DNA of 63,762 bases, filler included, from Pelomyxa schiedti (lineage: Eukaryota > Protista > Evosea): NCBI GenBank assembly GCA_020536535.1. It is 14 parts of 14 records of this genome, joined end to end, with 100 filler letters (N's around TTAATTAATTAA, not from the genome) between each part and the next. Parts side by side here need not be neighbours in the genome. Positions count along the whole stretch, not along the records: positions 1 to 11,143 come from JAHLWZ010000198.1; 13 more parts are not named here. The stretch is one strand, 5' to 3'. A model generated the notes under the pieces. It was given only the letters and a program-made list of their open reading frames with translations. It was not told where the DNA came from and made no database searches. The position numbers and the translations under genes are program-made. Below are positions 1 to 63,762 of this stretch, piece by piece. Position 1 is the stretch's first letter. The number at the start of each line of letters is the position of its first letter.

Positions 1-61
1 CCAACCAAAAACCAAGTTGCCGGATTAGCGACACACACCAACCCACAAAGAAAATAAAAGA

Positions 62-1705
62 GTGAGGGGGGCCCGTATTTTTCCGGCTGAACCTGCTCCT
101 GCTCACGACATTCAATTTACTTGGAAAGAAGAGCGTAGCATAATTGTGGAGGAATGGTCTGGAAAGCGCTATCTAAGAACGTGCAGTCCTCTTCAGTTGC
201 TACATCAGATGTTTGAAGCCCAAGTTCACTCCCATCCTCATTCTGAGGCACTTGCCTTTGGGAAAGATGAATCTGGTCCTCACTGGACTTATATGCAAGT
301 GAACACACATGCAGAACAAATAAGCAATCACCTGAGGACAATGGGAGTACACCGGAATTCCGTGGTAGGTGTGAACATTGAGAACAGTGTCGAATATATT
401 TTTGCTTTTTTGGGTATACTCAAAGCTGGCGGTGCTTTTATGCCCCTTTCCAGTCGTTGGCCACAAGATAGAATACAAACTATCATTAATACTGCCCATT
501 GTTCGATCATTCTCTGTACTTCAAATACCCCTTCTTTTTACAATTCACTTGGTTGCTCTCTAGTCTATTTACCTCTTGCTAGTAATTTGGGAACTGTAGC
601 TTCTACCTGCTACGACATTCCATGTGGACATGATTTAGCTTATGTGATCTGTACATCTGGCAGTACTGGAACACCAAAGCTCGTTGGTGTTACTCATGCT
701 GGTGCTGCAAACGTAGTGGAGTGTTTGGCCAATGGTCACGATTACTGCCACTCCCGTGTGGTGCAATCCTACAGTACTGTGTTTGATTCCTCTGTGGCAT
801 CTATATTCTCCCCACTATCCTTTGGGGGGCTTCTTGTCATACCTCCAGTGGACGTTAACATGGATGTCAAACTGCTTGAGAGTATGCTAAACACACACCG
901 AATCACTCACACGTCGTTTGTTCCCTCTGTTTTGAGTGAATTCTGTCAGCAATGCAAGTTTCCGGATACAGTTTGTCTTGTTGAAGTTGGAGGAGAGGCT
1001 TTGACACGTTACCACCTGAAAAAAATTGCTGCCGCTTCCAACCCTGCAAGGCTTGACAAAATTATTGTGTCCAATAGCTATGGACCCACAGAAGTCACTA
1101 TAGCATGCTCGGAGTATCGGGGTACTCTACGACAGCTTCTTCGAAGCCCTGCAACTGAAGTGCCAATTGGAAAGCCCAGTTACACACACACTTGCTTTGT
1201 TCTAGATCCAGATATGCACATTGTTCCTATTGGACTCCCAGGTGAACTGTGGGTTGGCGGACCCTACCTTGCTCAAGGTTACATTAGCAATCCAGCAGAA
1301 ACAGCAAAACAGTATCTTCCAAATCCGTTTGGGGAAGGTAGATTGTATAAAACAGGCGACTTAGTGCGATGGCTTCCTTCTGGAAATATGATTTTTCTAG
1401 GACGTGCTGACTCACAAGTTAAACTCAATGGTCTGCGCATCGAACTTGCGGAGATAGAGTCAGTGGCTCGAGAATGTCCTGGAGTTCAGGAAGTTTTTCT
1501 GGCCGTGAGAAACTCGCAGCTTGTATGTTATGTAACTTCAAACCAAACTGGTGTAGCTTCTAATTTGCAAAAACTGTTTGGCACCAAATTGCTGCAGTAC
1601 ATGCTTCCAAGACATATTATAGTGCTTGACCATTTTCCCCTTACTGTAGGTGGAAAACTTAACGCCAAAGCTCTTCCTGACCCCTTAAATAACGTGGCTC
1701 ATTGA
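62..1705 (+). CDS. NRPS adenylation (A) domain, intronless; true start uncertain
   Basis: Core motifs A3 LAYVICTSGSTGTPK, A4 FDSSV, A5 NSYGPTE, A6 GELWVGGPYLAQGY, A7 YKTGDL, A8 GRADSQVKLNGLRIE, A10 GGKLN; N-terminal EERSIIVEEW resembles a C-A linker remnant. Confidence 0.95.
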   Translation: MRGARIFPAEPAPAHDIQFTWKEERSIIVEEWSGKRYLRTCSPLQLLHQMFEAQVHSHPHSEALAFGKDESGPHWTYMQVNTHAEQISNHLRTMGVHRNSVVGVNIENSVEYIFAFLGILKAGGAFMPLSSRWPQDRIQTIINTAHCSIILCTSNTPSFYNSLGCSLVYLPLASNLGTVASTCYDIPCGHDLAYVICTSGSTGTPKLVGVTHAGAANVVECLANGHDYCHSRVVQSYSTVFDSSVASIFSPLSFGGLLVIPPVDVNMDVKLLESMLNTHRITHTSFVPSVLSEFCQQCKFPDTVCLVEVGGEALTRYHLKKIAAASNPARLDKIIVSNSYGPTEVTIACSEYRGTLRQLLRSPATEVPIGKPSYTHTCFVLDPDMHIVPIGLPGELWVGGPYLAQGYISNPAETAKQYLPNPFGEGRLYKTGDLVRWLPSGNMIFLGRADSQVKLNGLRIELAEIESVARECPGVQEVFLAVRNSQLVCYVTSNQTGVASNLQKLFGTKLLQYMLPRHIIVLDHFPLTVGGKLNAKALPDPLNNVAH

Positions 1706-2709
1706 AGTTTGGGAAGTCTTCCAGCTTCTTCGCTATGGGAGGTCATTCATTGCTTGCTGTATCACTTGCATGGACCATCAGCAAGGAGTTCAACCTTGAC
1801 GACTTCCCTGTTCAACTTGTTTTTGAGCATTTCACACTTAAGGATATGGCTTCCTGCATCGAGCTGAGGAAAACCACTTGTACGAGTTTCTCAGAGAGGG
1901 GCCCCTCATCTCAGACAAAACTTCCGCACATTGTTTGCCTGCGCGGGGCAATGACTATTTACTTTAAGAGGATACGACAAGAGCTTGCAAAAATTGCAGA
2001 TGTTGAGGTTGCCAAGTATTCAAAAGACATTAAAAGTATTGAAGACTGTACAGAAGCAATATTTCAGGGACTGGAAAATAAAGCTATTGACATTTTAGTT
2101 GGATATTGTGCTGGTGGCTTTTTTGCATTTGCACTTGCCAAGCTTCTTGTTGCCTCCGGAAACATGCCAAAAGTGATGATACTCATTGACCCAGATAGGA
2201 ACATGGACGGAGATGACAGCATAAACCAGGACAAAATCGACTTTTTTTCCTACTGTGCCTGCTCCAAGTGCAACGTAAAGCAGTGTTATATCTCACTAGC
2301 GAAGGTACTGCACATTTCCCTTGGCGAAGGTGAAGATGCCCAGAGTCTTTCCGTGCAAAACAGGATGCTTACGGCATTGGAATCCCTTCCCGAGGAGCGG
2401 TACATCCCTACTCTCTTGGAAGCTACTGGAGACTCAATTGAGAACAAAGACACGTTGGGGGAGATATTCCAGAGTTTCTGCGGTGTGTCCAGAGCATTGG
2501 TTAGGTACAATCCCAGTTTCACTAGGGTGTTGGCTGGTAAGATTATACTGTTGCATGCTTCGGACTATCCACTGGAATATGTATCTTGGTGGGACCAGTA
2601 CCTGGTTAAGCAGAACATTTTCTTCCAGGAGTCACACCACCACGGTATTGTAGAATACAACAAGACAGCACTACTCATACAGGAATGCCTAGAATCTATT
2701 CAAAATTGA
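1702..2709 (+). CDS. NRPS thiolation (PCP) + thioesterase domains, out of frame with the A domain
   Basis: FFAMGGHSLL phosphopantetheine site; alpha/beta-hydrolase elbow LVGYCAGG (Cys in place of Ser), LIDP acid, C-terminal HHHGIV His. Confidence 0.88.
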   Translation: MKFGKSSSFFAMGGHSLLAVSLAWTISKEFNLDDFPVQLVFEHFTLKDMASCIELRKTTCTSFSERGPSSQTKLPHIVCLRGAMTIYFKRIRQELAKIADVEVAKYSKDIKSIEDCTEAIFQGLENKAIDILVGYCAGGFFAFALAKLLVASGNMPKVMILIDPDRNMDGDDSINQDKIDFFSYCACSKCNVKQCYISLAKVLHISLGEGEDAQSLSVQNRMLTALESLPEERYIPTLLEATGDSIENKDTLGEIFQSFCGVSRALVRYNPSFTRVLAGKIILLHASDYPLEYVSWWDQYLVKQNIFFQESHHHGIVEYNKTALLIQECLESIQN

Positions 2710-3678
2710 AACTATTATACAAATAAACTGTTCTGTACTCTTCAAGGTTTTTTGAGTTTGGGTGTTTCAAGAATGATGCATCTTTCTTCCACATGGGAAG
2801 TACCACAGTTAGGCAGAAACGAGGCTCGTTCGGGGAAAAAAAAAAACAGAAGAAAACCTCAATGGTGCCACCCAGGAGATTTTTGAGCTTGGTTAAATCG
2901 CCAGCATTGATGCTGTGAAGTTGTAAATCGTCAATTTAATGATGCCCTTGTTGGCTCTCTTATCCTTCGTCATCTGCCTCGGCTGCAGTGGCCATCATGT
3001 TGATCATCTAAAGTTCTATTTCTATCCATACCGCTAACAATTGAATCGCTTTTTCTTTCCGTCGATCCGGTTCTAAACATTTTTTTTCCTTATCCTTCGG
3101 AACAGATTCCAGGAAAAAGTACAATCTGTTGCGTTGTTGACAACAAAAGTACGATTTTTGGTGGTGTCGACAAAAAAAAGGAAATTAGAGTTATTTGACC
3201 CCCAATATTGTAAGATTGATCACGTTGGCACCGACATCAAGGATCGGGCTGAGACAGCAGCGAAATCCACGACGGCGTCACCGAACTACGTTAGCCGCAG
3301 AACACCGCACCACCGCACGAGAAAAGTCACGCACTCTTAACCAAAATTGTTTAATTGTGGCCAAAGTCAAATAGAAAAACATTATTCATCTTGCTTGTTT
3401 CTAACCGTTAGAGCGGGATGGATAAAACAATGTATTTTGAAACGGGAAACTGTTAGACCTAATAGTCAATTCGTATTTTTTATGGTGTGTTTTTGTGTTA
3501 TACCTAGTTGTAGCACTGGGTTGTTGGATAATTTTGAAAATATGTTTTTTGTATACAACATGTTAGAGTTTTGTGTTGTATTGGGACTTTTTCTATGGTG
3601 CCATAAATTGTTGTGGCAATACTTTTGAAAGGTTATTTCAACAACCATGCTTAAAGCACAGTAGAAGGTGTGTTGTAA

Positions 3679-3780
3679 CAACACCTTCTTCTCTTCTCTG
3701 CCAGACACAAGCACTTGCTTGTGTTTCTGTTGGTTGTTTTATGGGAAAAGTACAATCTGTCCAGTGGTGACCGGTAAAAC
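3679..3780. repeat. Dispersed repeat, inverted homologue at ~52140-52212
   Basis: CTTCTCTTCTCTGCCAGACACAAGCACTTGC and CAATCTGTCCAGTGGT occur as reverse complements on another contig. Confidence 0.7.
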
Positions 3781-4429
3781 TCAGATTTATCTGCTGAAAT
3801 TGACCGGTTACCACCAACTTTTGTATTTTCAACCTTCCTCAGACTCAGTTTTGAATGGGAACCAGGGGAAACCTTGACCACAACCACAAGCTACTGATTG
3901 GCCCCTGGTTGCCAGGAGTGTGAGGTTGGGACACCAAGAAAATGAATTTTGATACGATTTTCGGCACACTTAGTTTGACCCCCAATTTTGTTCGAGATTC
4001 ACAGGAAAGACCAAAATGGGCTCTGTTACCAGTGCAAGTCAGATGCATGCCGCACACTGCTGACGTAATCCCTCCTTCGACTTCCTCTGAGCTCTCACAA
4101 CTTTTTCGTAGGTGTCATGCCATGCTTTCCATTGGAGACAAAGCATAAGTGAAGGGTAAAAGTGTCTACCTCACTGACAGGGACCTTATTGAAGTGAAGC
4201 CCAATACAGCCTCTAATTCTGAACACGGTTCGGGTGATATTTTCCACCTCTCATTCATTTCTCACAATCAACAAACAGGGCAGATATACCGGTTCGTATT
4301 CAGAGCTTTCCAGAATAAAGAAGGTGTCTTTGAGGACAACAGGTGTGATCCAGTGCGATCTGTTGGAATGAGCAACCCATTGGATGGTATGTTTGCACAC
4401 CAAGGAAATATTCTTTTCTTTTAACTACT

Positions 4430-5560
4430 TGCTCAAGTGGAGAAATCAGTGATGTGTGGCCAACAACAGACAGCAAAGGCAACTCTTTTGCCACTAAAGT
4501 AAAGCTGTTGAGAATTCCCTAATGGCTAACCTCAAACAAGGTCATCTCACTTCCGAAGTATGCTCATTACATCCAAAGTCACATTGAAGAGCACACCAAT
4601 TCCACCTTGCAAGCAAAAGCAGGATCCATATTGCAAAAGAGAGCTGAATCTACCATGACAGCAAATAATTCCACTTCACAAGAGAATGTCACCCACAGAG
4701 CAAACGATTATCCACATTATCTCAATGAGTCAGAAACACTCCACAAGTAAATAGAAAAATTCACTGCAGGCTCAATGGTTGCCAGACAATACCTCGGTTC
4801 ACTACTGATTTCCATCCAGAAGCAGAAGCATCCTATTACATAGTAATGGAGAAGTAATGTTCAATGTGTCATACAGCTCAATGAAAAAAAAAAAAAGGTT
4901 CCTAGGAAACAACTGGAATGTTTGGTGGTCAATGAAAAGGTGGCTTTCACTGAAACGCAGATGGGCAGAATACTGTGGGATGTGCTCGAGGCATTATCGT
5001 GTTTGGAACACCATGGCACCGTAACGTTCACATAAGCCATAATTTATCTTCACTTCCAATTGGAACAACTAATATTCCTTTTTTCCCACACAGCCATCAA
5101 ACGTCATTGTTGACTGCCTCCCCAATTGCCCAAAAGCACACTTGGTTGGCTTTGGTCATGCAATTCGATTTTCGAAGGTTCATAAAGCAGTTCCCTGTGG
5201 CACAAAAGGCTTCATGGCTCCTGAGCTGGATATAAGCTACAGTGAGCCCTCGGAAAAACAGGGTGACCTGTGATGTGTGGGGGGTGGGATCACTTCTCTT
5301 CTTCATGTGTTTAAAAGCAATTTCCCATTATTTGAAGAATAAAAATCGATATAGGATAACAGGATCACCCCCAAGATATGCCTCTCCAATATTAGAGGGA
5401 CTTTCTGGTTTCTCGAGAATGTGAATTTCCCTTTATTTATTTCTTTTTTTTTTCCCACTCAATGCCACAAGGTAATTTACTGCTGGCAGAGACTCTAGTT
5501 CTGGACCCAAATGCCAGGATCTCTGTCAGCACGGCAAGGAACAGCTTATGGTTTGAGAAG
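4430..5560 (+). pseudogene. Decayed intron-containing Ser/Thr protein kinase
   Basis: Subdomains in order across frames: SGEISDVW..DSKGNSFATK, SYYIVME, LWDVLEALSCLE, HRNV, PSNVIV, LVGFG (for DFG), GTKGFMAPE, CDVWGVG, LDPNARIS..WF; stops and frameshifts. Confidence 0.75.
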
Positions 5561-5769
5561 CTTTTCCAGCAAAATACAGAATACACAGGAGTTAAGCAGG
5601 GGGTTAAGCCCACACGTTGGGGCATTTATTACGAACTTTTTATACTGGGAACGACAGAGGGGGTTGAGGGGGATTGGTGGTGTAGGTGTCTGCTATGGTG
5701 TTGTGTTGGGTTATTTTTTTGGTTTGCGCGATGCTTTGTTTGTTTTGGATGCTTCGTTTGTTTTGGTCA

Positions 5770-6640
5770 ATGCTCCCCAGCCAAACCCAAAGTGTCAGCT
5801 TATGCAGATGATATCTGCACTGCCTGGAGGAACCTCAAGGACCTCGTTGAAAATTAGAGGGGAGAGTGGACAGCCTTGCCGCACTCCCCTCCTCAGTGGG
5901 ATGTGGATGCCAGAAGGTAGGTGTGCTTCAGTGTCTTGCATAAGGTGCGTAATAACGTTAGTCCAAGACTGGGGCATTCCAACATGTCCCAGGATGTGGA
6001 TTATGGTGTTCCTATCCAAATTGTCATAGGCCTTTGAAAAGTCAGTGAAGAGGAATTGGGCTGCTACATTGTGGTTTTTGAGTGTGTAGAAGGCGTTGGC
6101 TACTGCTGTGATGTTATCATCAATGAGCCGGCCTTCAAAAAACCCATTCTGGTTTGGGTGGCACAGCTGGGCGATAAGAGGGTTGAGAAGGTAGGCCATT
6201 GTTTTCGTTATGATGTGGTTGTCAGTCTCAAGTACATGAATGCACCTGTGTACTTTGGAACATTGATGTCACCTGCAGCACAGCAGATGTATCTCTTCTC
6301 CACCAAGTTTTCTACATGTAGAACCTTATCATGCAAGTCATAGCACACCCACCACTGGTGATTGGCCGTGTGCCGAGTGTAAGAATGCGTGCCTTGATGC
6401 AGGATTTCTTTCCTTCCGGTCAGTGCATCAATCAACAAATACCGTGCACGGGAGTGACTGAGAAGCTCCTTCTTGACAAAGATAATATGTGATGGGTCAG
6501 CAGAAGTTGCCTTGCAGCACTGTATGTGCTTGACATAGACCTCGCGTGGCTCAGCAGATACACCCAGAGTGAGCGGTGAAACACCAAAGTGGAACACACG
6601 GAACTTTGGGGCAGTGACACACACAGCAAAGAACGGCAAG
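5770..6640 (-). mobile_element. Non-LTR (L1/Tx1-like, APE+RT) retrotransposon remnant
   Basis: Minus strand: AGDIN (APE GDFN-like) then HPNQNGF..GRLIDDNI, DFSKAYD, GVRQGCPLSPLIFN; SAYADDI lies on the plus strand at ~5795-5817. Confidence 0.88.
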
Positions 6641-6743
6641 GGGGCTGCGTAGACGCGAGTGCTGTGTGGAGTGCTGTCACTGCCGTCGGCGGGCCGTTCT
6701 GGTCAGTTGATTATTTTTCCAGCCAACTGGACCCTGGGAGATT

Positions 6744-8027
6744 CAGTGCTCCCTCGGTTAACCATACCAAGTTAAAACCCAGTTAACAGTTAACCAGGAA
6801 CCCAACCCAGTTAAACAAACCCTTAACAAAAATTTTCTGAGAAAAATCACTTCGGTGTTTGTGTAAGTACTGGTAGTGTGTCAAAACGAGGACCTGCTGC
6901 AACGTCTGAAGTCAAGCAATATTTCCAACAGACCACTGGTGGTTGGGAGTGCAGTTATCGAGCTGACCCCTCTGCCTCAAAGTGTAAACACAAGCCATTT
7001 GCCTTGAGTGCAGGCACTTCTACTCTTGGGTACTGTTTTAGTGTGGCAGGGTGAACTATGTGGGAAAGGAGGCCCCAGGAAGAGGGAAAAGGAGCGCTAG
7101 TCAATTATTTACTAACCGGCAATAGTTACCACTTGGAAAGAGCACATAAATTTGTCAAAAAGTCCCAACAACCAACACCAACAGCAACACAAACAATCGA
7201 CAAGTATGTCCAAGCAGTTCTTGCTGATAGGATACCCGGACTTAGCAAAAATCAACTTGATGTTGTTTTCCCTTTTCCCACCAACATCCTTATGCAGCAC
7301 AGGTAGCTTTAGCATTTGCCCTGCTTGGACTTCCCTTTTCCATGCTCTCTTCCCCTTATTTCCGTCGTATCCTGAGCCCCGAGAAGATTTATGGGGCATC
7401 ACCTGAAAAGGTTAGTAAATACTAATATCATGTATGGAGGATGTTAAAATCGAAAAGATTCATGCTTGGATTAATCCATGCATTGGCTTCGGAAAAGCCT
7501 CACTGAGTTTGTGGCAGTCATGAAGCTGTGGATTAGTTGCAGAGAAGTACCCCCAATGGATGAAGCGTGGTCTGCTACCAGTATCTAGCAAGTTACCTCG
7601 TGCTGAACTTACAAGACTGATCCAATACAACTTGGGTGTGCAAAGACTTGTCTCACTTGCTCAAACTACTGGCTGGCATCTTTGGCTATTTCTCCATTCC
7701 TTTCAGAATTAGCTATATTGCTTTGTGGTGTGAGAGGGTCTTCTCCTGGGAAGGTTATGTGCACAACTCCTACCGCAATGCTCTTGACTGTGCTCTGACA
7801 GAGAAGCTTGTCTTCATACACTACAACTTTGAGAAAATTTTTAATTACAAGCCACTCCCTCAAGCACCACCACCTGCAACACAATAGCTGGACAATGAGG
7901 AATAACACATTTTTTTTTTCACAGAAAACCCCATTACCAAGTTAAAAAACCCCAGTTAACAGTTAACCCAGTTAAAGGTTAAGGAAACTTGGTACCAAGT
8001 TAAAGGTTTTAACTGGGTAGAGCACTG
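6744..8027 (+). mobile_element. Internally deleted, non-autonomous hAT DNA transposon
   Basis: TIR CAGTGCTC (6744) / GAGCACTG (8020-8027); many subterminal CCA(A)GTTAA repeats at both ends; hATC dimerisation motif CERVFS..VH..YRNAL....EKLVFIHYN at ~7730-7830; no 8-bp TSD visible. Confidence 0.8.
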
Positions 8028-8410
8028 TTCAGGCTACACCACAACCAGAATGATACTTCCAGTCTGTTGATTTTTTTCAGACAATGGTACAAGATGTTCC
8101 TGTAGTGCTCTCATTTGTGTCTCGCCACACACTCATCAGAGCGGATGTCGTTCTTGTGACTCCAACGGAACCCCGCACCTATGACACTGTTTAAACGGTT
8201 TAAAACACTTTCGGAATCGCATTCAAAAGCGTTTCAAAACGGATTCAAACCTGGTTTACACCGTTTTGGAATCCCCTTTGTTGGATGCCAAGGAAACATG
8301 TTCCTAAGAATCAGCTATTGGTGGTTCAAATAAAAGGTTTCCAATGAAAAAATGAGGCATAAAGCGTGTTTTTATTTCCAAACAAGAAAACAAAACCAAA
8401 GCTGCCAGAG

Positions 8411-9900
8411 ATGAGCAACACTAGTAGACCAACCAGTAGAACAAAGCGGCCACGGACAGCAGTTACAAAACCACAGGGGAAGCTGTACGCTTGCAGTAAA
8501 TGTGGTGCATTTTGTGGTCATGTTATGGGTCCTAAATCAACTTAAACAGTATTTTTCATGGGCAGAAAAGCTCCCCAGGTAATCATTCTTATTTCTTCCA
8601 CTCGAACTTAGTAGATGACAGGGACCTGTTTTTAGTAAATGTAAAAGAAACATTGGTAGAATATGGGCATCTGAAGTCTCTTGTGGAGATCGCCATCAAT
8701 GTACCATTAGGAGAGCAATGGACTCCTGGGGGTCTTGATGACATATCAATCCAGTGGGTACAGAAATTCCTTGGCAGTACAGGTAGTGCTTACTTACTCT
8801 TTTCAGCTTTTAGTGTAAAAATAAAATTAAGGACTGCTATATGTAAAACTGTTAGCACAAGGAGTTCAACCTGGGCAAACCTGGGCGGAAGTGTGGAATA
8901 AGGCAGCTGACAAAAAGATTGAAGAAGGTGCCCAAAGTCAAGCTGCATCCAAGTGTGACAGCATTCCAGATTTTCTAGATCACCTTGAACTTCAAGCAGG
9001 TGACCATCCCCCAAAAGGTAGGCATTTTGCTTGGCAAGCTCCTTTGGTTCAAGCAGCTTCATCTGCCTTCAGTACACCATTTCATAGTGAACCACAGATG
9101 TTCTGTTTGCCAACACACCCTGAGTTTCAACGATTATTTCTTGATCTTATGGGTCAATCGATAATGTGGTGGAATGCAGAAGGAAAGGAACTGGCAAACC
9201 TTCACACCATTCCAACAATCGCAATCCCATTTCCAAGGCTCAGGAATCTACAAATGTCAGTAAACAGGTTTCCGTTATTATTATTATTATTATTTTTACA
9301 CTGAATAGTGAGATTCAAAGCTCTAGTAACTCAGCAGATTTGCCTCCATCATTGCATTCCCCTCCCAACTTCACTTCTGATCCGGCAATCATCGCTTCTG
9401 GTCTGGCAATTATCGCTTCTGGTCCAGCAATCAACACAAGCACAACCCCTAGCTCCAATGCTAATAATGTCAATACTCTGCCCACCAGTACTTCTTGCAC
9501 TACAGCAAATAGTCACAGGTAACTTTAACTATTGTGATTACACAAAATAAAGTCACTTTAGTACCTCAAATGCTGTTGATTCAAGTCCTCAAATGTCACC
9601 TCAACCAGTTTCTGGCACACCAGCAAATCTAGCTCAAGTCACACACTTGTTGGAACATATATTGTCTGCTCCCAATGTATCAAGCATGCTTCTTAGCGTT
9701 CTGCAGCAAACTAAGAACACAAACTCATAAAAAAGTTACATGTCACCTCTTTTGTTTTTTTCACAGCCAAGTAAGTCCCACACCATGCAAAGAATGGTGG
9801 GAAAGCCTGGCATTTTGTAAGCATTCAAAAAGATCAGGAAGCTCTAGACAACGAAAGGCACCATGTTTCCCTGGATTAATAAATACAAAAAATTGAAAGA
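8411..9900 (+). CDS. Hypothetical multi-exon protein (CxxC near N-terminus, S/P/T-rich middle), possibly degraded
   Basis: Chain of short ORFs separated by GT..AG introns; YACSKCG. Confidence 0.35.
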
Positions 9901-9998
9901 AAGTGGCAAACCTGATAAGAGCTCTAAGTGAAGATGGGCTGCCTTAGCAGCTACAACATCCCAAAATTTTTCAATCAAATTTAGGTCAGGGGATTGTG
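9900..9998 (-). mobile_element. Tc1/mariner/IS630-like DDE transposase 3-prime fragment (second copy 11045-11143)
   Basis: QSPDLNLIEKFWDVV matches the SPDLNPIENLW catalytic-E motif; cut by gap. Confidence 0.7.
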
Positions 9999-10098
9999 NN
10001 NNNNNNNNNNNNNNNNNNNNNNNNNNNNNNNNNNNNNNNNNNNNNNNNNNNNNNNNNNNNNNNNNNNNNNNNNNNNNNNNNNNNNNNNNNNNNNNNNN

Positions 10099-11143
10099 AT
10101 CCAAGTGTGACAGCATTCCAGATTTTCTAGATCACCTTGAACTTCAAGCAGGTGACCATCCCCCAAAAGGTAGGCATTTTGCTTGGCAAGCTCCTTTGGT
10201 TCAAGCAGCTTCATCTGCCATCAGTACACCATTTCATAGTGAACCACAGATGTTCTGTTTGCCAACACACCCTGAGTTTCAACGATTATTTCTCGATCTT
10301 ATGGGTCAATCGATAATGTGGTGGAATGCAGAAGGAACTGGCAAACCTTCACACCATTCCAACAATCGCAATCCCATTTCCAAGGCTCAGGAATCTACAA
10401 ATGTCAGTAAACAGGTTTCCATTGTTATTATTATTATTATTTTTACACTGAATAGTGAGATTCAAAGCTCTAGTACCTCAGCAGATTTGCCTCCATCATT
10501 GCATTCCCCTCCCAACTTCACTTCTGATCCAGCAATCATCACTTCTGGTCCGGCAATCATCGCTTCTGGTCCGGCAATCAACACAAGCACAACCCCTAGC
10601 TCCAATGCTAATAATGTCAATACTCTGTACCAATACTTCTTGCACTACAGCAAATAGTCACAAGTAACTTTAACTATTGTGATTACTCAAAATAAAGTCA
10701 CTTTAGTACCTCAAATGCTTTTGATTTAAGTCCTCAAATGTCACCTCAACCAGTTTCTGGCACACCAGCAAATCTAGCTCAAGTCACACACTTGTTGGAA
10801 CATATATTGTCTGCTCCCAATGTATCAAGCATGCTTCTTAGTGTTCTGCAGCAAACTAAGAACACAAACTCATAAAAAAGTTACATGTCACCTCTTTTGT
10901 TTTTTTCACAGCCAAGTAAGTCCCACGCCATGCAAAGAGTGGTGGGAAAGCCTGGCATTTTGTAAGCATTCAATAAGATCAGGAAGCTCTAGACAACGAA
11001 AGGCACCATGTTTCCCTGGATAAATAAATACAAAAAATTGAAAGAAAGTGGCAAACCTGATAAGAGCTCTAAGTGAAGATGGGCTGCCTTAGCAGCTACA
11101 ACATCCCAAAATTTTTCAATCAAATTTAGGTCAGGGGATTGTG
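10099..11143. repeat. Near-identical second copy of 8947-9998 across a 100-N gap (allelic/assembly overlap)
   Basis: Same end point; scattered SNPs and small indels. Confidence 0.9.
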
Positions 11144-11187
11144 NNNNNNNNNNNNNNNNNNNNNNNNNNNNNNNNNNNNNNNNNNNN

Positions 11188-11199
11188 TTAATTAATTAA
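11188..11199. other. Artificial contig linker TTAATTAATTAA (also at 12482, 19735, 23266, 24379, 28555, 37327, 50945, 52650, 54533, 55713, 56854, 62701)
   Basis: Six-frame stop sequence embedded in N runs 13 times. Confidence 0.99.
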
Positions 11200-11727
11200 N
11201 NNNNNNNNNNNNNNNNNNNNNNNNNNNNNNNNNNNNNNNNNNNAATTTCATTCAAAATAATTACGTTTTCCGACCCACGCAGTTGCCCCGGTTCCGAATT
11301 ATTAACGGCCCTATTTTGCCTTTATAAACACAACCAACTAGACGAGGCAAAACAAAAGAAAAACAAACAACAAACCAAACAACCAAAAAAAGATGAAGCA
11401 ACAACACACGCCACGCAACGAGAGCAAGAGGCACGACGACACCGGTGGGAAGCTGTGGAGGTGGCGGTGGCGGTCACGACGACGAGGACGCGCAGCACGC
11501 CACGACTACGAGGACAAGGCGGACTCTCTGGCGCGGCGAGGCACGCAGTCGAGGGAGCGCGGCGCGGAGCACGACGACGACTCGACACGAGGGCACGAGG
11601 GGAAAAAAAAGTTCACCATGGCGCACTGTTGCGTGTGTAAATTTCGAAACAAATTAAAGTAATTTTTTTTTTTTATATCTATCATCTGTTCTGTTAGTTA
11701 TATTTGTATATATAATGTACACGTATA

Positions 11728-12390
11728 TTGTGCCATTCAACCAGTTGTTGTTTGGTTGTATAATGATCTCGTATTTTGTATTGTGCTCCCAGTTCCTTAC
11801 GGAATTGGGGGTTTGTACCATTCAACCAGTTGTTGTTTGGTTGTATTATTATCTCGTATTGTGCTCCCAGTTCCTTCCAGAATTGGGGGTTTGTGCCATT
11901 CAACCAGTTGTTGTTTGGTTGTATTGTGCTCCCGATTCCTTACGGAATTGAGGGTTTGTGCCATTCAACAAGTCAAGTTGTTGTTTGGTTGTATTATTAT
12001 CTCGTATTTTGTATTGTGCTCCCAGTTCCTTACGGAATTGGGGGTTTGTGCCATTCAGCAAGTTGTTGTTTGGTTGTATTATTATCTCGTATTTTGCATT
12101 GTGCTTCCAGTTCCTTACGGAATTGGGGGTTTGTACCATTCAACCAGTTGTTGTTTGGTTGTATTATTATCTCGTATTGTGCAGTACACTGTTTACGTAA
12201 AACTCTCTCTGATTCTCAATCACAAACACCGCCACACTCTCCCTCACTCTACAACCTCCTCTCTCTCTCTTCATCTTCTCTATTGTACTGTACTCCCGAT
12301 TCCATGTAGTTTTCTGGAATTGGGGGTTTGTGCCATTCAACAAGTCAAGTTGTTGTTTGGTTGTATTATTATCTCGTATTGTGCTCTCTG
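11728..12390. repeat. Tandem minisatellite, ~7 units of 65-90 bp with an internal hairpin
   Basis: Unit TTGTGCCATTCAACCAGTTGTTGTTTGGTTGTATTATTATCTCGTATTTTGTATTGTGCTCCCAGTTCCTTACGGAATTGGGGGT starting at ~11728, 11813, 11891, 11956, 12046, 12131, 12328. Confidence 0.95.
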
Positions 12391-12537
12391 GAATTGATCT
12401 GGAATTCACTCGTTTTCACGTGCTGTTGCAACCCTTCNNNNNNNNNNNNNNNNNNNNNNNNNNNNNNNNNNNNNNNNNNNNTTAATTAATTAANNNNNNN
12501 NNNNNNNNNNNNNNNNNNNNNNNNNNNNNNNNNNNNN

Positions 12538-12659
<122 letters not shown>

Positions 12660-12747
12660 ACGTGGTTTTTTTTTTTTTTTTGAATCACAAACATGTGACA
12701 CGTGGAATTTTTTTGGAACCACATTTACCACTCAAAACGACACACAG

Positions 12748-14487
12748 GGGGACACATTGAGATGGCAAAGGAGCTTGTTGAGGGAGGTGACATACCGTGG
12801 AGTGGATGCAGACTGCTGAGGTGGCCGGTAAATGATCCTGATGTGCTTGATGACATCAGAGCAATCCAGTGTCATTGCCGCGGGTATTCACACAGCCTGT
12901 TGTATGACGCATGTAAAGGTGGCAACTTGGACGTGGTGAAGTGGGTGATAAAGAGGTTCCACAGTTCTGGGTTTGAGTCATGGGAACTTCCGATGCCGTT
13001 CCGTGTGGCACTGAGGGAGGGCCACTTAGATGTGGTGGAGTGGATGGCGTCTTCGACTGATGTTGTTGGTGTGTGCAGAGCAATGGTCAATGATAAAGTT
13101 CATCTGTGCAATCTGGGGCACTTCATTGGCAGCCCCAGCTTTGAAGTTATCCAGTTATGCACAGAGTTGTTCTGTGGTGGTGATGAATGCCCACCGGAAC
13201 TGGCTGGTTGGACAGCACTGAAGAGTTTTGTTGAACACAACTCCATGTCTTCATCGTCATCATTGAATGAAGCTGATTTAGAAGAAGTGTGTAATTGGAT
13301 CAAGAAAAGATTTGCCCTGAAAACACCACCCAAGGGCTACCACTTGGACAATGCCGCGGCCATCAAGTGTTCCATAAAAAGCTTTTGGGTTCAACCAAAA
13401 CCGCGGTATCTACGTGATGCCTGTATGCGAGGAGATGAAGACCTCATTGAGTGGTTGATGGCTAACTTCAGTGAAAGTGTTGGGGCTGTCACACCTGACA
13501 CCTTCATCAACGTATGTGCAAACAAGAGGGACAGTGTGTCTTTTCTGAAGTTCTTGTTGCCTAAAACAAAACCACTCCTCACCCGGAAACAACGCAATGA
13601 GTGCCTTGCCTCATCTCTTTCGCACAACAACACATCAGTTGCAGACTGGCTGGATAATATCTTCCACCTCATGGATAAAGTGAACGCCAGTCCAACTGTG
13701 ACCAATGAAGTGTTGCTGAGTCTCTTCTCCCGAAAATGGATCGATGGTACTGCTGGAATCCAGTGGTTCCTGTCACACTGTGTGCTCACCAACATCAGGG
13801 AAGGAGTTGTGAGCAAAGGGGTTGAGGATCTTTTGCACCGGGGATGTATTTCCTCTGCAATTATCTTGCTGGATACATTTGATCTTCCTCCAATTGGCGA
13901 CTGTTACAATTGGATTTCCAATCTCAGTGTTTTGCAGGCCAAGGAAGTTCTGTCCCGTGGCAAGTTCTCCATGGAGCGCATTGTAGATACTTTCTCAGCT
14001 TGTGAATCGCCCCAGTCAGGAAAAGTTGTCAATTGGTTTGTTCAACAGTTTCATTTGGACGAATCAGAGAAAGTGACAATTGACAACCTGCTCATTGAGC
14101 TGATGGCAAGCAACAAAAGAAGCTGTGTGGAGTGGTTGATCCGCAAATTCCATGTGACCTTGACCCAGGTTTGCGAAAAAAACACACAACACCTCAATCA
14201 CACAACTGATGACAAAATGACCTCACCTCACAACAACGCAACAACAGTTTGGAAGGATTTATGACGGCAGAGAGTTCAACCCAAAGATCAGCATCGAGAC
14301 ATGGAAAATGCTTATGCGAGTGTTCCCTGAGATGACAGCCTCGTTTGCCATGGAACACTTCAGGGAGGCGGTCACCCTCACCCCACTTCACATCCAGGCT
14401 TCAATGAAATCACTGGGAATCACTCAGGCTCAGGTCTCAGATTATGAGAACAACATGTGGGCACCATGGTTCTGGTACCCAATTTGA
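12748..14487 (+). CDS. Lineage-specific degenerate ankyrin-like repeat protein, paralog 1 (5-prime truncated; intron 14169-14247)
   Basis: GGHIEMAK, ACKGGNLDVVKW, WELPMPF..ALREGHLDVVEW, SGKVVNWFV, CVEWLIRKFHVTL, TWKMLMRVFPEMTA. Confidence 0.85.
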
Positions 14488-14700
14488 CCTACCCTCTGCG
14501 CGTTTGGTATGATAACGAAGAAGTAACTAATTGAAAGAAAATAAATATGCGTTCCAGTCCTTTGATTATTTTACGATGTTGTTATGACAAGGAACACGTG
14601 GTTCTTGTTGCTGTATTGTGCGCCCAGTACATTGTGTACCAATCACTGTCGTATTATGATGAAAGTGCCACATAGGAAGGAGGTTTACAAGTTTTTTTTT

Positions 14701-16330
14701 TTAAAAGAAGGCACTGCCCATGATGATTGGTTGTTCTTGTGTGGGTGGGGTTGTTGTGCCCTGCTGGTTGGTACCAAAGGCAGATGTTCCCCACACTATG
14801 TCAGCACTGTTACTGAGCGGTGTGCTGGAAGCTGATGCTGAGGTTGTTGTTGTTGTGGTGGCGATTGTGGTGGGAATGCTTGTTGGAGTGTTGGAGGGGG
14901 ATGTGGGGCCAATGGTGGTGATGGCCGGCTCAACCTTGGAGAAGTCGAAGCTGTCAAAGTTGGCAAAGGATGCAGACTGCGAAGGCATTGGAACGGGAGA
15001 TGTGGGAATCGGCTGTGTGTGGTGCTGTTGTTGCAGTGCTTGTTGTTGCTGCTGGAGGGTTTGCTGCTGTTGCTGGATGAGGACCTGTTGCTGCGCGATC
15101 TGTTGTTGCATTTGCTTCTGCTGCTGTTGCAACTGGTGTTGCTGCTGCTGAAGCTGTTGCTGCAAATTTTGCTGCATATTCTGTTGCTCTTGAATTTGCT
15201 GTGCCTGTAAAAAAAACAAGTCAGTGGGAGTGGCTGTCTGCTGCAACAAAGGGTTTTACCGTTGGATACAGCGGCTTTGCATCTGGTGGTGGCATAACAG
15301 GTATAATCGGGGTTGCGAGGGCACCAGGTTGTGTGAGTACAATCGGCATTGCCGGAGGAAGTCCGGGTGGGGTGCCTGATACCTGGATTGTGGTGCCTGA
15401 AGTTGGCGGAGTGTATTGAAGCACTTGCGCCGAGCCCCCACGAATCTGAGCAGCTGCAAAAAATGTCAGAAATTCACTGCAATTAATAACCTTATTAATT
15501 GGGTGAAATACCAAATGCGGCGGCTTGGCTACTTGGCTGTCAGTATTTAAATGAGGAAATGGTGAGTAGAGAGCAAGCGGTACATACAACGAGAAATGCG
15601 GTATACCCGGGTGGAATAGTGATAGTTTGCGGTAGTGCAGGCGGGTAATAGACATTGGGAGGCTGGACTGCAGTTGTTGATGCCGGTGGAAGTGTTTTCA
15701 GTTGTGGCATTGTAAATGCTTGCACATTCCTGTCGGCGCTAGGAAGTTGGGGAAGAACTGGGGGGTTCACTGTACTGCGTGTACTACTGGAAGTTGAAAC
15801 ACTCGAACTCACAGCTGGTGAGCTTCCAGTCCGCTTGTGTGTATAACTGATTGGTTCCGATGATGAAATACTTCTGCCAGCCAGTCGACCTTGGTGATCC
15901 AGTATTGCTTTCATCCACTGTTCTCGTTGGGAGACAGTCCCACACTTAAATCTTAGAATATTAGCGGTACGTCTATTATTCAAGAAAGCGTACTTGTAAT
16001 CCTTTTGGTCGCAAGTTATGATAAACGAAAGTGTGGTCCTAGATACACGAGAAAGCCGGACTTGAATAGAGGCAAGTGGAACGGCAACCGATGGTCTCCT
16101 ATCCTTTCAATTGCAAAGCAAAGTGAGCTGGGGAGTTATTACTTCCACAAGTGTATTATATAGCCCAAGAAGAAGTTAGCCAGCAACAATTACCAAGGAG
16201 TCCTTGAACCAGGCAATGTGGTGTTCGTAAATAGCCAGGTACCTGGATGAGTATGTGCCCAGTGATTTTTTATACACCCAGCCAGCAACAAGTGGCCCTT
16301 TCCTACTCTGTTCCACTTCTGGATGACATG
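14701..16330 (-). CDS. PH-domain protein with P/S/T-rich and poly-Q C-terminus, multi-exon
   Basis: GPLVAGWVYKKSLGTYSSRYLAIYEHHIAWFKD ... FKCGTVSQREQWMKAI (PH beta1 to C-terminal Trp helix). Confidence 0.8.
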
Positions 16331-17087
16331 TAAGTTGCTATGTTAACTATTCACGTCGTTTTCTTGAAGAAAACCACGAAAATTAGAGAGTTGCAACTGT
16401 CACGACCTCGTTTATTGGACAGCGACATCAAAAAGATACTACTCCCCCCCCCAGCCGCTCTGTTTCTTTTTTCGCAGGGGATTCAGTGAAAGTGATGAGG
16501 AGCACACCCTGAGACTTCCAAAGTGGACGCTCTGGAGTTGCACCAACAATAAATATGGATGAGAACACTGATTTGCCCCATTCGAATCGCACCGCTGAAG
16601 ATCGTTGTTCGAACAAGGGTAAAAACAAAACGGCTGATGAATACTACAAGGTGTTGATTACACTCGCCTGTCTTCGTGTCCATCAGTGCCTTGAGTAGGT
16701 CTGACCGGAGATGCCAAGTGTTTTGTCTTGTCATTCCCTGCACATCACAACCGACCCCTGTTGTATTTTTCTGTGCTCATTGGCAATGAGTGGTGTGAGT
16801 TTATTCTTTTTTTTTTCTTTCCAGTACTGACATGACAACAAGGTGCCAAGGGACACCTTATTTTTGGCCATCACCACTCACCAATAACAGGCACACCATC
16901 CACCATCCACACTACCCTTTTCTGCCTTTCCCATAATCCCAACTGGGGAAAATTTTGTTGAGAGAACCCGGCCGCCGGCGGAGCATAAAATTGAGGGTTG
17001 GCTCACTTGATAATGGCAAAACGGTCAGAAAGGGGGGCCGTATCAACACTCCAACTGTTGAGGTGCTAGGTTCAAATCCTGGCCGGC

Positions 17088-17159
17088 AGCCACTTAGCTC
17101 AGCGGTAGAGCGTCTAACTGCAGATTCGAAGGTCCTGGGTCCGAATCCCAGAGTGGCAA
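17088..17159 (+). tRNA. tRNA-Cys(GCA)-like, probably a pseudogene
   Basis: Acceptor GCCACT/AGTGGC, D arm GCTC/GAGC, anticodon loop CT-GCA-GA (17120-17122), T stem CTGGG/CCCAG; defects: 1:72 A.A, T loop TCCGAAT, one anticodon-stem mismatch. Confidence 0.75.
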
Positions 17160-17309
17160 CGCCGTGGTGTAATTGGTAGCATTCAAACGTGCCTCACTTG
17201 ACTGCGCTCTCTCTATCCACCCTCTTGTTCAATTTTTGTTCTTGGAGTTGTAGCTGCACTTTACTTATTGTTGAGCCAATAACGCCTCTTCTTGTGTTTT
17301 ATTTGATTC

Positions 17310-18814
17310 TCACAACAAAGACCCAGCCTGGAAGAGGAACGCGGTCTGATTGAGCTTCTGGAATGACAATGAAAGTGTGACCACCACAACACCAGATTCG
17401 GCGTCTGACACCACGATGGTGTCACGACCAACAACAAACAAGAAGCCTGACCCCCCAACAACTTGAAGAGTGTCATCGTTGACCCCGCCACCACCACTCC
17501 TCTCGTGCTCGATGGTCCTCACCGGCCCCGCTGCTGTGTTCCCACATTCCCACAATTGCGTGAACGAGCGCTCCCCGTCCCCACGAGAGTGGATGCAGAA
17601 CGTGGATGTGTTCAGCTGTGACACTTCCCTCATGCCTCCGTCACACAACTGCACCACGTCGCCAGTGACGCTGTCGACGTGGAACACACAGCCGATCCGA
17701 GACTCGGCCACGATCACGCGGGTGTTGTCGGCCTTCTTCTTCATCAGCAGTGCTGTGATCCCAAACTCGTCTGCCACTTTGGGATTGGCCACACTGACCT
17801 GTGTCAAGATCTCGAGGTTCTTGGTGGCGAATGTCCTCTCGATGTCGATGACGATGAACATTCCAGAATAATCGTCGAGTCCCTTCATGTGGACAGATAG
17901 ACCCAGTTCGTTGGGCCAGTGGACGCTCGAGAACAGGTGTGACATATACCATGGGAAGCGCGAGATATCAACACATGTCCTTGTTGACCAGGGGTAAGGC
18001 GCGTGCAGGTCCAGCACCAACATTTCCTTGGAACCAAACCACACCAGCCACTTGCCCTTGGCATGCATACCACGAAATGGAAGTTGCTTATTTGTAATGT
18101 CACAGGTCCTCATCAGCAGCTTCCCTGAGTTGAGGTTATAGTGAGGGAGTGGTTTTTTTAATGTTATTATTAGACACTGTTTTAGTTGACAAGGGGGCCC
18201 AGTTCAGTACCATAACATCCTCCCCTCGTCTGATCGAAACGGCGGAGGAAGTAGCTCCTAGTACCAGAATCCCACACAACGCACGTGTCGACGTCAACCA
18301 CCACATCGCACAACGCACACGTTTCTGTAATCCGCACGTTTCCAGCCACCACGGGCCCCTGCGTGACCCCCAGCGTCCCAGGTGACACCCCAAGAGTCAC
18401 GAGCGACGCCCAGATGTACCGCTCCTCCTCCCCCTCCTCCTCATCGCCCCAGCTTCCTGTCTGGCCCACAAACGGCACCAGCATGAGCCCGAACCGCTTG
18501 GGTGGATGGGAGGGCGAGGGCAGGGCGAGGCAGTGGTCGGCGGCGATTGTGCGGGCCAGCCACGGCCCCCCACCGCCACAACCGCCACCATGGTTGTTGT
18601 TGTTGTGCCAGAGGAGGCGCGCGGGCGAAGACGCACCGCACCGGGGGTGCCACGACGTAGCGAACGCCACGAGCTGATCATGTGCGTCGAGTGCGACTTG
18701 GGAGCCAGACACAGTGAAGTGCCGATGGTTGCATCGTGCCTCCTCATCGTCGTGGTGGTGCGTGCTCAACGATGAGCCGGCGGGCCCGGTGTCGGCGTTG
18801 TTTGTTGTCATCAC
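17310..18814 (-). CDS. Lineage-specific family protein (N-terminal DAHDQLVAF..WHPRCG..SPAR motif, beta-rich C-terminus), 2 exons
   Basis: ORFs 18182-18814 and 17310-18113 separated by a short AT-rich intron. Confidence 0.7.
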
Positions 18815-19790
18815 GGGAAATTTCTCCTTCTGTGAATCACCGAAGGCGGATGATGCGACACGAGCCCAGCACCAGATCCCCTATTTGTTGGGTCTGTTAC
18901 AAGCAAACCGTTTCTGATGAGATCCTCAGCCAAGATCAAATTTGGTGCCACGATTTTGTTGCGTTTAGTACTTAGCAGGAGTGCGGACACCAAGTGGTGT
19001 TGCCTTGTGTCACTCTGCACATCGGCTTATTTGTACCCATCGAAGAGTGTCGACAACAAAACAACTGGTGTCATAAAGAGAGAGAATGAGGGTGAAGTGG
19101 ACATTCACCCTCATTCAGTGCGCCAGACTTCAGAGCAACTGTGAGCAAGGCCAAGTTCGTGTACTTTGTGGAAGTACACAAAGGCACATCAAGAAAACAT
19201 TCAACAGACTGATGAAGGGGCTTCAAAAAAGGAATACATGAACACTAAATCTAAACGAAAAGAACAGTGGTTGGAGAAGAACAGTTCGCTGTGCAGACAA
19301 TGCAGCGCTTAGTAGTAGTAGAAAAACTAGAGAACCTATTAGGAATCAAAAAAAAACCTGAAGGAAATGAGATAAACAGGGGAACATCGCAAGGCAGTTC
19401 TCAAAGGCCTGTTGGAAACCACCTTCCACTTCCCAGAAAGGCTTGAGATCTTCAAGTGGTAAGAGCTCCTGTTCATCTAAGAGACCTAAGTGAGAGAGCA
19501 ACGAAATTTGGGCCCTACAAGCTGTTACAGCTATTTCAACCATCATCGACTCAGCCTTGTCATTAGTGTCACAACCTCCATCCAGATGGGCATATCTGGG
19601 TCAAAGGGTGGCTGTTTTTTTCCCTATCACTTTCCTGTAAAAACAGCCACCCAGTGGCTGTTTTAATAAGGAAAAAAAAAATAAAAACAGNNNNNNNNNN
19701 NNNNNNNNNNNNNNNNNNNNNNNNNNNNNNNNNNTTAATTAATTAANNNNNNNNNNNNNNNNNNNNNNNNNNNNNNNNNNNNNNNNNNNN

Positions 19791-21847
19791 CCGTGACAAT
19801 GTGCATGAAGCTTTCGGTGTCTCTCACAACGTCAGCTGTGATTTCTGGGAACTGTCTCAGCAACATCCTCCACGTTCTCAGGCTGACTGATTGCCATGTG
19901 TGATACGTTTTTGCCATCTCCATCACCTTGTTTGGTTGTATTTGTAAGTTTAGAAAGAATCTGAAAAAAAGAACAAGATACAACCTCATGGAACGTGATG
20001 TGGAATTTTGTGATGATCCACTCAGCACAGCTTGTCTTGGAGTGTCTGATCAAACTGTACAGAGTCTGGTTGTTGTTCTGTGTGACTTGGTCTCTTGTCA
20101 GGTTGAAACTCTCAATCAACCACTTCACCACCCTGCTGGATGAGCAGACTGAATATGGTTGAAAGGACTCTGCCACTTCTGACTGTGAGAACTGGCCAAG
20201 TGCAGCCATCTTCTGTGCTGAGGCCAGGTCTGATCGTGGAAGACATCCCAGCACTTTTTTCCACATCTTTGCTGTGTTTGTGTCATGTGGGAGGTGAAAT
20301 GTCTCCAGCAAGTACAGTGCCCCTCTGATGTTGTCAAGCTTCAAGCACTCCAGGATTGCTTCTGTCACTTCGTGCTGCTCAATGAGTTCCACATGTGGAA
20401 CCCGGTCAAAGATCCATTTCAGGGCTTCTGGGCCCTCAGTGTATTGAGTTGCACATGAAAGAGTGATGCCTCCTGTTTGGGTTAGATGATAAGTGTGATC
20501 CAACCAGTCAGCAACTGCAAAATTTCCCACGGATAGTGCCTTCATGATTGAATTTTCAATCTCCTTTGGTGGAAGACTCTTTGCTCTCTGAATCATGACT
20601 TTCACCACTTCAACACTATCTTTTTGGTTTTGGAAAACATCATCAAAGCATTCAGGAAGAGGCACATTGAAACTGTCAATGAGCCACTCAATGAGATTGG
20701 CATCACAGATGTGCCTGTAAGCACACAACAAACAGAAATTTTTGGTAAAAACCTTTGTTGTTGCATCAGGTCTCACCAAACCACTTTCAATGAGCCACCT
20801 CAATGTCTGTTGGTTGTCAACTTGGATATACTCTGTTCCCAGCTTCCATTCTGGGAACTTGTTTGAAACCCAATTGCACCCTTCAATTTTTTCCTCTGTT
20901 GTACTGTCTCCTTCCAGAAGGCCTCTATAACCAGCTTCCGGGTCTGTCATGTGGAACACATCATCGCACCACTTCATCACCTCCAAGTTCCCACAGTACA
21001 CTGTAAAGTTGGATCCATACAACACACTCGAAGCCAGCCTCATGTCAAAGCGCCACGCAAGCCACTGAGCCACACCAAGGTGCCCACCCTCCAGTGCTGC
21101 GACAAATGGCTGGCACAGCTCCCACTCCTTCACACCAAACCTCGTGATGATCCACTTGGCAACGTCCAAGTGGCCTGCCTTACAAACACAACACAGCAGC
21201 GTACTTGTGTCTTCAACCTCGTTGTCATACACAAGATCCCTCACCATAAAATCATTGTCATTCTTGAGATCACCAGCACCACCCAGCCACTTTATCCCAC
21301 AATCCTCCCACCACACCCTCCTCTCCCTTTTTTCGTCCGGGGAATCGCAACAGCGCGGGCCGTCGACGAGCCTCTGGGCAGCGGCCAGGTGTCCGCCCAC
21401 GCACAGCCCCCACAGCACCCCCACCGCCTCCCTCTCCTCGTTCCTCCCCCCGCCGCCCCTCCCCACCCTCCCTGCTCCTCCTCCGGCGCCACCGTTTTTG
21501 TTCAGGAGCAACCACGAGGCACACCTTCCGCGCTCGCCGTCCGCGCCACCCGCGTCCGCGGCGCACTCGAGGGCGAAGTAAGAGGAGCGGCGCCGCCACC
21601 ACAGCGTGCCGAGCACCGCGTGGCAGGCCCGCGGGACCAGCGGGAACATGGCCTCGGCAACTCGCATCACCGCCACGCAGTCGCCCCTCGTGGTGGGGGG
21701 GTGGTGCCACCCGCCGCGGCCGTCGACGCGCCGCGCGGGCCTGGGAACCAACACGGGGACCACGTGGTCCCACACGACTCGCGACATCATCAGCAACCTG
21801 CCCACTCCTTCTCCCTTCGGTGTTGTAGTTGTCATGGAAGTAGTCAT
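19791..21847 (-). CDS. Ankyrin-like family paralog 2 (intron 19927-19984; 3-prime end cut by contig)
   Basis: MMSRVVWDHVV, AEAMFPLVPRAC, YFALECA, GLCVGGH, VCKAGHLDVAKW, WELCQPF, SKTSCAEWIITKFHIT, TWRMLLRQFPEITA. Confidence 0.88.
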
Positions 21848-22043
21848 TGCGAGCCGGTGCGAAGTAGATGGATCTTTTAAAGGTTACCGTATGTTTGGAA
21901 ACCTTCGTTCTGAAAAACTTTCGTCGCCGAAAACTTTCGTTGCTGAAAACTTTGGCGTCTCAGCACCAGGGACGAAAGTTTTGGCAAGCATTTTCGCGGC
22001 GGATAGATCTGTGGATAGATCGAGACGGATAGAAAATCAAAAT

Positions 22044-23221
22044 ATGAGCACCGCCTTGGTTGTCCGTCGGCAACAGTGCACGTTGTTGGATATGTGGTCC
22101 AGTCCGGTGCACTCGGAAAGCTTTGCCGAAGTGTCTCTCGACACTCTTAAGAAATCGGCGGAGGTGTTTGGAATGGACCAAAAAAAAGCGGCAATAATAA
22201 TCCACACAGCACAAGTTTGGGACCAGGCAAGGCCTTCTAAATACCAAAAGGTATCACATTACAGGCACTATTGTCCTGTTCACTAACTTATGGAGGTTCC
22301 TAAGGACACACAACTCGAAATTGTGAAAACAATTGTGAACTCTCATTGCCTTACAATTCCAGAGGTTTAGCGTTGTTTTTCTTTTTTTTTTTTTTTTTTG
22401 AGTTGATACAATAGTAGTTTCTGCACTCTTCTCCTCTTGTTAGGCAATTTATTTTACCTGCAACAACAATTCGAACTTGACTAAGTACAAGAAACTGCTG
22501 CTCAAGTACTGGTTTTCAGAGAGCCCATGACAATATTGAACTTTGTGCAGCCGGCAAAGGAGACCAGTTGCAGGTTTTAATCCATTGCCACAAACCTGNN
22601 NNNNNNNNNNNNNNNNNNNNNNNNNNNNNNNNNNNNNNNNNNNNNNNNNNNNNNNNNNNNNNNNNNNNNNNNNNNNNNNNNNNNNNNNNNNNNNNNNNCC
22701 CATGACAATATTGAACTTTGTGCAGCCGGCAAAGGAGACCAGTTGCAGGTTTTAATCCATTGCCACAAACCTGACTTACCTAATGTAGATGGGCCGGCAT
22801 ACAACTGATGAACCTAGGGCACCACTCCTAACCGTACAACCTCCACACCTCCCTCAACCATTTCCACAACTTCCGCACCTCCTTTACTGACTCCAATAAC
22901 CATTTCCGCAACTTCCGCTTCTCAGTCGATGGACTCGGCCCTAACACAACAGCTGTCTCCCATAGTGCGTTATTTTCTCCACTTTTGGAATCGCTATTAA
23001 CACAAATCTCCACAGCCTGTTGTTGTATGCCCAGCACCTGTAGTTTCCATACTGACTGATCCTGTGTGAATACTAGTGTTTGGATTACCTTCTTACATCC
23101 AACAGGGAAGAATTCTACCGATGGGTACTTCTCTCATGGCAGCGATGACGATGGATACTCTTCCCATGGAAGTGGAATGGACAATCCCAGCCCCATGCTT
23201 CCTCCGCTTTCTGCCACCGAT
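22044..23221 (+). CDS. Hypothetical multi-exon protein, partial
   Basis: MSTALVVRR.. exon followed by GT..AG-bounded exons; 22524-22598 duplicated at 22699-22773 across a gap. Confidence 0.4.
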
Positions 23222-23321
23222 NNNNNNNNNNNNNNNNNNNNNNNNNNNNNNNNNNNNNNNNNNNNTTAATTAATTAANNNNNNNNNNNNNNNNNNNNNNN
23301 NNNNNNNNNNNNNNNNNNNNN

Positions 23322-24334
23322 TCAGATGTGTTTTTCCGCATCCCCTGCACCACTCTTTGTAGCATGAACCGTGCAGCTCAACTATCATATGGGGAGGAAG
23401 ACCACTGCGAAGATGCAGACCTTTCTATGTAAGTAAAAGGGTGATTCATTGCATTTACCATCCATATTTGTAGTGATGATGAAGTGCAGCAGATTTCTAC
23501 GAGCAAGTTCAGTGACCGCGTAGTGTGCAAGTGTTGGTCTTGCTCTAGATACATTTTTTCCTTTAACATGCTCCCCTTTGTCTTTGAGGGTCCACATGCC
23601 CTACAATTGAGTTTAGTGGGTGCCACATAAATCTGCGGCCTACTTGGGGGCCTCGGAAGTCAGGAATACCTCCTGATGTGCTTATTCCAGCACCAGTGAA
23701 ACACACATTATGGCTCCCTCTCTTTAAAATTTCCGCCACCTCTCTTACCTTTGTAAATTTAGTTTTCCTTTCTTATCCAGAAAAATACTTTTTGCTGAAG
23801 AACTAGTACAGAATCTTCGTATTCCACTCTTTCAGCGTCATATGCTGCCTGGAGTTCGGCTTTACTAAGTAGAAAAGGAGTGGCCCTCAAAGTGAAAAGA
23901 CTCTATTTAGTGCAGCATTAGGGAAAGGCAAAGTGCAGGTCAGACTCACTCTCAGAATTGCTTCGGTAGTCGGTAAGCCCTTTGGTAACTTGTGGGCGTC
24001 ATCTTCAGGGAGGCATGCCTGAGTAACCCTGTTCAGTTGCTCAAGGATTACTTCACCTTCGCTTGTAACCTTTACAATTCCGTCATCTATGCATTTCTTA
24101 GAGAAAAAAGAAAAAAAGGGAGGGATTGACCATCGGCAGTAGCAAGTAAGACATTGTGGATGTAATTGATAGGAAAAAGAGATGTGCACCACTGTTTTGC
24201 TGTTATACTTGGAGGAACTTCCAGTGTATTCAACACTTTATACTGAAAAAGGGAATGAGTCAAATGAGATGATTCTCTTGCTGTTAATTACCCTGAGAGT
24301 ATAGGACAGTAAAGTGTTCGACATCTCAGCACGT
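23322..24334 (-). CDS. Class IV (SIRT6/7-like) NAD-dependent sirtuin, partial, multi-exon
   Basis: [53 protein letters not shown]. Confidence 0.92.
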
Positions 24335-24644
24335 NNNNNNNNNNNNNNNNNNNNNNNNNNNNNNNNNNNNNNNNNNNNTTAATTAATTAANNNNNNNNNN
24401 NNNNNNNNNNNNNNNNNNNNNNNNNNNNNNNNNNAATACAACTAAAAACAAAAGAATAAGTAAATAAAATAAAAAAAAAAACAAAATAAATAAATATAAT
24501 TAAACTAAAATTAAAATACGGTATAAAATTAATTAAATGTATTTAATTTTATTTAGATAAAATATAACCATATATTTATAATATATAACCATATATTTAT
24601 ATAAGATCACCAAATAAATATACCGTTGGCAGAAGCCGCCCTGC

Positions 24645-24698
24645 ACCACACGGCCCACGGCCCACGGCCCACGCCCCACGCCCCACGCCCCACGCCCA
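24645..24698. repeat. 7-bp microsatellite (CCACGSC)n next to an AT-rich ~21-bp tandem duplication
   Basis: ccacggc x3 then ccacgcc x4; ATATAACCATATATTTATA twice at ~24562-24601. Confidence 0.85.
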
Positions 24699-25094
24699 GC
24701 ACTCTGCACCCCGGTAGTGCCGCCGGCACACCACCTCGTGGACGGAGACCCATACGTCATCCACAGCCCCGACGCACCAGCACAACCCCACCCCACAGCC
24801 GAGATACCAGTCGGCTGCACGGCATGTCCACCTTACGTTGTCCTGCACAACGGTGGCTAACCGGCACTACGATTTCTCTCGGAGTTTTTTTCTGAAAACT
24901 GATGACCGATGGGTCTGAGAGCCTTGTCATGGGCACCGACGGCTGGAAAATGGGGGGAAACACTTTTTTAACCTTTTCAACACTCTGTGGGACCTCTGGT
25001 TGGAGTTTTTGACTGCAGGATACAAAGTGTCAAATGACCGCCCCGGGGCGGTCATTTTACACAGGAAATGCATAGGTGACCGCCCTAAATTACA

Positions 25095-27260
25095 TCATGT
25101 GGTTTTTCCTCTATGTAAAATGACCGCCCCTGGGCTCCAGATATGAGTTGTTGGAATGGGTTTTGTGGTTGTGCTGGGGGTAGTGATCGTGCGTGGCATT
25201 GTCATTGGCATTGCCGGGATGGCACTGTGCCTCGCGCTCCACCTTGTTCTGATTCTATCACCACTGCGCGTCGCGATGCTTGTTGTCATTGCCATCGTTG
25301 GAGGTGGCATTCGGCCAAATGCCGTTTGATGTGCCTCCTCTTCGTCAGAGTCGCAATAGTCTTCGTCACTGGAATTGTCATCTGAATATCCCGAATCACT
25401 CTCATCATCATCACCATCACCAGAACCACCGTTGCAATCCTCGTCATTGTCATCATCAGCATCAGAATCACAATCATAAGGTGAGCCCCTTCTGCTTTGC
25501 TTGTTGTTGGGTGCACGTGCAGGGTTACTTGCACCGGTGTGGTGCTGTGGATGCCCGCTTTTGGTGCGGTACACACGTGCATTTTTCTGGGCGCACACCA
25601 GAGCAGAATGGAGACGGAGTGGTGCTGAAGGAGGAGGAAGAGGAGTGCCACTCAGCGGGCACAGGCGCAACAGGTGACTGTCATTCCACCTCCACATTCC
25701 ACTCTCGGTGGCCCACATCTTGGTTGTATGATGTTCCTCGACATAGCGCCGGAAGTTGTCCAGTGCCTCCTGCAGGTGTGCCTTCTCTCGAGCGGCGGAG
25801 TCTTTCCAGTTAACTATCCCCTTCCACGACATGAATCTGTGATTGGGCTGTATGAACGGTCTGAGGGCATTACAGCGCCTCTCGCTGAACAGTGTAAGGC
25901 AGCTATCCCATATCACCAGTGCAACCGCAGGGAAATGGGAGGTGATACTCCTGTAGAGGTCCCCAACCGCCACCGCCGTCTTGGGGGTTTCATTAGCGAA
26001 TTGCGGGCACGCGTAGGGCATCCCATCCCAGTCGGCAGGGGCATTTGCATCACGGGTCTTGGGGATTACCCATTTCCTCTCCTTCCTTGTATTGGCCTCG
26101 CACCTGAAGAGCTTCAGGCCGTGCACCACGACTATTAGTACGTCAATGGCCTCGGGTGAGATTCCTTTGCTTCGGCAAAGATTTGTCAAGTTTTCCCTGA
26201 GGCAAAAAAGTAAATAAAACGGAAGGAAAGAACGGGAACAGGAAGAAGAGGCTTACAAATCTTTCTGGCTTGATGGAGTGATTGATTGAACTTCCACATT
26301 TGATTGAGATTTGAAAAAGAATTTTAAAGTTGGTCCCCACTTGTTTTCTTTCATCAGTTCGATGGTCAGGATGTGGAACACTTCTGTCATTCGTCAATAT
26401 TATATTAATAAGTCAGAAGGAGAGAATACTGTTTGTTTGACAAAAAACCAAAAAAAAAAAACACAAGATGAGGGGAGAAGACCTTGGCAGGGAGTATGAG
26501 GCATCGTGCATATGGGATCCCAGCATTGGTGGGCTGTATTTTTACGCTTGATGATCTCCTCAGGTTGTTCATTGCCATTGTATTTCGCCGGATGTTCCAT
26601 CATCAGTTCATTTCTAATTTGGATGTTCTTTTGCTTCCTTATCATCAGTCTCTTGGACTGGGAGCACAGCTGATCCCACGCCTGCCCGTTATTCGCAGAG
26701 AACATCCCATCCGGGCCATGCTGTTTCAAGAACCCTTTCGCGGCGAGGGCGTCGAGGATGCCGCGCGCTCCTCTGCGCCCGAGGCCGCTCCCCCCGAATC
26801 CCTGGAACAACTTGGTGCGCAGCGCCCTCTCCCACAAGTTGGCGGCGTTGAGGGCTCTGCTCTCCTCGCCCCTCTGCAGCACCGCCACAACTGCCTGCAC
26901 CGCCACGAACCACGCCACCGGGATGGCCTCAGACACGTTCTCCTCGAGGACGATGCCCACATCCGGCGCCGGAGGGTCCTCGCCCCAGTACTCGCCTTCG
27001 CCGTCGCCGTCACCGCCGCCGCCGCCGTCGCCGCGCGAGCCGCGCTTTGCTGGGAGGACGACGCGGGGCATCGTGAGTGCGAACGGGAGCGGAAGCGGGG
27101 TGGACCAGGCGTCCCCGTCGCTGCCGCCCAGCGGTGGTGAGGACGACGCGGGGTCCCATGCAGATGCCCACGACGTCGTCGCCTCTTCGCCGTCGCCACA
27201 ACCTCCAGTGCCACTGTTGCCGCTACTACTCCTACAACTGTGTGGGCTGCTGCTGCTCAT
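25095..27260 (-). CDS. Hypothetical protein(s): 286-aa and 364-aa ORFs, possibly exons of one gene, acidic tract
   Basis: Long GC-rich ORFs on the same strand separated by AT-rich intron-like DNA. Confidence 0.55.
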
Positions 27261-28784
27261 AGCTCGCCCAACTTAGCCAGTCCGCTTTTGAAAAAACAAG
27301 TTGGGAGACTGGAACTCAAAGCCAGTCATTGGTGTCGTTTCATTTCTCTGGCACTGATCGTACGTGTCCCATTCTTCCCAACGACCTCCTGGCGTGCCGA
27401 ATCGGCACGGCACAGGCGCCGACCGCACCGAGGCCGCTGGCCTACGGACCTACGTCGTAGGTAGTCGTCGCCCGTCGGCACGTCCGATCAGACAGTATTC
27501 ACCGTCTCCGCGGTCATGCGGCTGTCCTGCCCTGTCTTGTCCTGTCCTTCAGTGGAAAATACCAGTCTATGTGTGACAGAGACTTCTTATCGTTATGGAG
27601 TTCATGCATGAGGTGTGGGAGCATAGGGGGTGTCAACATAAAAATGTGTGATGTGATATCATCATGGGAAGAATGAATGAATGTCAGTAAGTCAGTGAGA
27701 TGCAATAACCTCGCCGCATTAAACTCCTGGCCAGTTGGTTGGTCGGATTCACATGATCGGATTTTCCTCTTGCCAAACATATTTCAACAAACAAAAAAGA
27801 GAGTCTATTAATTGACACTCCCTATGATTCATTGTACAAAGTATTTATACATTCAGCTCTTCTTTTTCTTACTACTACAAGTTGTAAGGTTTTGGGGATG
27901 AATCATCATGCATTGAATGAATCAACGAAATGCTTGCCCCTATTCGGGGGTTGCAAAGCCTGAAGTCCTGCAAGGTCCTTTTCTTTGATCCTACCATTTT
28001 TTTCGACCGATTAGACTTTGGAACTACTACAATTTCCAAGCTGGACCAACCTGACTTGTGCGGAACCATTTTTCCCTGAGGGAAACTGCTTTCCGTTCTG
28101 TTCCCGTTAAGTCTATTTTACACGGATTGTGTTTGGGGTTCCCCCAGTAAATTGGGTATGCTTTATCTCCTTTCTTTTTGCCAAAGCTCTTACTGGCTTT
28201 CAAGGCCTGAACTTGTCGGTTCTACAAATTGTAAGCTCTCTCTGGGGCTTCAGAACTGGCGTGACTCCGATAATCTGTCATTTAGGAAATTTTGGCTGAA
28301 ACAAGCAACCCCAATAACCTTCCCTCTATCTTCTGGCAGTCCAAGGTAAGTTCCCCCTTCAAGGCTCTACATCGAGAGAGATGATATTCAGAGGGAACTT
28401 GATGCCGCAACACGAGATTATGCGACGATCACCTCAGTGTTTGCCAGGAAGAGTTTTGCAGGTCTGACATCCACGGAGGTGGCCACGCTCGTAATTCCCG
28501 AGATGGATCTNNNNNNNNNNNNNNNNNNNNNNNNNNNNNNNNNNNNNNNNNNNNTTAATTAATTAANNNNNNNNNNNNNNNNNNNNNNNNNNNNNNNNNN
28601 NNNNNNNNNNCAAATACCTGCCAAGAAGGACTGATCCAACTCACGGCAACACTCCATCCCATTCACCACCCCCACCCAGCTTGTACTACCATAAACCCAA
28701 ACGCACGAACCCGACTCCTCCAAAGAATGAAACAAACTTTTTTTTCCCATCATCTCCATCTCATCGTATCCTTTCGTAATAAAA

Positions 28785-29368
28785 ATGGCCACGACACCCA
28801 GCGAGGCGACACCGACGGCACCCGCCGACGCCGCCACTACGACGACGCCGCCGCCATCAGCCACCACCGCCGCAGCACCACCGCCGTCGGACAAACCAGC
28901 CACAACGGAAACACCCGCAGAGCCTCAACCACAACCACGACAAACAGCGGCGTCGGGGACGTCGACTCAAGAGAGCGCGGCGAGTACGCCGTCAGCTGCG
29001 GCAACGGCGCAGCCCACAACAACCACCGCAACAGCAACCGCGTCATCATCCTCGACCACACCATACTCATCCCCATCGCCCTCGTCGACGGCAGCAGCGC
29101 AAGAGGCTGACGATGCAAATGTCCACAGAATAGACGCCAAGTACATCGTATGGGACAGTGCCAAATACTAGTACACATTCGGGACACGCTCTCTTCAATA
29201 ACTAACTACGGCCTGCGGCCTAAATAATAAATGCAGTTTATAGAAACACCGAATTGAATATAACGTGAAAAACCCACATAGGAGGATGTTGGAGCATATA
29301 TTGAGGCTGCTGGGGGAGCGGAGCAGGCTATAAGAACTTTACAGTCTTCATACGAGACACTCAAATCA
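28785..29368 (+). repeat. Allelic/assembly duplicate of the prefoldin 3 5-prime half (28611-29368 vs 29469-30215)
   Basis: Near-identical across a 100-N gap, a few SNPs and short indels. Confidence 0.9.
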
Positions 29369-29645
29369 NNNNNNNNNNNNNNNNNNNNNNNNNNNNNNNN
29401 NNNNNNNNNNNNNNNNNNNNNNNNNNNNNNNNNNNNNNNNNNNNNNNNNNNNNNNNNNNNNNNNNNNNCAAATACCTGCCAAGAAGGACTGATCCAACTC
29501 ACGGCAACACTCCATCCCATTCACCACCCCCACCCAGCTTGTACTACCATAAACCCAAACGCACGAACCCGACTCCTCCAAAGAATGAAGCAAACAACTT
29601 TTTTTTCCCATCATCTCCATCTCATCGTATCCTTTCGTAATAAAA

Positions 29646-30871
29646 ATGGCCACGACACCCAGCGAGGCGACACCGACGGCACCCGCCGACGCCGCCACTA
29701 CGACGACGACGCCGCCATCAGCCACCACCGCCGCAGCACCACCGCCGTCGGACAAACCAGCCACAACGGAAACACCCGCAGAGCCTCAACCACAACCACA
29801 ACAAACAGCGGCGTCGGGGACGGCGACTCAAGAGAGCGCAGCGAGTACGCCGTCAGCTGCGGCAACGGCGCAGCCCACAACAACCACCGCAACAGCAACC
29901 GCGTCATCATCCTCGACCACACCATACTCATCCCCATCGCCCTCTACGGCAGCGCAAGAGGCTGACGATGCAAATGTCCACAGAATAGACGCCAAGTACA
30001 TCGTATGGGACAGTGCCAAATACTAGTACACATTCGGGACACACTCTCTTCAATAACTAACTACGGCCTGATAATAAATGCAGTTGATAGAAATACCGAA
30101 TTGAATATAACGTGAAAAACCCACATAGGAGGATGTTGGAGCATATATTGAGGCTGCTGGGGGAGCGGAGCAGGCTATAAGAACTTTACAGTCTTCATAC
30201 GAGACACTCAAATCACTGGAAGCATCCCACACGCACAGGTAATGGTTATGAGGTTTGATGCCTACATTTATTTGTGTTAAGGAGGGCGTCTTTGATGGAA
30301 AAAATACCACACATCGAGGATACTCTGAAGGCAATCGAATTTCTGCAGGAACAGCGTCAAATTATTCAGCAGAAAAAGCCCAAAGGTACGGCTAGTGCCA
30401 AGGCGGTGTCAGGTGTTGAGGTTACATATGAACTCTCCTCCAATGTGAGCGCTCACGCTACGGTTGTTAATCCCACTGTCTGCAACTTGTGGCTTGGGGT
30501 ATGCATACATAAATAAATAATAAAATGCCATATTGTGCCTATACCAAATAAATATAATGTTGACATTATCCAAAAAGGCTAACGTGATGATGGAGTACTC
30601 CCTTGAAGAAGCCCACGCACTTCTCTCAAATAACAGAGAGCAAGCCAAAGCTCTTGTTGAGGGAATCGACGCGGATCTTGCAGTCATCAAGGACAGCATA
30701 GTAACAACCGAGGTGAACATGGCCAGGGTCTACAACTGGGATGTCAAGCACAGGCCCAAACCCACCCCCGCAACATCGTCACCAGCCGCACCCTCCTCGA
30801 TCAAACCAACAACAACAACGTCCACAGAGGCCCTTCCTGGGATCTCATACTCTAATGACTCCCACTCTTGA
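29646..30871 (+). CDS. PFDN3: Prefoldin subunit 3 (VBP1/Gim2) with T/P/A-rich N-terminal extension
   Basis: SLMEKIPHIEDTL, YELSSNVSAHA, NLWLG|ANVMMEYSLEEA, IVTTEVNMARVYNWDVK. Confidence 0.95.
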
Positions 30872-31065
30872 GACCTTTTTTTTTCTTTTTTGAAATCTTT
30901 TGAGCTGGAGTGCCTTGGCAGCTCCAAGCCGTTTGACACATTAAGATGCCAAAGTGTTGATTATCATTATGTCACCCCAAAAGAAGGCCGCAGGCAACTC
31001 AGAGTGGTAGAAAAAAAGATCTTTGAAGCCTTATAATTTGGCACAATTTAATTAAGTAGTTGGAG

Positions 31066-34000
31066 ATGCCGCTGGTGACACCACGGACCGGAAGTAGCAA
31101 CAAGGCACTGTGGAGTGTGGTGAAGAAGGACAACGTGTTTTCTGTGTTACACCATAAAACCCGTGAGTTGGTTGCAATGACAGCTGCCATTTGCTTTCCA
31201 TTTCATTGACTGAGCTCCAGCGAGCATTTGGCCTTCGTTTCCGTACAGAGTGACACTCAGTTATACCGGATACATTTTGGCCGAAGCAAAGACAGAAGAC
31301 GAAATATTGTATGACTATGCTCAGCTGAAAACACAGTTAGACCACGTTTGTTCCTCTATTACCGCTTCCTCCCATGTAACTCTGCGGCAGTCAAGGTTGA
31401 ATCTATCTGGTCAATCAGAGGCGTCAGCTGCATCACTCATTTTTAAATTTTTTGAAGCACCACTCTCTCAAACGTATACCCACCCTGTACTCAATCCAAG
31501 CTTAATGAATGCCAGGAAACACGCGACTTCAGTTTCCATAGAACCAGAGCCTATTGTTACCTCCAATCCTGCTCTCTCAGGAAGCGAAATATTTTCATTC
31601 CTCGATACAAGTACCGCGTACACTAGTCCTCCCGAGAAGGAGGCGGGTATTTTTGACAACTCGGATGTAATAAATTTATATTTTGATTAAAACTTAACTA
31701 AGGACTCCAATCAGGTTTTATTTCCAGCATATCAACCAACCGCTCTATCCCATTCTCCACCAAACTCCGCACCGTCCTCCCGCCCATCCACGCCACCCTC
31801 AGGATCGAACTCTCCAGCATCCAGGCCATCTACACCACCAAAATCCTCGTCTGAATCACCACCCTTACTGTCGAGTGAACCCCTTGCACCATCTTTCCGA
31901 CTCACAGCAGATTCTATCAACGACTCAATAGTGCCAGTTTCCGCACAACTTGAACCTGGCAACGAGGTAGTGTGCAAAACATTAAGTTCTTCCTGACATG
32001 TCAAGGTAATTCTGGAAGGATGGCTTTCTAAGAAACGCACACAAAATGTAGTTGGCAAGTTGACCAAAAATAAGCCTCAATGGAGAGATTACTATTTTGT
32101 TTTGTACCTTCATGCTATATTCTACTACAGTGACGAGCTGGAGGTAATTACCCAGCAGTTACCCAATCTATTCTCAAGTTCACAATAGTCCTCGTTTCCC
32201 CTCAACATTGAGGGCCAAGATAAGTGTCTCGTTGTGGTCAGCTCTCTCCGGGTACCTGCAACCGTTGGCTCCTTTATTGGGTTCGTCTCATTCATTCCTT
32301 CTTTCCCCTTAGCTTTCTCCTATTTAGTTACGAGTTTATATTGGAAAACAGCAAAGGCCAACAACATTTTGCGACGACGACGCTAACAGACCTGAATTCC
32401 TGGTTTGGTGGGCTTGTATTCCTTTGGCCTGATTTAACACTCTAAATCAGATTTTTTCCATTCGTGTTCCAATCTGCCATACTTCAGTGTCAATAGGATG
32501 AAGGTTTGTCTTGTCTTCCTTACTCGACACTAAATTTACCTAGAAATCCGGCTGGTTGTACACTAATATGAACAATAAGTGGCATAAAATGTGGATCCAA
32601 ACCGAGAATGGTCTCGTTTCAATCCACAAGAGACAAGAAAAGGTTCAACCACAAGAAAAGCACTTTTCAACTCAACGCGCAAAGGGATTCTTCCCGTTGA
32701 CAGGCTGCTCTATTGAAACTCACGGATTGGAGATAACAGCAACATCCAGTGGTATCCACCTCTTAGCTTAGCTTACCTTAAACTGTTCAGGAAATGTGTT
32801 GACACTCAAGCCTGCCACAAATAACTGGAGTGCCTGGCTTTCAGCCCTTCGCAAGGCCGTGACCACCCAAACTTCCAGTATTACCTCCGATTCTTCGTCA
32901 ATTGAGTTGCAACGCGACGGTACTCTATTCGTTTACTTTGTGACTGTGCTGAGCTGTCTCTTCTAGCATACGAATTGCGGATGATCATTCAGGAGGCAAT
33001 TCTAGTAGACCAACTGGAGGGGAAATCGCGACCCCCTTCTACCAGCAAACCGCGGTCGCCATTATTTAAAATACTGTCAATTGATGGAGGTGGTCTAAGA
33101 GGAATAATGTCAAGGTAAGAACGAGTTCCCTCTATAACCACTAACGGTCTTTCTTCAGTATCATACTGCAAAGAATTATGAAAGTTTTTCCAGATTTTTT
33201 GGATCAGTGCGTCTCCTTTTGTCACATTCACAAGAACTGAGTAGAAAAGGTTCGATATGATTACTGGTTGTTCGAATGGCGCAATTATTGCTGCCTCTCT
33301 ATCATTTGGTCACACTCCTGGATTTTGTAGGTCTTTTCTTCTGAATGGTTTACGACTGTACTGAATCCCATAAGATCGGTTCTAGAATCCACAGGAAGGA
33401 TTATTTTCCGGAAAGATGGCTCTCTATCTTCTATCAATGGCGCAAGGCATACCAATACGAACCTCAAGGTTTCCGTTGTATGCATTGGTAACTATATTAA
33501 AATTACCCCTAGATGCTATGTGACACAATCTGGGGTAACAAGAAACTAAAAGATGCCACTAAAATGGTGTGCAAGTAACAGTTCTTTAATTTTTCCCCTG
33601 ATTTAGTCGCCAGGTTGTAATACCTGCATTTTTGCTTGATAACCAAAATCCAGACCCCAAGCACAGGTTTCTTCTGCACTTGCTTGATGCGCTTAACCCT
33701 GGTCTCAGAACGTCCGAGATTAGATATTTTGATAACTTTACTGGAACAGCAGAATCTGGTGCAAATGATCTAGTTTCTGATATCGTACCACTCCCTTTTA
33801 AGCAACGAAATCAAAATCTTAAACTCTCTTAGATTATGAGGACTACAGCGGCGCCAACATATTTCCCGGCCTGGCAAAACTATGTCGACGGAGGTATTTC
33901 CTGTATTCAAGACCCTATGATTAATCCAGCCAACAGGAATGTTTGCACAAGACCCAAGTACCGGCGCACTCACGCTCGCTATGAGCCACCGCAACGGGGG

Positions 34001-34413
34001 CCTAGGCAAGTGTGTAGACGACATCGCTTTATTCAGTATCGGCACCGGTCTTGTGAAGCGTTACTACGAGGACCAACAGCACGACTGGGGTTACGTTCAA
34101 TGGATACCGAAGCTTCTAAATGTCCTTTGGGATGGTGTGTGTCCAATTCCTTGGTGCGGACTCTGATTCGTTTCCTAGGCATGGTATTAAAGAGCATCAA
34201 CACATGCTCATCACTCCTAGGTGACCGATACTGGAGGGTAATTTACAAGTAAGACCCTACAACATGCCCTAACGACAGAGCCAGGTAGACACAGAACTAG
34301 AGAATGACATCGCCATGGACGATCCAGCACAAGTCCCCACACTTGTACCACCAGCAGAAAACCTCGATCTCACAACCACCCTCAACTGGATTTCCAAAAC
34401 CATGTACCCATAA
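31066..34413 (+). CDS. Patatin-like phospholipase with upstream PH domain and P/S-rich linker (start approximate)
   Basis: ILSIDGGGLRG (~33070), GCSNG nucleophile elbow (~33265), TTAAPTYFP..YVDGG, FSIGTG, WGYVQW; PH-like NKWHKMWIQTENG..WLSALRKA. Confidence 0.9.
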
Positions 34414-34650
34414 CCAACCACGACGTATCACATCGCACTACGCGTTTGCCTACCTGTAAGCCTGCTCGGAGAATTGACAATGTGTTTTATTTTTGAACTC
34501 ATTCTTGAGGCACCCACGCACTCGCCCAGATTATCAGTTCGTCCTGGGTGATGTCGGAATGTGTGCGGTGAATCAGCTTCGGGGCGTTGGTTGCGGGTGG
34601 ACAGGAAATGAAACGCTTTTATTACGAAAAGAAAGATGGCTGGGACTGAC

Positions 34651-36898
34651 TCATTCTTGGGGCACCCACACACTCGACCACAGTGTGGAATCGGGCATGG
34701 TAATGTCGGCTTTCGTGATCCCAAGTGCCTCCATCGAAACATGCTGGTGCAGTGGCGATGCACCAGCGAGTTCCCTGAGGTGTCTGATGGCAAACGAACC
34801 GTCGATTTCAGGGAACACCCTCAGCATCATCTTCCAGGTACCCACGTCGGCTCTGCCTGTGAGATACCCATAAGTGTCCCCCATGGTGCCAATCTGTGAT
34901 GCGAGTTGGTGGTTGTTTGGTTGTTTTGGGTATCTGACCCACAAATACCTCTTCCAAAGTGACATGGAATTCCTGGATCAGCCACTCTGCACACTTTTTT
35001 TTGCTGTTGGCCATCAACACACCCAGCAAGTGGTTGTTGCTCATTTTCACCTGGCTTTCGTTGACGTGGAAATGTTGAATCAACCACTTGGCAGCTTTTC
35101 CAGAGTGGATAATTACACAATGTGATAAAGCTTCAGCAACACCCGCCGCATCCAATTGTTTTCCATGTGGGACGGGCTGCTTGACTTGTGCTTCTGTTCC
35201 CGATGCCAAAGCCTTTTGAATGACATAAGGCGTAACCGATACATCAAATGTGCCCAGCAGAAACAAAGCAACTTGGATTTGGCTCTCCTCAACAGCATCA
35301 ATGAGAGCTTCTTCACGTAGGTTGGAGACTGTGCATTTGGAAAGGAACCATTTCACACCAGAAAGGCCACAACGTTTGCTGCCACATAGCCGTTTGAACG
35401 TTCCTTCTGTGATTATAGGAGTCGCATTCACCTCTGCCATCACATGGAGGGTTGTTTCCAGCCAGTCAGCAACTGCAGTGTTGCTTCTGGAAAGAGCTTT
35501 GAGGAGGCACATCCTCCTGTGGCGTGGTGTGAGTGAACCTGTTTTTGGGAACAGGCACTTCACCATTTCCACACTATCTCTCTTGTTTCCACACACCCTG
35601 GCGAAAGTTCCAGGTGTTGGCTGGAGTTCCAAAATACTGGGAAAGAATTTGACCAACCACTGGATGAGCTCTTCATCTGCAATCTTGGAGAACACAATGC
35701 GCAGGATTTCTTGGGATGGTTCAACGGAATAGTTCTGGAGAATCCACTTTAACCCCTGCACACTTGTGGCACAATAGAGCTCAGGGGCTGTACATAAAGA
35801 AACCGAGAACTTTTCCTTGAGCCACTGGCATCCTTCCTCAAAGTTACTTCCAGAGAAATAAATAAACCTCTGGAGTATATCGCGATCATTAATGTATCCA
35901 GGAGTGCAGCCACCAACATCACCAGTGTCTCCATCAACACCACAGAACAACTCAGCGCAAAACTTCACAACATCCAGACTGACACTGGCAATGAGGTCGA
36001 CCCATTGGCATCCACTCGATTGGTGCACAGCCATTTTTTTGCATGCTTTGAAGGCACGAGTTGATGACGCCAACCACTTCACAACATCAAGGTGTCCCCA
36101 CCTCACTGCAGCAAAGAAAGGCATTGGAAGCTCCCAAGGCTTAGTTCCCACACCCTCAAACGTTGACATCACCCACTTGACAACATCCAGGTTCCCTCCT
36201 TTGCACGCGTCATACAACACACTGCACGGAATTTCTTTGCTGTGGCTAATCTCCTTCAGGTCTTCGATCAAGTCAGGGTCACCAACTGGCCACCACAGAG
36301 ACCCAGTCCATGGATTGTATTCACCACTTGCAACAAGCTCCTTTGCCATCCCAAGGTGTCCACCTTTTTCACAAGAAATTAATCAAACTGTTTAAATCAC
36401 TCCACTACAAATTAAATTAAACCAGAAAAAGAAGGTTGCACTAGATAGCAAAAACATACCAGCACACAATCCCCTGAGAACAACAACGCACTCCCTCCTG
36501 TTGTTCCTCGTCGATTTGCCACCCACAATCCACGAAATGCACTTTGGGATCCCCGCTTCCCCCGCGCACTTGAGGGCAAAGTACCGCGACGCGTGGTGCA
36601 TCCCATAATGAGATCCGTACAGCGCGTTGAATGCCACTTGCGAGCCCATGATGGCGCGGCAGGCCCTCGGGACCAGCGGGAACAGAGCCTCAGCGACGCC
36701 GAGGACGGAGCAACACTGGGCGACGGTGAGGGGCACGCCGCGATCATGGGACGGCGCCACGAATTCGGGCAGCACCACGTGTTCCCACACAACACGCGAC
36801 ACCACCATGATCCACTCCACATCATCTCCTTGTCTTGGTTGTCGTTGGCCCTCGGATCTCCTGCTGCGACTTCGTGGGTGAGTCACACTAGTGTCCAT
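34651..36898 (-). CDS. Ankyrin-like family paralog 3 (introns 36364-36459 and 34894-34948)
   Basis: MVVSRVVWEHVV, AEALFPLVPRAC, YFALKCA, GLCAG|GH, ACKGGNLDVVKW, WELPMPF, SGKAAKWLIQHF, TWKMMLRVFPEI. Confidence 0.88.
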
Positions 36899-37489
36899 TT
36901 TCTCCCAGTTCAACGAAATCACACTCTCCTATCGATTTGAAACAAACACCGCCATACCTGGGCTAAGTGCCAAGGGGAGGAGAACATAATCCTTGTGCCG
37001 CCTGTGCCGAGGGAGGCGATCGTAGCGTTCGCCCCGCACCAGTTCTTGTCGTCACCCTCCGCTGCTGTCGTCATCCATCGGCCGCGGCGCCTCCGCCACC
37101 TGTTGTTTCCTTGAATTTGGGTGTGCATGAGCATCATAAAAATGCCATTGCTCAGTCCACTTCAGCAGCCAGAAACACCCACACAGAAAAAAAGGAAGAA
37201 ACAACAACACTCTCAAACAAGCCCACTGCCCTCCCAAACAACCTACCAAACCAGATACAGAGCCCGCCGAGAAAAGGGATCCNNNNNNNNNNNNNNNNNN
37301 NNNNNNNNNNNNNNNNNNNNNNNNNNTTAATTAATTAANNNNNNNNNNNNNNNNNNNNNNNNNNNNNNNNNNNNNNNNNNNNAAGAGAGTCTGCCTACAG
37401 GTTTGTTCTTTCCGCATATCTTATTTTATTTTAATTATTTTGTAGAGTACAACCGTGACAGCCTCTCTGTTACTGGACCACCAGCTAGC

Positions 37490-37538
37490 AACCACACAAC
37501 CACGCGACCACGCGACCACGCGACCACACGACCACACA
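37490..37538. repeat. 8-bp microsatellite (ACCACRCR)n
   Basis: accacaca accacgcg accacgcg accacgcg accacacg accacac. Confidence 0.8.
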
Positions 37539-37878
37539 GGTGTAAAGGGAAAAAAAAATAAATTATGTATCTTCCAATTTGTAGGCAACAATGGGGAAAA
37601 TCCCCATTTTGTGCCCGATTTGAGAATGCTCCGCTTAAATTGGGAAATTTTTGGAGTTAGGGTGCAACGGTGTAGTAGTAGCTCATTCTTCGAATTTGAT
37701 GATCGATCGGATTATCGTCGCTCAGGATCGGCGGTCTGGTGTTTTTTTTTTTCAGCCACTGTAGGATCTGGTGAACTGATGGAGATCAGACCCTTTGTTG
37801 TAGAGTACTCTTTCTGGTAGCTAACTAGGTTTTGGACTCGTCTTAATTTCAAAAACATCAATCATTATTTTCGTCGTA

Positions 37879-40095
37879 TTAATGCTGGAAGGACAACCAC
37901 AACTTTGTGGCCTCGGGAACCCCAAGATTTTCAGCGATGTTCATTTGGCAGTGCTGAACAATCTCGTCGAATGTGATACCTGTCACTCTGCTGACGGTGT
38001 AGTCAATGTGGTGAGGTGAGCCTATCACTGCCCCCATGAATTTCGCTCTCACTGAGTCTGCTGTGATATCTGGGAACTGCTTCAAGAGCATTTTCCAAGT
38101 GGAAAACTTGATTCCCCCGAGATTGTTCGTTTTGTTGGATTCACACAGTTCAGTGAGTGTGATGTGGAACTTTGTGATCAGCCACCGAGCACAGCTTGTT
38201 TTGGAGCATGACAGCAACTTGAACAACAGCTCGTTTTCATTGGCCTTGACTTGGTCAGCCGTCAGGTGGTAGTGCTCAATCAGCCACTTTGCTACTTTAC
38301 TTGACCTTACCTCATTGAATAGCTCCGACAGGCTGTCAGCAACTTGTGACTGTGAGAACTCACCCAGTGAGACCATCTGTTTGGCTGAGTTCAGGTCAGC
38401 ACCAAGTGCAGAAGCCAGAACAATGTCCCACATTCTGGTGGCAGTGATACTGTCAGATAGTATGTGGAACCTCTCCAGCAAAAACGTGGCACCACTGAAG
38501 TTGAAATGCCGCAGGCAGGCTTTGACCGATTGTATAACCTGATGTTTGTCAATGTGCTCAACTGGAACATGTTCCAGCACCCACTTCAGTGAACCACAGC
38601 CGTGGGAGAAATTAGCTACAACCTCCAGTTTTGGGTACATTCCCTTGTAATCGCAAGCAGTACAGTCTGGTTGGTGATATGTTGCTTCCAACCAGTTTGC
38701 AACTACAATGTTGCCCATGCACAAGGAATTTTCAATTGACCGTTCCAGAACGGCTGGTGGCAAATTCTTGGTTCTCTCCAACATGAATTTCACAACAGGA
38801 ACGCTGTCCTTTTTGTTCTCAAATACACGAGGGAACTCATTCAGTGACGGAAACGGCGCCTTTCTAACATCAAGAAGCCACTGCAGAAGCTTCACGTCAC
38901 AGATGAGGTAATAGGCTCTTTGCAAACATGAATCCATTATGAATCCTCTCTCCACAAGCCACCTCAGAGTCTTCTCATTGTCAATGTGAACATCATCCCA
39001 CTTAAGAGATGGAAACCTCTCTGAAAACCACTTACACCCTTCAATGTAGTCCTCACTCCTGCAATTTTTCAGGAAAGGCTCCACCACAGTTGTAATTGGA
39101 GTGCTGATGTAAGTATGAGGGAACATCCCAAAGAACCACTTGACAACATCAAGATTCCCACTCCTAGAAGCAGCTCCAAAAACTGGACAAGAACTCACCA
39201 CCCTTGATGCTATTCTGGAGTCCCAGTTCCCATAAATCCATTCCGCAACATCCAGGCGGCCACCTTCAAGAGCCGCAAGAAACGGCCAGCACAGCTCCCA
39301 CTTCATCACCCCAAACCTTCCCACAATCCACTTTGCCACCCCCAGGTGTCCTGCGCGACACACCGCGCTCAGTATTGGATCCTCTCTCCCAGATACACAA
39401 AGTACATCCTCCACGCTCCATCCCCTGCCCTTCCTCGCGAGATATGACCAATCCTCACACCCGCTGGCCACAGAAGCCTGAGGACCAGCAGGAGGAGGGT
39501 CGACGAGTCGCTTTGCAGATTCGATGTGGCCGCCCACACACAGTCCCCTCAGAACAGCAACCCACTCCCTCACCGATTTCGATGATGAAGCCTCATCATC
39601 ATCACCACCATTGTGGGTCGTGCTGCCGCTGTAGTTGTTGTTGTGGCTGAGCAGCCACCTCGCGCACCTGCCCACGCCCACGCCCCCGCCACCGCCCGCG
39701 ACGGCGGCACACTCCAAAGCGAAATAATGGGAGCGGTACCCAGGCGTATTGTCGCCGCCGTCGTTGAACCCCAGGCGGGGCACGCGGGCGCCGCGGGTGG
39801 CCAGGGCGGCGCGGCAGACCCTGGGGACCAGCGGGAAGAGCGCCTCCGCGACGCCCATGGCCCACGACCACTCGGCCCGCGCCTGGGCCGTGGGCCGGAA
39901 CACGACCCCCCGCTCCGAATCCGCGGCCCACATGGGCACGAGCACCCAGTCCCACACCACTCGCGAGACCGTCATCGCGTCGGGGTGGTGGTGTCCGGTT
40001 CCGTCTGGAAAGGGCGGCTCATGGGTTGTTGTGGTCGTAGCCATTTCGCTGGTTGGTTCGCCTGTTGAGAGGTTTTTTTTTATCTCCATCAACAA
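37879..40095 (-). CDS. Ankyrin-like family paralog 4, intronless (738 aa ORF)
   Basis: MTVSRVVWDWVL, AEALFPLVPRVC, YFALECA, GLCVGGH, VCRAGHLGVAKW, WELCWPF, SSKVAKWLIEHY, TWKMLLKQFPDITA. Confidence 0.9.
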   Translation of the reverse strand: MLMEIKKNLSTGEPTSEMATTTTTHEPPFPDGTGHHHPDAMTVSRVVWDWVLVPMWAADSERGVVFRPTAQARAEWSWAMGVAEALFPLVPRVCRAALATRGARVPRLGFNDGGDNTPGYRSHYFALECAAVAGGGGGVGVGRCARWLLSHNNNYSGSTTHNGGDDDEASSSKSVREWVAVLRGLCVGGHIESAKRLVDPPPAGPQASVASGCEDWSYLARKGRGWSVEDVLCVSGREDPILSAVCRAGHLGVAKWIVGRFGVMKWELCWPFLAALEGGRLDVAEWIYGNWDSRIASRVVSSCPVFGAASRSGNLDVVKWFFGMFPHTYISTPITTVVEPFLKNCRSEDYIEGCKWFSERFPSLKWDDVHIDNEKTLRWLVERGFIMDSCLQRAYYLICDVKLLQWLLDVRKAPFPSLNEFPRVFENKKDSVPVVKFMLERTKNLPPAVLERSIENSLCMGNIVVANWLEATYHQPDCTACDYKGMYPKLEVVANFSHGCGSLKWVLEHVPVEHIDKHQVIQSVKACLRHFNFSGATFLLERFHILSDSITATRMWDIVLASALGADLNSAKQMVSLGEFSQSQVADSLSELFNEVRSSKVAKWLIEHYHLTADQVKANENELLFKLLSCSKTSCARWLITKFHITLTELCESNKTNNLGGIKFSTWKMLLKQFPDITADSVRAKFMGAVIGSPHHIDYTVSRVTGITFDEIVQHCQMNIAENLGVPEATKLWLSFQH

Positions 40096-40256
40096 AAGAA
40101 TTTTTCTGTAAGAAAGGAGAGTTCGCTTGTTGAGAGGTTTTATTAATTGTTCGCTCAGTCAAGAGGCATTAGGATCGAAGGAAAATACGGGGACAAGAGG
40201 GAGTTGTTGGAATTCCATAAATCTATTTTAGGTATAGACCATACAATAGAGTGTGT

Positions 40257-40747
40257 TCACTCAGTGTTTGGATGCTGGTGTAGCTGTGGGTGCCGGTGTT
40301 GTTGCTGGCTCCTTGGGTGTGGTTGTTTGTTTGTTAGGATCAGTGTTAAAACGTTAACTAAATAATGGTTGCATACTTCATCATCACTATCCAGATATCT
40401 CTGTAGCTCCGGGTCCTGTGCCGCAATCTCTTCAGCCGTTAGATTCAGTGACGTAGCAGAGGCTAATTATATTGGTAAGTACAAGCGAGTTTGAGTTTGT
40501 CATTCAAGTTCGATGGTGACTTTATTTCTCTACGAAAATAACACTACGGAAAACTACATTCAATAATAATATCTAATATCGCAACTAGAAAGAAACCTAT
40601 AGCGGAACCAGTAGCGGGGCCGGCCGTGTTTATATTGAACGCATCCGGAATAACAAACGCTCCTGTTGTCGGCTGTTGTGTCGATTCGTTGTGAGTTATT
40701 ATACTTATTTCCTCAATAATTAACTCAAAGCATCTCACCTTGGACAT
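40257..40747 (-). CDS. Small hypothetical multi-exon protein
   Basis: ATG-initiated ORF plus downstream exon EEIAAQDPELQRYLDSDDE. Confidence 0.4.
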
Positions 40748-41063
40748 GATGTTTTTTATTTCTTTTTTCTTTTGGGTGTGTGGCTGTTGAAACCTTCGTT
40801 GTTTGTTGGTTTTTCAGTTTTTCGTGGAACAGTCATCATCAATCTGAACAAGCCCAGATTCCCCAGTCTCATCTGAATCCTCCAAGGCAACAGGTCTTCA
40901 TGTAGGAATCAGCTGGTGCTCTCGGCTCAGAGGCCTCCTCAGTCAAATGGGAACTTCAGGAAACTCCTAATTTCAGGAAAAATTGTGGTAGTGATACGGT
41001 AGGTACAAAAAAATGTTGTTACAACAGTGGGATTGGTGGGGGTGTTTGGATACGGGGTCGTTA

Positions 41064-44000
41064 TCATCTGCTGTTGATTTTGTGCTGTGGCTGTAGTTTG
41101 TCCGTCGTTGTGATTGTATCTGTGCCTGATGTTGTCGCCGACGTGGCCGACGTGCCAGTCTCCCCATAAGAGTACGACGGCGCCCTCGCGTGCGCCTTGG
41201 GAGCGGCAGAAGGCAGCCTCAGCAGCGCCGGGGGCACAACCGGCGGCACGGGCGCCTGGAACGACGGCGGGAGCGGCGGCGGCGGCGGCGGCGGGCTGCC
41301 CGGGGGCACCGCGCACCCCAGACCCAGCCCAAGCCCCAGCCCCATCCCCCGAGGCGACAGCGACCCCGGCGGGGGGCTCGTCGGCGGCGGGGGCGTGGCC
41401 GGCGGCGCGGCCCCCAGAACCACCGCGGTCCTGAGCGGCGGCGGGGCGGTGGGCGGGGGCGCCGGGGGAGGCGGCCCGCTGGGGGGCCCCAGGGCCTGCG
41501 GCTGCGGCTGCGGCGGTGGCTGTGGCTGGGGCTGTTGCTGGGCCTGGGGCTGTTGTTTGTCCTTGCGGTGGGCGAGGTAGGTGTTGAGCTTGGATTGGCG
41601 CCATATTGGGATGGAATCGAAGGTTTCTTTCGCGGATCCTGTGGTTTTGCTTCTTTCGCGGACTTCTTTGATTGGTTTGTCCACTGATGTTGATGTGGTT
41701 GAGTGGTGCACAGATAGGCATTTGGGCAATGTGATTAAATTGAAACTGGGGAGGGGGGGGAGTTTACATTTGGCATCTGGGGAATAACAGCGGTAGGCAC
41801 CAATAACTACAACAGGGTGAACTGTGGCGTATACCAAATGACTATGGAAAGAAGAAGTAAATCAAAAGGTAAACTGTTATGAGGATAGCTACTTGGAGGC
41901 GGAAAACAAAGTGCTATAGTACACCCCAGTTTGGCCAAATTTCTTGACAACAACAAAAGTCTCTGGGTGCCAAGCATATATAGAACCTTCAATGTCTGCT
42001 GACCAGACATAGCTGAGAACTTTTTGTTAGATGTTTGTATTTTTCGGATACTTGTACCCTAGGGAAACACAAAGAGTTGTAACTTCACACGAATGACCGG
42101 CAAGCTGTGCAACGCAGCTCTGTGAAGAAGTTGGGTCTTTAGTTGTTGTTGGTGAAACACACCATTTCGGTGGAGTTGAAAACACAGATTTTCTTTGATG
42201 CACCAAACCATACATTAGAATCTACAGAAACTGGGCAAATATACTTGCTTGGTAGAATATCTGAAAGATGGCATGAGACTAAAGTTACTGGGCACAAGGG
42301 CGATACTTCTGGTTAAAATTTGGTTGGTAGCCATTGTAGCACAGTCGAGAACGACAATCTTCTTATAGCATCCAATCCACATGTACCCCATGCATTGACA
42401 CATGGAATTAATTCGAACTTCAGATGGGTTGAAGCTGACTTTATTTAGAATAGATTTGGTCTGGAATACGATGAGTCACAAATGAAAGTTACAGCTCCAT
42501 GAACCTGCGGATGTATCATGACTACTGTAGCCTCCGTTGATGACACTGACCACACAGACTTCACATCACCTGTTTCTGTGTGATTGGAATAAACTGCCAC
42601 CATGCTTGCAATAATATGTTGATCTCCATGAGCATTAATGGGAGATTTAGCCCTTCCAGTCTGATTTACATAGTGAGGGAAAGTATGGCGAATGAAATAC
42701 CCACAGAGGAATCGAAAACTATAATCTTTCCATATTCAGTTCCAGCCCACACTTCACCTGAAGTGCGCCCACTACCACAGCCCACAGCAGGTGGAGGGGG
42801 TGGGGGAATGAAAAGTAGACAGTATATCCGACATTTTTGTGAGAGGCATAGAGAGGTGCCAACAAAACCCCCATGCACAGCATCAGGTTTGCGGATTGTT
42901 CCATCTGCACATCCCACCTTAGGGAGATGTTGGTATTCTGTGATGTAGGGTGGAGAGTACCCATAGAGTGCCACTTCGGGGATCTGATGCACTACTCCAT
43001 ATTTTCACATCGGATGTTACCTCCCAGAGCTGCTTCGGCTGTTCAGCAAGTGGAATCATTTCTGCAGTTGTTAAAAAAGTTTTACGACTTTCAGAGGTAC
43101 TTTTTTTCTTTTGTGGCATATGCACTTCTTTTCCAAGAATAGTGAGCAGGCTTTCAACAATGGAGCCGGCTTTAGGTCTTTCTGAAGGATTTTTCAGCCA
43201 GCATTGTTTAATCAGCTCTCGGACTGATGTTCTACAGATTGTTAGTTGGGTCATGGTATCCATAGGTACATAGGGAAAGAATCTGGTAGAGTGGGGCGCA
43301 GGCCATTCGAAATCGCCGTTTTCATGGATTGGGCTCGCCATTCCCACTGGTTGCCTTTTTTATTGGCATATAACTCATTCTCAGCATATTCTAATTTCAC
43401 ACTTTTAGGGATTAACATGAATAATTCAATGTACCGTCATAAGGAAATTGCCTAGTGATAATTTCATAGCACACAACCTCCGTGGCATTAGAAATTTAAC
43501 TTGAAGTTCTATTGTCATACCCCAAAACTGAAAATATCAGACTGCTCATCATAATATTGTGATGACGAATCAATAACTTCTGGTGCGAGCCACTAAAAGA
43601 ATGTTACTTGAACTGTTTGCATGAGAGGAAGCACAACCTGCCAAGTGGTTAAATTACCACTCACTTTACCCGCAGCAGTTACACTTAGACCAACTGAAAA
43701 GTGAGTTAGAGGATGATGAGTATCAACACATACAATCTGCTACTTTTGCCCTCACAGGTGCACTGGGATCAAGTGTCAAAACCTGTGTGTCCAGTAAGTA
43801 AAAGATAGTACAAAAAGTCATACAAAAATATTTGGACTGCGGAGGTCCCTAAATAAGGTTAATACAAAAAAAAAAAGGCAATGAAGTACCGGTGGACAAT
43901 TGGGGGATGCAGAGATTGCAAGTAATGAAGTCCCTGTGCAACATCTAGTGCTAACTGAAGTCTTAAACGCCAGCTAGCTAGCTTTAATGCTACACTGCAA

Positions 44001-47000
44001 CACGAGCAATTCTTCATACCTCATTGGGTGAGCGTACAAGGCATCCATATCCGGAATTGAATCGAGCCCATCAGCAGAAGGAAGCACTGTGTATATTTAT
44101 TAGCAGTGTACCACGAATATTAGTTCAGAAGTTACCTGCCGCAGTTTCAACTTGTTTGTGCAGGATTTTAAATAGGTCACCCATTGTTACGAACTCCATA
44201 ATCATCATTGGGGGTGATACACAAATGCCATACAATTTAACGATAAAGGGGTTATCCAGCATACTTAACCAACAGTCAAATATATTTATTAAGTGATGTC
44301 TCTAACCTCATCAGTAGCACTTCTTTCTTGAATTCTAATAGTTTTTCGAGCACTTCTTCATCTTCGGTCCTTACAATCAACTCTTTGACAGCTACATCTC
44401 GTCCATCCAGAGTTGCTAACTCTTTTTTCAAAAAGAAGAAAAAAGAAAAATAAGGGTACCTCTGTAGATTTTGCCGAAGCCACCTGTAGATGGTGATATG
44501 AATAAGTGATAAAGGAACAACAGAACACACCTGACCCAATGGGTACCATATTAATTAAGTCTGCAGGTGCAATATGAAATTGTGTCTCCAATAGGAGATC
44601 TGGAACAAGAGTATGTGGCCGGACTTCGATATTTTCTACCTAGTTGGGCAGGTTATTGTCCTGGGTGTAAAAAATGCCTCTGAAACAGAATTACCTTGCA
44701 CATCACTGATGAACGAGAAGCGATAGCTGCAACAATTTCTTCTAGGGGGAACTGATGTGGGGTGGGTGCTTTTGGATTTGACGCCGGATCGGGACAATGT
44801 GGACATGTGACTAACTGCTTGGTGTCAAGTTGCAGGTTCCTATTAGACAACATAAGGATTTATTAACCGTGGGAGATGGAAACTTATAAAAGCACTCAAT
44901 TGTCGTTTCCACACACTCCAGGAGTTTTGTGAGCAAGTGTTGTTTCTGAAGTAAAAAATAAGGCTGCAGAGGAGTTCATTGAAGGAAGTTACTGCATCAC
45001 TTGGGGTTCTTACGGTCACCACAAGAAAAGGACTGTAACTTGACGTTGCATCAAAACATATTGACCCAAACTGATTTCGGGCATCTGAGTGTGGTATTAA
45101 CAGTATGTTGTTGAAAAACAAGAAATAGAGTCAACCAAATTGAGGTGTGACTTCAAGACGTATGTTATTATGCCAGAATGAGTGTCGAGTAATATTGTGT
45201 AAATGTAGAACACGGAGTAGTACCCGCTCAAATAAACCAATGGGTACAATGGGAAAAACATACCACCGCTCTGATTGGAGTTAATGCTCAAAGTTTTTGG
45301 TTTTCACGGCTTACCATAAGATTGGTAGTTGGTAATGTTAGTCTCTGGCCATATCTCTGATGCCTCAGGTGGTTCTTTTGTTGACAGAGCACTAGTGTAT
45401 GGTAAAGAAGAAACAGATAGAAGAAAGAAAGTATAGCATTCAAGGACTCACCACGGAACGATGTAACCTTCTTGGCCATTTAAAGTCACTGGGTACAATA
45501 TCAAGAATAGAGATAGTCTGCCACGAAAATTGATTGAGGTTTGAGAGTGGAAAAATTACAGTTCTATAATCAACGGGTGATCTTTTGTGTCATATGCTTG
45601 CCAGACTTGTAGAAGTCCCTCTCGAGGGAGGAAACCATTACTTGCCATAGTAGGTTTGATGGTGACCATTGTAATCATAACGTCTAGGGGACCTTGGTTA
45701 CCCAAAATTGTTCCAGAAGCATACCAGAAAGATATTTTGGGTCAAGAACAACATATTCTCCCAGCTTAGAATCTTTGGAATCATAATAAACGACTGAACC
45801 GACTTCATGAAGGAATTCTGCAGCCTGGAGTCATCAAAATCGTGCTGTTCACTGAAGGGGTGAATACCTTCTTTACTTGATGTTGGTCAACCCCAGCAGC
45901 AGACGCAAAGCCAGAAAATTCAGCCCAATTAAGAGTTCGTTTGACTGGCTTCTTGTCACATAAAAGTTCATCAAGTGATACCCAGGAACCAGGAACCTTC
46001 ACATATCAGAACTTTTATTTGTGTCCATTTGTTTGTACTTTTTCTCGTAGTAATGCTTGTTTCTCAATCACTGTACCACAAATAATTGATTCCAGTTCTT
46101 CAAGGTCACCATCTCGGGCATCAAGTGGAATACACCCAATAGGAAGACAAATGTGCCGAAACTGAGAATATACACTTGAGCAAATTTCTTTTGCCTTTTC
46201 CAGTGAAGACAATTTATCGAGCCGTGTCCCTACAAGCAGAACGGGTGGAAAAGGAGGTGTGCGGACTGTACGAGCAACTTGTCTATTGGTGGTGGGAAAC
46301 AGAAATTCAATAATACCAATTTACCGCAGCCAATATTCCGTTCTCTGGGCATTAGGATTAGATAAATCAAAGATGACAAGGTAGATGGCTCGTCCAGTTA
46401 GGAAAAACTAGTTACATAAGTTTTTTTAAAATAAGAACTTGAGGAAAAACCTGATGAGTCGGCAGGAAAGCCGCCTGGCCACCAAAGTCTTGGTTGGAGA
46501 GAGGTTATTTTCTTTAAACAAACGAGATAAGAAGGTACCCCAAACATTAAATGAGACATCCCTTAATTTGATGTCTTGAATAAGAATCCCATCTGTTGAC
46601 TGGGAGTAAAACAAACGGGTGTTGACTGAAGCTACCTGTGGAAGATCCATCATTACTTTTCCCTTGCAATCGTTTTATGAGAGTAGTTTTGCCGACTGCT
46701 TCCTGGTGAATGTTTGTCTTTGAGATTAGTGTAAGATTCATACCGGACCAAGTAGGGCCAGCTTAATCTTAGGCCATCTTACTACTGAGGAAGCTGAGAC
46801 TTGCTGGAGGTATTTAAGGACTTCATCTGGCGTGGAAAGAGCAGGGGGAAGGGGGTTGGGCTGGTAGGTAAGTCTTCCAGTTCTTATGTGGTGAGCCAGA
46901 GTGTGGGGGAGAGAGGTAATCTGAGGAATATTAGTTCGTGGTTCGTGAGGTTACTTTAGATACTTGATTGTAAGCGCAATTGATGTGCATGTATAAGCAG

Positions 47001-50000
47001 TCTCCAAGAGAATCCGGAATCTCAGATAGTGAGTTGTGTTCAATCTTAGGATACATTAGAGAATAGACAACAAGTGATAAAAAAGAACATTCAGTTCCTG
47101 CAATCTTGGGGGTGGTGATACAATCTCTGGAAGGGATGTGAGAGCATTCCCTGCTGAAGGTTAGGGAAAGATGGGTTGGCGAAGGTGTACATGACAAATT
47201 GAGAGACTGTAGGGTTTTAATTTTAAAGAGTTCACTTGGCACTTGGGCTAAGATATTATGTGACAGATTTAACTGAGTGACAGATGTCAGTGATGCAAGA
47301 CCTTGCTCGAAATAGCCTTTGTTATGTAGAAGTAAGAAAAAAAATGAAGAGCGATGTCTCAGATACTTGGAAGCTGCCGCAACATCATAAAGGTGAAGCA
47401 CAATGTGGTCCCATTAGGCAGAGGCTCAGGGAGAAGTTCTGAAGAAATGTCACAATTCATTGAGTGAGTTTCAACATACTTTCAGTAAAAGAAATAGCAG
47501 CAATCGATTCAATGCATTTTTCGTTAAGCAGTCTGTGAGTTGGGGAAAGGTGTTGAAACCAATCAGTGATATTATTCTGGAAGTGTGCCATAAGAACAGT
47601 GAAACTCCGCATTTCAAACAAAACATCTTCATCTGGTGTAACCCCTCTTAGTCAAATGTCTTTTTTGCACCTTACATACCATAGAGAAATAGCAATAGGT
47701 TACTGAGTGTAAGTCCCTTTTTTAATGCAGCATGAATCAGTTCATCGAGATAGTTGTAGGTCTCGTCTACATAACCGCGTTTTATCTTACTTGCGTGGAA
47801 TTGCTGTGGTAGTTGGGAAATAGTAGCTTCAGGAAGACTAGGTAGTGTTTGCTTCCACGTTGTTCCTTTTCTGAGTTGCTTGAGTTAAGAGCACAAGACG
47901 TACAACTATACTTTTTTTTTGTGGTAAAAGTTCTGACAGCATCCTCGAAAAGATTTTTGACAGCAGCTCTGTCGCCAATAGATACAGACCGAACAGCCCA
48001 GCATGCCACTTCAATATTGCTTGGTGGTGAATATGGAGGTGGATTGGTGAACACGCTACTAGTGTTAACACTTCCGCCGGCTGTAGGTTTTCCGCCCTTA
48101 GTTCCTTTGCCACTGCTTCCACCTCCACTTCCGCTTCCACCACTACCACCACTGCCACTCACTCCTCCACTCCCACTGCCACTCCCAGTTCCAAAGTATG
48201 TGGGAAGTGCTGGAGGCGCTTCTCCATCCAACCACCTACTAAGTTCATCGGCATAAACAGGCCCGGCACCTGTTTCAATTGTTCTGCTATTGAAGCCCAT
48301 TGCCTGGAGCCGACGGTGTACCGGGTGCTTATTGCCGGCACACCACTCACACACCATGTCATGATCAATGACACATAAGAGTATGCAACACTTGGAACCA
48401 TACAGTTGTTGAGTTCTCTGAAGTCGCTCATTCAAGTGCATAAAACTAGCCCGGTCTAGCATACTGTAAACATAAATGCATATTTGTGGAGAATTCGGGG
48501 CTGGCTGATCCAGCTGACATAGACAAATATCGAGTGTAACACGCCTCCCATCCACGGCAATAGTTTTGGAGATGACATCAACCTCTATAAGAATGTAAAA
48601 AATCAATTTACTTTGGGAGAATGGACATACTGTTATATTGAACATTCTCTTCCTCAAATATGAACAAACCAGTAGCGAAATGCATTAACAAGGCTCTAGG
48701 AGTGATATCCATATCACCTGTCAGAGCTACGCGTACTTCCGTTTTTTCTAACTTGTTAATTCCCAAAGAGGGAACAGGTCCAGGGCTAGTGCTGAAGTTA
48801 TATAAGCTTGAAACTGACATTGCAGTGGAATTTTTGATGGGCTGTGGAGCTGTTTGGTTTGCGGATCCAGAAAGTGATGGAGCAATAGGCTGGGGTCTTA
48901 GGGTTAGTGGTGGGGGAGGCGCCGGAGGTGGAGATGTCGAAAGAGGTGGAGAGGATGCAACTACCTTTCCCCCCTCAAGAGGTGGGCTTGTTTTAGGCTT
49001 GTGAAGATTGGGTATAATTGATGGAAGTAATAAAGGTGATCGGCTTTCGATTGTTGGAACGCATTCCAGACTGGCCGCTCTGCCTTTCGATTGAGCGTCA
49101 GTTTCATCGGGAGTAGAAGGTGGTGAAGCGGAGTGCTGTGCAGTGAGTTCCTCGTCTCCCAATCCAGGAGTACGGGAGAGTTTGTGAGGGTGCTTCGAGT
49201 GGTGATGTGAATCGTGGTTTTTTCTTACAACGTGAGGGTTGGAATTCGCGTGGTGCTTATGAGATAAACGAGAAGGTAGTTGCAGTGGCAACATGCCTTC
49301 ACTTTGTGTCAGTGATTGCGGTAAATTTTCGAGGGTTGGTGCGGAATCATTTCTTCTTTCTCCGCGAGGTGACCTGATGCTATCCAAAGATGAATGGTGC
49401 TCTCTTGGAGACTTCACAGAATCCAGACCCAGGGGTGCCGGCGTTGTGCTTCTTCTATCTCCGCGAGGGGACCTCGTGCCCTCCAGGCTGGAATGTTCTC
49501 TCGGAGACTTTCCACTAGAAGAGTGCCTATGATGGTGACCGCTACTACTGCTGCTGATACTATTGACTATGCCCTCGCTACCCACCAAAGTATGCCTATC
49601 ACACTGCTGCCCTAGTGCATCATCGCCAGGCGATGGAATTCCACTGACGGAATGAAACGCGGAAGGTGCCGACGAAGTAAGTGCGGACGATGAGGGGAGT
49701 GACAGGAAATTGGTGCAGTTCGCTCCGGTGAGCGTGCCCATGTCCAATAATGGGATTCCACCTCCTCTTCGTGGTCCCTTGTGCTCGAACTTCAGCTTTG
49801 TTGGTGCGTCCTCATCAACACCGCTGTGTTTATTCATTGTTGTTGTTGCTGTTTGTTGTTGAGGGGTTGGTTTCAGTGGGATTTGTTGTTCTTGTGATGA
49901 GGTTGAGTTTACAGAATTTGTTGAAGTGGATGAGCAGGTAGACATTGTGGGAGACGACGAGTACGCGCCCGACGACGAGGGCGACGATTCGGTTGCGAAG

Positions 50001-50095
50001 AGGTGGTCGCCGCCGATCGGGATCGTAACCGGCATCGGCATCGGCGGTTGTTGATGATCTCCCGCCGTCGTGGTGTGTCGCGCGTCGTCGCCCAT
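41064..50095 (-). CDS. Roco/LRRK-family protein: S/P-rich N-terminus, degenerate Ras-like domain, LRR, Roc, COR, TKL kinase, beta-propeller-like domain, Pro-rich tail
   Basis: LRR LNLSHNILAQVP; Roc KLALLGP|EAVGKTT, DFGGQ, LLVGTRLDK; kinase VAVKEL, HRDLRSPNIF, DFGLS, WLAPE, SDIFSFG, CWLKNPSERP; VWAGTEYGKIIVFD. Confidence 0.9.
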
Positions 50096-50318
50096 CGTTT
50101 TTTTTTGTTTTTCTTCTCTTTGTTGCTTTTTTTTATCGGTTGTTCCTTCCAATGTGACGATTGATTTTGATGTTAAACGACACTTCGTTTCGTTTGTTTC
50201 TTTATTTATTTGTGTCGAGTTTTAAGGGAAGTGGAAATGGAAAATCAAAGTACGGAGAGAAGCCCATTCTGGGTTCATGGGAAGCTGACAAGGGGAATAG
50301 CACACAGTGGGTGTTGTT

Positions 50319-50900
50319 CTAGAATTTGTTTGTCATTGGGTCCATTGGTTGTGGATACTGGCCGGGGGGCATTCCCATGTCTCCCTGTGATATTTGTTTG
50401 TATTGCGGTAATTTTAGGGTTGGGGAATAATACCATGTATTGAAGAGGGGGTGGGGGTTGAGCTGGCATCATCGGCTGTTGTACAGGCATGTATCTTGGT
50501 TGCTGTAGCATCGACTGTAACATGTAAGGTTGACGCAGTCTTTCGGTGGAAAAATGTACCTGAACAATATTTGCATCAACCAATCTAAGTAAGACTTCGA
50601 TGTGTAAAATGGCATAAGCCAGCTGCGGGTTATTTGATAAAACGGATCGGGCTTGGTCCGGGTTATGCTGACACAAGCTCTAAAAGCCGTAAGTTGAAGA
50701 CTGAATGTGGGTCTTCACCTTGAATTGAGACAACACTTCTAGCAGTTGAGGTTGCGTAAGAGACTCCACTGCTTTATGAACGTCAATCTGCAGGAATAGT
50801 TTTCAGTGGGGATATGGCCGGTTATATGGTTACCTGATTTGTTGAGGCCGGGGAATTCATTGGAGGTTGTGCAGGGTAAGAGTTGGGATAAGCCGGAGCA
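50319..50900 (-). CDS. CSTF2: CstF-64/Rna15-like protein, hinge domain and C-terminus (5-prime end cut)
   Basis: QLLEVLSQFK..CQHNPDQARSVLSNNPQLAYAIL..LLRLVD matches the CstF-64 hinge. Confidence 0.75.
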
Positions 50901-52383
50901 NNNNNNNNNNNNNNNNNNNNNNNNNNNNNNNNNNNNNNNNNNNNTTAATTAATTAANNNNNNNNNNNNNNNNNNNNNNNNNNNNNNNNNNNNNNNNNNNN
51001 TTTCTATCACCAGAGTTGTCACTATCAACATTTATGACATCTATACAACATTAATATATTAAAATCAAGGCTGCATTACCATCATCTTCTGATGAAAAGG
51101 CTTCATCATCCAAGCTGGAAATAGGGTAATCCCTTGGTGATCCAAAATGTTGAAGTGAGGTTGAGGGTGCATGTTTATGTGGTACACAAAGAGCATGTGA
51201 ATGTTTAGGTTTTTTAAGTTTTGGTGGCTGAATTGATTTTGAAGATTTGGGTTTTTTGTTTTGTGACAATTTGGGTTTTTTGGTTTGTGAAGATTTGGGT
51301 TTTTTAGTTTTATATTTTGAAGGTTTTTTTTGTTGATTTTGGGGTATGTTCTTTTTGGTTGAGAGGAAGCAGGTGCTGCTGATTGTTTGCTTAGCTAAAG
51401 GGACAACACTGTAGTAGTGTGTGTGGCACCTGTTGGTAGCAATCCAGTTGAAGTACCCTTTGTTGCACTCATCCCACCAGTTACACCCATCCTGGCACTT
51501 GTCACTGCACCCGTCGCCGCACCCATCGCCACACCCATCACCCCACCCGTCACTGCAGTAGTCGCCACACTCGTCACCGCACTTGTCACCAATGTTGTAG
51601 CTCCCCCCATGGCAGCCACCACACATTTCACTGCCGCACCAGTCACCACCACACCAGTCCCTGCCCCACTGAAAGCACTCACCACATTTGTTGACTCTGT
51701 TGTTGCCCTGTTGTCACCGCCATTGTTCCCCCTGTCGCTGCTGTCGTCACCTCCCCCATTGTCCCACCCAACAACGCACTTGTCACCACACTTGGAGGCA
51801 CCAATAACGACATTCCTGTGTCTACCTCAGTTGTTGCTCTTGTTGGTTTATTGCGTCCCATCACCAATTTTTTTTTCTTGTCTTTAGTACTAGAACAAGA
51901 TCTTCACTATTATACCCAGTAACACAGGGATCAAATAACCCCATCGTGTTTGTCTGGGACAAGCAAGACCAGGCCTTTTGCAGTGAGGAATAACAGCCTG
52001 GGATGGTGGAGTGAGTGAGTGAGTGTAATAGGGGAGCAGCACCATTCAGTTGTTGTAATTGTCATCAGTGTAATAATATATGTCTCGAGCAAAAAACACC
52101 CCCAAGGGTAGTGTTTTTTGCTGGTTACCCCTTTTGCTTGTGCACTTACTGGTGACCACTGGACAGATTGCACCTGCAAGTGCTTGTGTCTGGCAGAGAA
52201 GAGAAGGTGTTACTGAAATAATCTTTCAAAAGACTGGATCAATGGGCGGTGATTTTTTTTCCCGATCAAGTTCCTGTAAACAGCTCTGCCCAGTTTTTTT
52301 GGGTGGTGATCCAGTCAAAAAGCTGTGAAAAATCACTGCCTGGGGTGGTGATAAGTAGTTTGCACCTGGCCGTCGACGGTGAT

Positions 52384-52440
52384 GGGAATCGAACCCAGGA
52401 CCTCGACAAGCTTTTAAGTGGGCCCTCCTCTGCGCAGATA
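52384..52440 (-). repeat. tRNA-derived fragment / SINE-like head
   Basis: Reverse complement reads GAGGTCCTGGGTTCGATTCCC (B box), with weak A-box-like TGCGCAGAGG upstream. Confidence 0.4.
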
Positions 52441-52705
52441 TATTTCCCCCCTGAACTCAACTTTAGGTGCAATCCTACAGAGTTGTGCCAAGGACGGGAT
52501 CAGCCGCTCCCCAACTTCTCAAAGAACAGGCCCACATAAATTGGACACCCTCCCCTGGCTGTTCGCACAGAGTGGTAACCTGTAACGCGGGCTGATTTTC
52601 TACTTNNNNNNNNNNNNNNNNNNNNNNNNNNNNNNNNNNNNNNNNNNNNTTAATTAATTAANNNNNNNNNNNNNNNNNNNNNNNNNNNNNNNNNNNNNNN
52701 NNNNN

Positions 52706-53458
52706 CGTGGCGGAGATTCCGATGAGCTCGCAGCTGGGCTATTGCCCAGAGACGCGGGTGTGCAGGGGCACCAAGTGGGCGGTTCTCTGGCATCCTCTTC
52801 TGGGCGGCATTGTGATCCTGCGAATGTGTGGTGGGCTGGAGAGAGTCCGTTGTGGCGGTGGTGGGAAGGAGGACTTCTGTGTGGTTGGTTTGAGAGGCTA
52901 TGTGACGTGCGCGTGCATGATAAACGACGACGAGGCTGCACTGGTGGCACCCTCTCCAGCTGTGGAAGGCAAGACTGACATGGTGTGCGTGGACCTTAAG
53001 ACGTCGTTTGAGTCTCACAACCTGGCTGTGACTCAGGAATTTTTGGGACTCTCCTTCACAGTGGATGAGGTGTTCCACTCAAAGAAGCACAAGGTCATTG
53101 CGGCGACGTGGGGATTCAACACGAGGGGTGACCGTGCGTGGAACCTCAGGTCACTCCAGCAGCAGCCACCTCATCATCGGGTTCTTCTCCACACATCAGA
53201 AGACCACCTGCCAGATAATCTGGCCAAGGTGGATAACACTCACTTTGCGTGTTGCCACCGCAGGACCCACACTCTGAGTGTCTTTTCTCCACTGATGACT
53301 TTGATCACCCTCTGCGTGTTTTCCCACTCTCTCCGAACTTCCACTTTGAGAACGGGTTCATTGTGTTCAGTTCCGGTGACGATGAGTGCTTGGACCTTGT
53401 GGATGCTGTAACTGGCACTCGGCTGTTGTGCTTAACAACCCCTCGATTCACTGGATGA
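52706..53458 (+). pseudogene. 3-prime part of a lineage-specific family gene related to 17310-18113, frameshifted
   Basis: VCVDLKTSFESHNL ~ IVIDIERTFATKNL, KVDNTHFAC ~ QLNTSTFCI, VDAVTG ~ SDAESG; frame change near 53280. Confidence 0.55.
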
Positions 53459-55171
53459 ACTGAAAGCAGTGATGAATCAGCCGAGCCATGAGGGAAAATA
53501 ATACCCAAGAAGGAATTATTACCCTTCAGACTTGTATTGAAGAAACCAAACATCACAACACCTCCTTAATTTTTGTTACCACAAAAATTAAGGACAAGCA
53601 ACAAGGAGGTCCATAGATGGATGTTCTTATTAAGTGATTTACCGACGCAAATTGTTTTCAAAAAAAAAATGTTGTTCCTTGTTGATGCCCCCACAACCAA
53701 GAACCACACAACACAACAAACAACAGACACAGTGTGCAGCAGTCAGGAAGAAGTTCCCTCACTGTTACACTTACAGTTTAAACGATCGTTTTCGGAGAAA
53801 ACGCATTGAGACACACAGCCAAAGATGTGGTCTTACATCATTTCAATGCAATGTTCATTGCAACCTTTTTTGTTGGGGGTATCCCATGATTTCTTCTATG
53901 TGCATTTATTAACCGGAAATGGTTAATAAGTATTACTTGCGCTCAATCTCAGCTGGAAATTCCAAACCTAATTAAAGTCTGTGAGGTAAATAATAAAAAG
54001 GAAAAAAGCCACACAGCAGTGCCACAAGGTGCCAGAAATGCAGAAACGATGTGGTGTATGCTGGCACTTTTAGGATATTGAAGCGCACATTTCCGACAAT
54101 GCACCTTACAAAAGGATTAGTGCGGAAATATGATGGGAAGCATGCATACGACATCTGGAAATGGTTCTGACAAACCTAGGAATGCCAGATATGCGAATTT
54201 AAATCATCCAAAGGCAACGTTTTATTATTTCAACTCTGCTTATCCATTTCGTTTGTATTTATTTGTTTTATTGGTTTGTATTTTGCGTTTTATTAAGCAG
54301 TTAACTTGCTGGTTGCATGCAACATAGGTGAAAATGCAAGAATGGCGGGAAACCAGGATTTACCATCAGTTCACCAAGAGCAAGGAAATGGCTCAACTTT
54401 TCAAATCGGACCTATTTCTTGAGTCAGAGGAGGAACTGCAAAGAGGGCCGATTCGGAAAAAAAGAAGAGTGCAGAAAATATGTGGAGTNNNNNNNNNNNN
54501 NNNNNNNNNNNNNNNNNNNNNNNNNNNNNNNNTTAATTAATTAANNNNNNNNNNNNNNNNNNNNNNNNNNNNNNNNNNNNNNNNNNNNAAGTGGAGGGGG
54601 ATGGACCTGCTGGCTTTGATTTAGCTCTAAACAAGTTTGAGTGTTGTTTTGGACCAGGACTTGGTGGACTGCCCACTCAACTGACAAATGACTTTCCTCT
54701 TTTCACACACCCTTCATTCAGCACTGAGAGTTGTGCAACAACCCCCACTGCTTCAACATCTGACCACTCACACAATTCGTAATGAATCCATGTTTGGGGG
54801 TCAAACTAAGTGTGCCAAAAATCGTATCAAAATTCGTTTTCGTGTTGTCCTAATCTCAACCTCCAGGCGGAATAGGTAACTTGAAGTTGTTGTCAAAGTT
54901 TCCCCTGGGTCCCATTTACAGCTGAGACTGTTTTGTCAAAATACACTTAAGACCTCCTAAGGCCCTGCTTGCCCGTGGTTGTGTTGATGGGTGTTGTTGA
55001 GCATTGCCCAAGGAGCCTGTTGGTGTGCCCAGAACCCTGCTGTTCAAATCGACTTGTTCCTAACGGTAAAATTGTGCTATACAACTCAAAGAGATAGACA
55101 AGGAGATTTTTTTCTCTTCTTCTTAGAATTAAAAAAGACCCCTTTTTAGGGTTGCGAAGTACGAGGAGAAC

Positions 55172-55668
55172 ATGCGCAGTAGCGGCTATGTTCTTCGCGA
55201 CGTTCTGAGCGCCGTGGGGTCGAAATGGCAACCGTCGACGTCACCTACGGGCACCCCAGCGCCGAACACGGATGCTGCGTCTGCCACGATACGGCTGCTG
55301 AAGCAGGTGGCTCTCGACGCGCTTGACAAAGATTGCCCGGACGCAGCACACGTCGCCCTGCGCGCCTGTTGCGCTTTATCTCGGAAGAGCGGCGACCGTG
55401 AGGGTGCAGTCATGGCAGAGAAGCTGCTGGAGAAGATCAACACGGACACCGTGGAGAAGTACACGAAACACTTGTTCGCCGTCGTGGCCAACAGCACAAC
55501 TCCCCACTTGCAGTTCACCGAGTCGTTTGTGATGCCGAGCCAGGGGATGGTCCTCGGTCTGTTCCTCACGTTTCTCGGCGAGGTTCTGCCGGATGTGGCC
55601 AGGGGCCAGCGCTGCCCGGTCGACTTCACCGTGGTGCCTGGGTGGGAACCAGCGCTGAGGACCGCATG
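55172..55668 (+). CDS. Hypothetical helical protein exon, partial
   Basis: GC-rich open frame running to contig end. Confidence 0.4.
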
Positions 55669-55768
55669 NNNNNNNNNNNNNNNNNNNNNNNNNNNNNNNN
55701 NNNNNNNNNNNNTTAATTAATTAANNNNNNNNNNNNNNNNNNNNNNNNNNNNNNNNNNNNNNNNNNNN

Positions 55769-56337
55769 GGAGGCGGAGGAGCAATAGGAATAGATGGAAC
55801 TTGTTGTTGTAGTACATTGATTTGAAGCGAACCGCTGCCAGTCGATGCACTATCAACCGTCGTAGCGGTACCAGTAGTAGTAGAAGAAGAATCCTCGAGA
55901 TCGACGTTGGCGCCGTTGTTGTGCATCCAAGGAGGGAAAATGGCAGTCGGGCCCCCGGATATTTCGTTGAACAGGCGCTTCCTCACGGACGCCTGGACTC
56001 CCTCGTCGGCCGACTCGAAGCTCACCGCCGCCGAGGACGTGGCGCCCCCGCTGTCGCCGTCGCCGCCCGGCGCCGGGAACGTCCTTGGGATTATCCTCGC
56101 GCTCCTTCTGGGCCCCCCTCGCCCTCGCCCTCCCGCCCCTGCTCCTGTTTCTGCTCCCCGGCCCCTGCCCCGGCCTCGCCCTCGGCTGGCTCCTCCGTCG
56201 GCCCTAGTCCCATATGTGGAAGTAGAGGCGCCCCTTCGGTTGTGAAACGGCGTGCGCGATGAGGCGTTGGGGTCGCTGGGTTGGTTTTGGTGCTGGCGTT
56301 GCTGGTCAGCGGTGAGCTCGTCGAACATCCCTTGCAT
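55769..56337 (-). CDS. Hypothetical protein 5-prime part with RG-rich tract, partial
   Basis: ATG-initiated ORF with SRGRGRGRGRG. Confidence 0.45.
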
Positions 56338-56909
56338 TCTCGGTGGTGGTGTGATATATTATAAACAAATTTCTAATTCTCGGCGAAGGGCGCGACGGGG
56401 AGGGAATTTGGCTAATTAGAACTACAACGGGAACTAGCACTACGGGAAGGAGGAAAATAATTAATTGCCCTTGGCTGTAGAATAAATCACAAATGAGAAA
56501 ATTCCAGTTGGGAAGTCTGTCCTCCCCTTCCTCGTCCCACTCTCGCCTACTCACTGTGCTGTTTATATGTAGTTCTACTCCCGTTACCACTCAAAGTTCT
56601 GGTTCTTGAACCTCCCATCTCCTACTCCTAAAACACCCATCACCATTCCATGGCTTCAACACGGAAGGGCACGCCCCCGGCACATCACCACAGCCCCAGA
56701 TCATCATCCCCGCCACCAGTGACAACAGAGGCCAAAGACAAGGGCACTCTGTGGCGCAACGTGCTGTGCACGCAGGGGGACCCTGTGCCCATGGCGGCCA
56801 AGCAGCTGANNNNNNNNNNNNNNNNNNNNNNNNNNNNNNNNNNNNNNNNNNNNTTAATTAATTAANNNNNNNNNNNNNNNNNNNNNNNNNNNNNNNNNNN
56901 NNNNNNNNN

Positions 56910-57446
56910 TTGGAATTCCACTTGAGAGCGAGTGGCCATACACTGTCCAGGATGTTTACAAGTGCCCAACAACTGCATTCACCAAGAGCTACACCATCTC
57001 TGGATACAAGTGTGTCACTCAGTCCACAGACACTAAGGCCTATGACGAGACCCAGCTTCTTGATATCCTCGCCAACGTTGGCCCACTCTCAATTGCTCTC
57101 AATGCCAACCTCTTCAGCGTGTGCATTCTTTCCCGTTGACATTGCTTCAATTTGCTCACATTTCTTCTTCTTGTTCAGGCATACACTGGAGGAATCCTGA
57201 AGGCCACATGCGCTGGGGGAGTCCTCAATCACGCCGTTCTTCTTGTTGGGTATGGCACTGATGGAACCACACCATACTGGAAGGTCAAGAACAGCTGGGG
57301 TGCCGACTGGGGAGAGAAGGGCTACATCGTATGTGTCTCTTCAAGTTTCGCAGACACCTTAATTAATAACCTCAAACACACAGCGTATCCTCAGGGGAAG
57401 CGATGAGTGCGGTATTGCCGAAGCCATCTCTTACCCAGTACTCTGA
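56910..57446 (+). CDS. Papain-family (C1A) cysteine protease, 3-prime part, tandem paralog
   Basis: [42 protein letters not shown]. Confidence 0.93.
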
Positions 57447-57733
57447 GTTGCTTCTTTGGTTACACTTATCTAGAGAAAAAAAAAAACCTTGATTTAACTT
57501 AATCACAAGTAGTCACTTAGCCCCTTCGAATGACTTTTAGCTTTCAGTCCCTTCAGACTCAACAACCAGAAGATGCCCTGAGGCCAGTCCAAAACTTTTC
57601 AGCCGACAAAGACAACGCGGGGATTTTGGGGAACACCCCAAAATCACTCTTTAACCGACGCGGCCGTACTTTTTAAGGAGACAAAGTTTCTAAAAAACTA
57701 AGTTAAACAAACAAAACAAAACCCGAAAGAAAT

Positions 57734-59100
<1,367 letters not shown>

Positions 59101-59675
59101 GTTGCGGTTCCACTTTACCTGTAAGGGAAAATAAACTTGTTACCCTTCTTTACTCCAAACCGTCAACAACACGCGAGAGTAAAACCATGTCTCATGTGGC
59201 GAGCTGAGCTAAATATTTGGAAGACAACCCAAGCCCGTTTGTCACCAAAATGATTCTGGAGTGCCACGTCTCACTTACGTCATGGTTGCCGCCCCATCGA
59301 CAGACGAACGTAGCATGATCCCAAAAAAAAACCACCTGTCCACCCAGTGCAGCTAGGACTAAATCTCTTAGCTGCTAGTGCCCTCCCCAAGACCAGCTAA
59401 AGATATTAGATCCTTTGATAAATCCAGTTCAATTGTGTGGCTAAAACTCTGAAAAAAACACCCTGTCACAGTCTGCTTTGCTTGTCTTTCAACACTGTGT
59501 CCACCAATAGCCAGCTATGTAAGTACATCGCCCAAACAAGAGCTTAGACTGATGTTTATATTAGACCGCCTATCTCTTGTACCTCGAAGTTTAGAGAACG
59601 TATTCTAAACCTACGCGAGGCAAATTGGCACACTCACTTTTGTTGTTTCACCCGTCATGTTAATTTTTATTCATT

Positions 59676-61566
59676 TCAATATAAGCCGCGGCGAGATTTT
59701 TCTTGCTGCAACCAATTCTCCTGCCTTTTTTTGACTTCCTCTTCCCTATTTTGCGTGAGAATGTAATGGTATCTGTGGGTATTGTGGAAACCTTTGCTTG
59801 GCTTCAAGTCTTATCCTTTCTTCATTGAGCTCGAATTCACGGCGGCGTTCTTGTTGCGAGTCAAGTGATTCTTGTGGTATTACCGCATCCATTGTTGGCT
59901 CGGCCTCAGCCGATTGCAGTGAATTCTGTTGGGAGTTAAGGGTGAAAAACGTTCTTCTACATTTCAAACAGGAACTTACTTTATGGCTCTGAGAAGCTCT
60001 TTGTGCCATGCGCTCCTCCAGGATTTCAGAATAAGACCGTGTCGAACTGAATGTGGATTTGTAGGATGATGTTGTTCTCCTTGATGCATAACTAGACCTG
60101 GTCTGTGGGGAATATGTTGCGTAACTGGAAGATGTGTAAGTCCTACTAGGACTAACAAATGTTGCTGTTGTTGTTTGTAGTGGAGGGGAGGTTGTTGCTG
60201 GAGTGACGATGGGTGTAGAAGAAGGGGCTGTTGATGTGAGCATCACAGGTTTGATGGATGGGATTGCTGTTGAGTTGGGAGAAGCTAAAGAGGGGGATGA
60301 ATTTGAAGAGGGAGTTGGTGTGGCAACTGAAGTAGTGAGTGGTATGGATGATTTGTAGTCTTTACGGAAGTGACGCCTCCAGTCTGGACGATCTGAAAAG
60401 CAGTCGGGAGGAGTCACTGGAGGTTGTTCAGGAATGCCCAGTCGTCTAAGGAGAGGAGGTTTTGTGTTTTTCCGGTAAGAGGCAAACAAAAGGTTCAGTG
60501 GATTCCTACTTTGTCAGATATTCCGTCAATTCGAAGTGACACTCTTGCTTTGCAATTTCTAGGGGTGTGCATCCATCCAGATTCATTTGCTTAAGGGCAG
60601 GCATTCCTCCATTTTCTAGCAAAAAATCTAAAATTTCTTTCTGTTGCTCATTACATTGTTTGTAATGTAATGCATTAACTTTTCATTTACTTTGATTTAG
60701 AGAAGGTTGTTTTTTGGTGGAGTAAAACGCACATTGCCATAAAAACAAGCAAAGTGAACAGGCGTATTAAAAATGCCAAGTTCGGATACTGGCAGTGTTG
60801 GATCTTGTTGCACAAGACTTCGAACTTCACTGATGCGGTTTTCCCTAATAGCACACTTTGTTGTATTTGGAATTAAGAAGACGAAGCATTTCAGGGTAGA
60901 AAGTGCAGAAGAGTAACATGCGCCGAAAAGTAAAATGTACAGAAAAAGCAATTCAGGTGAGACATAAAAAGTGAGGGCGTTATTACAGCAAGGGGGTGTT
61001 GATTTCTGCGAAACCCAGCATCAATTTTATGTAAAACCAGTAACCTATTACTCTCTTCCTCTTCCCAGGCCTTCCTCATTTCCTCAGGAGTCCTTTTTCA
61101 CCAGGTCACACAAATTAAAGGGCAAGTTTGAAGGTAACCTAGTATCCTTTGGAAGCAGTGTTCGCAACATTGCCCATGCTGCAGCTGAAGATGCAGTAGG
61201 AGACAAAAGACTTTTTATCAAGGCATTGTACAACATTATAGCGTCAACATATCTCATTCCACCAATAAAGTCCTCCTCCTTAGTCATCAAACACTGTGGC
61301 AAAAAAAAAAAAAAAGTCAGTCTACTCTGCAGATAGAGACAAATCAAAAAAAAAAAAAAAAAAAAAAGACAACAACGAACCTGATAGGCACTCGATATTT
61401 TCTGAAACATCACAGTGCTTTCCTTTGAGTTTTCGTTCTTGTCAGGGTGCCACTTCATTGCCAGTCGTCGATACGCACCCCTGACGTCGTCCTCGCTCGG
61501 CTCGGGCGGCGACGACAGCCCGAGTATCGCCAGGCTCTCCTTCCTTGTAAGCCTCACCTCGACCAT
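59676..61566 (-). CDS. DnaJ-domain + ankyrin-repeat protein with S/T/P-rich tail, multi-exon
   Basis: AYRRLAMKWHPDKN..FQKISSAYQ; TPVHFACFYGN..LDFLLENG, GCTPLEIA. Confidence 0.78.
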
Positions 61567-63084
61567 CTTGCGGAAACGGGTGAGGAAAAAAAAACCGAAA
61601 GACGAGAAGCGAATTCATTCAATCACTCGCTTGTTGGAAACTTTTCGTGATGAGATCAAGAAAAGGAAGGATTGTGTTGTTGTGTGGGTCTGTGTGGCTG
61701 TTTCTGTTTTAGTAAAATCAGTGTTGGGGTTTCGTACTGTGCGAGTGCGGGTAGGGAATGTCTGCTGTGGAGGCTGATGAAGAGCACCAGGAGTATGAGA
61801 AGATGTCAGAGACAACTTCGGGGTGGCTTTCAGTTGCGAAGTTGAAGGGGGCTTGGGTTGTTACAGGTAAATATAGCATTGTGTATTGTGCACGTCATTT
61901 TATTTTGTTTGGGGTAAGGTTGGAGTGACGATAGTTAGAAAAAGCACACGGGGCAAACTTTTGGTATACATACTCTTGTTTCTATTGTGTAGCACTCTTA
62001 TAGCCAGTACTCAGTTTCGTATGTTCCACTGCTGGAGTAAAGGTTGCCAAACGAAGCTCTTTCTTGAAAACAAATGAAGACTTCTTTGGGTATCTCCCCC
62101 TGTCTCTGTTCCTTCTGAACTAAGAGTTGGAAGTTTCCAAGAGGTTCAAAATAAATACCAACAAAACGCACTAGATTTGTTTGCCAAACTTCATCGTGAG
62201 GATCCAACAATTTCCAAGTGCTCATCCAACTGTTCTATTGTATGCTTACTTTTTCCTCTCAGAGTTTCCATATTTGGTGAATTGATCGGTGGAGGATATG
62301 TTGAGCACGGTACCCCCTTGACACCTGAGCAGATGAATAATCTAGTGCAGTCCGAGGTCGGGCACTGAATTAACATTACCTTTGACTCCACGCACAGATT
62401 TTTTATTGCCCCAATCACGAATTTTATGCTTTTGACATCACAACAGCAAGAGACCCCAGTATGACCAGAGGTTCTCCTGAGTCTAACTTCAATTTTCTTG
62501 ACACCTTTCAAGAATACCTCCCATACGATGTGGCAATGGCTCTTTTTGAAGAATTTCGGTTTTTTTACGCTACACCACTTTTCATTGGGCCTCTTGAAAA
62601 GGCACTAGCATACAATGTCGATTTTATCACCACTATACCCGGCAGACTTGGGTATGNNNNNNNNNNNNNNNNNNNNNNNNNNNNNNNNNNNNNNNNNNNN
62701 TTAATTAATTAANNNNNNNNNNNNNNNNNNNNNNNNNNNNNNNNNNNNNNNNNNNNCATGTGTTAAAAGCACAGAAAAGTGGAGTGATCATCATACAGAG
62801 GTATCTTGTTACAACTAGAGTACTATCTTATCGCCATTGGGTGCTTCGCTTGTCAAAAACTGAAGAGCTCTCTATTGGCAGAGGCTGATCACTCACAGCG
62901 GCATTGTGTTGAATTTGAGGATATTCTCACATTTCTTTATGTGACATTCTTCAAGGCATGCATGGCAGGTCAAACTTTTCACACGAGGCATCATCGCACT
63001 TTATCAGAACCGTCATCTTGTTGTTGGATGTGTTGTGCTAATTACATTTGGTGAATGAATTAATATTGTTATTTATTTTGCACA

Positions 63085-63459
63085 ATGATATGCGGCATCA
63101 CTACAAACACTGGACAAAAATATGTGTTGCGTAGTTTGGGTGTTGCAGTAAAAATAAGAAGACATACAGCCAGTGCAGGAATGAATAAACAGGCGTTAGT
63201 ACTACAAAAGACCCTCGCCCGAGATCTTGCCACCGTGTTTGCCGCCGGTAATATTAAAAAAAAATTGGAAATTACCGGACCGAAAATTGATTGTTTCCTG
63301 CTGAGGTGTCAAAAGGGAGAACAACAAAGAAAGAATCAGTGGAACAACAAAGGGCTTCCCCAGGCTCTTTTACAACACATTGTTACTGCATTTGATGCAA
63401 AAGAACCAAAGTTGGCTTTATTGTGCAACTTCAAGGTCGACTTGGAAGGGTTCTTGTGA
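63085..63459 (+). CDS. Hypothetical ORF
   Basis: 124-aa ORF only; no recognised motif. Confidence 0.2.
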   Translation: MICGITTNTGQKYVLRSLGVAVKIRRHTASAGMNKQALVLQKTLARDLATVFAAGNIKKKLEITGPKIDCFLLRCQKGEQQRKNQWNNKGLPQALLQHIVTAFDAKEPKLALLCNFKVDLEGFL

Positions 63460-63762
63460 CTCCTCATTCACAGGACAATGTATTAGAATCTTCAGCTGCG
63501 TTGATGGTGAGTCGATTTGTGATCGTGAGCTCTTGCAGCCTTGTGTCCCTGCTTTGGTTTGTGGGTGCCGGATGAGCCGGAATCATTGCCTTTGGGATTG
63601 GGATTGGATTTGGTGACCATGCGAGTGGAATCGTCATTGGGTTCTCTGTGGCCTTCTGTGTAGTCCGGCTTGATGCATTTCACAATTGGATTGGAGGAAT
63701 GTGTGTTCAAAGGCCCTGCATTTTGGTTTCTGGGTCTTACTGCCGCCTGTGATTGTTTTCTG

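Follow-up and report, generated by a model that had tools for sequence, protein, structure and literature searches.

Closest described systems

Three-domain enzymes with an adenylation-carrier-thioesterase (A-T-TE) order and no condensation (C) domain are represented by the "NRPS-like" quinone and furanone synthetases TdiA, AtrA and RalA, which activate aryl alpha-keto acids, lack Asp235, and use the TE to join two tethered units. The unit described here, from the archamoeba Pelomyxa schiedti, is likewise an A-T-TE enzyme without a C domain; unlike those synthetases, it has an Asp at the FD motif of its A domain, and an alpha-amino acid substrate would therefore be expected.

The second distinctive feature of the unit is a TE with cysteine as the putative nucleophile. 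Natural Cys TEs are rare, and a thioester intermediate alters the balance between cyclisation and hydrolysis. The best solved-structure match to the TE profile described below (E 1.3e-4) is the TE of the fluvirucin PKS, FluC (PDB 9cfj), a bacterial enzyme with a natural "rare Cys nucleophile" that forms a macrolactam from a polyketide. Among NRPS-embedded TEs, a Cys nucleophile with the triad Asp in position I is found in AB3403 from Acinetobacter baumannii (PDB 4zxh, C-A-T-TE). ObiF1 and SulM also carry NRPS-embedded Cys TEs and release small products (PMC11298585, PMC6668435), and in both the triad Asp follows strand beta7, in position II (PMC11298585).

Secondary metabolism is essentially undescribed in the Archamoebae. 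A literature search found no paper describing NRPS genes in this group, and the Pelomyxa and Mastigamoeba genome papers mention neither NRPS nor PKS genes. An earlier, sequence-only reading of this DNA knew of no such pathway described in the lineage; this agrees with the literature search, although in GenBank a paralogous protein on scaffold C983 already bears the name "non-ribosomal peptide synthetase". Taken together, the evidence makes it likely that bases 62-2709 represent one of two paralogs of a stand-alone, nuclear P. schiedti NRPS unit without a C domain, that the assembled copy is a null allele, that the unit is old in the lineage, and that the mechanism proposed below would belong to the intact form.

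Organization of the locus

The window (the whole stretch of DNA analysed) comprises 63,762 nucleotides, of which scaffold C198 carries the NRPS unit. The features of the unit are as follows.

C198, whole scaffold, 11,143 bp: P. schiedti (Archamoebae) scaffold carrying the NRPS unit at 62-2709
62-1705, plus strand: adenylation ORF of 547 codons; core motifs A1-A10 intact, including Lys517; GrsA (1amu) matched at E 3e-67
209-211, plus strand: first in-frame ATG, coinciding with the start of the Pfam AMP-binding match (ORF residue 51)
1691-1694 (approximate), plus strand: breakpoint of a 91-nt deletion; AC microhomology present, GT-AG ends absent
1702-2709, plus strand: ORF encoding the carrier domain from its second third onward and the complete TE; stop codon at 2707-2709
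1747-1749, plus strand: phosphopantetheine attachment Ser of GGHS, from the translated sequence
2107-2109, plus strand: TE nucleophile Cys (G-Y-C-A-G-G), invariant in all four members of the TE clade
2188-2190, plus strand: putative triad Asp, 27 residues past the Cys, in position I after strand beta6
2635-2637, plus strand: putative triad His, an invariant His column in the four-member TE alignment

The three domains are encoded by two ORFs in different frames. The earlier description of an intronless A-T-TE module is thus correct as to the domains, but the module is not one continuous frame, with A in the ORF at 62-1705 and T-TE in the ORF at 1702-2709. The A domain matches PF00501 (E 1e-59, 202.6 bits against a cut-off of 29.9), PF13193 and TIGR01733 (345.9 bits, cut-off 317.4), and its translation contains A3 TSGSTGTPK, A5 YGPTE, A7 YKTGDL, A8 GRxDxQVK and the A10 lysine. 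The carrier domain matches PF00550 (E 2e-7) at profile positions 21-67 of 67 only, with the GGHS serine intact, and the TE scores 32.1 bits with PF00975 (cut-off 26.4), the match extending over profile positions 11-108. Language-model features of the TE match PF00975 thioesterase clusters at 0.95.

At its 5' end the window copy is truncated. An in-frame stop is present at 26-28, upstream of the A-domain ORF, and homology to the C983 paralog begins at base 78; two parts of the C983 gene, its N-terminal exon and the initial 170 nt of its main exon, are missing from the window copy. No second copy of the C983 N-terminal exon that could represent the missing 5' end was found in the assembly. The ATG at 209-211 is a possible start codon for the truncated copy, and the most upstream RNA contig among those listed begins at 171. 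RNA contigs from one run cover 171-2044 of the window gene. A search of the genome for C domains had been suggested earlier, and gave no PF00668 match on C198 or C983; 36 matches were detected elsewhere in the genome.

The 91-nt deletion and the intact paralog

Alignments to C983 and to a second contig, C5220, show that the deletion at about 1691-1694 removes the opening third of the carrier domain, helix 1, and puts the sequence downstream in another frame. The ORF at 62-1705 consequently ends at a premature TGA produced by the frameshift, and because the 91 nt are missing the carrier Pfam match starts only at profile position 21. Profile positions 1-20 are gone, and the remaining carrier is out of the A frame, so the window haplotype does not encode a complete four-helix carrier; a complete carrier with its GGxS serine is encoded by both C5220 and C983. 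An intron was also considered as an explanation for the 91-nt segment and rejected: GT-AG ends are missing in every register, the segment codes for carrier helix 1 in frame, and DNA contigs show the gap as well.

The undeleted contig, C5220, is only 512 bp long. It represents the same locus at about 99.5% identity, and is open for 170 codons across the junction. This gap-free, fully open sequence would favour a reading in which the window copy is intact and functional and the gap is an artefact of MDA or assembly, as would the AC microhomology at the junction, since MDA is known to make chimeric junctions at microhomology. Such an artefact is nonetheless unlikely. A DNA contig of one run (X3 record 20, 1466-2192) reads through the deleted form without a gap, and so, independently, does a contig from an RNA library made from other cells (X4 record 29, 1603-2044); the undeleted form was seen in run X1. 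Furthermore, the gapped haplotype carries two additional derived changes, a P to L substitution in motif A9 and an R to W substitution in the carrier, that are absent in both C5220 and C983. The 91-nt deletion is therefore a real variant, and the assembled C198 haplotype is a frameshifted, 5'-truncated null allele and not an intact module. The undeleted haplotype and the intact paralog coexist with it in the sample. As a point of caution, a scaffold of this MDA-based assembly can show the null haplotype while the intact one persists as a 512-bp leftover contig.

The search of the genome for paralogs or an intact copy, a check that had been proposed earlier, was successful in yielding the intact C983 gene as well as the undeleted C5220 allele fragment. 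The C983 paralog is 87% identical to the window copy (77% at the amino-acid level over the ORF at 1702-2709) and is an intact two-exon gene, in which a 949-codon exon and an upstream exon are joined by a 76-nt GT..AG intron. It is open over 1113 codons, has all A, T and TE catalytic residues, and features the TE elbow GFCAGC, again with a Cys. Its N-terminal 260 residues match no Pfam family at E <= 10. C983 itself is a 33-kb scaffold with sparse ORFs and a PQ-loop gene.

Between the C198 and C983 copies dS is 0.31, with dN/dS values of 0.21 for A, 0.15 for T and 0.46 for TE, the highest of the three. The elevated TE value, the broken window allele with its lost 5' part, a C198 A-domain branch about twice as long as the C983 branch, and the lack of a nearby C domain might together indicate that the whole two-copy family is decaying and that no copy makes a product. 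This is quite improbable given that C983 is open over its full length with every catalytic residue in place, that all three domains keep a dN/dS well below 1 at this dS, and that the triad is kept as far out as Mastigella, at about 25% identity. A family with one null allele and an intact paralog remains the favoured interpretation.

The cysteine thioesterase

The sequence of the TE is isolated. A word-indexed search with the TE region alone matched only the query itself, and an exhaustive phmmer search of 1.84 billion representative proteins returned three matches at E <= 0.001: the C198 gene model, a PKS-NRPS transcript from Mastigella eilhardi, and the Logan contig L017, which has eukaryote-like features. 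All three have the Cys. The Mastigella sequence is the closest relative found.

Mastigella eilhardi, EukProt EP01105, transcriptome ORFs of 3671 and 4460 aa (P0123 and P0124): PKS-NRPS hybrid

The Mastigella protein is collinear with the C983 product (P0001) over A-T-TE, at 33% identity (E 2e-118). Its TE resembles the Pelomyxa TE: the elbow (AFCAGG) carries a Cys, Asp-Pro follows the next strand, and there is a His in the C-terminal part. In Mastigella the A-T-TE is the final module of a larger enzyme, a megasynthase that also contains KS-AT-KR-ACP, a second KS and a C domain, whereas the Pelomyxa genes have neither C nor KS domains.

The GYCAGG elbow noted in the earlier reading, with Cys (2107-2109) in place of Ser, is confirmed, and represents a conserved clade feature and not a one-off substitution. 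The canonical Ser of GxSxG is replaced by Cys in all four clade members, with the Asp at +27 and the C-terminal His kept. An I-D-P motif surrounds the putative triad Asp in three of the four. The substitution of Cys for Ser is a known rare variant of the type I TE family and does not exclude these proteins from PF00975. On the basis of the alignment, a Cys-Asp-His triad can be putatively assigned throughout the clade.

A phmmer search of the PDB with the single TE sequence gave nothing significant, but a four-sequence profile retrieved 23 sequences at E <= 1, including FluC, other PKS TEs and the Srf TE; the window Cys aligns with the Cys of FluC and with the Ser of the PKS and Srf TEs. An AlphaFold model built on the four sequences has a pLDDT of 55; its strand-helix order fits an alpha/beta-hydrolase, and a strand is predicted before the Asp. 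Foldseek matches this low-confidence model to TE or TE-like enzymes at E of about 1e-5, with NcmC as the top match and AB3403 also present, but because the model is poor and the TM-scores are 0.3-0.45, these matches were used for fold class only and not for triad geometry.

Comparison with FluC reveals a shared GYC-G-G elbow and an identical Cys-to-Asp spacing of 27 residues (Cys2243/Asp2270 in FluC). Only the N-terminal 100 residues align, however, and the Cys-to-His distance is 124 residues in FluC versus 177 in the amoeba TE, which points to a larger lid in the latter. AB3403 shares the Cys nucleophile and a position I Asp, and its A domain is matched at E 7e-57; it differs in being bacterial, in having a C domain, and in showing no specific TE sequence similarity to the amoeba clade.

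The earlier reading had looked to ObiF1 and SulM and envisaged the possible release of a strained beta-lactone or beta-lactam ring. The presence of a Cys nucleophile is compatible with such chemistry, and a short assembly line implies a small product, comparable to obafluorin and sulfazecin (PMC11298585). In ObiF1 and SulM, though, the Asp follows beta7, whereas in the amoeba TE the sequences and the low-confidence model place the conserved Asp-Pro in position I, at +27 and following beta6, which is the arrangement of FluC and most TEs. A sequence relationship to ObiF1 or SulM is also undetectable, as neither is among the 23 PDB sequences matched by the clade profile at E <= 1. Moreover, known Cys TEs also give macrolactams (FluC) and Dieckmann products (NcmC). 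With the Asp placed as in FluC and not as in ObiF1 or SulM, there is no support for beta-lactone or beta-lactam chemistry, and strained-ring release is very unlikely.

Adenylation specificity and phylogeny

Anchoring on motifs gave the same specificity code as the earlier manual alignment, DSASEGSIAK, with Asp235 and Lys517 kept, and the code is identical in the C983 paralog. The code and the Asp235 numbering follow what are taken here to be the GrsA positions, with Asp235 presumably the D of the FD-S-S motif. The acidic residue at 299 and the G-S-I tail recall the codes for basic amino acids, although this can only be a guess. The corresponding residues in Mastigella differ from those in Pelomyxa.

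In a PDB search with the A domain, GrsA (1amu) ranks 12th (E 3e-67). The best matches outside the family are bacterial, at 34-37% identity, with none above 37%. The A domains of the loci whose TEs are related form a clade with full support (100 in FastTree, 100 SH-aLRT in IQ-TREE). Two Pelomyxa A-domain groups are joined in the IQ-TREE phylogeny (99 SH-aLRT) but separate in the FastTree phylogeny, and judging from these trees a single origin for them is possible.

Genomic context and origin

The P. schiedti assembly is a single-cell assembly of 52.4 Mb in 5337 scaffolds (PMC8887013). The source DNA was MDA-amplified from seven cells of a polyxenic and polyeukaryotic culture, and the RNA libraries were poly(A)-primed and single-cell; the RNA evidence on C198 consists of assembled, unstranded contigs from one run. 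Contaminants are possible in principle in both the source culture, which contained other eukaryotes, and the Mastigella sequence, which comes from a transcriptome.

The remaining features of C198 are listed below.

1-59, strand not given: dispersed repeat, with 83-97% matches on C2183, C3173, C2111, C475 and C1223
2990-4000, strand not given: high-copy repeat directly 3' of the NRPS gene, at 5-20x the depth of its flanks
4880-5560, plus strand: kinase-like eukaryotic gene, from RNA contig X4 record 30, its joints and translations
5795-6196, minus strand: reverse-transcriptase fragment, a retroelement relic (RVT_1 E 1e-13) in a multi-copy region

The dispersed repeat at 1-59 directly adjoins the NRPS exon. 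On the other side, linkage between the gene and the rest of C198 passes through the high-copy repeat, which no short-read contig bridges: contigs end within it, and loose ends and strand-switch joints occur at 2990-3340. No inverted repeat in C198 accounts for these joints, and they must derive from other genomic copies of the repeat. RNA contigs cover 171-2044, none in this run covers 2200-2800, and 3200-4800 is silent. The GC contents of the NRPS gene (0.448) and of the remainder of the scaffold (0.428) are about equal.

The kinase-like gene contains an intron at 5408-5471 with GT..AG ends, which is skipped by the RNA contig, and one exon gives a Pkinase match of E 0.002, below the gathering score. 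The intron recognized in the earlier reading is thus supported by RNA, but the description of the gene as a remnant is less secure: the read contigs differ from the scaffold by 1-nt indels in this region, and it may be an expressed gene with consensus errors. The retroelement (LINE) relic reported earlier was recovered in the reverse-transcriptase fragment, and depth is high at 5600-6000; the reported hAT relic is weak (E 0.03, below the cut-off). As for contiguity past 2709, short-read contigs break at 2990, and the RNA-spliced kinase-like gene still lies on C198. The earlier placement of the gene in eukaryotic, amoeba DNA is borne out by the spliced kinase-like transcript, the retroelement relic, and the repeat at 1-59 that is common to other scaffolds.

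The mixed culture and the amplified DNA raise the question of a foreign origin, in which chimeric amplification or scaffolding would have attached amoeba DNA to an NRPS piece of a bacterium, an endosymbiont or some other member of the culture. Also in favour of it are the lack of introns over the 2.6 kb of the exon, set against 7.4 introns per gene in this genome, the end of short-read contigs at 2990, and the bacterial identity of the best outside matches. Against these points, no bacterial match exceeds 37% identity, and the only TE relatives are the Mastigella transcript and a contig with eukaryote-like features. The paralog, furthermore, has a canonical intron and lies within a 33-kb, ORF-poor scaffold, poly(A)-primed single-cell RNA contigs cover the gene and not the adjacent intergenic DNA, and an amoeba repeat directly abuts the exon. 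A foreign piece is accordingly highly improbable.

The preferred reading is that of a resident amoeba gene. The A-T-TE(Cys) unit is common to Pelomyxa and Mastigella and probably predates their split. Since it is shared with M. eilhardi, it is probably an old resident of this amoeba lineage, ultimately of bacterial type, and not a recent transfer or contaminant. The horizontal acquisition suggested earlier is plausible only as an old event; a recent one is not, since bacterial A domains are only 34-37% identical and no donor is identifiable.

Proposed function

Together with the C983 paralog and the Mastigella hybrid, this locus suggests that assembly-line enzymes are both encoded and transcribed in anaerobic amoebae. 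It is possible, though the idea is a tentative one, that the pelomyxids (Pelomyxa and Mastigella) have long kept an NRPS/PKS toolkit of their own with divergent, lineage-restricted, enlarged-lid Cys TEs, perhaps with an unclassed release reaction. If so, the TE might, for instance, drive the self-condensation or cyclisation of a basic amino acid or, in the Mastigella hybrid, a Dieckmann- or lactam-type closure, and these amoebae of anaerobic sediments would make metabolites not yet described. For enzymology and genome mining, an invariant Cys in a small, sequence-isolated eukaryotic clade provides a fresh test case.

In the intact form of the Pelomyxa unit, the A domain, with Asp235 and Lys517 kept, would adenylate an amino acid, which would then be loaded onto the pantetheine of the GGHS serine. 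The acyl group would move to the TE cysteine (Cys, Asp +27, His), and would leave this acyl-thioenzyme either through cyclisation or by passing to another nucleophile. A search of the genome for an Sfp-type phosphopantetheinyl transferase, also proposed earlier, detected a candidate Sfp/AASDHPPT-type gene on C561 that could serve the loading step, with PF01648 above its cut-off and AASDHPPT-like motifs in the exon translations.

Structure of the A-T-TE gene and its broken allele

The adenylation-carrier-thioesterase (A-T-TE) gene of Pelomyxa schiedti is real. It is of bacterial type, resides in a eukaryote and has a thioesterase with a conserved cysteine; it is of interest for both protist secondary metabolism and the enzymology of Cys-type thioesterases. 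The copy in the window is a broken, 5'-truncated allele of this gene. The sequence-only reading had described one intronless module, and its domain order and elbow cysteine are real, but the module is split across two frames.

1-59: dispersed repeat, also present on at least five other scaffolds
62-1705, plus strand: adenylation ORF (PF00501, E = 1e-59; PF13193; TIGR01733, 345.9 bits against a cut-off of 317.4)
209-211, plus strand: first in-frame ATG, at the point where the Pfam A-domain match begins
1702-2709, plus strand: carrier and thioesterase ORF in a different frame from 62-1705, with the carrier motif F-F-A-M-G-G-H-S
2107-2109, plus strand: cysteine codon of the TE elbow G-Y-C-A-G-G

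Translation of the first ORF gives a complete A domain with motifs A3, A5, A7, A8 and A10. In the second ORF, the carrier matches PF00550 (E = 2e-7) over profile positions 21-67 only, and the thioesterase matches PF00975 (32.1 bits against a cut-off of 26.4). The deposited gene model on this scaffold, P0121 (window 2176-2709), contains only the last 177 TE residues, starting at M-I-L-I-D-P and thus past the nucleophilic cysteine.

A paralog on scaffold C983 is open across the whole of A-T-TE, and its DNA identity to the window is 89% in the A domain and 84% in T-TE. Alignment to C983 shows that 91 nt are missing from the window at about 1691-1694; they encode the linker between A and T as well as helix 1 of the carrier. 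The 91 nt are present in C5220, a 512-bp contig from the same locus as the window (two substitutions in 420 nt) that is open for 170 codons. The gapped junction is spanned without gaps by two contigs, one of DNA from run X3 (1466-2192) and one from the RNA library of run X4 (1603-2044), and the alternative form was seen in run X1; both forms are thus in the data. The gapped haplotype also carries a P to L change in motif A9 and an R to W change in the carrier, at positions where C5220 and C983 agree. From the gap relative to C983 and C5220, the spanning DNA and RNA contigs, and the two haplotype-specific changes, we conclude that the C198 scaffold sequence is a null allele of this NRPS paralog. 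An intronic identity for the 91-nt segment was rejected, because GT-AG ends are absent in any register and the segment is coding.

The window copy is also a partial duplicate, since its homology to C983 begins only at base 78 and C983 extends further 5'. An in-frame stop lies at 26-28, upstream of the window A domain. Given the position of the ATG at 209-211, it is possible that the undeleted allele would encode a shorter A-T-TE protein. The main exon of the paralog begins 170 nt further upstream than the window homology, behind a 76-nt GT..AG intron, and is preceded by an exon that adds 152 codons.

L012:3865-4320: exon 1 of the C983 paralog, forming with the first 170 nt of exon 2 an N-terminal region of ~215 residues before the A domain

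This region has no Pfam family match at E <= 10 and no second copy in the assembly, and may be a degenerate condensation-domain remnant or a new domain.

The two paralogs differ by a dS of 0.31, and dN/dS is lowest in the carrier (0.15), intermediate in the A domain (0.21) and highest in the TE (0.46). In the A-domain tree, the branch leading to C198 has roughly double the length of that leading to C983. Constraint has therefore acted on both copies during most of the period after the duplication, and the window allele was broken recently.

Genomic setting

Window bases 1-11143 are the entire scaffold C198 of an assembly of 52,367,397 bp in 5337 contigs, the size and scaffold count published for P. 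schiedti strain SKADARSKE (PMC8887013). That assembly combined Illumina and Nanopore data with RNA-based scaffolding, from MDA-amplified DNA of seven micromanipulated cells taken from a polyxenic, polyeukaryotic culture (PMC8887013).

The proposal that the unit is integrated in eukaryotic DNA is favored by a spliced kinase-like gene and a reverse transcriptase relic downstream of it on C198, by the intron of the C983 paralog and by relatives in another archamoeba. However, short-read contigs end at ~2990, in a repeat with a 5-20-fold rise in depth, and no further long contig begins until 3985. Coverage by the RNA run is patchy over 171-2044 and absent over 3200-4800, a pattern that argues against plain DNA carry-over. 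The assignment of C198 itself to the amoeba is indirect, and stronger support comes from the archamoeba relatives and from C983, where the paralog has a canonical intron and lies on a 33-kb scaffold. The only other long ORF there has 475 codons, and one neighbor has a PQ-loop match. In a protein search, no bacterial protein exceeded 37% identity to the paralog.

Downstream of the NRPS unit: kinase-like gene; an RNA contig skips 5408-5471, which has GT..AG ends
9844-9993, minus strand: weak Tc1/mariner-type DDE_3 fragment (E = 0.02)

Over 3985-5580, read-derived contigs match the window at only ~95-97%, with many indels of 1 to 12 nt, those at 5219, 5254 and 5278 appearing in all runs that cover them. 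This stretch may be an error-prone long-read consensus, or the contigs may derive from another haplotype or copy; because of these indels, the frameshift seen in the kinase-like gene may be spurious. Further along, two ~0.84-kb tandem copies (8947-9783 and 10099-10928; 97-99% identity, 1.15 kb apart) flank a run of N at ~9990-10098, and probably arose through scaffolding or as duplicated haplotypes, not as a genuine tandem repeat.

A small family of cysteine thioesterases

An exhaustive phmmer search of 1.84 billion representative proteins with the C983 TE returned three sequences at E <= 0.001. One is the gene model that GenBank has for C198 itself (177 residues), another is an ORF of 297 residues on Logan contig L017 (SRR15311596_2736085), and the third is a 3671-residue ORF from the EukProt transcriptome of Mastigella eilhardi, for which a 4460-residue isoform exists. 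This Mastigella protein combines PKS and NRPS parts: it has two KS domains together with AT, KR and carrier domains and a C domain, ends in A-T-TE, and is collinear with the Pelomyxa paralog (P0001) over A, T and TE (33% identity, E = 2e-118). A-T-TE is also encoded by L017. The Cys-TE clade is small, and has so far been seen only in pelomyxid amoebae and in contig L017. In L017:1-2447 all three domains are read in a single frame, interrupted only by two TAG codons that lie in frame between the carrier serine and the TE, and TAA closes the ORF; the sequence is either a pseudogene or from an organism reading TAG as sense.

All four aligned TEs preserve the nucleophilic cysteine (elbows GFCAGC, GYCAGG, GYCHGC and AFCAGG) and a C-terminal histidine, and three of the four have Asp-Pro 27 residues past the cysteine. 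No solved-structure relative was found by single-sequence search. With a clade profile, the best solved match was the FluC TE (9cfj, E = 1.3e-4); other PKS TEs and the TE of surfactin ranked below it. FluC likewise has a cysteine nucleophile and the same Cys-to-Asp spacing of 27, but its Cys-to-His distance is 124 residues as compared to 177 in the amoeba TE, which we take to indicate a larger lid in the latter. An AlphaFold model of the TE is poor (pLDDT 55), yet has the alpha/beta-hydrolase strand-helix order; its Foldseek hits are TE-type enzymes with low TM-scores, the first of them NcmC, a Dieckmann cyclase that depends on Cys, and language-model features match PF00975 clusters at 0.95. 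The cysteine had also suggested release of a strained beta-lactone or beta-lactam ring, as in ObiF1 and SulM. In those enzymes the triad Asp follows strand beta7, a placement that has been tentatively connected with the making of four-membered rings (PMC11298585). The idea has no specific support here, because the Asp lies instead at +27 and neither enzyme appears in the clade-profile results.

Horizontal acquisition had been proposed as well. The A domains of the window copy, C983, Mastigella and L017 form a clade on a long stem (FastTree 100, IQ-TREE SH-aLRT 100). No donor can be named. A second exclusive clade is made up of eight further Pelomyxa A domains, sampled from the multimodular loci L003-L010. 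IQ-TREE joins the two clades against 41 bacterial and fungal sequences (SH-aLRT 99), whereas FastTree does not, and so a single old origin is only possible.

Substrate and pathway context

The specificity code DSASEGSIAK was read again in the window, and identically in C983, by anchoring on the motifs FD, P-S, G-G-E and Y-G-P-T-E with GrsA numbering. Asp235 and Lys517 indicate an alpha-amino acid substrate. Several code positions differ in Mastigella and L017, where residue 299 is also acidic. A basic amino acid is our guess, as the G-S-I tail and acidic pocket residue are reminiscent of ornithine-type codes.

No condensation domain was found on C198 or C983, but at least 36 Condensation matches occur elsewhere in the genome, along with KS domains and numerous A domains, whose open frames reach 2545 codons. 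This large repertoire lies on scaffolds C753, C424, C1181, C151, C123, C259, C318, C508 and C891 (loci L003-L010), with A domains in frames of 2400-2545 codons and a KS in a 2057-codon frame on C508. Four KS genes are each split at the same place in the protein (near query residue 245), with gaps of 67-154 nt.

C151:82492-83666: KS-containing gene, split at ~residue 245
C753:20423-21614: KS-containing gene, split at ~residue 245
C171:61547-62849: KS-containing gene, split at ~residue 245
C291:143993-145229: KS-containing gene, split at ~residue 245

The splits look like a shared intron, and those on C753 and C151 support a eukaryotic location for the multimodular NRPS frames also found there. 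The A-T-TE protein might act alone, with the TE resolving an aminoacyl thioester by cyclization or transfer; alternatively, it might work in trans with another synthetase.

The earlier statement that no such pathway is known to be described in this lineage agrees with the literature, in that the Pelomyxa and Mastigamoeba genome papers make no mention of NRPS or PKS genes and searches combining NRPS with Archamoebae, Amoebozoa or Mastigella found no paper in the library searched. However, the C983 paralog is already named 'non-ribosomal peptide synthetase [Pelomyxa schiedti]' in GenBank, as its self-hit revealed.

The search for an Sfp-type PPTase yielded a candidate phosphopantetheinyl transferase with AASDHPPT-like motifs on scaffold C561.

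C561:19807-25417 (L015, L016): two PF01648 matches 3.6 kb apart, with near-identical peptides on both sides of an N run

The double match probably reflects a single AASDHPPT-type transferase gene that was doubled during scaffolding.
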